A DNA stretch of 62,631 nt, filler included, from Bipalium vagum (taxonomy: Eukaryota): the NCBI GenBank assembly GCA_037834085.1. It is 3 parts of 3 records of this genome, joined end to end, with 100 filler letters (N's around TTAATTAATTAA, not from the genome) between each part and the next. Parts side by side here need not be neighbours in the genome. Positions count along the whole stretch, not along the records: positions 47,015 to 62,631 come from JBBMKC010155819.1; 2 more parts are not named here. The stretch is one strand, 5' to 3'. The notes below the pieces were generated by a model. The model had not been told where the DNA came from and did not search any database. It was given only the letters and a program-made list of their open reading frames with translations. Position numbers and translations under genes: made by a program. This document shows positions 1 to 62,631 of this stretch, piece by piece (the stretch's first letter is position 1; each line of letters begins with the position of its first letter).

Positions 1-1813
1 CCGTCTAATAGAGGATTAAAAATGCTTCAAAATTATATAGATATCAATAATTTCAAATATTTCTATCAATTGAAAAAGATACTTTGAAATAAAATATGTT
101 GAATTTAAATTTTTCTAACAACTAGAATTTCCTAAATTTAATTTAAGTGTTGGTGTTTTAATAAGTCGATGTAACAATGACATATAAGGGAATTAACAAC
201 TGTCAAATTTTGAGCACTGAACTTACTAAAGAAATTATGCCACAGAAGGCATAGTATGATTTAATATTGATGGGTGTAGAAAACTCCATAATATTTAGGA
301 CAATATAGTAATATTTTTCTTTAATGTTGTTGGGCATCTAATAGATAAGGTTGCAGTATTAAAACGATAAAAAAGTTACTGAGTTAAGAGTGAAGCCAGT
401 AATCGAGAGGAATGACTGCAAGAAGTGTAGAGAAATTATGACTCAAAACAGGATGCGGCCAGGATAAATATGACTGAGAGGTGAAGGAACATAATTTTAG
501 AATTTGTTAGAGTTATGGTTAAAACACTATTGATTTCGAAAATCAGGCGTATTAGTTCGTTTCTCAAAATGCTGACTCTGAATTCAATTTTCAATCTTAA
601 ATTATTATTTTGCTCTTCTTTGATTAGATTTTCCTGCGACAAAATTTTTATATTCCTTTCATAATTCTTTCTCCAGGGTACAATGATTTTATTATTGATT
701 ATATATTTTTTTCGAAAAAATTTTCTAAAATAGTAAGAATTATAGATTGCATTATTTTTTATTGTATTTTGCTTACGGAATTGTTGCATTTATGATTGAA
801 ACATTTACATATTGAGAAGGATGAAATAATATCTTCCGACTATAAATTTCCCTTCCACTTTCCTTTTCCACAGTTTTGAATTTTGGATTGCAAAGAAAGT
901 ACATCACTGTGAAACAGTGTTGTTAAATGATCAACTTTTGATAATTGACCAATAATCAAAATTTTTAACGATTAACTCCACCATATGAACGATAGACAAT
1001 TTTGACAAGGAGATCAGTGTGATTGTGCTTCAGTTTTATTTGTCTTCATTTTCCAGCACTCACGAATTACTGAACTAGTGTCATGATTTTATTTTTTTTC
1101 TTTTTTTGATACTTAAATACTAACATGGGTAGTAAGCAATATTCCTTTAAGATTCTGAACAAATTTATTAGTGATCAACCGAAAAAATCCAAGGATTGTT
1201 TAGTCTAAGCAAGTCACAATGTGATTTTCTTAACAAACACGATTTATCTTAATTTTTGGTGACAATGATATATTTTAATCTATTTCATTTGTTATTTGAA
1301 AATATGCAGAATTCGATATATTATTTTATATTTGATTCATTATAATAATTGATACAGATGGTAAAATTCAATTCGGTTTACAAAATTTATTGAAAATATT
1401 TCATGGAAATTCGTCAGATTAACTTTGTTTAAATCGATATTAGAATATTAAAATTAAATTTTGTCCTTAGAAATTCTTTCACCAGAAAAAATTTAATAAA
1501 ACAAAATATTATTATAGATTTATCGATTATTATTATTTTATTGAGTAAAAATTACATTTAAATGATTTTCTATAATTATTAAACATTTTTTATTTTTTCA
1601 ATTATGAAATGACTTAAGCTAATGTAAAAAAGTAAAATTCATTTTTTAAGCTGAAAAAGGTTTTTTTTTCACACAAATCATTTGAAAACAAAGAAAAGAA
1701 TAAGAAATACAAAAATTTTATTTATTTATAGACGTTTTCAAAAACTATATTTTATTTAGAACAAAGTATTTTATCTTTTGAAAAGAATGTGGTTATCGAC
1801 ACTAACATCGTAT

Positions 1814-2766
1814 CTAATACTTTTGATGTGATCCATTATTGTTAATTATGGCTTGGAGTCCTCTATTCATTGATCCCACTAACAGGTTTCTAGTTTCAAA
1901 TGTTATATCCGACCACGATTTCACCAAACTTCAATAAGGTCTTTTCGGGATGAAAATCTATTTTGATGAATCTTTCGAAACGACCACAAATTTTCTGCAG
2001 GATTAATGTTTGGTGATAGTAACGAATATTTTTCGGGCTTTATGTTACAAAAATTATTCGATTATTTTGCAATATGCTTCGAATGATTGTTCTGTTGGAA
2101 CAATCAACGATTTTCAATACATAATTTTTCAACACTGTATTTAAACATACATCAGAGAAATTATAATTTCTTCTATTATTACAAGTTCTCCTACTACAGC
2201 AGCAGTCATAGGTCCCCAAACCATAACACTACCGCTCAATGTTTCACAGTTTAAAATGTATTTTGGAGTATAAGTTCTGTGTTAAATTTTCTCCAAATAA
2301 ATTTTCCCATCGGAACCAAAAATATTGTATTGATTTTTATCAGTACATACAGTATCATAAAAGAATTCCAAAGGCTTCTAAAAAGCCAAATCTTTTTATT
2401 AATAATCTTGCAATATTGAAAGATTATTTCTGGTGACTCGAGCTTGGTAACCTACTTCATGCAGCCTATTTTGAATTGTTTTGGAATAAGCAAGTTTCTG
2501 AAGTTGAAGGCATCTCTTCTGTTAGTTTACGAACTCTTATTTGTGGATTTTTCATTATTTTTTAGCAATATTCTTTTTCGGTCTGCTAGTGACCTTGCAA
2601 TTTTTTTTCTCATTTGCAGTGGATCTAGCTTGTTTTTTTAATTAAAATTGAACTGTGTAATATGAGAAAGTTTCAGTTTTATTCCAATATTGCGAAAGCT
2701 AATTTTGCTTTTATAGAATCACACTATTCTGCTTGGTTACTTTATCTAATTTGGTCTTTGTGACAT
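1814..2766 (-). mobile_element. Decayed Tc1-family transposase remnant
   Basis: Minus-strand fragments read GSVMVWG (~2210-2240), SPNINPAENLW (~1985-2020; Tc1 SPDLNPIENLW) and C-terminal LVGSMNRGLQAIINNNGSHQKY* (~1814-1885). Many stops and frameshifts. Confidence 0.85.
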
Positions 2767-5700
2767 TTTAGAGGTTTTTAAAATTAAATTGATTATAATT
2801 AAGTAAAATAGATGACTAAAAGAAGTTTCATTTGGGTCAATTACATATTTTCGTTTTTTTGCAATCAGGAAGCTGAATTTTTAAAAAGCAATGCACAAAT
2901 ACTTTTTCAAAATTAAATTTATCACTTTGAATTTTTATGCAAAATACTTGGATTCCATAAGTTTTATAAAACTTTTTAAAAAGTTTTCTATTGACATTCA
3001 AAAATTTAACAGATTTTGATTATTAAAAGCTGTTTAAGAATTCAGCTATGATTTAGAATTTTTTCAAAGAAAATCGATAATTAAACATTTGTATTATTCT
3101 ATGGTCTTATAATAAAAAATTTCAAAGTAGATTTTTATTTTATTTTTGTACTTCAGGTTTCCTCTTCTTTTATGTTATTTTTATTTATTCTATTTTCATT
3201 TTATTCATTATAAAAAGGCAAAATTTGTGCAGATTGATTACAAAATCTCAAAAATGAATCCCAGTGATTATTTATAAAACTCTTTTTTTTGACAAACACG
3301 AATTTGATAATTGTGTGGAGACTCAAGAAAAACTGACTTATTAATTTCAAAATTGATCATTGAACTCTGAAATTTGTGATTTTAATAAAAGTATTAAAAA
3401 ATGTTTTTATTTTCGTTAATTGTAAAAATAGGAATCTTTTAAAAATAAATTAACTTGAGTCCTAACAAACAATTATTATTATTATCATTATTATTAAACA
3501 AATTAACTATTAAACAAAGAAAATACATAAAAATTAAAAATAGAAAATACCAGGTTTCTAAAAATAGAAACCTAGCAAAAAAATATAATATAAATCTAAA
3601 TATGGAAACCATTCAAAGAAGAAAATTAAAAAAGGAAAAAATTAAAATATAAAAATTAAACTGACCTGAAAAATAACATATAAAAGGGCAGTTGAATTTA
3701 GAATTAGGGACACAAAAATATTGCACAAAATTTTCGCACCGACAATATTCCACAAAAATATTCCACGAAAATATTCATATACAACGATAATCAGCAGTCA
3801 TCCGGACTTTGGAACAAAAATAACCCTTGTCGGAAATTTCGGAATATATATAAAGGCGCGTGAAAACGAACAGTTCGAACAATCAGATATTTCAAAACAA
3901 AACGTCCGTTACCAATCACTTTAAAACCCTGTTACCGTAAAGCAACATTTCAATATCCAACCAATTTATTCACGATTTATGCCCATTTCAACAGTAATTT
4001 TTATTATTAATATTTTAATTATTATTATTTTATAAATTATTATTCCTGGTAAACTAATCTTAGTTGGCACAGTCTAAATTAATATTAAAATCAAAATATC
4101 TCCCTGGTAATCTCTAGTTTCAGCATCCTCTAATTCTTCTCTTTTTTTGTGGTTTGCACAACAGTTAGGGTTGGCAAATCATCTTAGGACCTTACCACAA
4201 GTTACAGGATAACTGTGTAAGGATTTAAAGATTCTTATTTAAAATTTCTTTGTAAATTTGCATTTTTACAAATAAAAATATTTGTAATGGAATTTTAATT
4301 GTTTTCATTTGTCTTGTTTTGTTCCGAATTGCAGGCCATAAATCCTTCTGATATTTAAGTAGTTTATGTTAAGTAACCTTTAAGTCTTTTATCGATTTGT
4401 TAAAGTTTGAATTTACTCACTTTTAAGGAAACTTAACAATTGCAAAATGAAAAATAATTATAATAATAAACAATTTTGTTTAAAATTTTTCTTAATAAAA
4501 AAGTAAATATTTGTTTATTAGTTTGATTTCTTAAATAGAGGAAAATTGTATCTGAATTAATGACTGGATTAGGGGTATCTTTCCATTCATTATTTTTCAC
4601 TCTAAATGATATACAAGAGTAGAAAATTAATTACCCTTTGTTCTCAGTCGAATTCGTTTGAACTAAGGTCATAATTAAAACTCACTGTTTTAACATTTAA
4701 TTAATGGAAAAGAGTAGAAGAGGTATGAAATTCTTATTGAGATTGAAGACTGGCTCAAAAAGCTTGTAATGCAACCATGGCTGCTCGAAGCAAAAATAAT
4801 TTGTCAATTATAAGAGTTCTGCAAACTCATTTAATGGAATAACTGAGTTCTCTAAGTCAGAACTAAGTTAAAACTAAGAATATTGGAATAAAGTTTGAAT
4901 AAATAACGAACCAAGAAATAAAAAAATTTAAAAATTGAGAACAAAGTTTAAACTAACAATGTATCGAAATTATAATTAAAATTTAAATCAAATTTGAGTT
5001 TGGGTATAGATGGAGAACCAGGTTTAGTTATTACTTTAAAAACAGAGTAGTAAATAATCTTAAATAAGTCCGTAAAATTTACTTTAAGTCGCGATAAAAT
5101 TAGAAAAATGTCGAAAACTGTTTTAGCCTCGATAACTTAAGCGCACAGTAACGTTAGTGTTGGTCAAGTGAGCTAAGTAAGAGTTTCACCAAAAATTTTA
5201 ATTTCCCGTTATATTTTCAGCGACAGCATCCACGTAGATCAATTTAAAACGATTTCAGTCTGAACCTTGGAAATATTTCTAAAAGTTGTTTGTTACATTT
5301 CAAATGATAAATTTTTGAAATATAAAATTATTTGTTAGATGAACATTACATAAACAAGTGTCACTTATAGTTTTAATATTTAAATAGTCTCTAAATATAG
5401 GTAACAGAATTTTCCGACAACAGCTTCACCAAAAAAACCAATAATTACAAATATTTAATTAACCATCTATCAAGTGCTCCTAGTTGTTTTCCAGTAAAAT
5501 TAGTCAAATCATAAATAAATGCGATAGACCCACTTCCAAAAATTAAACTCTGATATAAACTAACGAGACCGAACATTTCAAAACCTTTGGACTGTTTAAA
5601 AATTTACATTAAAGTCTTGATTTGGATGGGGGTGTTACTGGTCAGTTTGAAATCGAAAGTTAACATTAATCATATTATTAAAAAAACCATTTACACATTT

Positions 5701-5782
5701 TCATAAACAAAATAAAATAAAAAATCACATTGATAAGAACATCTGGCACAGACAATCTATAAGTAAAGATTTAGAAATGACA

Positions 5783-6925
5783 TTATGCAAAAACCTTAGT
5801 ATAATTTTTTGATAAAATAATTTTATCTGAATGAATATGAAACATTTTCATCGTGGCAATCGCTGTAAAACCGATCATCATTAAAAACATTTTTAGACAG
5901 CGGTCCTCCTTTTGCATCATTTCTGCCGGCAATATTTCCATAAAAACCACATAAATAAATGTTCCAGCCGAAACCCCTTGGAATATCGCGATCACAACAT
6001 CTCCTACTAAGTCTTTATTCAATCCCAAATTTATTATCATTCCAACAGCAATTCCAGTTGGAATAAGAGCAGAAAATGTTGTTAAAAGAGCTAAAGATGT
6101 GATAACAGGACTCTTTTTGGATGCCAAATTTACAGCAAGAGATAGAACGCAAATTGATTCATGAATTAAAATAGTCATCAATATATTCACAGTAATGTTA
6201 AAATCTTCAATCATTGCAAATCCCAGACCTTCAATAATTGAGTGTGAACCTAATGCAAACGTGAGCATTATTGAACTAAAAAGATTTTCCTTCACTGGAA
6301 TATGATCGTGGCATCCATGAGATCTATTTTCTGAACTCAATTCAATGGATCTTGTCGTGGTATATTTATCTAACTCTTTTATGTCTTCGGGATTACATAA
6401 AATTTTTGAAGAGTTTGGATTATTGACTTGGTTAAGCGAAACAGCGGAGTCTATCATAATGCCCTTGGAGGCAGTTTTTCTATCATTATTTTGCAGGCTA
6501 TAAGCAGAAGAATGAACTTTCTTTTGAAAATCATTTCTATTATGAAAAATAAGGTGGAAAAAAATTTCTAGAATCCATACTAGAAAAAACCCAACTGCCA
6601 AAGAAAGACCAGCATATGGATACTCTGGTAACAATGGGTGCTTGGTACGAATTTCCACAAATCTACTGTTTACAGCTGGATATAAAGCTATAACAGAAGT
6701 TGCAAAGAAAACGCCACCAGAAAAGAAATTGGCCAGAGTTAAAAATCTTTTCATTGTTGGAGAAACAAAAACTATTTCGATATTTTCCTCTGAGTTCAAT
6801 GATGACTGTTTGCTTAATTTCCTGATACGCTTGGTGATAATAAAATAAGGAAAGATTCCAATGAAAAGATTGACCAAAAATATGATGGGTACACTGATCA
6901 GTTTGAGACTTCTGACTTTCATCAT
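5783..6925 (-). CDS. SLC39A3: ZIP (SLC39A) zinc transporter, ZIP3-like (subfamily II)
   Basis: Uninterrupted 380-aa ORF with a 3+5 TM pattern. TM2 FSGGVFFATSVIALYP, His-rich loop HGCHDH, TM4 ALGSHSIIEGLG, TM5 ILIHES, TM7 QGVSAGTFIYVVFMEILPAE. These resemble human ZIP3 motifs as I recall them. Confidence 0.93.
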   Translation of the reverse strand: MMKVRSLKLISVPIIFLVNLFIGIFPYFIITKRIRKLSKQSSLNSEENIEIVFVSPTMKRFLTLANFFSGGVFFATSVIALYPAVNSRFVEIRTKHPLLPEYPYAGLSLAVGFFLVWILEIFFHLIFHNRNDFQKKVHSSAYSLQNNDRKTASKGIMIDSAVSLNQVNNPNSSKILCNPEDIKELDKYTTTRSIELSSENRSHGCHDHIPVKENLFSSIMLTFALGSHSIIEGLGFAMIEDFNITVNILMTILIHESICVLSLAVNLASKKSPVITSLALLTTFSALIPTGIAVGMIINLGLNKDLVGDVVIAIFQGVSAGTFIYVVFMEILPAEMMQKEDRCLKMFLMMIGFTAIATMKMFHIHSDKIILSKNYTKVFA

Positions 6926-7257
6926 CTGAAAAAAAACTTTTCTAAGTTGTAAAGAAAGATCTCATTAATAATAAACAGACATTAATTAATAAATAAATAA
7001 TAAATAAAATACAAGTTAAGTTATGAATGAAAATAAAATATAGTAGAGTGGATGAGATAAATGAAAAGTGAGATTTGAAAAAGAAAAATCAAAGATCTCA
7101 ACAAAAGTATATATTTAAAATTTTAGCAGAATTAAAATAGTAAAAATAAAGATTTTACGATGACATCCTGCAAGACTCAGTTCTTAAGTACCTACCTATT
7201 CTGCACTTTGTCTAGTACTTTTACCTATCTGATTTTGTGACAAAATACCTCTGAAAG

Positions 7258-7918
7258 CATAGTTCCCGTCAAAAGTCTGAGCCCACATTCAAAAATTGAA
7301 TTGATTTCATTTTTTATCCATTGGCATGACATCAATTTAGATATAAGTATTTATATAACTCTGACCTATATCAATTTATTGTTTTTTCATTAACATTGCA
7401 TAATTATCAATATTATTCTTGTCATATAAATACTTTTGTTTACATAATGGCTGCATTATATGCTGAAAAAAGGGCTGAAATTTTGATTTTGCGCGACGAG
7501 AATGAATGTGTCAAGGAGAGCTGTTCGAAGTTCAATTCAACAATATGACTTGGATAAATCATTCAAGTCCAAGCAACGACGTGGAAGGCCAAAAGTAACA
7601 ACAGTTCAAACTGATAGATTGATTTATCGGTTGTCCTGTACTTGACCTTTTGCACCAACAAGTGAAATTAGATCACAACTTCCTCCAGATGCACCAGTAA
7701 GCATGAGTACCATTTCTCGACAGCTTAGATACGATTTATCGTTGCACTCCAGAAGGCAGGCAATAAAGCCGAGACTTTCTTTAAAGAATCTTAAAGACCG
7801 CCTTCTCTTTTGTAACAAATATAAGAATTGGAAGCCCACAGATTGGTACAGGGTTATTTTTTCAGCCGAATGTAAGATCCAGCAATTCTCTTCAAATGTT
7901 ATACGCGTCTGGAAATAA
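7258..7918 (+). mobile_element. 3'-truncated Tc1-family element (5' TIR plus N-terminal transposase)
   Basis: Tc1-like terminus CATAGTTCCCGTCAAAAGT at 7258. Reads MAALYAEKRAEIL (7447), RRGRPKVTTVQTDR and KPRLSLKNLKDRLLFCNKYKNWKPTDWYRVIFSAECK (Tc1 W..VIFSDE). Confidence 0.85.
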
Positions 7919-10429
7919 TAATAATATTTTTTTATAACTGCAGAGTCAATTTCTCAAGGTTTTATTATTATTTCAGCCTTATTTTATCATTTCTAAAGTG
8001 AATTTCACTTTACCGAAGCATAAGATTTAACTTTTATTTATCGTTATTTCAACAATATCAGAATGGAAAAATCCCAAAATGGTTCCTAATTATTTAATAA
8101 TGATCGGTGAACCTTTAAGTTGAATAAATTCAATTTAAAAGAATGCCAATGCGTCTTTGATCGAAAATGATATTTTTACATGAATTTTAAGTCTCCTTGT
8201 AGAATTGATTATTAAGACAAACGGCTAATATTTCAAATGTTCTCCAGATTCCGAAGAGTGTGAAATCTATGTATTGTGATTCTCCATTCAATATTGTTAA
8301 AATTAGAGATACTTTCTATATTCTAATGAGTTTAAGATCTGAAAATGTTATTGGATTGGTAAGATAGTAATTGATGATTTTACATAAAGATATTTAATTT
8401 CAATTTAACTCTATTTTAAATAAAATTAAAAGATGATCAATCGATTTAAATTTCAATCAATAGATTAATTCCACAGATTGATTTGTTTCGTTTTTTATTT
8501 GTCAGCTTTAATATCGAAGATCGGAACACAATGAAATATATTTTACTTTTCTATTATCTATTGGGTTTACCCAAGAGTAAAATCCGAAGCGTAATTATAC
8601 AGGTCAAAAAAGGATCCAAAAACTCATAAAACAATAATGATAATTATATTAATACAACAGCAATAATAATAAAATATTAATTAATTTTAATTAAAACCAC
8701 TTTAAGATATAAACACTTAAAATATTTTTAAAAATTTAAGTCATTAAAAATTATAATTACCTGAAGAATTCTCGAAATATTTTGGAAATTCCAAAATAAT
8801 TTCGGGTAGAATCAAAATTAATTTATAATATTCTAACTGTAAAATTGAAGTGTAACTTAGGATTACTGGTTCAAATTAAATAAAATTAAGTAGTTATTTT
8901 ACTCAAAACGTTGATAATTAAGGAAGAGTCAAAATTTTTATTTAGAATTTATTAAAAGCGCTTATTCGAGAACATATTAAAGAGAGCTTTATCTCTTTTC
9001 TCGTTAAAAAAATAAAAATCAATTAAATTAAAGTATAAAAATAAAACATTCAAAATTATCGAAATCACAGTAAATATTCTCTGGGTTACTTTCTATAAAA
9101 GTAGGTTCAATTACAGTGAAAAGTTGAATAACTTTATAATGGGCTTCAAATCAAATTGCTAATTTAATTTTAATTTAAAATAAAACAAAACCAAATGATA
9201 ATGAAAAAACAATAATGAACAATATGGATAAAAGTGGAGACATCGGAAATGAACAAATTTTAAATTTCGGAAAATGTTTTATTGATATTTTGTAATGGAA
9301 TAATCAATTTTTCGAAGTGATATTGGAAACTGGAAGAAATTAGGAGAAAAAACAATTCACATCAAGTAAGTTAATTTTTATATTGATTCTTAATTAATGT
9401 ATTTTCATATTATCCTATCAATTTTACTTTCCATGAATTTATTTCAATTACTATTTAATTTGTTTATTGAACTTTATCTATTGTATAAGAATTTACACAT
9501 TTATTATTTTATTATTAATATTGATATTATTATAATATTATTTTGGTACTTAATTTTCAATAATTTGTCAGTTACAATTGTGGAAAACATTGGTGACAAT
9601 AACAAAATGTTAAAAATTAGAATATATTCCTTAGGCACGTTTTCATAATGAGTTCTTCTTAAATATTAAGTTTAATAATAAAAATATTTATCGATAAAGT
9701 TTGGAAATTATTTTTTCTAAACTAAATTACAAGTTTTTCAAGATTTTCTTCAACAAAGTGGTTAATGGTTGATAGGTTTCTGTGATTATATGAAACCGAA
9801 AAATTGGTAATTATTTCAATATTTAATAAGAAGACGTTTTCCTTATTGAACACTAGGCTATTAAGACCAAATAATGATGGACCGGGACAACTTAAATTGT
9901 ACTGCAATGATATATATGGAGGACTTTTATCCACTTTAAATTTTCAATATTTTGTAAATTTAAAGCAAACATTTTCATTATTTCTAACAGAAGGAAATTA
10001 TTATTAATATCATTGTAGTTTTGAAAGATTTTATTTTTATCTTTGGATATTTCTCACAAAATCGATTAGGAAAACATTAATATTTTAATCGAAAAAAATA
10101 TTAATGAGTTTACAGTTTATAAAAAAATTTCCTTTCCAATTTATAAAAAGCTAATAAAAATAATAACAATAATAATGAAAATTAAAATAAAATAATAATA
10201 TAGTAATAATAATAATAATAAAATAATAAAAATAAATAACGGGTATTCACTAAAATAATGACAAAATAAAAGTTTAAAGTTGTGATAATTGATGTAGTTG
10301 TCATTTTAAACAACGACTTTTATTTATTCAATTGATTTATATGTTAAGCCTTTGTATTGAATGTGAGCCTTTTTAAAAATTTGTTTCTTGATTTAATAAG
10401 AAATATTATATTACGTAAATTAAGTATAA

Positions 10430-11165
10430 TATTAAGTAAACATAAAACGAAAATGATAATTTATTCAAATTATTTTCCATCGCTAATAAGAACTTTCTCT
10501 CATTTCTCAGATGAATTCCTCAGATGATAAAAGAAATCGGTATCTTTGGATGCTGTACAATCAGTGATCCAGTTTCCAGCTTCCTCGAAGGATCGGAAGC
10601 GCTTCTCGGATAATGAGTTTGCCATCGCCCGAAACAAATGGTAGTCAAAAGGGGCGCAGTCTGGTGAATAACGTTTCTTGGATTCGTTTGTTGATGTGCG
10701 GAAGGGCGATGTCATGCAGAAAAATTATTTTATGCTGACTTTTCTCATATTCTAGTCTTTTTTCACGTTTTGGCTTAGACGTATTAATTTTTTCGGTAAA
10801 CTCCCTTGTAACCGTTTCACCTTGCTTTAGCAACTCATGATGGATCACATCCTTTTGGTCTCACCAAATGCTTAGAAGAGCCGATTTCCTATAGATGTTC
10901 CTCATGGGTGTATATGGTTTTTGAAAGAAATCAACTTTTTGTCACCCGTAATAATTCGGTCCAGAAAATTTTTCCTTTTTTGTCAAGGAAGCAAAATTTC
11001 ACGTGTGACTTTACGTATTTCCATGTCTTTCACCTTGGACTCGTGTGGTACTCATCTTCCTACTTTTTATACCTTTCCCATGGCTTTTAAACGTCAGCTA
11101 ACTGAAGGTTGAGAAGAATATATTTATTTAGCATGATCAGTCTGAGGTTGACACGGATCTAAACA
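10430..11165 (-). mobile_element. Decayed mariner (DD34D) transposase
   Basis: YSPDCAPFDYHLFRAM (mariner YSPDLAPSDYHLF), IIFLHDIALPH, HHELLKQGETVT; frameshifted. Confidence 0.92.
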
Positions 11166-11469
11166 ATACATAAACGAACGGAAACTCAAATATCTCAAAG
11201 TGGAAATTTGGTAGATTGTATAGAAAATTCTTCAATAAAAAGTCTACTCTTTATGACGAGCCTTATTTCATTTTATCCAATACACTATGTCAAGAAATGA
11301 TGGTTATTATACCATCAACATTGAAACTTATTTATTTATTTTTATTTTTAGTTATTTTCTAAATTTGAATAAAGGTTACCGTCTGCATAGCTATTAATCC
11401 TGAGGGTCTCAGTAGTTTATTACTTCGAAAAAACAGGTTTTTTAATAAACACAGAAATATAGAAAAATG

Positions 11470-11720
11470 ATTGTATCAAGCGTCCTTTATTTCAAGAATA
11501 ATTACAAAAAAGAGGAATACGTGTTTTTGCTCAAATAACTCAAAAACAGTGCTGGATTTTTTAAAGGAAAACGGTATAATTTTGTTAGAAGAAAAGGCAA
11601 TCAACACTCAAGAAATATGTATTATCGAATGTTTTTGGGGGCTTCTGTGTACTGGCCAAATTATTAACCGTCTTAAATATTACCTTAGAAAATCTAATAA
11701 CATATTATAACTGATCAATA
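11470..11720 (+). mobile_element. Tc1/IS630-like DDE C-terminal fragment
   Basis: KTVLDFLKENGIILLE...CIIECFWG resembles the Tc1 NPIE.LW region. Confidence 0.5.
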
Positions 11721-12179
11721 CTATACGTCGAAAAGGACTTCTTGAAATTAAATTATATTTTTTTTTATTGATTATTAATAAAAAAAATAATAATCAATAA
11801 ATAAAAATATAACAATAAATGAAAAATATTAATTTGGAAAGGTGTAACAACTTTTTTATTAGATATTATATTTCAAAAACCAAAATGTTTGATTTTTTTA
11901 ATTATTTTTATTAATATATTTTATTTATATTTATATAAATTATATTTTAATAGTTCTCATTAATATGAGGGACAAGTATGCTTTATTCCAAAGTATCCAA
12001 TGTTGTTAATATATTTGATAAAATATTATCAAATAAGAAAATCATATTCACCTATTCGTAAATTTTTTTGAATTTTATGATATCGCCATCTACAAAATTA
12101 AAATTATTTCAAAACAATTGAAAGGAACTTGGGAATTTTTAATGGAAATATTTTTAAACATATTCTGGAGAAAGAAATT

Positions 12180-12700
12180 CGGTACTAAAAATTCCTTTTA
12201 CCAGGTAGTGCTTTTAAAGTTTCATTATTGTCATAATAGTTGTCCTCTGTTTATTTCTTTTTGTGTTCTCAGATTCTGAAATCAAATCTAGGAGAGAATC
12301 GAAACCTGTATTTTAATGACACTCACTCATAAATAACGGTAACGTAGGAATTCTCTAAGCAAGTTAAATAAACAGAAATTGTAATCAATAGTTTTCGTTT
12401 GGTGCTTAAATAAGTAAGCACCCATGCTCCAGAAAGATTTCTTATTATATATTGCATTACTTTTATTAATCCGCAAGCATCAGAATACATATTTAAGATT
12501 GCTCAGTTTTCCTTGTTGATATTTTACTTTTCTGCGATGAGGATAACAAAATATTTTTTAACAACAAACAATCGGTGGAGTCTTCCTTAAAATTTTCCAA
12601 TAATTTTCAAGAATGATTTAATTTATCCCAGATCTCTCTCGTGATAGTAAATTCCTTCATGTTATTTATCACAAGAGTGTATGAGTCAGGACCATACAAA
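12180..12700 (-). mobile_element. Possible non-LTR retrotransposon restriction-like endonuclease remnant
   Basis: Minus-strand fragments GPD (~12685), RRKVKYQ (~12520) and LSGAW (~12425) occur in the order expected for an RLE C-terminus (PD..K..KY..GxLGAW). Heavily decayed. Confidence 0.35.
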
Positions 12701-12949
12701 AATATCAGTAACAAATTTTATACAGAAAATTAATACAGAAAACTAATGAATTCCTGTCTATCAAAAAGCCGCTAATTTTTAAAATTTTCTGTTTATTCCT
12801 TTGATAATTGCTTCTAGTTTCTTGTGTTTACCGACTTTCCTCTTATGTAGAGTCTACACACACCCATATATACTCGTACAGAAATATGACTATGAAACTT
12901 TATTTACAACAAATATACTATATATGTAAATACATAGAATCATTTTTTA

Positions 12950-13830
12950 TATAACAATTTTGTGCTTCCAGGAACTTCATCTATCGATTTACTAATGAAG
13001 AGACCCTTTTCAAAGAAAGTTATCCTTTTCATTAAAAAATTGAACTCTATTTTCTATCGTGTATAATTTTAAAGTGATTAATCAAGAAGTCAATTGGAGC
13101 CGAATCAGGGCAATGTGGCTGGTTTAAAACCGCCACGAGTCCTTAGTCAGCGACAATATTTATAGGTCAGTGAGCTGCTTAAACTAAAGCGTTTTCATAC
13201 AAAGGTAGAGGTTTTAATTCGTTGGCTTCCATTTTCTCGATGTTCATCACATCTTTTGCTTACCAAAACACACTAAGAATGAGAAATTTTCGATTAGATA
13301 TCTTGGAAAAAGAAACCCATTCACGAGACTCGCGGTTTCTGTTTGAAACATAAAGATGCCATTGTTCTTCATCATCTATTATGACACTCTTCAAAAATTC
13401 TGCCCAAGAGCATGAAATAAAGTTTTATTTATTTTTCATTCTTGCATCGCTTTTCTAGTACATCTACTATCAGAAAACGTGGAACAAATCAACTGCAATA
13501 TTTTCTGATTCTAATGCTCTCCAGAGCGTTTTGTACATTTTGCTTGCCTAAATTAAGTCTAGTAAACAGATCTCTGAGTAATTCGCTTCTCCTCTTTCAA
13601 AAAAAATAATAGCCTTGCATGGATCATTTCCATATTCTTTATGTAGCTGAAAAATAATGTCCTTCTTTTCTGTCATCCTCAGAAGTAAAACACAAATAAC
13701 GCTAAGAAAGTCAATTTGCTGATACATTTTTAAAGCAAGCGCCGTCAATAATGTCATCAAACGATTATTACTTAAAACAGATTTAATAATATTTACTTGT
13801 CTACATTAATTGTTTTACGTAAAAATTTTC
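12950..13830 (-). mobile_element. Decayed mariner element
   Basis: QPHCPDSAPIDFL at ~13080-13123 (PYSPDLAPSDF). N-terminal HTH-like fragment in ORF 13548-13760. Confidence 0.7.
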
Positions 13831-13852
13831 ATGGACTTTTTAGTTTTATTTC

Positions 13853-13853
<1 letters not shown>

Positions 13854-13923
<70 letters not shown>
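13854..13923. repeat. (AAT)n microsatellite
   Basis: About 23 perfect AAT units. Confidence 0.97.
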
Positions 13924-13925
<2 letters not shown>

Positions 13926-14899
13926 GAAATAGAAATAATAAAATAATTCTCTACATCAATCAATTTTAGGATTTAATTACAATTCCTCTAATATTTATCA
14001 AGAGAAATTATCGAGTAACGTATGAAATCTTTTTCTAAAAAATCTACCACAACCACTTTCCTTAGTAAAATATTCTGCTAATTTTAAAGGAGTATCTTGT
14101 AAGTCTTTTTCGATCTATGGGTGACATCTCATTGTGAAAGAAACAATTTAGATCGATATACCGTTTAGAAAATTTTAAATTTTATGTTAAACATTTAAAA
14201 ACATTTTAAAAATAAAAATTATACTTTATATTTATAAAATTTTTTTTTGTCCAATTCGAAAACAAGTTAAGGATTTTCTAAAAACGCCTTAATCAATATC
14301 TCAGTTTTAAATAGATTATTGTAAGAAACCATATTGTCTAGCATTATTTTTTATGACATTATCTTTAAAGAAAAGACTCTATGGATCCAGAGATCAGAAC
14401 GAAAATATAAATTAATGGCTGTGTTCTATTCAAAAAACCAATAAATTCCAAGAAGTCGAAATAAGCCATTGTACAGAAATAAAAACCCAAACACAATAAA
14501 GCAGATTTTTACTGACATTTTACAAACTATTGATTATTAGTGTGTTTAAAGAAATAATGAGATTTATTCCATTATCTTTCATGAGAGGCTTATGAAAAGA
14601 TGACGAATTCAGAGAGAACACATTTACAAGATTTATTAATCTCTCCATTTTCTGCAATATTTCATCAAATTAAAAGTAAAAGATTTTGATAAGAATATTT
14701 TTCTTAAAGTCAATAAAACTTGTTCTTAAACAAGATTTTCTGCTTAAAAATATTGGTATAAAATTTTTTATAAAAGATCGAAAAATTGTAAATAAATTTA
14801 ATAAAAAATTCAATTTTTATGAAATTTCATTTTAAAAATGAGCAAAATATCACACTTAATCAATCATACTTTGACCAATATTTTAAAAATTGTATTTTT

Positions 14900-15312
14900 A
14901 AATACAATTTAGTCTGCATATTACGAAACGCTTTTGCCACAAAAAAAATTCGTGATAATTGATTTCCTAAATATTTCCTGAAAGATCGAAATCATTTTTC
15001 TTGAATCTTTTGAAATGAGCCTTGATTGTATTATAGTGCACGGCATCAGAATCCATTACTTTGCATAAATTTCGATGAGCATCACTAGCTTTACGCCCCT
15101 GTAGAAATTCATATAGAATACATGCTCGCAACGCATGTCGATCTCTTGCTAATATTTCCGCCATTAGTTAAAAATATGTAAAACAAAACAGTTAACATTG
15201 ATTATGATAATATTAAGATCAATAACTAAATCAAAAGAATTGCAAAACCAATCGCTAATAACAATATATAGAGAGATTAAAAAAGTACAATTACTTATGG
15301 GAAAACCTAATA
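14900..15312 (-). mobile_element. mariner 5' fragment (TIR plus HTH)
   Basis: ORF 14967-15164 RHALRACILYEFLQGRKASDAHRNLCKVMDSDAV...FKRFKKNDFDL is a Mos1-type HTH. TIR-like TATTAGGTTTTCCCATAAGTAAT runs from 15312 on the minus strand. Confidence 0.9.
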
Positions 15313-15399
15313 ATAAATATTATGCAAAAAAATTTTCTTTTAACATTTTATTTATTTTAAAAATATCGACCGAGGGTTATCTGATTAAAGGATGATATA

Positions 15400-16070
15400 G
15401 CAACTTTGTGAGATCAGATTGAAGTTTATCTATACACCGGAAATCAGCTAAATAATCAGAATATTTAAGAAAAATAATTCGGACCTTTTTGAACAAATTG
15501 ATAACTCTGTTGGAGTTGAAGCAAAATTTCCACAACTTCATCTACTTCTACTACAACTTGCTCATTACAGGCTCCTTTTCGGAATTTATTGTTGTAAAAA
15601 TTACTGGGACAAATGTTTTTTCCCAGACATTGACACATTTATCACTGAATAATGCACTCTCACCACAAATCACTTTTGATAAAATATTGTGAAGTATCCA
15701 ACACAGAATCAATGAATGACAAATAAATTTCTCAATTCCTAAACATTTTAAAAAAGAAAAAGCCTTGGTATTTCAAAGCTCGTCGGATATTGAAATGACA
15801 GAAGAACGAAAGAATGTGAATCACTGTAATAAAGCGTTATCAACATCTGTGCATTTATCTGCTGCACGAAAACGTTTGGAGAAAAATTACTTGTAAATGA
15901 GCAAATAACGATCTTGTTTTTCTTTTTTATAATCGAATAGAGAGTAGAAGGTTTGATATGAAATTCAGTAGCAATATCGACCAGCTTTCTTTGGAGTAAA
16001 GCTGGTTTTGTATTATTTACTCTACAGCTTGAATAATTTTCGATTTTGTCGTTATATCATTTCCTGACAT
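15400..16070 (-). mobile_element. pogo/Tigger-like (CENP-B HTH) transposase remnant
   Basis: Minus strand reads LVDIATEFHIKPSTLYSIIKK...KRFRAADKCTDVDNALLQ*F, matching psq-HTH followed by a CENPB HTH. Confidence 0.75.
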
Positions 16071-17299
16071 GATGTGATAGAATAACAAAGATAAAAATAA
16101 TGAAAGTTAAACATACTTTAATCTTGTTAAATTCACGAAAATTTAATAATAATAAAAAAATTTTTTAAAAATATAAATAATTTAATAATATATTAATATG
16201 AACATTAAAAAAAATTAATTTTTTTGTTTTAAACATTTAATTATTTAGTAAAATTCATATTATCCGTCGTATAATACTGTTTTTTCATGTGACAAAAAAT
16301 ATTTGTGAATGTCGATTTTTCGTAATATCCGACTAGACTGTAGTTTTCACTCTTTTATAACGAATCCTTATATTTTTTATTTTTTGTTATGAATTTTAAA
16401 ATAATCAATATTTTTAAATTCATGTGATATTTTCAAAAAAATTTGGTAATGTACACTGAAAAGAATTTTTTACCAATATTATTTTTATTTCATCTCCAGG
16501 TATAATAACAGTTTGCTATTTAGAATGGATGAAGGAATTCAATCAAAGACGTTTCAAATTTCATTATAAATATTGATTTAGATACTTTTATCTCATCAGA
16601 ATTGTATGGAGAAGAAAATTTCAATTTGGACTATTTAAATTATATAGCCTAACAATGAGGTCTGAGTCTAGGATTTCTTAAAGAGCTAGCTAATTTAAAC
16701 ATACAAAAAAGGAAAATAAACAAATATTTATGTCACCATCGATATGCAGCCAGAAATTTTACCAATTTTTTCTAATTTTATTCATTTTACTCTTTGCCGT
16801 TATTAAAGGTTCGAAAAGTATTGATTACGACATGAGCCCTTCGTATCAGTGTTACCATGTTCAAATTCTACAACTCATTGGTCATTTTCTGACTAAAATA
16901 TTATTTTAGCCTAACACACATATCGCTTTGTTTATGGCTCCTTAAGGAAATGATTTATAATCACGAAATTAAAATTTATCAATATTGTTTAATGTAATCT
17001 CATGATTTCAATATTTTTATAAGAAAAAAATTATTGAATTTAATTTTGCGCTGTATTATTTAGGCTAAAGATTTCTCATCAATACTACTAACCTATCAAG
17101 TAGTTTTTCTATTTCAGTGCTTTCTATTAAGTAGCAACATATTTTTTCGTCATTTTGAATAATATTTATTTACAAGCAATTAAACATTCTACCTACCATA
17201 ATAATGAAAAATCAATCGATAATGTAATTTCCATTATTATTTAGACTTCTCCAATCTTTCCACAAGTTTGTCTAAATCTTTATTCCAGAAATCCCCAAA

Positions 17300-18000
17300 T
17301 ATACTCAGGAAGAAATTGGTCAACCACTTTTAAAGGCTTTCTTCCTTCTCAAAAAAGTAATACTTTTTTCGTTTGGTTAGTTAGTGGAAAAGATTTGATT
17401 GAATTAAAGACTAATGTAAATGTTCAGCATTATCCAAACTTGTGAAAAAATTGAGGAAACTGAAAGTTTTGTCAATATACCTTATTTGCTGCGTTCTTTT
17501 ACGAGTGAATGTTAAACTGCCATTATATGTTTAATTGCTAAGATGGATGATGAGAATTTCATACGAAGATTATCGCAAAAAACTAATATTCCGCCAACCT
17601 CTGTTCAAAGAATTTAAAAAAAAGTTAAAACTTCTTAAAATGCAATTGCGTGAGCTCAAACCAGGTGATTATGATCAACGAGTTAAATTTGGTCTTCGAT
17701 TTTTACAGCATCAGAACATCTTACTTATGGTTTTTTGAAGTGATGAAGCGTACTTTCATCTAGATGATGAAATTAGCTGATACCATTTTCGAATCTGGGC
17801 TGATAGAAAACCGCCTTATTTCATTACAAAGCCATATCATCCAGAAAAAATCTGTTTCTGGATAGGACTCAGTTCGAAATTCATTGTGAAACTATTATTT
17901 TTCTATGAAACTGTAAATAAGAATAATTACTCTACCATGCTGCCAAAATGTAATTAGGCCTGAACTTAGTAAAAGGAAATTAATAAAGTCAACTTGAAAA
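17300..18000 (+). mobile_element. Tc3-like transposase remnant
   Basis: ELKPGDYDQRVKFG..., SDEAYFHL, FRIWADRKP, HPEKICFWIGLS, FFYETVN; decayed. Confidence 0.8.
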
Positions 18001-19499
18001 CATTCGTTTTGAATTATTGTGATACATTGGATACATTTAAAAGAAAAGATTTTGAGATTGTGTGAAGTTTCCATCAGTACAAGTTATAGGCCTTAACAAT
18101 TGAATAAAACATTTCCTACAAAATATAAAAAAATATAATCAATATATATTTATGTAACAAAACGAGGAAAATAACAATGTTAAACCATATCTCACATGTA
18201 TCAATAAAATATCGAAATGTATCATAGTTCTATTTGTGCCTTTCATGTAAACATTAAAACTGACAAAATAACTATCATCAATATTGCACAATCAATTTTG
18301 TCATAAAAAATACTTGCCCTGTTTAGATAAAAGAAAACTTTTCTTAAATTTAACCCTATAATAAAAAAGAAAAAGGTTTTTTTACATAAAACAGATAAAT
18401 GGAACAGATAAACATGATTCCATTAGAGGAGATGGAGAAGATTTTCAGTGGTATGAAAATAGGGAAAGTGAAATCGATTACAAAAAACTTACTATGCAAA
18501 ATGTTCTATCTTTTATATCTTAATCTTTCTTCGATACATGTAAGAATTTCCAAAATTTCAGAATGGTTTTCTATTGGTTTAAAAAAAACCTTATTTTCTA
18601 CTACTAACAAGAAAGAAAATTATAATAAATTAAAGTGCACAACTTAAACTCTGGGTCTTGCTATGCAATGTTGAGTTTCGAGATTTAATAATTCAAATTC
18701 AAAACTTATAAGCTCTTCTAAGTTTTCTATAAGAAATAAGCCACACTTAAAATGATAAATAAGAAAAAGAAAAATAATCGAAAATCATTTCTAAAAAATT
18801 ATTCGGACTTTGGTTCGCATAGTAACTCAGATAACAATATTTGTTTACAAATTCAGAACAAATCATAGTAATCAATGCTTTTTTATTACCACAATTTCCA
18901 TATATGAATCAATATTCATGTTTCAAAAATTGATTAATAACTGAAATCAATTCAGTTAAATATTTATTATTAATAAATTATTATTATCATCAATAAAATA
19001 AAAAAGATTAAAAAAAAATACAATCTCACCTAATTCATATTTGTATGAAAGAATAAATAGCAATTACAATGTTGTGTATCCTGGAAATTTTCAAAATATT
19101 CATTTTAAAACTATTCACGTATATTATTGATGTATTTAAACTCATTCTTATTTGTGAGTAAAATATAAAAAATTATGTACTTAAAAATTTATATTTATAT
19201 ATATTTTTCATAAATAAATTTTGTATGAGGACATCAATTTCCTTGAATAATAAAAATAGTAAAATTTTTATGTGATTGCACGTATACATATTTCTGAGAA
19301 TAGACGATACAAATCAGCTGGAGTTTTTTGTAATTAATTGAATTTTACAAAGGGAAAAGCAATTATTAGGATGTTACACAATATTTTCACCTGTTTTGTG
19401 AATGTTTTTTAAAAGAAATTGTTTGAATTGTCTTATTTATTATATTAAATGGAAGATTTAAAATTTCTCCATAACAATTATAACTATTGGTACTTTTTA

Positions 19500-20540
19500 C
19501 ATTTTATGAATCTCAGAAGCTGAAGTTAATTAATGGTTAACTATGAATTTAGTGCCACCAGGCTTCACGAATTTATAAGTGGTCGTCATATTAAAGATAA
19601 ACTACGAATTATCAACAAAGCATTGCTGAAAATCATGGAAATTAGGATCATGGTAAACCAGATTTTAAAGTAAATGATCATCAATTGAAGCAGCTAGTGG
19701 AATCATATACGCAAATAATAGTTAGAAGAAATGCAGAAGATTTAAACGTAAGCATGACAATGGACAACTGGATTCCTCACAAACTTAATGAAATTACGAA
19801 TTTTTAGAGTTATCAAAATTTTTTATTTGATTCGAAAAATTGTTTGAATAATTTTTATCGCAAATCATTAAATGTGATTAAAATTTGATGTTGTACGAAA
19901 ATCTTAACAAATCTGAGCAATGGTTAAAAAATGAATCACCAATCCAATAGCCTCAACCAAATATGCATTCCATGTTTTCATACAACGATTTACAGTCCGG
20001 TAGTGTAGAACTGATGTAATCTATTACAGTTTCCTTAAAAATGATGAAACAATTTCGAGTGATAAATAATGTGCCAAAATAGACAAAATATATGAATACT
20101 TTTTCAAAAGATATCAACACTTGTCAAAAAGGTTCAATTTTCTTGTACGACACTGCCAGACCTTAAGAATAACGCTGCGAAAGTTGACTAAATTAAAATA
20201 TGAAGTTATACTTATCCACTGCATTCTCTGAACTTATCACGAAATGATTTCCATTTTTCAAGCATCTTGAATTGATTATGCACAAAGTGAACTTCACTAA
20301 TCAAATCTTGGTTGATAAGATTTTCCGATGTTTCATAAAAGCTTGAAATGCAAATTTTACAGTGAAGGAATAAAGAAACATGTCTGACGTTGGCAAAATT
20401 ATATTGATTGTAATATTGCATATGTTGATTAAATAAATTTGTTTGTTGCAGTATTGATTTTTGAAAACCATAAAAAACAGCAACCTCACTTGTCATAACA
20501 TAATGTAAAAAATTCACAACTTATCTTATGGTAGATCATT
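19500..20540 (+). mobile_element. Decayed mariner element
   Basis: WIPHKLNE (~19770), LYDTARP (~20145), a degenerate HPxYSPDL..NDFHFF region (~20215-20260). Confidence 0.8.
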
Positions 20541-21112
20541 TACCAAATAGTAATTTAAATTTCTTAGTGCTAGTACATAAGGCCCTAATTATGAAAACTT
20601 ACTCTTTACACGGCCGTTTAGACAAAAGAACAAAGCCTGAAAAGAATAAGAAATTTACTGAGAGAAGTATTTGAACTAAACTTTCAAATGAGTTAATTTT
20701 ATGCAATATTCAAAACTGTGTATATTGGCTAAATCGAATTTCATATATCGTTGATACAAACACCATTTTAGGTGAACATAAATTATGAAAAAAAAGAATA
20801 TTTCAGATAAATCTGGAAACTAAATAAAAATTTGCAAAATATCACAAATAATTGAAAAAATATACAATTTTTGATTATTGGTATATAAAACAATTGAGCA
20901 AAATCTTTCGGAACCTTTTTCATCAATATATATAACGTTAATACATAAGAAAGACTTCAAGTACGGGAAAACACAAAAGAAGTCACCAAAAATAAGAGAT
21001 TACTTTTCCTCTGTGATTGATTAGGAATAACACAAATTTTTCAGTAAAATCAATCAAAAATATATTTAAAGACAATGAACCCAACGAAATCAAATTTACA
21101 AAATTAAAAATA

Positions 21113-24100
21113 TTATTTATCCTTCTTCGATTTCTTCTTTTTCGACTTTGAAGACTTCTTTTCCTTTTTGTTTTTCTTGGACTTCTTTACTTCAGAAATC
21201 TCCTAAATAACGAGATAATAACAATATCTGGAGCAATGTGGACCAACTTTATACACATATAAATCATCATCGGACTCTTTGGAAGCCGTTTTAATATTTT
21301 TCGAAATGATCTGGTTCACAACACTGTAGACCGGCTCTGTAAAGATGTAATGATTACAATTATTGATTATTAATAAATTAAAGAAACCAGAATTGAGACT
21401 GGATATTAGTTTAATATTTTAAGGTTATAAAAATAAGAAAATTAGTAAAATCAATTAAAAAAGTAACCCATTGTCCAAAAAAATTAATAACTCAAAGAAA
21501 AATATCATCAATATCGAAAAGAATAGGAATTCTCACCAAACATTTCTTTACAGTGTAATAACGAGTTATAAATAAGTTTTTAAAAAAAAGATATCACTTT
21601 TAAAAAGATTTTTATTTATTATAAAATACATATTGATATGACCTTGACAATCTTTTAAAAATAATTAGGTATGAATATTTCTAAGATCCCATTTTTATTT
21701 TTTAATAAAAATGGCAAAAATGCAGAGATAAAAAAACTTCTGTATAAATTTATGCAATAAATCAGAAATTTATCCAAAAGGAAAAAACTTTTTGATCATC
21801 GTGGAGATCATCCTCAAAACGTGTTGCAGAAAACTTAAATGCACTCAACAAAAAAGAAACTCAAAATTTCAAATAAGCAAAGGAAGGTGTTACTAACGGT
21901 AACGGTATAGTATGTCTCCCGTTCGATAATTTAAATATCAATATATCATATGAAAGAGAATAAAACTCTTATTACGAAACTATATAGATACCATACCATA
22001 GCCATCATTTCCTCTAAAATTCGATATTAATTAGATAACATATAACAAAAACGTTTCTTTCAATTTTTAAATCAATAAATGATCAATTTTTTGAAAATCA
22101 TCATAGTTCATTGTAATTGCCATGGCAACCAATTTTAGTATACCAATATATAAAATTACACAATCTTTCACGGAAAACTGGTTCAACTTTCATGATTTTA
22201 AACAATATAGATTTTTAAATTTCCTTTTTTATTGATTGATGAGTGAAATTCAATAATTGAAAATGAGAAAGATTGTTTCTCACGCATTAAAAAAATTAGA
22301 ATGTTCGATAATCAGTTTAGAGCTTAAAAAATCGATCAACTAAACTCACCAACAGGAACAGAACTGGGTACAAATCCCGGAGGCATAGTGGGCCCATAAA
22401 CTGGACCCTTTGAAGATGGTATCACAGTCGTCGCAGGTGGAGGCATTTCTTTTGATGTTGGTTTCACTGTCGAAGGAAAACGCTCATTGTTTCCTCCAAT
22501 CATTGAGCTCAAGGCCTGTTCCATCGAAAACACAATTGACATATTGGCGGGTTCAGAGACTTTGTTAGTTTCATTGACTTCAGCAGGCCTTGTGGATCTG
22601 GTTATCGAATTGGGTTTGACAGTCTCCTCGTCGTCTGACGAACTGAATTCGGCGTCTGAGTCAGCAAAAACAGCCTTGAAAAGATCGATTTCCGGCTTAT
22701 TTGATACATCTAAAATGTTGGTCTTGACTTCAACGATGACAGGGGAAGAAACTGGTTTCTCGGGTGATATAGGTGGTTGTTCAACGATTTTCTCTTCTTG
22801 CTTCAATTGATCGCTGACATTGAAGTCCAGTTCTGGCTTAGATTTGAAAGAGGAATTTGAGGAGCCCTGTGTTTCGCTGAGAGAGATATAATCTGCTGTC
22901 ACACTTTCATCTGGAATTCCGGAAAAATTGGACCTGGTAGGAATTGGAAAGAAAATGAAATCAGCCAAAAGATCAAAGTGATTCCCTACTCAGGATATGG
23001 ATCAGCAATATTGAACCGTTTGCACAACAGCTTGTCAGGGTGCCAAGCAACAGTGCTCCGAGTCATGAAGCCGTAGTTCTCGTGGTTAGCCGCCAGCACC
23101 TTGGACGAACTTTCAACGCCCACAGTCGTTCCGGATGATTTCGTGATCGAGTCCAGACAACTATTGATGTCTTGAGTTTCCGTGGAACTGCCCGCCGACT
23201 TAAACATGACTCCCAAGCTGGAATTGAGATTCCACAATTTTCTGTTGTCTTTTTTGTGTTTGAATGAATTTTCCGATGACTTTCCAAAACCCGCACTCGG
23301 ATAAAACTCGGTAACTGGGGAAACCTCCGCTTTGCACTCCGATTTCTTTACATCCCCCCATCTTGAATGGCTCCTTTTCGTCCGACATTCCTGGCCCAGA
23401 CTTATCAATTTCTCTCGGTCATCTACACTCAGTAACTTGAATACAGATGTTTCCTCGTCACTGGGCATTAATTTAGGTCGATAGTTCTCTTTGACCTCTT
23501 TCACATTTTCTTTTGCTTTAAGGACGGGAAAGATTGGCACATAAAATCTAGGTGGCTTTGGAGGCTCATGGACAGTTTGGGAAGTATTAGAACATTTTTT
23601 CCCCGATTGGAATCCCACTATACAACCTGGATGCATAATGGCCTCTAGAAATAATTATGTGAATCGTTAAAAAACCAATAAAAAAAAGAATGATTTCGCC
23701 TAGTTAAATGTTAAACAGTTATACTGAAAGAATAAGAAGTTGATATAGTCTACAATAATATAAATATTTTAATTTTCCTGATATTGAATGTTATATTAAT
23801 AAAATAATTTTTATTATGAACAAAAATATAATATTGCAAATCATTTTTTTATTACCAAAGGAAAAAATTTGGAAAAAAAATTTTTACACATTTCTTTGAT
23901 TTCAATGTGAAAAATCAGATCTCTCTTGGTAGCAGATCAGACAAGCGAAAGAAATTGGTTATAAGGTAATGACCAGATAAGTGCTACCAAATACCAAAGT
24001 GCTGCCAATAAGGCGGTAAAAGAATCAATTAATTGAATGGAAATACTTCGAGAAATAATGAACTTTCCATCAAATATAAACTAATAACTCTTTGAAAATC

Positions 24101-25554
24101 AACATTCAATTTTTTATGACTAAAGTGTGATATGATTTATAAAAAAATTCCATGAAAATAAACCCTAGAGTCTTTCATTGATTTATTCAGATTTTTTTAC
24201 AGTTGTGTTTTTTTGAATTTCAAATCTTAATAGTCAAAATAAATCATTAAAGATCAATGATAACTGATTGAAACCTTATTCGTCAGTAAAACTATTGCTA
24301 ATCAATGAAGAAATATATATTATATGAACATAAATAATCACTAAATACATATCTTTTCATGATAATAAATGTTTGGAAAAAATTTGTTCAAAATTATTGA
24401 AATGCGTCTATTTAAAAATTATATTTTTTTTATTAGTAGAGATAATAAATTAAATTAGGTTAAAGGAAATAATCAATAAATTAAAAATGGTATAAAATAA
24501 AAAAATTGATTGTATAAAATCAAACAGCCCAAAATTTTTATATAATTTCATCATATGAACTAAATTAACTTACTCGACAATGTTCTAGGAGCCGTCCAAC
24601 CATAATTCATCTCTTTGCCATCTTCTTCCATAATTTCGAAATTATATTTTGTCATGGAATCACCACTGTAAAAATCTTCCAGATCTTCCTCTTCTTCATC
24701 AACTCCTACTCCAAAAGCAGTCCCTCTAATTCCTCTCTTTCCCTTATGTCCGAAATTGACTGCTTGTTTGTTACGGACATCGTTTTCGTTATTGTCAGTG
24801 TTGTTCCAAGAAATACCCGAATATCCTAAGCCGAACTTATTCATTTGTCCAATTAAATTGTAAGTATCTTCAGGTTGGTAATCAAATTTCTCAGATTTAT
24901 TCTCTTTCTGATTTTCAATTTCACAATCTCCGACCCCGGTACTTGCATAATAACCCAACTTTTTTAACAACATCATTCCAATTGTCAACCTCAAAATTAA
25001 GAAAAATTAATTTTTTAATTTAAATAATAATTCAAAACAAGCTTATTAATACCTTTGAGGAACTAATAGATCCTTCAAAATATCACTATCACCAATGATA
25101 GAGTTTGATCCCAATGATTTTTTAAAATGATCTCGCACATCTTCGTTATCATATATTGATTTTGTTCTCAACAATCTAGGTGCGATACCATATTCACTAA
25201 AATCTTCTTCATCCATATAATCTTCAGGGATATCTCTACGAACGATAGGTTTACCGTCACCTAGTCTCCCTTTAGATGTATACTGCTGTGGTACAAAACC
25301 TTCCTTTGAACCGACAGTGTTATAATAACCAGCATGAAATCCCCCTGTAAAAGCTCCATGAAACCTCAACGCTCTACCTTTTTCATCAGTAACTTCATCA
25401 TCAATAACTTTACGTTTTAGCTTTTTCCTTCTATTTTCAGTATCAATATCTGAACATTTGTAAAAATATAAATATCTCAGGCAATATTATTACCTTCATC
25501 AATATTAAACTGAGTTCCTAATAATCCATATAATAATTCTTCATCGTCTGACAT
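21113..25554 (-). CDS. GPATCH1: G-patch domain-containing protein 1, 7 exons, 763 aa
   Basis: Manual exons: 25554-25494, 25449-25053, 24989-24574, 23644-22990, 22933-22350, 21336-21248, 21202-21113. They total 2292 nt in frame, with GT-AG introns of 44, 63, 929, 56, 1013 and 45 nt. Motifs: DUF1604 DEKGRALRFHGAFTGGFHAGYYNTVGSKEG, PEDYMDEED, G-patch IGMMLLKKLG, AFGVG, WHPDKLLCKRFNIADPYP, PEIDLFKAVF, Lys-rich C-terminus. Confidence 0.95.
22116..22129. promoter_or_regulatory. RFX X-box-like palindrome in GPATCH1 intron 5
   Basis: ATTGCCATGGCAAC matches the palindromic X-box GTTGCCATGGCAAC at 13/14 positions. Confidence 0.35.
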
Positions 25555-27099
25555 TTGAAATGATGCGTCAACTTTTAATTATTTAAACAATTTTAAGAAG
25601 AAAAATGCAGAAATATTAATACATTATGAATTTTCATTCAGCATAAATAGTAAATGAAAAATTTTAGATTATCACATAAAGTGTAAGGAAATTTGAAAAA
25701 TGAAATTAAGAAAACTAAAATATACGATAAGAGGTTTATTACAAAATTTGATAATTTTATTTAAGTCATTTGTCAGTATTGTATTAGTAAATCTTTTCAT
25801 TAGGTTAAAAAAATTTAACTTTTCTTAATCATAATTATTCAGAATTAAGGTATGAAAACTAAAGAAATAAGCAGCTGAAAAATTTCATTATTTTTAATGA
25901 TTAAAGAATATTCGATAAATGACCATTTGTTTTGTGGTAATGACATGAGGCATCAAATGTTTAAAAGATATGAAGATTAGAAATAACTAAGATCTAAGAG
26001 AACGTGTTTTCATTTTTTACACCGACTGATAATTCCATAGGACATTTAAAATAACCAGAATGCAAGGATATGGAAAGATTGAAGTATATAAAACCAAGCT
26101 GTTGATAAAAATTGTTGGTTCCAAAATTTACCCTACCAGATAGTATTTTATTTTCCTGGAGATCAGTTCGACGAGGAGATTCGATACACTCTGACCTCAT
26201 GAGGAAGAGAGTTTTCCTCTGAACACGAATTTTAAATCATCTATCAGCTTTGAAGAGGAGCTTAAAGTCACCAGCTTTATTGGCATCTTATATCGATTTG
26301 ATTATTTGAATCATGACTCTTCATTGTGTATTCTTCTGGACAATATGCTTTGTTCTCTATCTCTGTTCGGTTATTATTTTACTATTCTTTTCAATAACTT
26401 AACCTCCTTTTCAGAAATTCTGGATCTGGAAAAACAAAGTCATTAAATAAATCTTATTAATTCCAAACATCATTGATTATAATATTTTGATTATTCTTCT
26501 AAGACAGTTTATCTTCAATCATCATCTTTTGTTTATGAAATGTTTTTAACAAAATCTGTGTGTATAAAAAAAATAAATTTCCTTATTTGATAAAAATGGA
26601 GAAAGACGATCATCAAATAAATTCAATTGATTTAAAAATGTTTATCTATTTAAAAAATCAAAATATCACGGAAATGTATTTTACTATTGACAGGCATAAT
26701 AAATGTTCAGTAATATTTTTGTATCAATTGTTAATTGATTTTCTGTATTTAATATAAGAAATAATTTTAATATTTTAAGTTTACTTAAAATTTTAATGAG
26801 ATAAAAATCAACTTTTTATAGATATGCTAGGTAAATTTATTGTGAGAGAAGACTTTATTTAATTTTTATACTACGGTAAAATGAATTGAATTTCTGTATA
26901 AATGCCGTACTAAAATTGAAGGTTGCGCGAGTGTTTGACTATGTCAAATAATAAAATATTTAAAAGTCGTTTTTCAAATTTATTTTATGTTTATTAGAAT
27001 TTTTCAATTATACATATAAAAATTGTTCATTATCATTAAATATAGTTACTTTTATATTATACTTAATTAATATTAACAAGTTAAGAGATATATAAGATA

Positions 27100-29480
27100 G
27101 TAGCACTGGCCAAGTTATTCCTATTGGAGTTTACAACAAACTCCATGAAGGTCTTAAGAGACTGACGTTGGTGCTTCCAAGAAGAGAGCATAAGTGTTTC
27201 CATAAATTTGTTTGAACTGTTTTGTTTTTGTTAATAAGGTTTTTAAAATTTAATTGATACTAAAAATAGAAACTAAAAAATGATATTTGGTGCTAAGTAT
27301 CATGAAAAAGATACAAATAGTAAAATTAAAAACAAATAATTATTTGTTGCCAGATAAATTAGAATCTGCTGTAAAAGTCATTTTTATTAAATTTTTTCCA
27401 AATAAATTCATTTAAATGGTATTGGATATTTTTTTATTGGCTTTTGGATTTACTTTTTTGTTTTAACTCATTCTATAAACATTCAAGTGTTCGCATGTAT
27501 TTTTGCTTCCTTATCTTTGAATTTTTTTGGAATATTTGACTTATCTATAATTTTATTCTTTTTCTTTATGGTTGTTATAACCTTTACACTTGTTCGTGTG
27601 AATTGTTGAATCAGGTCTGACATGTTTTATTATCCCCTTTAATATATACATTGAGCAATTTAATTCAACAATAAATACATTTTTCACATTTTTAAATTGA
27701 ACAATACCAAGAATCCATGCTCCAAAATAATTGCTCGTAATTGATTAATATGCTTATCATTATTATCATTAAATATTTATAATAATATTAATTTTATTGT
27801 AATTATTATTTAATTTTAATTGCTCTTATCGTTATCGTTTTTTTTATTCTAATTATTATTATTATTGTTAATCATTACCTTATTATTATTAGTTGTAGAA
27901 ATATAATTATTATCATTATTGTTATAATTAATATTAATGTTAAAATTCTTTATAATCGTTATCTTGATTATATTTAAGATTTTAAAAACTTTAAAATTAC
28001 AATTTGAAAGGAAACAGCCAGTCAAAATAGGTAAAGTTTTAAGTATAATTTAAATTAAATTATGTTAATGAAAACCAGTTGTAGAAGAATTAATTAAAAG
28101 ATCAAAATTTTAAGATTTGTAGTTTTTTTAAAAGTTTAGTGAAGTTGAAGTTAAGACTTTATTTTAGAAAAAATGGTTAAAGAAATATTAGTTATTATTT
28201 AAGATATTTTGAAGTTATACAATATTAGATAATTACATAATTAAGATTTATTTCTAAAGTATTAATATTAATAGAGTTTGAAGAATAATTATGTGATTTT
28301 TAAAGTAATTATTAATAATTATTAATGTTGGAATTTAAATATTATAATTATAAAAGTCTGTTAGATTAAGTTTTAAGTTTGTTTATTAATTATGATATTT
28401 AATAAAAAATCTTTTCGTTAAAAACTGTTTTCGTTTTCCAATTATTAAAGTAGTGTAAAGTGATGGCATTCCTGAGTATTTTGGTGGCATCGTACATTTC
28501 CTTTTCTCCTATAATCTAGGTTTTTGAGTCGAGTTCGTTAATTGGAATTTTGCATATTAAGTGGATGTCACCATCTAGTTGTACAAATTCGCAGTTTATT
28601 TTATATGCTTCTCTTAGTGCTCTAATTGATTTTCTTATTTTAGTCCACCAAGTTTCTTTAACAGATGATTTTGATCTTATCTTATCGCTTAGCCATTGTA
28701 ATGTGGTTTAAATATCTCTGGAGTTATATAATTTTGTCCTCTTCCCTACATTATATGTTAATTCGGTCAATATGAAGTTCCTAAAGGTTAAATCTTTGCT
28801 ATTCATTATTTTCAATCCGTGAACCGCATTACATAACCTATAATCATTAATTGTTTTATTAATATTAAGATCACCAAGATTTACGGGTGAATAGATAAAA
28901 TCGTTGTTGGTGCCTTGGAAATAATTATCAGAAATTTTTTAAAAATAATTTTCCTAATTTTTTCGTCAAAGGCATGGTCACTATCCTTATCTTTAGCTTG
29001 TTTTTGGTTTTTTGAGGATAGGGTTTGAATATTAATAATTTTGTTAGAAAAATGAAAACCTAGTTTAGATTGGAGAAATGTCTTATAGCAGCTAATTTTT
29101 TGGTTTGGATGTAGATCCGAGTCACATATAATTTTGAAGTCATTAATAATTTGCTCAAGAATCATATCTATATTTTGATTTTTCTGCTGACCGAATGGAA
29201 CTCCAAGATATAAGTAAGTATTTTGCTCATCTATTTTAGGGATAATCTCATCATATAATTTTAAATATATCCTATTGCTTATTTTATTAGAAAAATAACC
29301 GCACTTATTTGGTATAAATCTTAAGTGTATTTTATTAGTTATTTCGATAAGATTATCAATAATTAGTTTAATTTGTTTTGAGCTAGCCCCAAAGACAACT
29401 AGATCATCTGCATATGCGAGTATTGTGAACTTAGTGTCATTGATGGTCAGAGGATCCAATTTCTGAGCTGGATCCAGTAA
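27100..29480 (-). mobile_element. 5'-truncated, decayed non-LTR retrotransposon (R2/NeSL/Utopia-like, RT plus probable RLE)
   Basis: ORF 28881-29459 has ILAYADDLVVF, FIPNKCG and YLYLGVPFG. Downstream are TWWTKIRKSIRALRE (~28610-28655) and RPD / K.AKY-like remnants (~27500-27620). Confidence 0.85.
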
Positions 29481-29873
29481 TTTTGATTACACTTTATACT
29501 GGAATTTTAGTTAGCCATTGACATTCTATTGAAAAACTTTACAGCATTCGACATTAAGTTCCTCAAGAATGTATTTTTCTTTATAGAGTTGTGTTTCTGC
29601 ATGAGTTTGTGTCGCACCTTAACCATTTCAGATTAATTTGAATATTAATTGCATTTTTGCACGATGGAAATTTTTCTTAATTTTCTCAAATAAAAATTGG
29701 ATGCATGTTACTCTATTACACAATGCATTGTTTATCTCATTAATATGAGGAATTATCTAAACATCTATTAAACAAATTTGATATTAAAATATATATTGCT
29801 ACTTATTTTAATTATTATTTTACTATACTTTATATAAAATATAACTTTTGATATTTAAATCAAATTTTTAATG

Positions 29874-30700
29874 TACAGGGTTTTACTCTCATTTTGAATT
29901 TGTGTACCTTAATTTTGAATTTGTGAAGCTACATTTGGAAGTAGGAAAATCACTTTTGAATTCGTTTAAAAATACCTTTAAATACTTTATTAAATACCTT
30001 TTGTAAATTTTTTGAATTACTGTAAAAATTCTCTCATGCTCTCAAACGAAGATAGAAAACAAATAATTGATTCGTATTTTAATGGCCATACCAAAAAAGA
30101 AGTAGCTGATGTTTTAAATATCAAATTAACAACGGTTTATGCTGTAATAAAGGTATATTTTAAAAATTAAATATTTAAAGGTATATTTAAGTACATTTAA
30201 AGGAAAGTAAAGTATAGTATGTTAAAATTTGGGGTATGAAAGAGAGCATTGATAAATGACCATGTTCAGTTCTTACAAAGCACCATTGATAAAGATTCTA
30301 GTGTTACACTGAAAGTTCTTCGGCAAAATTTAATTGTGTATAATGTCAGCGTTTCAACGAAAAAAATTGATATATACATTAAAAGTTTTAATTATTCATT
30401 CAAAAGAATCTCATTGATTCTGTTTAGACGGAATTATCCTAAATCACTCAAAGAAGGGATAACGTATTCTAAAATGTTTTTTTGGTGATAAAGTTTGATT
30501 ATTATCGATATATGATTAATTTCATACCAAGATGCATTAATAAGGAAGCTATTAATGATTAATAAACTCAAAATTGATTTACATATATAGGTTGCGTGAA
30601 AAGTTCTGAAAGCAGCACATATAAAACACTGTAAGGTCAAATATTTCTATGCTATTTTAATATACTATATTTTAGCATAACACATTAAAAATTTTGTTTT
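29874..30700 (+). mobile_element. IS630/Tc1-like element, 5' part
   Basis: Terminus TACAGGG with repeated TTTTGAATTTGTG subterminal motifs. Reads MLSNEDRKQIIDSYFNGHTKKEVADVLNIKLTTVYAVIK (HTH) and DSSVTLKVLRQNL...SFNYSFKRI (winged HTH). Confidence 0.75.
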
Positions 30701-30721
30701 AATACATCACTTTATTATTAT

Positions 30722-30821
30722 NNNNNNNNNNNNNNNNNNNNNNNNNNNNNNNNNNNNNNNNNNNNTTAATTAATTAANNNNNNNNNNNNNNNNNNNNNNN
30801 NNNNNNNNNNNNNNNNNNNNN
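30722..30821. other. Assembly gap: 44 N + TTAATTAATTAA + 44 N
   Basis: Exactly 100 nt with a six-frame stop spacer; identical to the gap at 46915. Confidence 0.97.
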
Positions 30822-30930
30822 TTAACAATATACTAATCAATATGTATAAAACATTAACATATAAAATTTGTTTGCTTAAAAAATACATACATAAAAACGG
30901 TTTAATGTATTAATTTAAAAAAATTGCTAA

Positions 30931-30949
30931 TATTTTGGACGGCACTGTA
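30931..30949. mobile_element. Tc1-type terminal inverted repeat next to the gap
   Basis: Reverse complement is TACAGTGCCGTCCAAAATA (TA + CAGTG, a typical Tc1 end). Confidence 0.55.
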
Positions 30950-31699
30950 GTTTGTAAAGGAAAAGTCCTGAAATGCTAAATGAACTTCCCTATCTTCATT
31001 CAATTGTGATCTTTTTGAATGATCAAAGTCTTTAAGAGATATTTTTCAAAAATACCCTAGTTACACATGGACATAAAAATGGTGAAAGGCGAACAGAATA
31101 GCCTGAATAACAGATATCTGCACTAGGACTGCAACTGGTTTGTACTGTAATCGAGGTCGTAGAGGTTTTTGAAAGCCAAAGGTATGCCATCATCAACATT
31201 TTTGAACCCTTAGTTCTCTGACCTGCAAAAATTGAGTTCTTTCTAGTTGATATAAATGTCTTGTAGCATTTTTAATTTGTACATCTTCACAAACCATTTT
31301 TATCATTTTCAGTTTTAAATATTTGGCACAAAATTGATATATTCAAAAATATTTCGATCCCACAACATCGTGATACACTGATTTTCATCGAAAAAAATTG
31401 TCTTCAATTTATAAATTTGAAATCAATTGTTATAAATTTGAAATGTGATGTTAGACCCTGTATATGGATGGAAATATCTAAATTATATAACTTTAACATT
31501 CTATTTTATATAATATTACCCAAATTACCATATCATTCATGTATTTTAAAATTAAATTTTTAAATTTTAAATTTTAAAAATGTTAGTTAATTGATTTAAA
31601 TAGTTATTTAAAACAAAAGTTTTTCAGGCACCCCAACTATAATAAATCCGCTTCGAGTACAAGTTGAGGTACGTAGTCTGAGATTATTCGTTATTATTA

Positions 31700-32156
31700 C
31701 ATTTTGTAACTTATATTTCATTTCCTCGATAGTCTGACACTTATTTGCATCTACGTTTGTCCTTAAGATATCATTATCCAAAGTTGTTGGTCTTTCTGAT
31801 CGATGCGAGTCCTACACATCAAAATTACCGGATCTAAACTAAGAAAACCACATTTGGCATTTACGAAGGGTCAATGATTTTGGATAGACATTGCAAATTC
31901 TTTCGTCTTAACTGTTGCGCTACTGCTTTAATTAAATTAAAACAGCATACAATGTCGAATAAATACCTCTTCTGGTATTTGAGTGGCCGTTAAAAGTAAA
32001 TCTACAAATAAAGTTTATGATTCGATATTCTACAAGGAAATAAATCACTTTAACCTTAAAATATATTTAGACTCATTTTAAAATTATCAGTCAAATGATA
32101 AATATTAATGAAGTATTTAAACAAAAGAATGACATTACTTTCGGCCCCAATTAATA
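31700..32156 (-). mobile_element. mariner 5' fragment (TIR plus HTH)
   Basis: TIR-like TATTAATTGGGGCCGAAAGTAATG; ICNVYPKSLTLRKCQMWFS*FRSGNFDV. Confidence 0.8.
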
Positions 32157-32789
32157 TGTTTAATGATTATCTACCATTCGAGGCTTTAAAGTTTGGGAAC
32201 TATGTTTCATGAAGAATTTCATATCAATACCTTTAATGATGTCACCATTTACTGCAATGTCACCATAGCTTTCGAAACACTTTATAAGGTGTCATATCTA
32301 TTGTACTATATTAATTCGTCTATTTCGAGTGGCATTGTTGAATTATTTCCTCATTTGAATTATTTAAATCATTTTGAACATGCAATTAATATTTGGTCAA
32401 ATTTTGTTTTATTCTACTTATTCTTCTTTTCCAAGCGTTGAATTTGTCAACAGGTTTTTTTATGGGACATCATCTTTACCCATTTAGTTTCTTAACATTT
32501 ATCACTAAAGTTACTTGTATTTTTAAAAACCTTTTTAAGCGTAACCAAATCTTTACTTTTAAAACTAATGTTTTAAATAAAACACTCTGATTGTTAAATG
32601 GGACGACGTCAACCTTATTTCAGTTTAGTTAGAATTCTTCTGTTTTATTTAAGTGGGCCATAATGTGCGTCACTCCCAGATATCGAGGTGCTTGATACTG
32701 AGGTTTGCCTCAAAATCTAGATCCGACTTTATAATCAATTGGAAATATGTGGTCTAAAAATTGAAGCTGGTGCCTATTTTTGATAACAT

Positions 32790-33180
32790 TACATATCAAA
32801 AGATTGATAAAATAAATAAATATTTCTAGAAATTATTCTGTGAAATAATACCCATTATTGTCGATGCATTTAAGCTTTCTCAAGCAACTGGCGAATACCT
32901 GACTTTTAAAAAGATGGTGATTTTAATTCTATGTTAATTAATATCGATTTTTTAACATCTTCGATCTTTCTGAACTGAGAATCAGCCAGATGATGTTGAA
33001 GAGATCTGAATAAATACTAATCTGACGATACCGTATCAGGTGAATAAAGCGAATGTGGTAGAACAACCCAGCCTTAAGAGGTTAGATGACCCACTGTTGT
33101 CTTTGACATGTGTGGTCGGGCATTATCATGCTGAAGAATTACAGGCCTAGTTCCAGCACCATTAAATGGTCCTTTCTAAA
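32790..33180 (-). mobile_element. mariner 3' fragment
   Basis: QHDNARPH...GWVVLPHSLYSPDTVSSD*YLFRSLQHHL. Confidence 0.9.
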
Positions 33181-33439
33181 GTAAATATAAAGTAATGTAT
33201 AAACATTGTTAAGTATATTTAAAAAGTTTCTTTACGATCTTCTCAGATTAAAAATAAAATATTAACTAAGAATTGTAAAATTTTCTAATTCGTTAATGCA
33301 GAACTTCGCAAACATAATTTGCATTCTTTCCTTGTTATGAATTATGATTATGATCAACGATTTTAAATAAGCGCTTGTTTAAATAATGCTAAAACTAAAG
33401 CAATATTTTAAATATAATTTAACTAATAATTAATAATAC

Positions 33440-33660
33440 TAATATTGATTTAGAATTTCTGAGATTTTGGTGTGTTGCTTCGATATTATTGGAAGAAAAG
33501 CCAAACGTTTAGAGACAACAAGGACGAGATTTGTGCTATTTAAGGTTCTGGTACAGTATTTGAAATAACAGTGGGATAATGGTTTAGGCAGTTCAATGAA
33601 GATGGTTTCAATTTGCAAGATCAATCTCGTTGTGGTCGGCTATCAATATCAATAATGGAC
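33440..33660 (+). mobile_element. mariner HTH fragment
   Basis: EICAI*GSGTV...WFRQFNEDGFNLQDQSRCGR. Confidence 0.7.
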
Positions 33661-33800
33661 TTTTTTAAAATGTTGTCCTAGAATATTTGCATAAGCTTAA
33701 TAATAAATACTGACTACGAATTTTTATAAGTAATATGATAAATATACTGAACTCATAAAATTTTAAAATAATTAATCAATAAAGAATGGTTCTCAAAAGG

Positions 33801-34499
33801 TCATATAACATCCACCGTGTTGGTTCTATTCCAAAACCGAATGGTCTCTTTCTTCAAATTTTTCAAGTGAATGGTCAAAATTATAATTAAAATAATGCTT
33901 ATGTTGACTACCACAAGTCTGAAGATCAGCCCCATGATGATCACCGTGTTCACACCTCCGTAAGTATCCGATGATTTCGCATTCCAAATGGTTATTATAA
34001 GGTAATACAGATTAAGTCCAAAAGCCACCAGAGAAAAGATTTCCGAAGTAATCTCAATAAACAAACTAAAAATTAGAACAGGCTTCTCTGGTAGTTTTGT
34101 AAGGTACACAGTGCTGGCTCCCCCAAGGATCAAGGAAATTGTGATCACAAATAATATCCATACGTCATTTTTAAGATCAGAAGTGGTTAAACACATTAAA
34201 ACTACCAGGATGAAATAGACCGTACCAATGATGAGAAATGTAATTCCGTAGGTCTTATGAGTGGAAAATATTAACTTTCTCTGCTGGTTCGGTGATGCTT
34301 GCTGGAAGTCACTGACATCTCTTGTGTAAATAGGGCTTACGTCTGAGCTTAATGATCCTAATTGTTCGGAATCACACATGCACTCAGAGTATAACGGAGG
34401 TCGAGTAACGTCTAGGATTACTGGTCCCTGGTGGTTGGAAGCGGTTTCCGAGTAGCTGGGTGGTGGTGACTCGGGTTGTTCATTGACAATGCTAGCCAT
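33801..34499 (-). CDS. Intronless four-TM protein, CD20/MS4A-like, with N-terminal PPxY motifs
   Basis: 232-aa ORF, GC-richer than its flanks, with four hydrophobic helices. TM2-TM3 VWILFVITISLILGGASTVYLTKLPEKPVLIFSL resembles MS4A W....F..SG.L.V....K.P.K.L. Contains PPPSY and PPLY. Paralog of 40845-41414. Confidence 0.8.
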   Translation of the reverse strand: MASIVNEQPESPPPSYSETASNHQGPVILDVTRPPLYSECMCDSEQLGSLSSDVSPIYTRDVSDFQQASPNQQRKLIFSTHKTYGITFLIIGTVYFILVVLMCLTTSDLKNDVWILFVITISLILGGASTVYLTKLPEKPVLIFSLFIEITSEIFSLVAFGLNLYYLIITIWNAKSSDTYGGVNTVIIMGLIFRLVVVNISIILIIILTIHLKNLKKETIRFWNRTNTVDVI

Positions 34500-36533
34500 G
34501 TAAAATATTAGAGTTTTGATGAGATGTTATTGATTTAATCAAATTTGATCAATCTACCTTTGGTCAACAATCTACGGTGCGTGATCTGATGATCAATAAT
34601 ATAATATCTCTTTTTTTAATTTCATGTCATTTGTTTTAATTATTACTGGTCGTGTATGCGGAAAGATAAGAAATGTTGACAAACCCTTTCAATCTGAAGT
34701 TAACTGAAAAGCGTCCCTTAGGTTATGGCAATGGAAAATTTCCAATATTTAGCAATTTTTCATTTATTGGCTTTTTAAGATGAAACTAAAAACGAAGTTT
34801 TTTGTCTTTTTCTTTTTATTATATCTTTGTCTCTTTCTCCAAAGAATTTGACCTTAGGTATTAAGTATTTTATATGACCGCCAACTAAAACTTATTGGAC
34901 CACTCAAAGAGTTTTATGAACACTTTATTAAGAAAATTTTATGGATTCTATTTCTTTTGTTTTTGTTTTATAAAACTAATCGCTTTATATTATTCAAACA
35001 AGCCGAGAGAAAAAAAATAAAGTTTTATTTCCACAGAGGCTTACCTATGCTAATATTATAAATCAATAATTATAACGATATGAATCGAAATCTTAATATA
35101 ATTTTTCCTTTATAGTTTTTATATAGAAAAGCGACAATACTTTCTCTCAACCTAATATACTAATGTAATATGTATTATTATATGATATTATTGGGTCATA
35201 ATATTTTTTAGTTTAGTATATCATATTATATTATTTATAATATGTAATACTGTTTAAAGTATATTATTTATATATTATTTAAATAATATTATTTATATTA
35301 TATTATTTGTATTATACTATTTATAATATTATATTTATTGTCATTTCTTTGTGGAATTTTTCAGTATTAATTACATTTTTCCCGCATAAAATAATAAAAT
35401 ATAATAATAATAACAATAATAATAATATAATTTAAAACTAATTACGTATAATCTATTTATAATTAAAATATAAATCTATAATAATAATTTAAATATAATA
35501 AAAACAATTGTTTTTATTTTTTGATTTATTGTTAAAAATTTTTTTAATATTTTAGCAGAAAATGATCACTTTAACAACTTTGTTACATAACCTGTAATTT
35601 GTCTCTTCACTTCCCAATCAATTCCCTCTTTTATCGGACTTATTTTCATAATACCTCAAGTGCTTGGTCCCGTTGTCGATACCACTGTCTCGGTTTGAAA
35701 TTCCCTTTTGTTCGATTTATCCCGTCAATGTCAGTTTTTCACTCGTACCGGTTATCTGTAACGCTTTGGTTTCGTTTCAACTTAGTTTCTCCATTCTTAC
35801 TCATCGTCATTAACGTTTTAGTTTTGGTTCCTTGTCTGCTCTATACATTTTCTTTTTTTATCAATCCTTGAGTTTTTCTAATCTGCGTTTGACTTTCCCT
35901 CGAAAATTCGCTCTCTCCATTGATTCTAATTTCTCTACCTCTTCTTCAAGATGGTCCAAGTCCTTGTCTCGACAATCTTTAAAGGTTGCCGATAAAACGG
36001 TACTAAAACTCCTATGGGCTGTCAGCGCTTTCCATCCACAATTTGGAATAATTTTAATCTAAACAGTCTTTTAAATAATAGCCATTCTGGTTTCAAGAAG
36101 GTTATTTTATCAGGGTTTTCTACATGAAAGTTCGTGTCTTTCGAAAAATTTAATTTATTTATACAACTAACAAAACAAAGTCGGCCAAGTTCATATTTTC
36201 AATTTTTATCAATACAACGAATATGAGCGACATTTGGAAATTTTTCATTCATTTCTAAATACGTTAAATAGATATAATACGACAATTTTTTAATTAATGT
36301 TTAGACTTGATATCGATCTTTGATTTTAAATTGAATTTAAATGTTTTGGTTAATATGAACGACATAAACAATATTAAAACAACGGTGTTATTAAGAAAAC
36401 GAACTTTCTATTTTTAAACCCTAATAAAAAAGGGATTTTTTAATATATAATTGTTATCTGAGGTTTCCTGAGAAAAGTACTTACCAAAAGTTTTGTCTGT
36501 CAATTCCTTAAATTGGTTAGTTATTATTATTAT

Positions 36534-37800
36534 TAGGGCAATTTTTTTTAACCTAAAAAAATTTTTTTAACTTAATTATTAAAAATTTTAACCGTATTTT
36601 AACTTTTTGCGTACCTTAATGCCTTTAAGGCAAAATATTTTTAAACTTTATTATTTAAATTTTTTACTTTATTTTAACCTTAAAGTACACAACAAAAGTT
36701 GTTTATTGTATTAAAATAGTCCGTTATACGCGGCAATCGCATAATGGCGTACATTATGGGGATCAAAATTCCGATCTTTGCGAACGATATGTTTAACAAT
36801 AGAAAAGCTTCTCTCCACAGAGAATGATGTTGGCTGACATGATTGAAGCAGAGCAAAATTTGCAGATGGTACGTCCTCTCTATTGCTGTTGAAAATTGCA
36901 CTAAGATCGTTGTTTGATAAGCGCTTTTCAATGTATGGTCTTATGCTACATGGATCATCCTGGAAAAAGAGTTTCGATAGATCTTCTGCAGCTTCACGAA
37001 TTATATATTGAGTGCTCTCAACTTTTACTCTTAGTTTGCTTAAACTCTGGTATTTTGTTAGCTGAATAAGTTCTCCAGGCAAACTGCTATTTGATACAGA
37101 TTGCTTTGCACGAGAAATAAGTACCACATTGCCTTCAAAACTTTCCACAATATGCCGAGCAGTAGGCAAATATTGAGCATACTAGATACGTGCGTTTAGC
37201 CATGTACCCCACAACGTGTCAATACTGCCTGCTGCGGCTGACCTATAGCAGCAAACTGCAAACGATGACCTTTATTCTTAACCGTTGCCATTTTGACACA
37301 AAAAGTAACATCGTCAATCAAAGGAAAGTGCCCACGAAGGCGCATGAAACTATTGGTTATAGATGTTCTTTAATATAGATCCGGCAAGAATCATATATTT
37401 TTCTGCATCAGTTATTAAAAGAACAAAGTGCTGCCTGTGTATGCCAAGTAACTGAATCGCACCCTCAACGTACTAGCATACGCTTGCACTATTAACGTTA
37501 TTGGGTAAAGGTACACAACCAAGTAAATATGTTGTTGTTGGTTTGTTAAAATTAAACTTAACTTAATTAACTTAAATTTTATTTAATTAATTATCTAATA
37601 TTATTTAAACATTTTTTAACCGTATTTTAACTTTATAGCCTAAAAATTCTATTTTTAACATAACCATAAATTTTACCCGTATTTTAACCTTATAAATCAC
37701 GATGTAGGGACCTTCGGTGACCGAAAATGGTATACATGTACTTGTAGGTCAAGAAAACCTATGGGACACATTTTAACTTTATTAAATTTTAATTGCCCTA
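36534..37800 (-). mobile_element. Internally deleted hAT DNA transposon (CGGBP1-related type) with intact TIRs
   Basis: 10-bp TIRs TAGGGCAATT (36534) and AATTGCCCTA (ending 37800). Subterminal TTTTAACCGTATTTTAACTT repeats near both ends. ORF 36711-37169 has the dimerisation motif PTSFSVERSFS, with frameshifted TRWGTWL (~37200) and LLITDAEKYM (~37400). Confidence 0.88.

Positions 37801-37802
<2 letters not shown>

Positions 37803-37840
<38 letters not shown>
37803..37840. repeat. (TTA)n microsatellite flanking the hAT element
   Basis: Direct observation; a shorter TTA run sits at the other end (36521-36533). Confidence 0.9.
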
Positions 37841-39139
37841 GTTTTTTTTTATAGTTAACTATTTGATTTTAATATAAATTAACCGTTGATTAAACCTTGA
37901 AAATAATATTATAATTGTGATCCCCATATTGAGTGTAACAACTTTGGTATTGTTATTTGTGTGATATAAATGCAAGTTATTGCTTCACTGATGGTTGTTA
38001 TTTTTGCATTGCCTAACATTGAGAGTCAGGTTAAATTTGATACACTAAAATATAACAGTTATCGTGTTGTTTCTAATAATCTTCAATTCTTCGACAATTT
38101 TTCCGGTTTCAACATTTATTTCTTAGAAAAGTCTGCCGCACTTCTCGAGCCAATAATTAAAACAACTTCAATTATCAGATAATTAAATATCAACAATTAT
38201 TTGTTAACTTTTAAGTATCCCATAACAACAATCGATTGTCATTGAAGAATACTGATTTTGAATTGAAACAAGAATAATGACACAGGAAGAAATATGTCTT
38301 TATTCGGTAGAAATAATTAATTTCTTCCAATAATAAATTTAGAATTATTTTTTAAAACCTTGAAATTTTTTTTAGTAAATTATTATTATTACATTATTTT
38401 ATATTAATTTCTCAATAAAATTTTATTGTTTCAATATTTCTTTTTTCTGCTTTATGGTCCAGTTTATATTCATATTAAAAAATTGGTCGTAATTGTTTCT
38501 TTCCCATTTTACGTTCTATGTTAATTAAATTTATTATTTTAACTTTATATAAAAATTAATATTGTCAGAATGTAAATTGAAATCTGCGCTTTAAAATGAT
38601 ATATAATTTAAGTAGTAAAACAAAAGATAAATTGTTAAATTAGCGTTAAATAAATGCTTAATGAAAACCGACATTATTTTTTGAACAACCTAATATCATT
38701 ATATTATATTATTATATATCTAATACTACTAATAATAAATAATAATAATAATAATGACATTTTAGTGGCTATTAATTTCAAAATTTTACAGTAAGAAAAT
38801 TATATTTTCTCTAATGAAATTTTATTATTTACAGAATCATCTACTGTCTAATTGGAACAAGTAGTATCAAAATGGTAAATTTTACATAAATTATTCGTAG
38901 ACTATTTACTTAAAAATTAGTAATAATATCATTATGAAAAAATATCTGGAAAATGACTGAGTTAAAGATTAAATATTTCCCAGCTTGTGTAATTTTTTTT
39001 AAATTAAATAATATTAATATTTTATTCAAATTATTATTTTAATTTTTTTATAATTTTTTTAAAATTTTTTATTTTAATTCTTTTATTTATAAATAAATAT
39101 TAAAAAATGTAAAAATAATAAATTGAAAATAACATTAAA

Positions 39140-40395
39140 TATTCATAAGAGATTGAATAGAATTAAAATATCCATATTCCAGTACATTAAAATCAGGACT
39201 ATTAGGAGATTGACACATTAAAGAAATATTCCACCCATCTATGTGACCGGCTTCTTGGATTTTGTCATCATCAACTTTTGCATGAGAACGAGCATTGTCT
39301 TGTTGAATCTTTATTTACATGGATTTGTTGTTCTCTGGCCATTTGCTTTTGATTGCAGGAATCACTTTTTCATTTATAGATTTAGTGTAAATCTCTCTAT
39401 TTACTTCAATTGGTTCTTGACCGATTCTTTGAGCTACGTTCTGCAGGAACATATTCTACAATAGGCGAAATACCAATCTTACCATCAAATTTTCTATTCC
39501 GACAAAAGTCCCAACGTGGCTGTGCCACGGTAGCAAGAAACATTACTTTTGAAATAAAGCGTTTACTTTTCACATGGCGATGTGGCTCATTTTCATTTGG
39601 TATCAGATAGAAATTCATTTTATCCTTCGCCAAATAAAACCATTTTTCATCCACATGCACCATATTATACATTGACTTAAACTTATTTTCATTTGTATCC
39701 ACCATTGACAATGCAAAGCGTAAGCGATCTTTTTGTTGTCAGCTGTTAACAAAGGTTTAAGTGAATTAATATGTCGTTTTAATGCGCCTTCTTTCTTTAG
39801 ATTTGATAATGTTCTCAATGATATTGATGTTCGCCATGATATTAATCTCATTGTGTGAATAGCTAAAATTTTGTGTTTTAGTGTTTCTCGGCATAATTTC
39901 TTGCGATCAGAATTGCTCTCAATTTTTGAGTGAACATCGGCTACATTCTTACCTTGATCGACACATTCTTTAGCTCTGAACCAGATACGCGAAATTATTT
40001 TATGGCAACTGTTAAATTCTTCAGCAACTGCCTTAATATCACCTTTGGAGAGTTTATTGTTTTTAGATCGTCTAAGGAGAGATTGTAGGATACCATTTCT
40101 TTGATCATCAGACAGGTTTTTCTTTCGTTGACATGATTCCATCTTTTCAAATTTTGAAATTTTAAAATAATCGATAATTCAATAATAAAAACAAATATTT
40201 TAAATTTTTCAAAATATGAAATTTTTAGACCATATTATAGAAAGAAAACGTGACTTAAGAGCATATAAATTAATGCACAGCTTGCTATGATTATAATAAA
40301 AAAACTAAAGTAAAAAAAAGACAAGTTAATAATTAATTTTCTTTTGTTTAACAAAAAGCATCAAAATGGACAATTATTTCTGAACAGAGGTAGTA
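39140..40395 (-). mobile_element. DD39D-family (plant/Soymar-Osmar type) mariner, decayed and 3'-truncated
   Basis: MVHVDEKWFYL, KSKRFISKVMFLATVAQPRWD, FDGKIGI, QQDNARSH, CQSPNSPDFNVL(E)YGYF. Exactly 39 residues lie between the 2nd and 3rd catalytic positions. TA + Stowaway-like TIR CTACCTCTGTTCAGAAATAATTGTCC at 40395. Confidence 0.92.
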
Positions 40396-40844
40396 ATAAA
40401 TTATAATTAAAAAATTGATTTTAAATAATAATTAACCAATCTTTTTATTAATTTTGTTTATTTTCTTATTCATTATTTTTATATTAAAATTTTATTTTTA
40501 TATAATAATATTTATTTCTATATATTGATATTTATACTAATAAATAAATATTATAATAAAAAATGATTAGTATTAATAATAAAAAAATTAAAATTAAATA
40601 ATAATAAAATTAAAATTAAATAATAATAAAATAAGATAATAATAATATTTATTATTATTATAATTATAACTATAATTATAATTATAATAATGAAAATAAT
40701 AATAATATCAAATTCAATTATAAGTAAATTTTAATTATAATCATTTTTTTTTACAAATATTATCGATTGAGAGAAAAAGTTTTTGTTTTTTATTTTTATT
40801 ATATTACAATTTTTTGATAGTACATATATTACAAAATACAAGCA

Positions 40845-41414
40845 TCAACTTGGAACACCGGACATGTGAGGGTCAGGGGTATTTGCGAGAGACTGGACCA
40901 GTATAATTTCATCTACTTTCTCATCAACATCCCAAAGGGGCTTTACTTCGTTAGCCAAAAGTTTCAAATGCGAAATTAATGAAAATATCATCGACCCACA
41001 AATTATGATTGCAATAAGCCTTACAGTGAGGTCGACCGCAATCAACCCTTCCGATTTTAGGTCGGCTTTGACCATACGTATGATGCTGTAGAAGGCATTG
41101 TAAAAGTTGAGCATCATCAGAACGGTATAGGAAACGATGGAAGCCATCGCACTAATCATAGCAATAATTAATACCGGTTTTCCAGGTCTTTTGGTGAGGA
41201 ATAGCGTACAGATCCCTCCGATCAGCAGAGGAATGGAAACCAAGAAAACTGCCCATATGGCGACTTCAAGTCTGGCAGCCAGGAAGGAAATTCCCAATAT
41301 TAAGAAAAAGAACCCCATGATAATGTAGAGAACTCCATAACTTGAATGTTTACTGTACAACAAGACAGTGGATGGTTCTGATATTGATCGCTCTTCGGTA
41401 TTTGTGATATCCAT
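40845..41414 (-). CDS. Intronless four-TM protein, CD20/MS4A-like (paralog of 33801-34499)
   Basis: 189-aa ORF with four TMs. It aligns with the paralog: YSKHSSYG/FSTHKTYG, IGGICTLFLTKRPGKPVLI/LGGASTVYLTKLPEKPVLI, HLKLL..E...W....VDEI/HLKNL..E...W....VDVI. Confidence 0.8.
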   Translation of the reverse strand: MDITNTEERSISEPSTVLLYSKHSSYGVLYIIMGFFFLILGISFLAARLEVAIWAVFLVSIPLLIGGICTLFLTKRPGKPVLIIAMISAMASIVSYTVLMMLNFYNAFYSIIRMVKADLKSEGLIAVDLTVRLIAIIICGSMIFSLISHLKLLANEVKPLWDVDEKVDEIILVQSLANTPDPHMSGVPS

Positions 41415-41861
41415 ATGAAAGAGCTGAAAAATTGTGATGACAATTCATCGGTACAAAGTCAAAATAAGCTAACTTTGATCAAGGATTAACGAAGGTCAGC
41501 ATCGTTGAACCTTGTCACATTCGTCTCATTTATGATCCAGTACAAAGCCAACGTCTGAACAAAAAATAATTGTGCACTCTTAGACATTGTTTGATTTATA
41601 TTTATATTTTTTAACTGGAGATGTGGGACTGGATGGTGTTTATATCATGTACTTGTGATGCAGTCGAAAGATCAAGTAATACCCCAACCCTCCCAAGCCC
41701 TGTTTTCCTCATTTCCATCTTTCTCTGAAAATCCGTTCTCCGACCTGAACCTTAAAATTTTTTTTCATTTTTTATATTTATTTACTTTTTTTAACTCTGC
41801 TTTGATTTTATCTTTAAATATTATTTTTCCTGTTTATTTTCCTTTCTCTTTTGAGTCTGAC

Positions 41862-43050
41862 ATATTCGGATGAGTCATAAGTAATTTCGTTGTTTTGTTT
41901 AACTATTTCAAGGTAATTTATTATTTAGTTAAGACGATTTAAATTAATTGAGTTATTTATCGATTTAAAGGTAATTAAATAATCTATAAGCAGATCAATA
42001 AGCTGACATAAAATTATATTTGATCTTATATTTTATTTTAATCATAATAAATATGGAAAAATTGCTAATTCTGACACTTCTTCGACATTATTGGAAACAA
42101 GATTTGCAGCGACTAAAAATATATACAAGATGAAAGATGAAGATGTTGTGTCAACTCTTGTAGTTCAAATGCGGTTTTTAAATATTTATGTACGGTGAGA
42201 TTTATCTGCAGGATCAAACACTTTCCGGAAGTCCTGTTAAAAGCCATTAGTGAAAAGCTACACAAATCAGTTAAAAAATAATCCATTGACTAGCACTAGT
42301 AGTTTGTCTGATGAGCTTTATGTGACTCAGATAAGAATTGGAGAAGTGCTTCGTGGCTTAACAGAAAATGAAACTATGAGACGTATTGAAGTTAGCACTA
42401 AACTGATTGAAAATTCCCGTAATAACCGTCTTATTTGCCAAATTGTTACTTCAAATGAAAAATGTAAATACGTTAGCAATACTGACAAAAAGAATCAATG
42501 TTTAAATATTTGTCAGGTGGCCAAACTAGTTCAAAAAGGAATCGATTCTCAAAAATGTATTACTGATAAGGTGTCTTTCTAATTTGAATTAATTCCTAAC
42601 AACATGACATTAGACATAAGCTTCTCTTGTACACAATTAGATGGAACGTGCCAATAGGTGCATCACAAATACCCGTATCTTATCATAAGAAAGTGATACT
42701 CCTGCAACAAGATAATACCAAACCATACACCACGAAGGAAATACTTACAAAAATCCAAGAATTAGAATCTGTTCAGTTTCCACCACATCTATTATCAGAT
42801 TACCATCTTTTCAAGCAATGACACATTTCTTCAAAGGGTGTACCTTTAATGAAAAGAGATACATTGAAATTTTGTCTCCATGGACAAGGAATGGTATCAC
42901 CGAAGGATACAACAACTGTCAGCTCAATGGAGTGAGAGCTTTGAGTTCAATGGTCTTTATTTTGAGATATAATAAAATTATTTGCTTAATTTACTTCGTT
43001 CTTCATTATTTATTAAAAGAACGAAACTATGGAGGACTCACCCATAATAT
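41862..43050 (+). mobile_element. Near full-length decayed mariner
   Basis: Degenerate TIRs (ATATTCGGATGAGTCATAAGTAATTTCGT / ACGAAACTATGGAGGACTCACCCATAAT); QIVTSNEK, LLQQDNTKPY, SDYHLF. Confidence 0.85.
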
Positions 43051-43239
43051 TTACAACGTAAACTTTTGTTGGTCTTGTCTGTTGAAATTAAAGCATTAAT
43101 TAATTACTTGGTGTGGATAAAAGTCTTCCGACTCGTACAGAAATAAAATTAAGAAGTTCAAGAAAAGTTTTCTACATAAAAATCAATACAAGAACCAGAT
43201 ATTATTGTTTTTGTTATAAATAATATACCGTCCAATCAT

Positions 43240-44050
43240 ATTATTTACTGCTATTTCTTTAACAATGTTCCAAGTTAAATATCACAGCGTTCTCAGTTGC
43301 ATGAGTCATGTGGAAATAAAGCTCCATGCAAGACTACTATTTATAATAGGATCAGAGGTTTTCTTCCGGCAAAAATAATGTGTTCGATTTTGCAAGAACT
43401 GAACGACCATACAAAATTGGCGATGAGAAAATCGAAAATTAAACATTATTGTGAAAGAAGAGAGACTGATTGCCAAGAAATCGCTCTATGCTGGACTTAA
43501 TTTAAACATGAAGACTGAACAGAAATTGTTGGACAGTATTGGAATCAGAAGATTTTTGTAATCGATTGGTGACACATTTTTTATATCATATGTTAGAGAA
43601 AAGCAAAGGCAATTGTTCTTAGATTTTCTCGGGAAATAGACCATAAAAATGCTTCCTCAAAAGACATCTCATTGACAATGTATCATGGTGAGTTTTTATT
43701 TGAATTCAAAAGGTGTGATCTAGGTATACCTACCTCCGAAAATCATCAACTCGAAATATTACTGTTAGTGTTGTGAGAAAGTTGCGACGGAAACCAAAGA
43801 ATCAAGACCTTTATCTTTTGCATGACAACGTTTTATTTCACACAACTTTGTACAGGCTTTATACTGGTTTCATACCCTCAGTATAACTCTGATTTGGTTC
43901 TTGTTTAATCATATGATAAAACCTTCACAACATAAAGTACAGTGCAAAGCGGGCCTAATAAGACTTGTGAAAGGGTTTTTTCACTGAAAAGATTGCGTCG
44001 AAATTGGACAAGATACCTGAGAGCAGAGAGAGATTAAATAGAAAAGTTTG
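43240..44050 (+). mobile_element. Decayed mariner
   Basis: HESCGNKAPCKTTIYN (HTH), LLHDNV (~43820), HTLSITL / YNSDL remnant (~43870-43900). Confidence 0.7.
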
Positions 44051-44149
44051 TCTCTATTTACCTATATAGCTCATTTGTTGTTAATAAAAGTCTAGCCTCA
44101 GTGTCATTCAAATTTATGTAAGTCTAAGGACTTGTTATCCTCACCAGGA

Positions 44150-44640
44150 ATGAGAATTAAAGCCAGTCTTTTTTAAAAGAACTTTGTATCTTTAAAGTAC
44201 TATTCTCGTCGACAGTGACTTTGAAAACTTGTTGGATTTAGGATTTTAAAAATTTGCCTTTGATGCAAAAATCGAGTCAATAACCTGTTTTCCAACCTCT
44301 TCATATGAGGTAAAGTGTTGTTAACTGCTATCGATCGAAACAAGTCAGAGATACATTTCTTGGACATATTTTGTAATTCTTGGTTGGGCATTTTCATGCC
44401 AAAAATGCCTTAAGTTACCTGATATCAGGATTATTAAGTAGTTCGTAATGAAAGATCAGCAGAACAGACATCACAAACATCAACGAAATCTGAAGTTCAA
44501 GGACTTGATCAAAATTTCACCGACATTGCGATGTAAAGTAACTGGGTAAATTTTAATGTTTTATTTCATTTTTATATTTCCCAATAAAATTTGCAATATT
44601 TAAATTTGATTCGCTCAACTTTTGATTGGCCTTCAATTAT
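44150..44640 (-). mobile_element. mariner deletion derivative
   Basis: HENAQP and DLFRSI...FTSYEEV-like remnants on the minus strand. Confidence 0.45.
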
Positions 44641-46600
44641 AAATAATCAATTATTTTATTGTGGCAAACGTCCAATAGGATTAGGTCAAATTTTGTTGTT
44701 TTGACATTATCAAATTTAACAAAGATTTCTAGCCACAGCTCTTCCTAATTTTAGTGCTTAATTCAGACGCCATATTTTAATAAATGAAATTATTTTAAAC
44801 AAAAATTATCTTTTTTTAGTTCATTTGAATGATAAATAAAAATTACAGTTTTTTTAATAAATGTCCGACACAAACAGGAGCTTTTAAATGATCTCTGTAC
44901 TTTAATGATTAATCAAAAAATATATAAAAATTTCAATTAACATTAAATAAATTATATTTTAAGTAACTGCAAGATTAATAAAATAATATTTTCTAAATTA
45001 AAAAAAATAAATCTTAATTAATTTCTTATTTATTTAAATAAATTATATTTTAAAAAATTAGAAGCTTAATTATTAAATAAAAAATAAAACAAAAAAAATT
45101 AATTTAAAAATATAATAAATATTAAATAATAATAAATATTAAAAAATTAATCAATAAAAATATTTAATTAAAAATATATAAATTTTATTAAATTTTTATG
45201 TATTTAAATAAATTGAATTTTATTAAATTTAAAAAAATAATTTCTTAATTTAAAATTTAATAAAAAATATTTTAATTTTATTAATAAAAAAATTTTAAAT
45301 ACTTTTTAAAATTATTATTTATTTAAATAAATTAATTTTATTAAATTAGAAGCTTGATGATATAACATTAAAAACTAATTTAAAAAATAAAATGTTAATA
45401 AATAAAAAATTAATTAATAAAATAAATAAATAATAAAGTTTAAATTATTTTTTTATTTAATTCTTATTTAATTGGCTAATAAATTTGTAATAACATTTAT
45501 TTAATTCTTAAGTTTTTATAATTAAATCGTGAAAATAATTTCAGACGTATTTGAAATTTAAAACAAAAAATTTATGAAAAAAAGAAATTTTCTTTAGATT
45601 ACTTAAGTGACACCCTCTGATATTGACCTTTACCTTCGAAAGAAATATCATATCTCAAAAATCTTTACAATACAATCACATGTTAATCTCGTTTATCATC
45701 TCTAAGTACATCTCACTGCGAACAATTCGCATCGTTTCAAACAAATACCTGAAATCTCCAGATAAAGGAAGACGTGATTACTGCAGACGAAAAAAGAGAC
45801 CTATGAACATATGCACGACATTACCAAAAGGTTTCAATCGATCGAACAGCTGAATTAATCTATTATTACAAAGCATTACTAATAATGGCGAGCACGCATT
45901 GCGCTTGTCTTGGCCATAGTCGCGACCTGCGAGCGCACCAAGCTGTTGGCAGTTGCTATCGTTAACGATTGGAATGTGCAAAGAGACAGAGCGATCGACC
46001 AGCGAGCAAGCGAGCGACTGTGAGACTTATCAGAATGTATTGATGAGTAATTTGTGCGAGAGATTCGTCAAGAGGAAGTGCATTGCAACAGCTGAACAGC
46101 CGCACACCCACTCACACACACCCAGACCCAGAGACACTCACTAACACTCACCCAAATATATACAAACACACACACACATTATCGGAATGCAGTGGCACAT
46201 CTCTCAACGCACGTCTCCAGCTCGCTAATTGATGACGAGTCTTAGCTTATGTTCGCTCAACGTACAAGAGGAACCAATGACCATGAGTGTTTATCAGCGA
46301 GCATATCAATTATTATTATTACAACTTTCGTCGAGATGGCATTTTCGAAATTTGTAAACAACAGTCGCGTCGCTGCAGAACATTTCAGCGAATTTTATTA
46401 TTATTATTATTATTAATATTATTATTAACAAGATCAGTCTTCTCTTCTCCGTCCTTTCGGCCGAAATGTATCTTAACTTTGATAAGCCCAAAAAACAATA
46501 AATCTTCATTTGTTTTAATATTAAAAATAAAAATTGAAAGCGTAATAAAATTAATAAGTGGTGATTATAATAATAAGTAATACAGATAAAGATAATAATA

Positions 46601-46714
46601 ATATTATTAAAATAATAAAATATTTTTAAAAGAATAAAATATTATTAAAATAATAAAATATTTTTAAAAGAATAAAATATTATTAAAATAATAAAATATT
46701 TTTAAAATAATAAA
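46601..46714. repeat. 38-bp AT-rich tandem repeat, about 3 copies
   Basis: Unit ATATTATTAAAATAATAAAATATTTTTAAAAGAATAAA at 46601, 46639 and 46677. Confidence 0.85.
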
Positions 46715-46844
46715 AGATTATAATAGTAATAAAAATATTTATTATTTATTATTATAATTTACCAATAATTATTGATTTAAAAATGTAATAATTTTTATAA
46801 TCATAAACATAAATGACAATATATAAAAATAATTAATGAAATTA

Positions 46845-46914
<70 letters not shown>

Positions 46915-47014
46915 NNNNNNNNNNNNNNNNNNNNNNNNNNNNNNNNNNNNNNNNNNNNTTAATTAATTAANNNNNNNNNNNNNNNNNNNNNNNNNNNNNN
47001 NNNNNNNNNNNNNN

Positions 47015-47055
<41 letters not shown>
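46845..47055. repeat. (AAT)n microsatellite spanning an assembly gap (46915-47014: 44 N + TTAATTAATTAA + 44 N)
   Basis: AAT runs on both sides of the gap. Confidence 0.95.
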
Positions 47056-47056
<1 letters not shown>

Positions 47057-47273
47057 TTTTTAAATTTTTATTAGGTATTTTGTGCTCAACGAATTTTTGT
47101 ATTATTATTATTATTATGATTATCAAATTAATTATATCCAGAATATTTTGTAAGGCAATATGAAATCTTCATCATTTTGAAAAGTAAAATGGAAGAAAAC
47201 CGAAATAATTTTTACCAATTTTCATTTTATATTTAACTTAATAACATCTCTGGTATCAAAGAAATGCGTCCCG

Positions 47274-47531
47274 TTAAAAGTTCCTCTTAGACTCCAAACA
47301 CCTTTGACAGGGGTCAAACACCTTGCCGAAATTCTGGGCCAATGAACGCTTTCCGAAAATCGTTCCACTATATCTCTGAAAGGTTCTTTTGGTGAGACCG
47401 TTGTCGGAATATACCGGCTCACGTTCGATTCCATAGAAGGTGCTCTGATCTTCATTTGTTGCTACTTTGCAGTTGTTGTTCACCAGCAGTTGAAGGAGAA
47501 TGAAAGCACCGAACGAAAGAGAGAATGACAT
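47274..47531 (-). CDS. Neuropeptide precursor, SIFamide-like (predicted TFQRYSGTIFamide)
   Basis: 85 aa: hydrophobic N-terminus (MSFSLSFGAFILLQLLV), acidic spacer, KR-TFQRYSGTIF-G-KR, then SLAQNFG-K and a Cys pair (CQRC) before another KR. Lies in a GC-richer island with a core promoter upstream. Confidence 0.75.
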   Translation of the reverse strand: MSFSLSFGAFILLQLLVNNNCKVATNEDQSTFYGIEREPVYSDNGLTKRTFQRYSGTIFGKRSLAQNFGKVFDPCQRCLESKRNF

Positions 47532-47535
47532 TTCG

Positions 47536-47573
47536 AATATGAGGAGAAATAGACGGAAATCACGTTTTAAATA
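47536..47573 (-). promoter_or_regulatory. Candidate TATA box plus initiator of the neuropeptide gene
   Basis: TATTTAAAA at 47573-47565 and Inr-like TCATATT at 47542-47536. The A+1 at 47540 is 33 nt from the TATA start and 9 nt before the ATG. Confidence 0.45.
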
Positions 47574-48299
47574 GACATTTCCTTGCCTCCATCGCCGAAT
47601 TGGAGGTTGGACATTATCCTCGAATCAGAACGGCGACAGAGGAAAGATCTGATTTGTTTCCCCTCCTTGATTGTGGACATGATCGCACTTCAAACGAAGC
47701 ATGCAGTCTGCAGAGAGAAATATTTTTCGAAAACAATTTTATTTATTTTTTTGAATTTCAAATATAAAATTCCCCATAAAATATTGTATTAAAATGTTAC
47801 GCCCAACCATTGAGATGATCAGGATGTCAGAAAGATATTTAACATCTGCCTTCTTGGAATATTGATCTTTAGAAGTAATTCTAGAAACAGCCTTTCTATT
47901 TTTAGTTTAACTGAAGAAAGATTACGTAACTTTTATAAAAAATTTCTAATAAAAAAAAGAAAGTTAAAATCTCACAAAGTTTGTGGTTATAGAATGTTTT
48001 AGGTCAACCTCGGATTGTTTTCAGGTAAATGGTTGTATCTATAAATAGTAACATCTTCGAATATTATCGGTGCAATATTTTCAAAACGGGAAGTCATACG
48101 GAAAGACTTTTGATTTTCTATATTAACTATGGAACACAGTGGTGAAAACTATGACGTCAAATAAGAAATTTCGGTCTACTTTTTAAAGTGATAATTGAAT
48201 ATTGATAATTTTTAATCAATTAATAATTGAAAATTGTATTTCGTTATTTAAGTAAGATATATATTTAATACAATTTGTTCCAATAATGTTTAAATATTG

Positions 48300-49370
48300 C
48301 AGAAAGATTTAAAATTATTATTATGATTGATCAAAAATTTGTTATTTTTATTTCAACTCAAATTAGGTGAAACTGCGGCTGATTGGTTTTTCAAAGTTTT
48401 TGGTAGCAACGTTATATCGGAACGTCAATGTCAAAATTGGTTTATGAGTTTAAAAATGGAGATGAGTGTCTGAAGGAATCAGAACATGGATATCGACCTT
48501 TGACTATAACTTTTGACTTGTTGAAAGAAAACATCGAGTCAGATCCTCAACAATTCCCGCGAACAACTTGTCCGTAAATTCGAATTTTTCTTAGAAGACT
48601 ATTTGTAACAACCTCGTCGCCTTGAGAAAACATGCAGGCATGGAAAATAAATTCTCCATGATTTGGCAGAGAGCAACAAAATCAGTCTTATTCTTCTCCG
48701 TTCTTCATTGCTCTCGCGGTCTAAAAATAAGGAATACTTTGATTCAATTTTAACATTAGATAAAAAGTGGATTCAATACGACAATCCACATATAAAATTG
48801 CAATGTTTGAGCAAATGTGATCAAACGATACCGATCCCAAAAGCTCAAAATCAAGTCAATAAGGTACTTCTTTGTGTCTGGTGGAATATATACTGTCAAG
48901 TGTATCTTGGGTTGCTCAATCGAGGAGAAAAAATAACTGCAGAAAAGTTATTGCCTACAATTAAGCTCTGTGGACCAAGCTCGGCAAGGAGTAAATATAG
49001 TAAAGACTAAATTGTTATATGATAATGCTCAACTGCATGTAGCAAAATTGACACAGCTGAAATTAGAGGACTAGGTTCAGCGGTTTTTCCTCATTCGCCA
49101 TAAACCATTGACTATCGACAAAAAAACTCACTTTTTCAGGTCTATGCAGCACTATTTGATTAGAAAAAAGATTTAAAATTTAGAGGACATTGAAAATTGG
49201 GTCAAGATTTACTAAATTTTTCAACAAATGGATTTGTGCTTTAACTGTAAGATGGTGAAACATCATTTATATAAATGGTGATCATTTCGTGATCATAGTG
49301 TACGCTTTGTTTCATGCATTAATAATATATATTGCAAAATCGAAATTTCTTATTAATCACCCTGATATTA
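48300..49370 (+). mobile_element. Decayed mariner
   Basis: ERQCQNWF, SILTLDKKWIQYDN, KVLLCVWWN, LLYDNAQLHVA, PHSP. Confidence 0.9.
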
Positions 49371-49409
49371 AAAAACAAATGTAAAATTGTTTAAATATGT
49401 AGTTAGTTT

Positions 49410-50455
49410 TATTTTGGGTGTGCATAAGTTTCCATCGCTCACATATTTATGATATTAGAAGTATAAAAATATTATGTACGCTTTGTTTGGCAATATTTTT
49501 GTTTAAGTAGGTCAATATTGATTATATTTATCTGTATTGTCTCAAAATTTATTTAAATTAACATATTTATTTACAGAAAATATTATGGAAATCAGTAAAA
49601 TGTATTTTCGCTTTTGTATGGTGTTCCTCTTCCATCAAACAACCAACCAGAATAATTTGCCAAACATATGGTTATGAAACAATAGCGGAGAGCTCATGTC
49701 GTGAATGGTCCAAGCACTTTAGAAGCGGTGTATGGATTTGGCAGATAAATAGTGAGCTAGTTGGCCATATAAAATGGATTCTGACAAATTGAAAGCGCTT
49801 TTGTAAGAAGATAGTATTTAATTGTGTGCAGAACTAGTGAGAAGGATTGCATTAGTGAGGAAAAATTCAATAAGAAGAATAATGGATTCATTTCGATTTT
49901 TTGGAGAACAATATGATCAGTTGATTTAAAAATTGTCGTTCGCGTCTACATAGACACGAAAAACAGTCTTTTTCATATCGAATTGTGACGAGAGACAAAA
50001 AATGGATATATTTTCATAATTATTATCGCAAAAGTTCGTTGGTAAATTCAAGAGATCTTAACAGAAAAAACGAAATATTCATGGCCTGAAGGTCTTTTGT
50101 GCATTATTGGAACATACAAAGAGTGCTTTATTATGAATTATTAAAGATATCCAAGACTGTTATTGCGGAAATATACAGTTGTCAATTGAAACAGATACAC
50201 TGAGAGTTAATTGAAAGAAGGCCATATCATGTAAGCAAACAAAATAAAGTTATTCTTCTGCTTGACACTGCCAGAATACATGTGGCATTAGATACGATGG
50301 AACCTTTGATATAATTAAAATTGGAAATTATACCTTACTCGGCATATTCTCCAGATATTGCTCCAACGGGTTTTCATTTATTTCGTTCTATGAAACATAG
50401 TCTGTCTGATGTACAATTTAGCAACACTGAATAAATGCAGAAATCGTTGACAACT
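49410..50455 (+). mobile_element. Decayed mariner
   Basis: TIR-like TTGGGTGTGCATAAGTTTCC; RIVTRDKKWIYF, LLDTARIHVA, YSPDIAPTGFHLFRSMKHSL. Confidence 0.9.
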
Positions 50456-50499
50456 TCATTCAATCAAAACCAAAAGACTTTGTTCACCGGATAATATTA

Positions 50500-51754
50500 A
50501 ATAAAAAAAAATCCAAAATGTCAAAAAATGAATTATAAACAAGAAATATGAAATTGCTAAGAAATTAGGCGAAGATGTTTCAGAAAGAAAATTCTCTAAA
50601 GATTTCAAAACAAGTAAAGGATTAGTAAACAAAATCAAACTGAAAAAACTGATGAACAAAGGAACAAGTCTGAATATGGAACTCCTTCAAAGAAATTCAT
50701 CGCAAGATCCTGATAAGATAACCTTTAAAGCTCAAAAAATAAAGTATTTTAGTTTTCCAGCGGCAAAACCAGCTCGAAAAACAACTGCTAAAGTCGACAG
50801 AACAATAATAAGCAAAACTTTACGACTTAGAATGAAACCCATCAACGAAATACACTCTGAAATTGTTACTTCAGATGTAAATATTTTGGCGAATAGAGGC
50901 AAACTTTATTGCTGATCGCTCAACCATAAAGAATAAGGTAACACCGGTCATAATAAAGAAGACACTAGCTTGGGGACTGAAATACAAACACTACGGGTAC
51001 ACACTTTGGTAAAAAAAATAATTTCTACAAAACGAATTTCATTGAATTGGTTTTATTTCTTACGTTAGGTTTGCTTCTGCGATGAAAGTTCAATCGTGAT
51101 TCTTCGTCGTATATTAAATGAAAGATTCTACTTATCTGAATGTGTAAGACAAAAGGTTAAGCATCCGACCCAAGTAATGATATGGTCCATTATAACTGTG
51201 AAAGAGTTTGAAAAACTTTATTCTGCGGATGGTAACATGAATTCACAGCAGTATCTGCAAGTGCTGCAGTATGAATTACTGCTTTAATTACGAATTTGGT
51301 TTCCTGGTCGTGAGCACCTTGGCACAGAGGTAAGGTAATTCAAAATTATTTCGATGCAGAAATAATATCATTATTGGGCTGGCCAGTTAAATCTCCTGCA
51401 TGAATACGATAGAGAATGTTGGAAGGCTTTGAAAGATCAGTTCAGTCTAGAAAAAGTGACTACGACATGTGAAATGATCGAGAAATTTAAGTATTTGTGG
51501 CATAACAACAAAAATTTTCAGGAGACAGCCATAAATTCTGTCGAAAGCATACAATCAAGCGTTCAGCTAATACTTAAAAATAACGGAATGTGGACTAAAT
51601 ATTATTTTTCTTTCATGCAATCGATATGAATAGCATTCTTTTCAGTTTAATAAATCATTATTCTTGTATTTAAAAATGAATTACGCAAAAAACCATTTTA
51701 AATTGAATTTACGATTTCTTTTGTTTGAGTCTATTTCAATGACCAGGTACTGTA
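50500..51754 (+). mobile_element. Decayed Tc1 element with 3' TIR
   Basis: RKTTAKVDRTI, VCFCDESS, VKHPTQVMIWS, WPVKSP...IENV, ILKNNGMWTKY. The 3' end reverse complement is TACAGTACCTGGTCATTGAAA. Confidence 0.9.
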
Positions 51755-51929
51755 TAAGTAAGTCCACAAAAAATCGACGTAAAAGATTGAGTGTATTGAC
51801 CTTAAACATACAAAAGTTGAATTTAAAATACCAAAATAAATAATAAAAATTTAAAATTGAAGATATATTATCATTTATTATTATACAACATTTATTTCAA
51901 GAAAACCATTAGCTTTTGTACACATACAC

Positions 51930-52550
51930 ACAAAATATTGCTTGATATTTTCTTTTTTGATTTGTCAATCATTACATAAAAGCTTTTTAAGCATCGAGAA
52001 ACCTCTTTCGACAACTGATGTCTCGACTCACATTTTTGAAGCTTTAACATAAAGTTCCGGCGAGATCTCATTCCGATGTAATTACAAAATTGTCTTTATT
52101 TCGTTATTCTCTAACCTCTTTTCAATGCACTTCTTAGTTTACAAGGGTCTTTTTCAAAGGAAAGAGATTTTAAAATACTGAAGACTGTTTTAATTGAAAA
52201 AAGCAGTTTTTGCATGGGGTAATTAATGACACTAACTGAAATAACAATTTCTTATGAATAAAAAATTTTGCTCTTTTTAAGTTTGCATGATTGTTTTTTT
52301 AGCCTGGATCACAAATATACCATTCCTTTCAAAAGATTTTATTATGTCTCTAATTTCTGGAAGATTTTGAGCGTAAAATAAAGATGCCTCCCACCAAGTT
52401 CCCTAACGTGTTATAATTTGCAATGGATGTTGTCCAATACACGTAAAAAGTCGATGTCGTTGTTTATTTTTAACGCATGCATCTTTAATGGACGCAATTA
52501 AGTTATCTACATCCAGCAAATAACTTTTATAATTTATAAGCACATTTCCA
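51930..52550 (-). mobile_element. hAT remnant (same type as 36534-37800)
   Basis: IITR*GTWWEASLFYAQNL (~52370-52420) and VERGFSMLKKLL (~51980-52015). Confidence 0.75.
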
Positions 52551-54661
52551 ATAAAAAAGCTGATTTTTATCAAATTCGTTGACGTTCAATAACTCAGTTC
52601 AAACAAAACTTCATTATTCTGTATAATCCGTCCTGTGACACAGAGAAACAAGAACATTATACCAAGTGAAAATCTCTGAGATTCCTGGAGACGTGGTTTG
52701 GGCTGATCACTTTCAGTTCCTTAAAAGAATGTGCTGAGCGGGATCAATTGATTCATTGCGAAGGTTGTTCAACTTTCCTTTTGGTTTTAAAATCTTTACA
52801 AAACAAAAAAAACCCTTTACGAGAATTCGTCTTCATAGGAATTAAGCCGAACCCTTGTGAAACGTTTAAAAGTGCAACGTTTGTCCAATTCATAGAAATA
52901 TTATTACCATTTTTTTAGAATTAATCTTATTTTGATGGGGCAATTATTGTTAATTTTTAAAAGTACAAGTAATTCTCCTGTAAAAAATGTAAAATCAAAT
53001 GCTGTGGCCTAACCAAACAGGAAACCAAGTGCGACATAACAATTGTTTTCTAAAGAGATACATGGAGTCCGGGGTGTAAATTTTTCAGTTTTCAATTTTA
53101 CCAACAACAATTTTACATCCTTTGAGATTTTTCATTTTATAAAAAAATAAATAAAAACAATTTTTATTATTTTTCTTTAATATTTATGAACTTTTTTTAT
53201 GAAATTTTGATATATTAAAACAATTATTATCATAAAATTTATTGATTATCAATTTCGTGAAATAATAAAAATAAATCTATCATTTGACGAGGGACACATA
53301 AATTATTGGTCATTCCTTGATCTGATCACAATTATTACGGTTTCATCAGAAACTGTAAAGTGTGAGTCATGCTTTGGTCGACAGAAAAGACCCAGTCATT
53401 CTCCATGACAATGTCCAATGTCAATCGAACGTTTATTTGTGTAACCGAAACAAATAAACATGTTCAGACATTATTAAAATAGTATCAAACCAAAGGCCGG
53501 TTTATTTGATCGATAAAAGTGAAATTAACGCAGTACGGAAAACAGTAATAATAGTTATAATAATAATAATATCTCAAACAGTCTCTTTGAAATACCAAGC
53601 AGACCAAGAACAACGGCAGAGATCACAACGAACATTGAACAAGAATGTTTGGCTGAAGGGAGACGGGGAAAATATTTCCGGGAAAAGCAAAATCCGAACC
53701 CTCAATCAGGAACGGCATGAAGCATATCGAACGGAGGTGGAAAATAATTGGCATAATTGGAACAATAAAAGAAAGGTCCGTGACATGTACTTTCGTTAAA
53801 GAGCAGCATTCTCTCAAATGAGAACACCTTAACGAAACGGTACTCGTCGATTTCTAATTACTCCATCATCACTCTCCGCCACCCTGCTCCGTTCGACATT
53901 ACCATAAATTATTCACAAATCGTCCCAATGCTGCCGCTTGGATGCCTTCGTCGTCGCGGGGAAGCGAGGGGTCATGAGGTATTGCGTCGTTTTTGTCTCA
54001 TTACTTCTGCCTGTTGATGCTGCGGATGTCGATGCTGATGATACTACTGCTGCTCCTAATGATGCCGAGGCTGATGAGGCTGCAGGGAAAATATTTGCCT
54101 TTAATTAAATAAACTGCACTCATGTTAGAAATCATGTTGAAAAAATATTGTTTTTCGCCTTTCCCACCGATTCGCAGCGACTTGTCTCCGTCTCCCACAT
54201 TGATCGTGTTTCATTAATTGTTTTTGTGACCCCCTCCCGTTTGGTCTTGGGCCCAGCTCAGACTTATTCCTTGTAATGGCCTGCTCGCTGTCTCTCACCA
54301 AAGGGTTTTCCTTGTTATCCTTCGATATTTTTTTTGAGAAAAATTAAGAATTAAAACGAAAGACATTTAGTGTCATAAAATAACTTTTCTTTTTTTTCAA
54401 AATTATTAATAATAATTATTATTATAATATAAAAAAATGATAAGATGAATTAAAATGAAAAATATAAAAATAAATAATATTCAAAAATTAACGTAAAAAT
54501 TATGTGTAATTTTTTTTAATTTTGCTTTGTTTTAATTTTTTAAAATTTTAAAATTATTTTTAATTTTTTTTTATTATAATTTTTTTAGTTAATTATTTTA
54601 ATCTTATAGAAATTATAATGACTAAAATAGGCTTAACTATTTTTATTGATTTTCAAATTTT

Positions 54662-54709
54662 AATAATATTAATAATATTAATAATAATAAAAAAAAAATA
54701 ATAATAATA

Positions 54710-54747
<38 letters not shown>
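54662..54747. repeat. Imperfect (AAT)n microsatellite
   Basis: Direct observation. Confidence 0.9.
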
Positions 54748-54748
<1 letters not shown>

Positions 54749-55189
54749 TTTTTAAATTCTACTTTTATTAATAAATAACAGTAATAATTAAAACAAAAAA
54801 ATTTTAAAAAGAGACTGTTTTTTAAACATTTCAGACAGTTTTAATGAACGAAAATAGAAAAAGGTAAACATTGAACAGGGATTCAAGGGATAAAGCCCTC
54901 CCAAACCAGACGAGGAAAATTTGTCGACCAAGCGAAAATGGAAGGACAGTTTGATTAGGAAACCCTACGAAAAGGAGAAATAAATTGAACAGAAAAGAAT
55001 ATGAAATTTAAAGGAATTTCTTCTAAAAAATCTGTGCTGTTTTTTATTTTACATAAAATATATTCTTCTTTAATTATATTTTCTGAATTGATAATAACAG
55101 GAAATATCAGTAATAATAATGTTAATATATGAAATAATATTTCTCTTTGATAATAATATTATTATTTAATTTATCTCTAAAGTTATTTT

Positions 55190-55776
55190 CTTATTTACTT
55201 TGAATTCGTCTTTGCTAACTTTACCATATGGCACTTATAATTAATTATATGAATAAGACAAAAACTGATTGAGGGATTGCACGAATGGTTACAACAGAAT
55301 ATTATATTAGGATTAATCCAAAAGTATGAAAAATGGATACCATATGATTTGACCGAAATACTGCAAGAAAATGGCAACCACTATATGACCTAAGACATGA
55401 TCCGATCATTTTGCAACACGATCACACCAGAATATATCTTGCAAAATCAGTTAAAGAAACATTTTGATAAGTCTTACCTGGGAGGTTCTCAACATACATA
55501 GCACCATTTGATTTACACTTGTTTCGATATATGCAACATTTGCCTGATGGACAGATCTTCAATGCCTATGAAAATTTCATAAAAAAAGATGGATCAATGA
55601 ATTCTTTCAAAGGATCTAAATTTCTTTAAATACAGTATCCATTCTTTATCCAAAAGATGGTCAAACGTTGTAGTTACCAACGGAAAATATTTTGACCGAA
55701 ATGAATGTTTCCTTACTTTTAAGTTAACTATTTTTTTTCATAAAAAATCGATGCGATTTAATTCCCATACTTAATA
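55190..55776 (+). mobile_element. mariner 3' part
   Basis: ILQHDHTR, WEVL, IAPFDLHLFRYMQH, KRWSNVVVTNGKYFD; TIR-like end TTAATTCCCATACTTAATA. Confidence 0.85.
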
Positions 55777-56462
55777 GAGTGTGTTCAAAAGTAGTAGCGC
55801 ATAGTTTAAACAACATAATTTTTACAATTATCAAATTATTGATTGGAAATTGTTACACACAATTGTGTCTTCCAATAGAAGATTAAGAAAGCTTTCAGTT
55901 CATATATAACATGTTTTAACTTTTGATTTATCAAGATAGAACCAGCCGAATAATTGAAATAGAAATCGTAAATTGACATTTGACCATTTTTGGCAGAAAA
56001 TGTGCCAAGAGGATCAATACAAAGCTTATTAAAGCGATTTATAGACGAAGATCGTATGGAATTTGTAAAGAAATTCAAAAACAATGAAAACCGAAGGAAA
56101 TAAAGAGGGTGAAATCCTCATTCATAAATAGTCCGTCAAAATCGGCTCGAACGCTGCTGAAGATTTGGATATTCATTAGAGTAGTGTTCACAAAATAAGA
56201 CAGACACAAAGGCATAAAAACATTAAAATCTCTTTCTTGCGAAAAAGAAGATGATGAGAATATTAAAAGAAAGAAATCATTTTCTTGTCCACCAGTCTTA
56301 GTGATATAAGTTAGAAAGGCTGATATTACCTTCCAATGACCTCAGTTCTCTCCAAAGATAAAGGAAAAAAATAAAAAATTACTTTGAAATGCTATTTATT
56401 AAAACAAATTATTAATCATTTTCTAAATATGAATAACGTCAAACAAGACAAGAGCATTTAAA

Positions 56463-57358
56463 TCATAGTAGACATTTTTCTGATCTCAACCCTTTAAGTT
56501 TAGCACATATGTTAGCATTATTCTCAAATTTGTAAGGACTCTCATAAGAGGTAATACACACCAAATAAAGCTTCAGTAAGGCCGTGACATTCTGAGACCC
56601 CTTCAGAAATGGGGAATTAAGAATTATAATATTCCATCTGTTTTCTTTAATATTGTTCTTCAGTTCTTCCAGATCAAACTCATCATCACCAAATTCAATT
56701 ATCAAACCCTTCTCATTACCGAACTTTTTCATATCCGAAATCTGTCGAATGCAACTTTTGTATTCACTGCACTTTCCGTCAGACAAAATTGAAACGGAAT
56801 TATTTCCAAGCAAGTCTTTATAATGTCTACTAAATGAAATCAGCTTAGACCTACCTCATGTACCCATGACGGCCACAATAGAACCTTTATTACTTAATAA
56901 TAAAGGTATGGCTTCCCTGTCATTAAAAGTAAAAAAACTAAACATTGTCTTTTCTAATTGATTTATCCGTGGTTTCACATTGTTTAAAAAAGCAAATGGT
57001 GGCTTCGATATATCGGAATAGAACTAAAAATATGATAAAATTATAAGTGAATAACAAAAACCGCCGACTTTGTCATTGTATCGTTTATTGATATAAATCT
57101 TTACGCTTTGACAATTGGTATTCGATTGACATATTTCAAGATAACCATACAAAAAGCAAACCGAAGTAAGCGCATTGAATTGGAAAGCTTTGCAATTGGC
57201 CATGAAACATTGAAGAGCACATTTAATTACCGATGAATCATTGGACATTTCAAAGTGGTTAAAAACGCATGACTCAACGACCATGAAGATCTCGTGGGAT
57301 ACGCATCAAATATTAAATTGAAAAGTAAAAGAATTACAGAAAATGTAATCGACAACAT
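56463..57358 (-). pseudogene. Disrupted secreted protein: signal peptide, PAN/Apple-like domain, TCAF-N-like region (2 exons)
   Basis: ATG 57358 encodes signal peptide MLSITFSVILLLFNLIF but is 1 nt out of frame with the PAN-like ORF (SVIKCALQCFMANCKAFQFNALTSVCFLY). A 45-nt GT-AG intron lies at 57068-57024. Exon 2 (57023-56463) is open except for TGA at 56858-56856. AATAAA follows at ~56400. Confidence 0.7.
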
Positions 57359-58822
57359 TTTCGAATGAGCTAAGCAAATATCTCTTCATAGATATATTAG
57401 TCAGAATTTCTCTAACCTGTTTGGAAAATATCATAGGAGAATGCATTGGAAAACAATATCTGTCCATCTCAACTTCTGAGGACCATTGAAATATAACCAG
57501 TGTGAAACGGAAGAGAAATCACTCTCGAAAATAAGCTTCCTCTTTACTTTTTTCCCATGTCCTTCGTTCATGTTCTCCTAATACATTACACTGTAGCACT
57601 TGTCAACAGAATGTTATGAAATAATAATGTGATAATAATGATAATATTCTACATGGCTAACACTTTTGAGCATGAGTATATTAGAATTATTTGATTGAGA
57701 GATGTTTCGAGAAGAAAGCAGAAAGGTTTAATCAAATATTGTACAATGGGATATAAATTATCATTTCCAAAAGGGAACGGAAACGTATTTCATTATTGTT
57801 TAAATAAAGAATAATATATGATTTTATGATATTTCCATTTATTATTATTCATATATTTTTGGTTATATTTAAAATGAAAAAGAGAAAGGTGATAATAATA
57901 AATGTGTATGACAATTAAAACAAAATAATATTGAAATTATTATTAAAATTAAAATATTGGTTTTATAAAAAAATAAAAATCACTGTAAAAATATTTTACT
58001 TTTATTTATTTATATTTTTTATAAAATATATTAATTACGAATAATTAATTATTTTAGTAAAAATAAAGTTTATTTTTATAATTATAATTTAGCCTTGATA
58101 ACTGTGTACGATGTGGTCCATGGGAAACATGACTGGTGTGAAATGAAAGACAACTCATAAAACTTTACGGTGAGAAATCCAGGGTTGAATCAGAACTACC
58201 AATCAGAAGCGATCATGCTGTTGTCCGTAACAAATTGAAGATGTATCCCTATTCAACATATATCTTTTCCATTGTTTACCAAAAAGTGAACACACAAAAA
58301 TTACCATATAACACTGACTCTAATCTCTTATATGGTTAAAAAGTCTCACTTTTGGATGGAATAATATCTGCGAAGAACATTTATTATTATTTTTCAGGTA
58401 TCGTTATATTATATTAATATTTATATTGCACCAAAAATTATCGCTACCTTGGTGCTTCACAAAGGAATTGTTTTCCATATTCCTGTTTCATTTTAATGGA
58501 TGGCTGACTGCAAGTGTTGCTTTTCATCGTGAAAGATATACCCTTTTCAGGAGAATAAATTTGACTTTCAGTTGATACCTTTCCATGGAAATTTCTTCCT
58601 GTTTGACTTTTGGTATTATTGCCTAAAATATATCTTCATTGTTTTTGTCTTCGATTTAACAGGACAGCTTTGATACTGGTTCCTTCAGTTATTTTGGTAG
58701 ATCTGTTCATCCTTTATCTAAAATGACAATTTCTAAACATATGTACACAGACCTTTTCCGTCAGAAATCCTTTATTACTGGTTGCGTTTCTTACTAAATC
58801 TTTTTTTGTAGGATCTCTTTGA

Positions 58823-58823
<1 letters not shown>

Positions 58824-58870
<47 letters not shown>
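58824..58870. repeat. (ATT)n microsatellite
   Basis: Direct observation. Confidence 0.95.
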
Positions 58871-58999
58871 TATAGTAGTAGTAGTATTATTAAGATATTA
58901 TTCATCAATTAATTTATTTTGTAATTCCACTAAATATATCTTATAGCAACAATAATGAGCTAATTAAGAAGACTTTGGCTTTCCTTTATACCGATGAGA

Positions 59000-59830
59000 A
59001 GAAAGATTTTTTTCTAGTCCGTTTGAAACGAATTTTTTTTAGAGAAACTAAAAATCATCAAAATAATATTACTGAAACAAGAAATTAGTTTTCTAAGCAC
59101 CACATATGAAAATAGAAGAAAGTAAAACCGATTTGAAGGGGAAAATTATCTTTTAGCATTAAAAACAAATTTCAAGATGTTTTAGATTGAATTAAGGTTT
59201 GGAAAACCTAATGGAGACTTTATTTGAATCATTTTAAAATTTGAGAAACCAAGACTGTTTTTTTCTCTAATCCATTTTTAAGATTGATGGAATTCAGTTG
59301 TGATTTGTCCAGAAAAAGTTAGAAAGAGAGCTTTGGTGAGATAGAAAATCAATATAAACAAGAATAGTGAAAAATGATTATTTATACAAGATAAAAATGT
59401 CAAGATATATGTATATGTATATATACATTAATTAAGAGAATATGGTTGTTAACATCCCACTACAAATAAATAGATAAGGAGCTGGATATTATTTAGGAAA
59501 GATTAACAAATTAATAACTGAGAAACAAAATAAAGAGAGGTGATCCAAATTTCAAAGAAAATAAAAAGGAGAATTCAAGTACAAAAAATTTCATTTTTGA
59601 AAGGTTTCAAAACCTTCAAGAATATAATAGAGAAATCCATGGTACATGAAGATCTAAAAGTAATATTAATAACATCGAAAACAGAATTATTGAAAAATTA
59701 AAACACCAATGCCTACAATACTTCAAGATAATATCGTGTTTCAATTTATATATCATCTATGTAAAAATCTATTCAGAGAGAAGACAGGGTCACTTCAGAA
59801 CAAGCATTAGTGAACATACGCAATTAAGCA
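59000..59830 (+). mobile_element. Probable Penelope-like retroelement remnant (GIY-YIG end)
   Basis: About 59730-59820 reads NIVFQFIYHLCKNLF...(frameshift)GHFRTSISEH, resembling Penelope NVVYxxxCxxC..YIGxTxRxLxxRxxEH. The upstream part is too decayed to confirm RT. Confidence 0.45.
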
Positions 59831-62631
59831 GCACCAATAAAGTTTTAGATGATTAAATGAATTTCATTGTGCGAAAAAGTAAAGTTGTTGCAGAACAATT
59901 CAGTTAAATTATGAGAAATTTTGATAATAATGATGAATGAACCTAAACCATAGGATTCTAAAAAGTGGTCCACTGATACAATTAATGAAGAGCATACAAA
60001 AGAAGTGTGATTCTGAAGTTACATTTCAGTTATATTAGAAATTAATTGTAGAACTGTAATGTCAATATGAATCTAAAAATCAACATAAATGAAACTCTTC
60101 AAATTTAACAGATATGAATGAACATTGATTTTCCAATTCACTTAACTCGATTGTCACCACACTGTGCCTAAATAAATATGTTAAATGTACGTGTTAAATA
60201 TTGTTCAAGAAGAATTTACATTCAAAAAGAACTCTTAAAACTTTAAGCTTAGTTCAAGATCTAATTCTGAATGTTATATCGTTATTGATTAGAAATGAAG
60301 AATTCATTGAAAACGCTACTCCAAGTTCACTCATTGGTTTAAAAATAACTTGATTCATATGGATAGATTTAATGACAAAGTAATTAATGACAATAACTAT
60401 ATCGAAAATTTTTTTCAAACTAATTAAATCTTACAAAAAGAATGAAAGTGAAATATTTTGTAAAAATATCGACAATATTTTCAACATAGGAGATTAAAAA
60501 GACGAGCATATTTGAAAAAACGAGTCATATAATAGGAAAGAGGTTGAAAAATCGATCGCGTATATATTCATACGAAGAGGTCCAGTAGTGAAATACAATC
60601 AATAGCGATGATAGTCAAGAACAAAAAATTAAAGCAAAAATTCTTTTTTTATTAATTTTCAAAAATTTTTTAGAATCTTAATTACGTGAATTCATTGTTT
60701 AAAATATTTAAAATAATATAATAAAAAATTGAAGAATGCAATCATTATTATTAAGTTACAGAATTAGAGATTATTTTAAAGTTTTAACATCTCTTTTTCT
60801 CTTAGCCCTAATCTCTAGGTTTTCGAAATTTTAATTTCTTAATTAATCCCTAACATTTTTCAAATAAGAGGCATGTTTAAATTAATCGGTAGCAGTATCC
60901 TTACTGATCAGTAAGATATAAATTTTCGTTACTTTCGATTTCTGATATTGTATGTTATCTATTTCCATTTTCTTGAAACCATATAAATCGTTTTTTCTTT
61001 ATTTTACCCCATTAAAAAATTAGAGAAGGACACCCTCTTCAGGTATAAACTGATATAATACATGTATATGATATATTTCCTTAATATTAATTTATAATCA
61101 TAAATTGACTTTGAGATTTAGCAATACTTGTACAGATTGGAATTCGTTAAAATATCAAACGACGACCTGATCATTGGCATTAAGAATTCAATACAATAAT
61201 CAATTGTCTTGTCGCAATTTTCCTGACATAAAATGAATTAATCCATTGAACCATATGGTTCAAGTTAATCATAAAGTCAGTAGCAACTGGCTAAGATCAA
61301 TAGACCTTATAGACATTAAATAAAATCGATATCGTAACTAAAAATAACTGATTTCAGTTACAAAACCGTATTGAAAATATCGAATTTAAATCAATTTTTA
61401 CATTGAAGATTTTTTATCAAATACTGATTATCGATTTGTCCATTTGAGTTTAAGATATAACGTGCTCAAAAAATTTAAACCACTTTCAAAAGTTTTATTT
61501 AAAAAATGGTTTTAATATTAAATATTATTTATTCTATTCATTAACAAAATTTAATATTAATAATCAATAGTGCTCAAACTCAGCTGACACAAAATTTTCA
61601 GAAAACAAGGGTAGCTCTAAAAATTGTTTCACTGCACACCCTTACATTTTCAACGATAATAAAATCTATTTTATCAAACTTGCTTCACCTTGTTGAACCC
61701 TGAATGGTGAATTAAGCTTCATAATTCTTTTGATATTATATTATATCAAAATATTATTAAAACAATATATGTTGATAATATATTATCATGTCTCACTAAA
61801 AACATAAGTAATATGGATAGACTTTATTATTGTCTTTTAATTTAATAATCCAAGCTTAAAGGTTAAATTGCTTCAATAGATGGATAATAGTTCTGTTGTT
61901 TCGCAATTTTTAAGAGTTGTTGTTTGCTCTATTAAATGCCAACTCCAAAATTTTCTTCTATGGTCAGAAACTTTTACAATTTCTTAGAAATATTCGATAG
62001 TTTTAAATGTCCTGATCTTCATATCTGCTTGTTTTAATCACACAGACTTTAATATTTCTCAGGTTTAACATTATTCTCCTACAATTGTTATTCGATGGTT
62101 GATGTTGTCAGAAAAGCTAAGCAAAAAGAACACGAATCCATTAATTTTCAATAGATACTTTTTCACATTTTTTCAGAATATTTATGATTTTTTTTATTGC
62201 TAATATCATAATCCTACAGGGTCTTAGACAAATCGATTTGTGCTTCTTCGAATTATTTCACTAATAATAAAATTTGGGATTTTTTTTAATGAAATTATAT
62301 TTAAATTTAACAATTTTTATTTCAGAAATTAAAAAATCTTTATAGATTTTAATGTGATTTATCTAAATTAATTATTTCTTGTTATCAGATTGCAATATCT
62401 TATTATCAATTACATTTTTTTCTTGCTGAGTTATAAATACAAGTTAGCACGTTGTAAACAAAAAAAGCAAAATTTGAGAATTTTGGAGAGAAGTACTTTT
62501 AGATATCAAAAGCTTTGAGTAGTGATCAAGATTAGAATATAGATTTTTATGAGATAATATACTCATGCTCAAAAGTGTTAGCCATGTAGAATTTATTACC
62601 AAAAATAAAGAAAATGTTTTATTTAACTGTT

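What the first reader, a model, noticed from the sequence alone, without database searches (positions are those of the whole stretch)
47274..47531. Small unannotated-looking neuropeptide precursor encoding a divergent SIFamide-like peptide
Seen: signal-peptide-like N-terminus, acidic spacer, dibasic KR, TFQRYSGTIF-G (47384-47352), KR, a possible second amidated peptide SLAQNF-G-K, then a Cys pair and KR. Known: G-KR is the convertase/PAM amidation signal. Arthropod SIFamides end in NGSIFamide and their precursors carry a C-terminal Cys pair; echinoderm SALMFamides end in SxLxFamide. Inference: this is a divergent SIFamide/FFamide-type gene with an unusual layout (spacer before the peptide, CxxC rather than the wider Cys spacing, extra NFamide). 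It is small enough to be missed by gene finders and would point to a peptidergic signalling system in this animal.
Basis: partly seen in the sequence, partly recalled or inferred. Interest (0 to 1): 0.75.

Follow-up and report, generated by a model that had tools for sequence, protein, structure and literature searches.

The report
Small SIFamide-like neuropeptide precursor gene
An intact 85-codon reading frame in a very AT-rich animal genome has every sequence mark of a small secreted neuropeptide precursor whose main product would end like arthropod SIFamide, but no transcript or relative could be found to prove that it is a working gene.

Summary
A minus-strand ATG-to-TAA frame of 85 codons lies at 47274-47531, with a hydrophobic N-terminus, an acidic spacer, KR, TFQRYSGTIF-G-KR, SLAQNF-G-K, a CxxC pair and a last KR.

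It fills the 3' part of a sharp 450-bp island of 44-47% G+C in DNA of 29% G+C. The island ends at the stop codon. CCAAT, TATTTAAAA and an initiator-like site lie just upstream of the ATG.

Chance is unlikely. None of 20,000 dinucleotide shuffles of the island, and none of 17,534 ORFs in 40 Mb of simulated DNA, combined a signal-like start with a dibasic...G-dibasic cassette.

The last six residues of the main peptide, YSGTIF-amide, resemble crustacean FNGSIF-amide. Two layout features of arthropod SIFamide precursors are not met.

No homologue, RNA run or annotation was found. A control search shows the protein databases barely cover this lineage.

Verdict: probably a real, unannotated neuropeptide gene (about 0.6). 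SIFamide-family membership is plausible but unproven (about 0.3). A flatworm SIFamide homologue, Attachin, is already in print, so this would be a new member of a known kind.

The parts
47274..47531 (-). 85-codon ORF (ATG 47531-47529, TAA 47276-47274): candidate prepro-neuropeptide
   Evidence: G+C 44% against 29% for the piece
47469..47531 (-). signal-peptide-like N-terminus, residues 1-21, hydrophobic core LSFGAFILLQLLV
   Evidence: own hydrophobicity rule only, cleavage site not predicted
47391..47468 (-). acidic spacer, residues 22-47 (5 D/E, 2 K/R)
47346..47390 (-). KR - TFQRYSGTIF - G - KR cassette: predicted amidated decapeptide (MH+ 1218.63), or YSGTIF-amide (MH+ 686.35) if the inner Arg is also cut
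   Evidence: only such cassette in the piece
47322..47345 (-). SLAQNF-G-K: possible second amidated peptide, needs a single-Lys cut
   Evidence: inference
47277..47321 (-). C-terminal part VFDPCQRCLES-KR-NF with Cys75-x2-Cys78
47532..47714 (-). G+C-rich upstream part of the island: CCAAT 47603-47599, TATTTAAAA 47573-47565, initiator-like TCATATT with A at 47540. Candidate core promoter. It carries several ATGs, so it is unlikely to be a 5' UTR
   Evidence: positions read from the sequence, function inferred
47700..47712 (-). tttctctctgcag, an acceptor-like string at the 5' edge of the island: the alternative is an exon start with an upstream non-coding exon
   Evidence: not testable without RNA
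47068..47073 (-). first canonical AATAAA after the stop, about 200 nt downstream: candidate poly(A) signal
   Evidence: inference; coordinates counted by eye from the ruler and may be off by a base or two

Best explanation
This is most likely a real, intronless, unannotated gene for a small secreted prohormone. Inferred mechanism: the N-terminal hydrophobic segment directs the 85-residue product into the secretory pathway. A PC2-type convertase cuts after KR48-49 and KR61-62. A carboxypeptidase removes the basic residues. Peptidylglycine amidating enzymes use Gly60 to give TFQRYSGTIF-amide, or YSGTIF-amide if Arg53, which has a basic residue four places before it, is also cut. The rest gives either SLAQNF-amide plus an 11-residue CxxC peptide, or one 19-residue CxxC peptide. 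The amidated ...GTIF-amide peptide would act on a G-protein-coupled receptor. By its C-terminus the most likely type is the NPFF/SIFamide receptor family. That would make the gene the free-living-flatworm counterpart of arthropod SIFamide and perhaps of cestode Attachin. Shown: the frame, the motifs, the island and the promoter-like strings. Inferred: secretion, processing, amidation, the receptor and the animal group. I give about 0.6 that it is a working neuropeptide gene and about 0.3 that it is a true SIFamide-family orthologue.
For: The ORF is intact with the full prohormone grammar. None of 20,000 island shuffles and none of 17,534 simulated ORFs (40 Mb) had both a signal-like start and a dibasic...G-dibasic cassette. 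The island of 44-47% G+C in 29% DNA ends at the stop codon. CCAAT, TATA and an initiator-like site lie 72, 42 and 9 nt before the ATG. No other frame of the island has a family or a relative: 5 alternative ORFs were scanned in Pfam and the best E-value was 0.16; the word search on the 77-aa overlapping ORF was blank. No terminal repeats of a mobile element flank the island. The C-terminal hexapeptide YSGTIF plus GKR compares with prawn and shrimp FNGSIF plus GKR, and a Cys pair lies in the following peptide as in the prawn precursor. Planarians are reported to have PC2, CPE and amidating enzymes (abstract and passages). SIFamide/NPFF-type receptors are reported in a monogenean, and a SIFamide-receptor-like contig in Schmidtea. 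A cestode SIFamide homologue is in print (title only). Earlier notes of this scan describe other intronless neuropeptide genes of 78-91 codons in this genome; these are leads, not tested here.
Against: There is no transcript evidence: the one run that holds the DNA is not RNA. No relative was found. Pfam gave 0 families and the word search gave 0 candidates. HMMER against 1.84 billion representatives gave 5 hits; the 3 of 5 I inspected are long repeat proteins, and there was no self hit. The metagenome scan gave 271 pattern matches, none confirmed. The exact sequence is not among 15 billion proteins. The island is stop-poor in general: a 77-aa ORF overlaps in another frame, and 9% of shuffles give an ORF of at least 85 aa. 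Codon choice shows no signal beyond the island's composition (15 C-ending against 13 T-ending codons, P = 0.22). The inferred 5' UTR would be only about 9 nt. The signal-peptide cleavage site is not clean and no SignalP was run. For SIFamide membership, there is a spacer before the peptide, the Cys pair is C-x2-C, and there is no LxF-amide.
Confidence: 0.6

Rival explanations
1. It is a chance reading frame. The G+C-rich island is something else, such as a regulatory element, a relic of foreign or mobile DNA, or a non-coding exon. Its low stop-codon density happens to leave a frame that looks like a prohormone.
For: No RNA, no relative and no annotation were found. A second ORF of 77 aa overlaps in another frame. 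1,810 of 20,000 island shuffles give an ATG ORF of at least 85 aa. There is no codon-usage signal beyond local composition. The G+C-rich part runs 183 bp beyond the ATG.
Against: None of 20,000 shuffles and none of 17,534 simulated ORFs showed both prohormone features. The island ends at the stop codon. TATA and an initiator-like site sit at the right distance from the first ATG. The amidated peptide's last six residues match a known peptide family. There are no repeats or mobile-element ends around it, and no diverged copies at 80% or more were laid from run X1 (though the tool warns that a hole proves nothing).
Confidence: 0.28
2. It is a real neuropeptide gene, but lineage-specific. It makes an F-amide peptide that resembles SIFamide only by convergence, and it acts on a flatworm-specific or different receptor.
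For: Most flatworm peptides are said to lack similarity to those of other animals; this is my recollection of the Preza 2022 abstract, which I could not read. The only universal feature of the NPFF/SIFamide family is a C-terminal Phe-amide (passage). The layout differs from arthropod precursors. The LxF-amide of mollusc and annelid members is absent.
Against: Six-residue similarity including Gly-x-Ile-Phe-amide, plus GKR and a downstream Cys pair, is more than a shared Phe-amide. Flatworms are reported to have SIFamide/NPFF-type receptors and a SIFamide homologue (title).
Confidence: 0.3
3. It is a real small secreted protein that is not a neuropeptide, for example a gland product or a defence peptide, or it is the last exon of a larger gene that enters at the acceptor-like site at 47712.
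For: There is an acceptor-like tttctctctgcag at the island's 5' edge. A CxxC motif is present. No expression data exist to place it in neurons.
Against: An in-frame stop lies between the acceptor-like site and the ATG, so no upstream coding exon can join this frame. The G-KR cassette is the hallmark of amidated peptides. The product is very small.
Confidence: 0.07

Closest known systems
Arthropod SIFamide precursor (e.g. Macrobrachium rosenbergii, 76 aa; Lysmata vittata, 76 aa; passages seen)
   Same: Both are very small precursors (76 against 85 aa). Both carry one amidated peptide ending aromatic-polar-G-S/T-I-F followed by G-K-R. In both, a short C-terminal peptide follows that contains GK and then a pair of Cys.
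   Different: In arthropods the peptide follows the 27-residue signal peptide directly; here a 26-residue acidic spacer and a KR come first. The Cys spacing is x6 in prawn and x2 here. The N-terminal half of the peptide (YRKPP in prawn) is not shared. Here there is a possible extra NF-amide and a last KR-NF.
Attachin, the cestode SIFamide homologue (Preza et al. 2022, J Neurochem 162:467; only the title was seen, in the reference lists; the paper is not held)
   Same: If the genome is a flatworm's, this is the nearest published relative by taxon and by claimed family.
   Different: Unknown. I could not see its sequence, so no comparison was made. This is the main gap of the report.
Lophotrochozoan SIFamide-type peptides of Lottia, Capitella, Platynereis and nemerteans (passages)
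   Same: A C-terminal Phe-amide, and membership of the spiralian clade to which flatworms belong.
   Different: These are reported to keep an LxF-amide motif. Here the corresponding residue is Thr (T-I-F), so the peptide looks more like the arthropod form than the mollusc or annelid form.
The 51-52 known planarian prohormone genes (Collins et al. 2010: outline, section 8 and passages; 2026 preprint: abstract and passages)
   Same: The same kind of gene: small, with a signal peptide, dibasic sites and Gly amidation, processed by PC2.
   Different: None of the named families is a SIFamide type. None of my six motif terms from the ORF occurs in the main text of Collins 2010 or Ong 2016. The sequences are in supplements that were closed, so identity with one of the spp genes is not excluded.

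Membership tests
SIFamide / NPFF-type neuropeptide precursors | Peptide ends in Phe-amide (Gly donor plus dibasic site), the only feature universal to the family | tested here: met
   ...TIF-G-KR at 47346-47360
SIFamide / NPFF-type neuropeptide precursors | Extended arthropod motif ...FNGSIF-amide | tested here: inconclusive
   YSGTIF against FNGSIF: G, I and F are identical; Y/F, S/N and T/S are conservative. Compared by eye only.
SIFamide / NPFF-type neuropeptide precursors | LxF-amide motif reported for lophotrochozoan members | tested here: not met
   The residue two before the Phe is Thr (T-I-F)
SIFamide / NPFF-type neuropeptide precursors | Peptide lies directly after the signal peptide (arthropod layout) | tested here: not met
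   A 26-residue acidic spacer and KR precede it. The nematode member NLP-10 is named, but its layout was not seen.
SIFamide / NPFF-type neuropeptide precursors | C-terminal precursor-related peptide with a Cys pair | tested here: inconclusive
   A Cys pair is present (Cys75, Cys78) but as C-x2-C; prawn has C-x6-C
SIFamide / NPFF-type neuropeptide precursors | Cognate NPFF/SIFamide-type receptor in the same genome, activated by the peptide | not testable with these tools
   Only this 15.6-kb piece is readable. The literature reports such receptors in a monogenean and a receptor-like contig in Schmidtea.
SIFamide / NPFF-type neuropeptide precursors | Orthologues in related species, including alignment with flatworm Attachin | not testable with these tools
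A control shows poor coverage of this lineage.
Amidated neuropeptide prohormones in general | N-terminal signal peptide | tested here: inconclusive
   There is an uncharged hydrophobic core of 13 residues, mean Kyte-Doolittle 2.49 over 11. 166 of 2,691 simulated ORFs pass the same rule. No SignalP was run and the cleavage site is unclear.
Amidated neuropeptide prohormones in general | Peptide flanked by dibasic sites with a C-terminal Gly | tested here: met
   KR-10 residues-G-KR. 77 of 17,534 simulated ORFs have such a cassette.
Amidated neuropeptide prohormones in general | Expressed in neurons or endocrine cells; peptide detectable | not testable with these tools
   No RNA run holds the stretch
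Echinoderm SALMFamides | SxLxF-amide or SxFxF-amide, several copies per precursor | tested here: not met
   S-G-T-I-F has Thr at the L/F position and occurs as a single copy. One search reports that SIFamide-type receptors appear absent from the sea urchin and that the similarity may be convergent.

The most novel reading that the evidence does not exclude
A free-living flatworm makes a SIFamide-type peptide whose C-terminus (x-G-S/T-I-F-amide) is of the arthropod form, not the LxF-amide form of molluscs and annelids. It comes from a precursor with a rearranged layout: a spacer before the peptide, a CxxC pair and a possible extra NF-amide. That would place the G-S/T-I-F-amide motif in the last common ancestor of protostomes. 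It would add a gene to the 52 known planarian neuropeptide genes and give a candidate ligand for orphan planarian NPFF/SIFamide-type receptors.
Probability: 0.3. Interest if true: 0.55.

Novelty: new member of a known kind. Interest (0 to 1): 0.4.

Why it matters
If real, the gene adds a conserved bilaterian peptide system (NPFF/SIFamide) to the free-living flatworm repertoire. That repertoire is still quoted as 52 genes, and none of them is named as a SIFamide type. It offers a defined ten-residue peptide that can be tested at once, by receptor assay, RNAi and mass spectrometry, in animals used to study regeneration, feeding and reproduction. In cestodes the reported homologue stimulates motility and attachment (title seen), so a planarian counterpart would give a tractable model for that signalling. 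If it is a chance frame, it shows how closely G+C-rich islands in AT-rich genomes can mimic prohormones.

Tried and rejected
Family and homology searches all came back empty.
- Pfam on the ORF: 0 families at E up to 10.
- Word search: no candidate.
- HMMER against 1.84 billion representatives: 5 hits at E up to 0.001. The 3 of 5 I inspected (P0001, P0002, P0004) are repeat proteins of 580-1,248 aa matched in 5-6 stretches each. P0003 and P0005 were not inspected but have the same pattern. There was no self hit.
- Metagenome scan: 271 pattern matches, none confirmed.
- Exact look-up among 15 billion proteins: absent.

As a control, a multi-copy mariner ORF from the same piece also found nothing: 14 candidates, none at E up to 0.001. 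I therefore treat the blanks as uninformative. I reject the argument "no relatives, hence not a gene" and equally "no relatives, hence new".

Reads: one run holds the DNA and it is not RNA. Its contigs left a hole over 47249-47716, which the tool says proves nothing.

Codon bias is not different from the island's composition, so I rejected it as evidence. The alternative frames of the island have no family and no relative. No mobile-element ends flank it. There is no paralogue in the piece; the one other IFG-dibasic string, at 55986-56000, sits just after a stop. Rfam gave 0 matches in the piece. The sigma-70 and terminator scan is irrelevant to an animal gene.

Literature: a six-residue motif of the peptide occurs in 0 papers. 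None of my six motif terms occurs in the main text of Collins 2010 or Ong 2016. No open paper found or 69 describes a planarian SIFamide. Supplements, where the planarian peptide lists are, were closed, so the claim "not among known planarian prohormones" is unproven. The SALMFamide link was rejected. The animal group (flatworm or planarian) comes only from earlier notes of this scan. I did not test it: the piece holds no conserved host gene.

Full report
WHAT IS THERE. On the minus strand, an ATG at 47531 opens a frame of 85 codons that ends with TAA at 47276-47274. One search places the parts as follows:
- Residues 1-21: hydrophobic and uncharged, with the core LSFGAFILLQLLV.
- Residues 22-47: an acidic spacer (5 D/E, 2 K/R).
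- KR48-49, then TFQRYSGTIF (50-59, 47355-47384), Gly60 and KR61-62.
- SLAQNF (63-68) and GK (69-70).
- VFDPCQRCLES (71-81, with Cys75 and Cys78), KR82-83 and NF.

IS IT MORE THAN CHANCE. The piece has 29% G+C and the ORF has 44%. At 100-bp resolution, one island of 40-47% G+C runs from 47265 to 47714. It is flanked by 22% on the 3' side and 22-31% on the 5' side. The stop codon sits at its 3' edge.

Because such an island is poor in stop codons, ORF length alone means little. 1,810 of 20,000 dinucleotide shuffles of the island gave an ATG ORF of at least 85 aa, and a 77-aa ORF overlaps in another frame. The grammar is what counts. Of those shuffles, 26 also had a signal-like start, 31 also had a dibasic...G-dibasic cassette, and 0 had both.

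In 40 Mb simulated from the piece's trinucleotide content, 77 of 17,534 ORFs of 60-150 aa had the cassette and none also had the signal-like start. In a 6-Mb run, 166 of 2,691 ORFs passed the signal rule. That bounds chance cases to fewer than about 75 per Gb, so a genome-wide scan could still turn up some. Codon choice adds nothing: C-ending against T-ending two-fold codons are 15:13, which does not differ from the island's composition (P = 0.22).

GENE ANATOMY. Upstream of the ATG, in the G+C-rich part, lie CCAAT (47603-47599), TATTTAAAA (47573-47565, unique in the window) and TCATATT with its A at 47540. With a start at 47540, the TATA box begins at -33 and the leader is only 9 nt.

The frame is closed by a stop about 90 nt upstream of the ATG. 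The 183 bp upstream carry several ATGs, which argues against a long 5' UTR. The island's 5' edge reads tttctctctgcag, an acceptor-like string, so an upstream non-coding exon cannot be excluded. The first AATAAA lies about 200 nt after the stop. No direct or inverted repeats of a mobile element flank the island. All of this is read from sequence; function is inferred.

SURROUNDINGS. From about 48160 to beyond 50500 lies degraded mariner-type DNA. Pfam finds HTH_48 (E = 2e-6) and Transposase_1 (E = 1.7e-7). It is present in very many diverged copies in the one run that holds this DNA. The other ORFs tested in the piece have no family. Rfam finds nothing. There is no second ...FG-dibasic cassette in an open frame.

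SEARCH FOR RELATIVES AND EXPRESSION. Every search was blank:
- Pfam: 0 families.
- Word search: 0 candidates.
- HMMER against 1.84 billion representatives: 5 hits. The 3 of 5 inspected are long repeat proteins matched in several stretches, and there is no self hit.
- Metagenome scan: 271 pattern matches, none confirmed.
- Exact look-up among 15 billion proteins: the sequence is absent.

A control with a multi-copy mariner ORF from the same piece also found nothing. The databases therefore hardly cover this lineage, and the blanks say little either way. Only one run holds the DNA, and it is not on record as RNA. Its contigs left a hole over 47249-47716, exactly the island, which the tool says proves nothing. 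I have noted this as unexplained. The alternative frames of the island have no family and no relative.

WHAT ANIMAL. Earlier notes of this scan call the genome a flatworm, probably a planarian. They also describe other small intronless neuropeptide genes in it. I did not test this: the piece holds no conserved host gene. The 29% G+C and the mariner debris are compatible with it.

COMPARISON WITH KNOWN FAMILIES. The prawn SIFamide precursor is 76 aa. It has a 27-residue signal peptide followed directly by GYRKPPFNGSIF-amide, then a dibasic site, then a precursor-related peptide with GK and a C-x6-C pair (passages). The shrimp precursor is the same size with the same peptide. The window's peptide shares the last six positions: Y/F, S/N, G, T/S, I, F. 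It also shares the G-K-R and a following peptide with GK and a Cys pair.

Three things differ. A spacer plus KR precede the peptide. The Cys pair is C-x2-C. The N-terminal half of the peptide is unrelated.

Elphick and Mirabeau (passages) state two relevant points. The only universal feature of NPFF/SIFamide peptides is the Phe-amide. Mollusc and annelid members keep LxF-amide, which this peptide lacks. Membership therefore cannot be decided by sequence; in this family it rests on the receptor.

Flatworm context from the literature:
- A monogenean is reported to have SIFa/NPFF-type receptors.
- A Schmidtea contig has a SIFamide receptor as its best hit.
- Preza et al. 2022 describe Attachin as a SIFamide homologue of cestodes. 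I saw only the title, in two reference lists; the paper is not held. Anything else I say of it is recalled.
- Planarians are still credited with 52 neuropeptide genes, and none of the family names listed in Collins's Table 1 is a SIFamide type.
- The peptide lists are in supplements I could not open.
- A six-residue motif of the peptide is in no held paper.

HOW IT MOST LIKELY WORKS. All of this is inferred. The protein is secreted. A PC2-type convertase cuts at the two KR sites. The basic residues are trimmed and Gly60 is used for amidation. This gives TFQRYSGTIF-amide (MH+ 1218.63). Arg53 has a basic residue four places before it, so it could be a monobasic cleavage site of the kind described (the four-places-before rule itself is recalled); cutting there would give YSGTIF-amide (686.35). 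The C-terminal part gives either SLAQNF-amide plus an 11-residue disulphide peptide, or one 19-residue peptide. The amidated peptide would signal through a GPCR, most likely of the NPFF/SIFamide type.

VERDICT. I give about 0.6 that this is a working neuropeptide gene, and about 0.3 that it is a true SIFamide-family member. Of that 0.6, the other half (about 0.3) is a real but lineage-specific gene that resembles SIFamide only by convergence. The remaining 0.4 is about 0.28 for a chance frame in a G+C-rich island plus about 0.07 for a non-neural secreted protein or an exon of a larger gene; these rough estimates do not sum exactly.

It would be a new member of a known kind, of moderate interest. 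It is useful mainly because the peptide is short, defined and testable at once. The scan has noted other neuropeptide genes in this genome before, but none at this place and none of this type.

Noticed in passing
window 48160-50500: Degraded mariner/Mos1-type transposon DNA. ORFs match Pfam HTH_48 and Transposase_1. Very many diverged copies (80-95% alike) are present in the contigs of run X1, with many internal deletions.
   Followed up: partly
window 47249-47716: read laying laid no contig of run X1 on exactly the G+C-rich island, although the index says the run holds all sampled words of 47100-47800. The tool warns that a filter drops records. The coincidence is unexplained.
   Followed up: no
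window 53565-54300: A second, stronger G+C-rich island (up to 54% G+C in 100-bp windows) with only short ORFs. Two were tested in Pfam without a match. Its nature is unknown.
   Followed up: partly
window 56463-56813 (-): A 116-aa TTG-start ORF in a locally G+C-richer stretch, with no Pfam family. It could be a small gene, an exon or chance.
   Followed up: partly
window 47015-47135: An (ATA)n/(TAT)n microsatellite pair forms long imperfect inverted repeats at the start of the piece, just beyond the candidate poly(A) signal.
   Followed up: no
window 48150-48160 (-): A perfect CRE-like palindrome, TGACGTCA, sits at the boundary where the repeated mariner-like DNA begins, about 600 bp upstream of the ORF. 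It is probably part of the repeat's flank, not of the gene.
   Followed up: no
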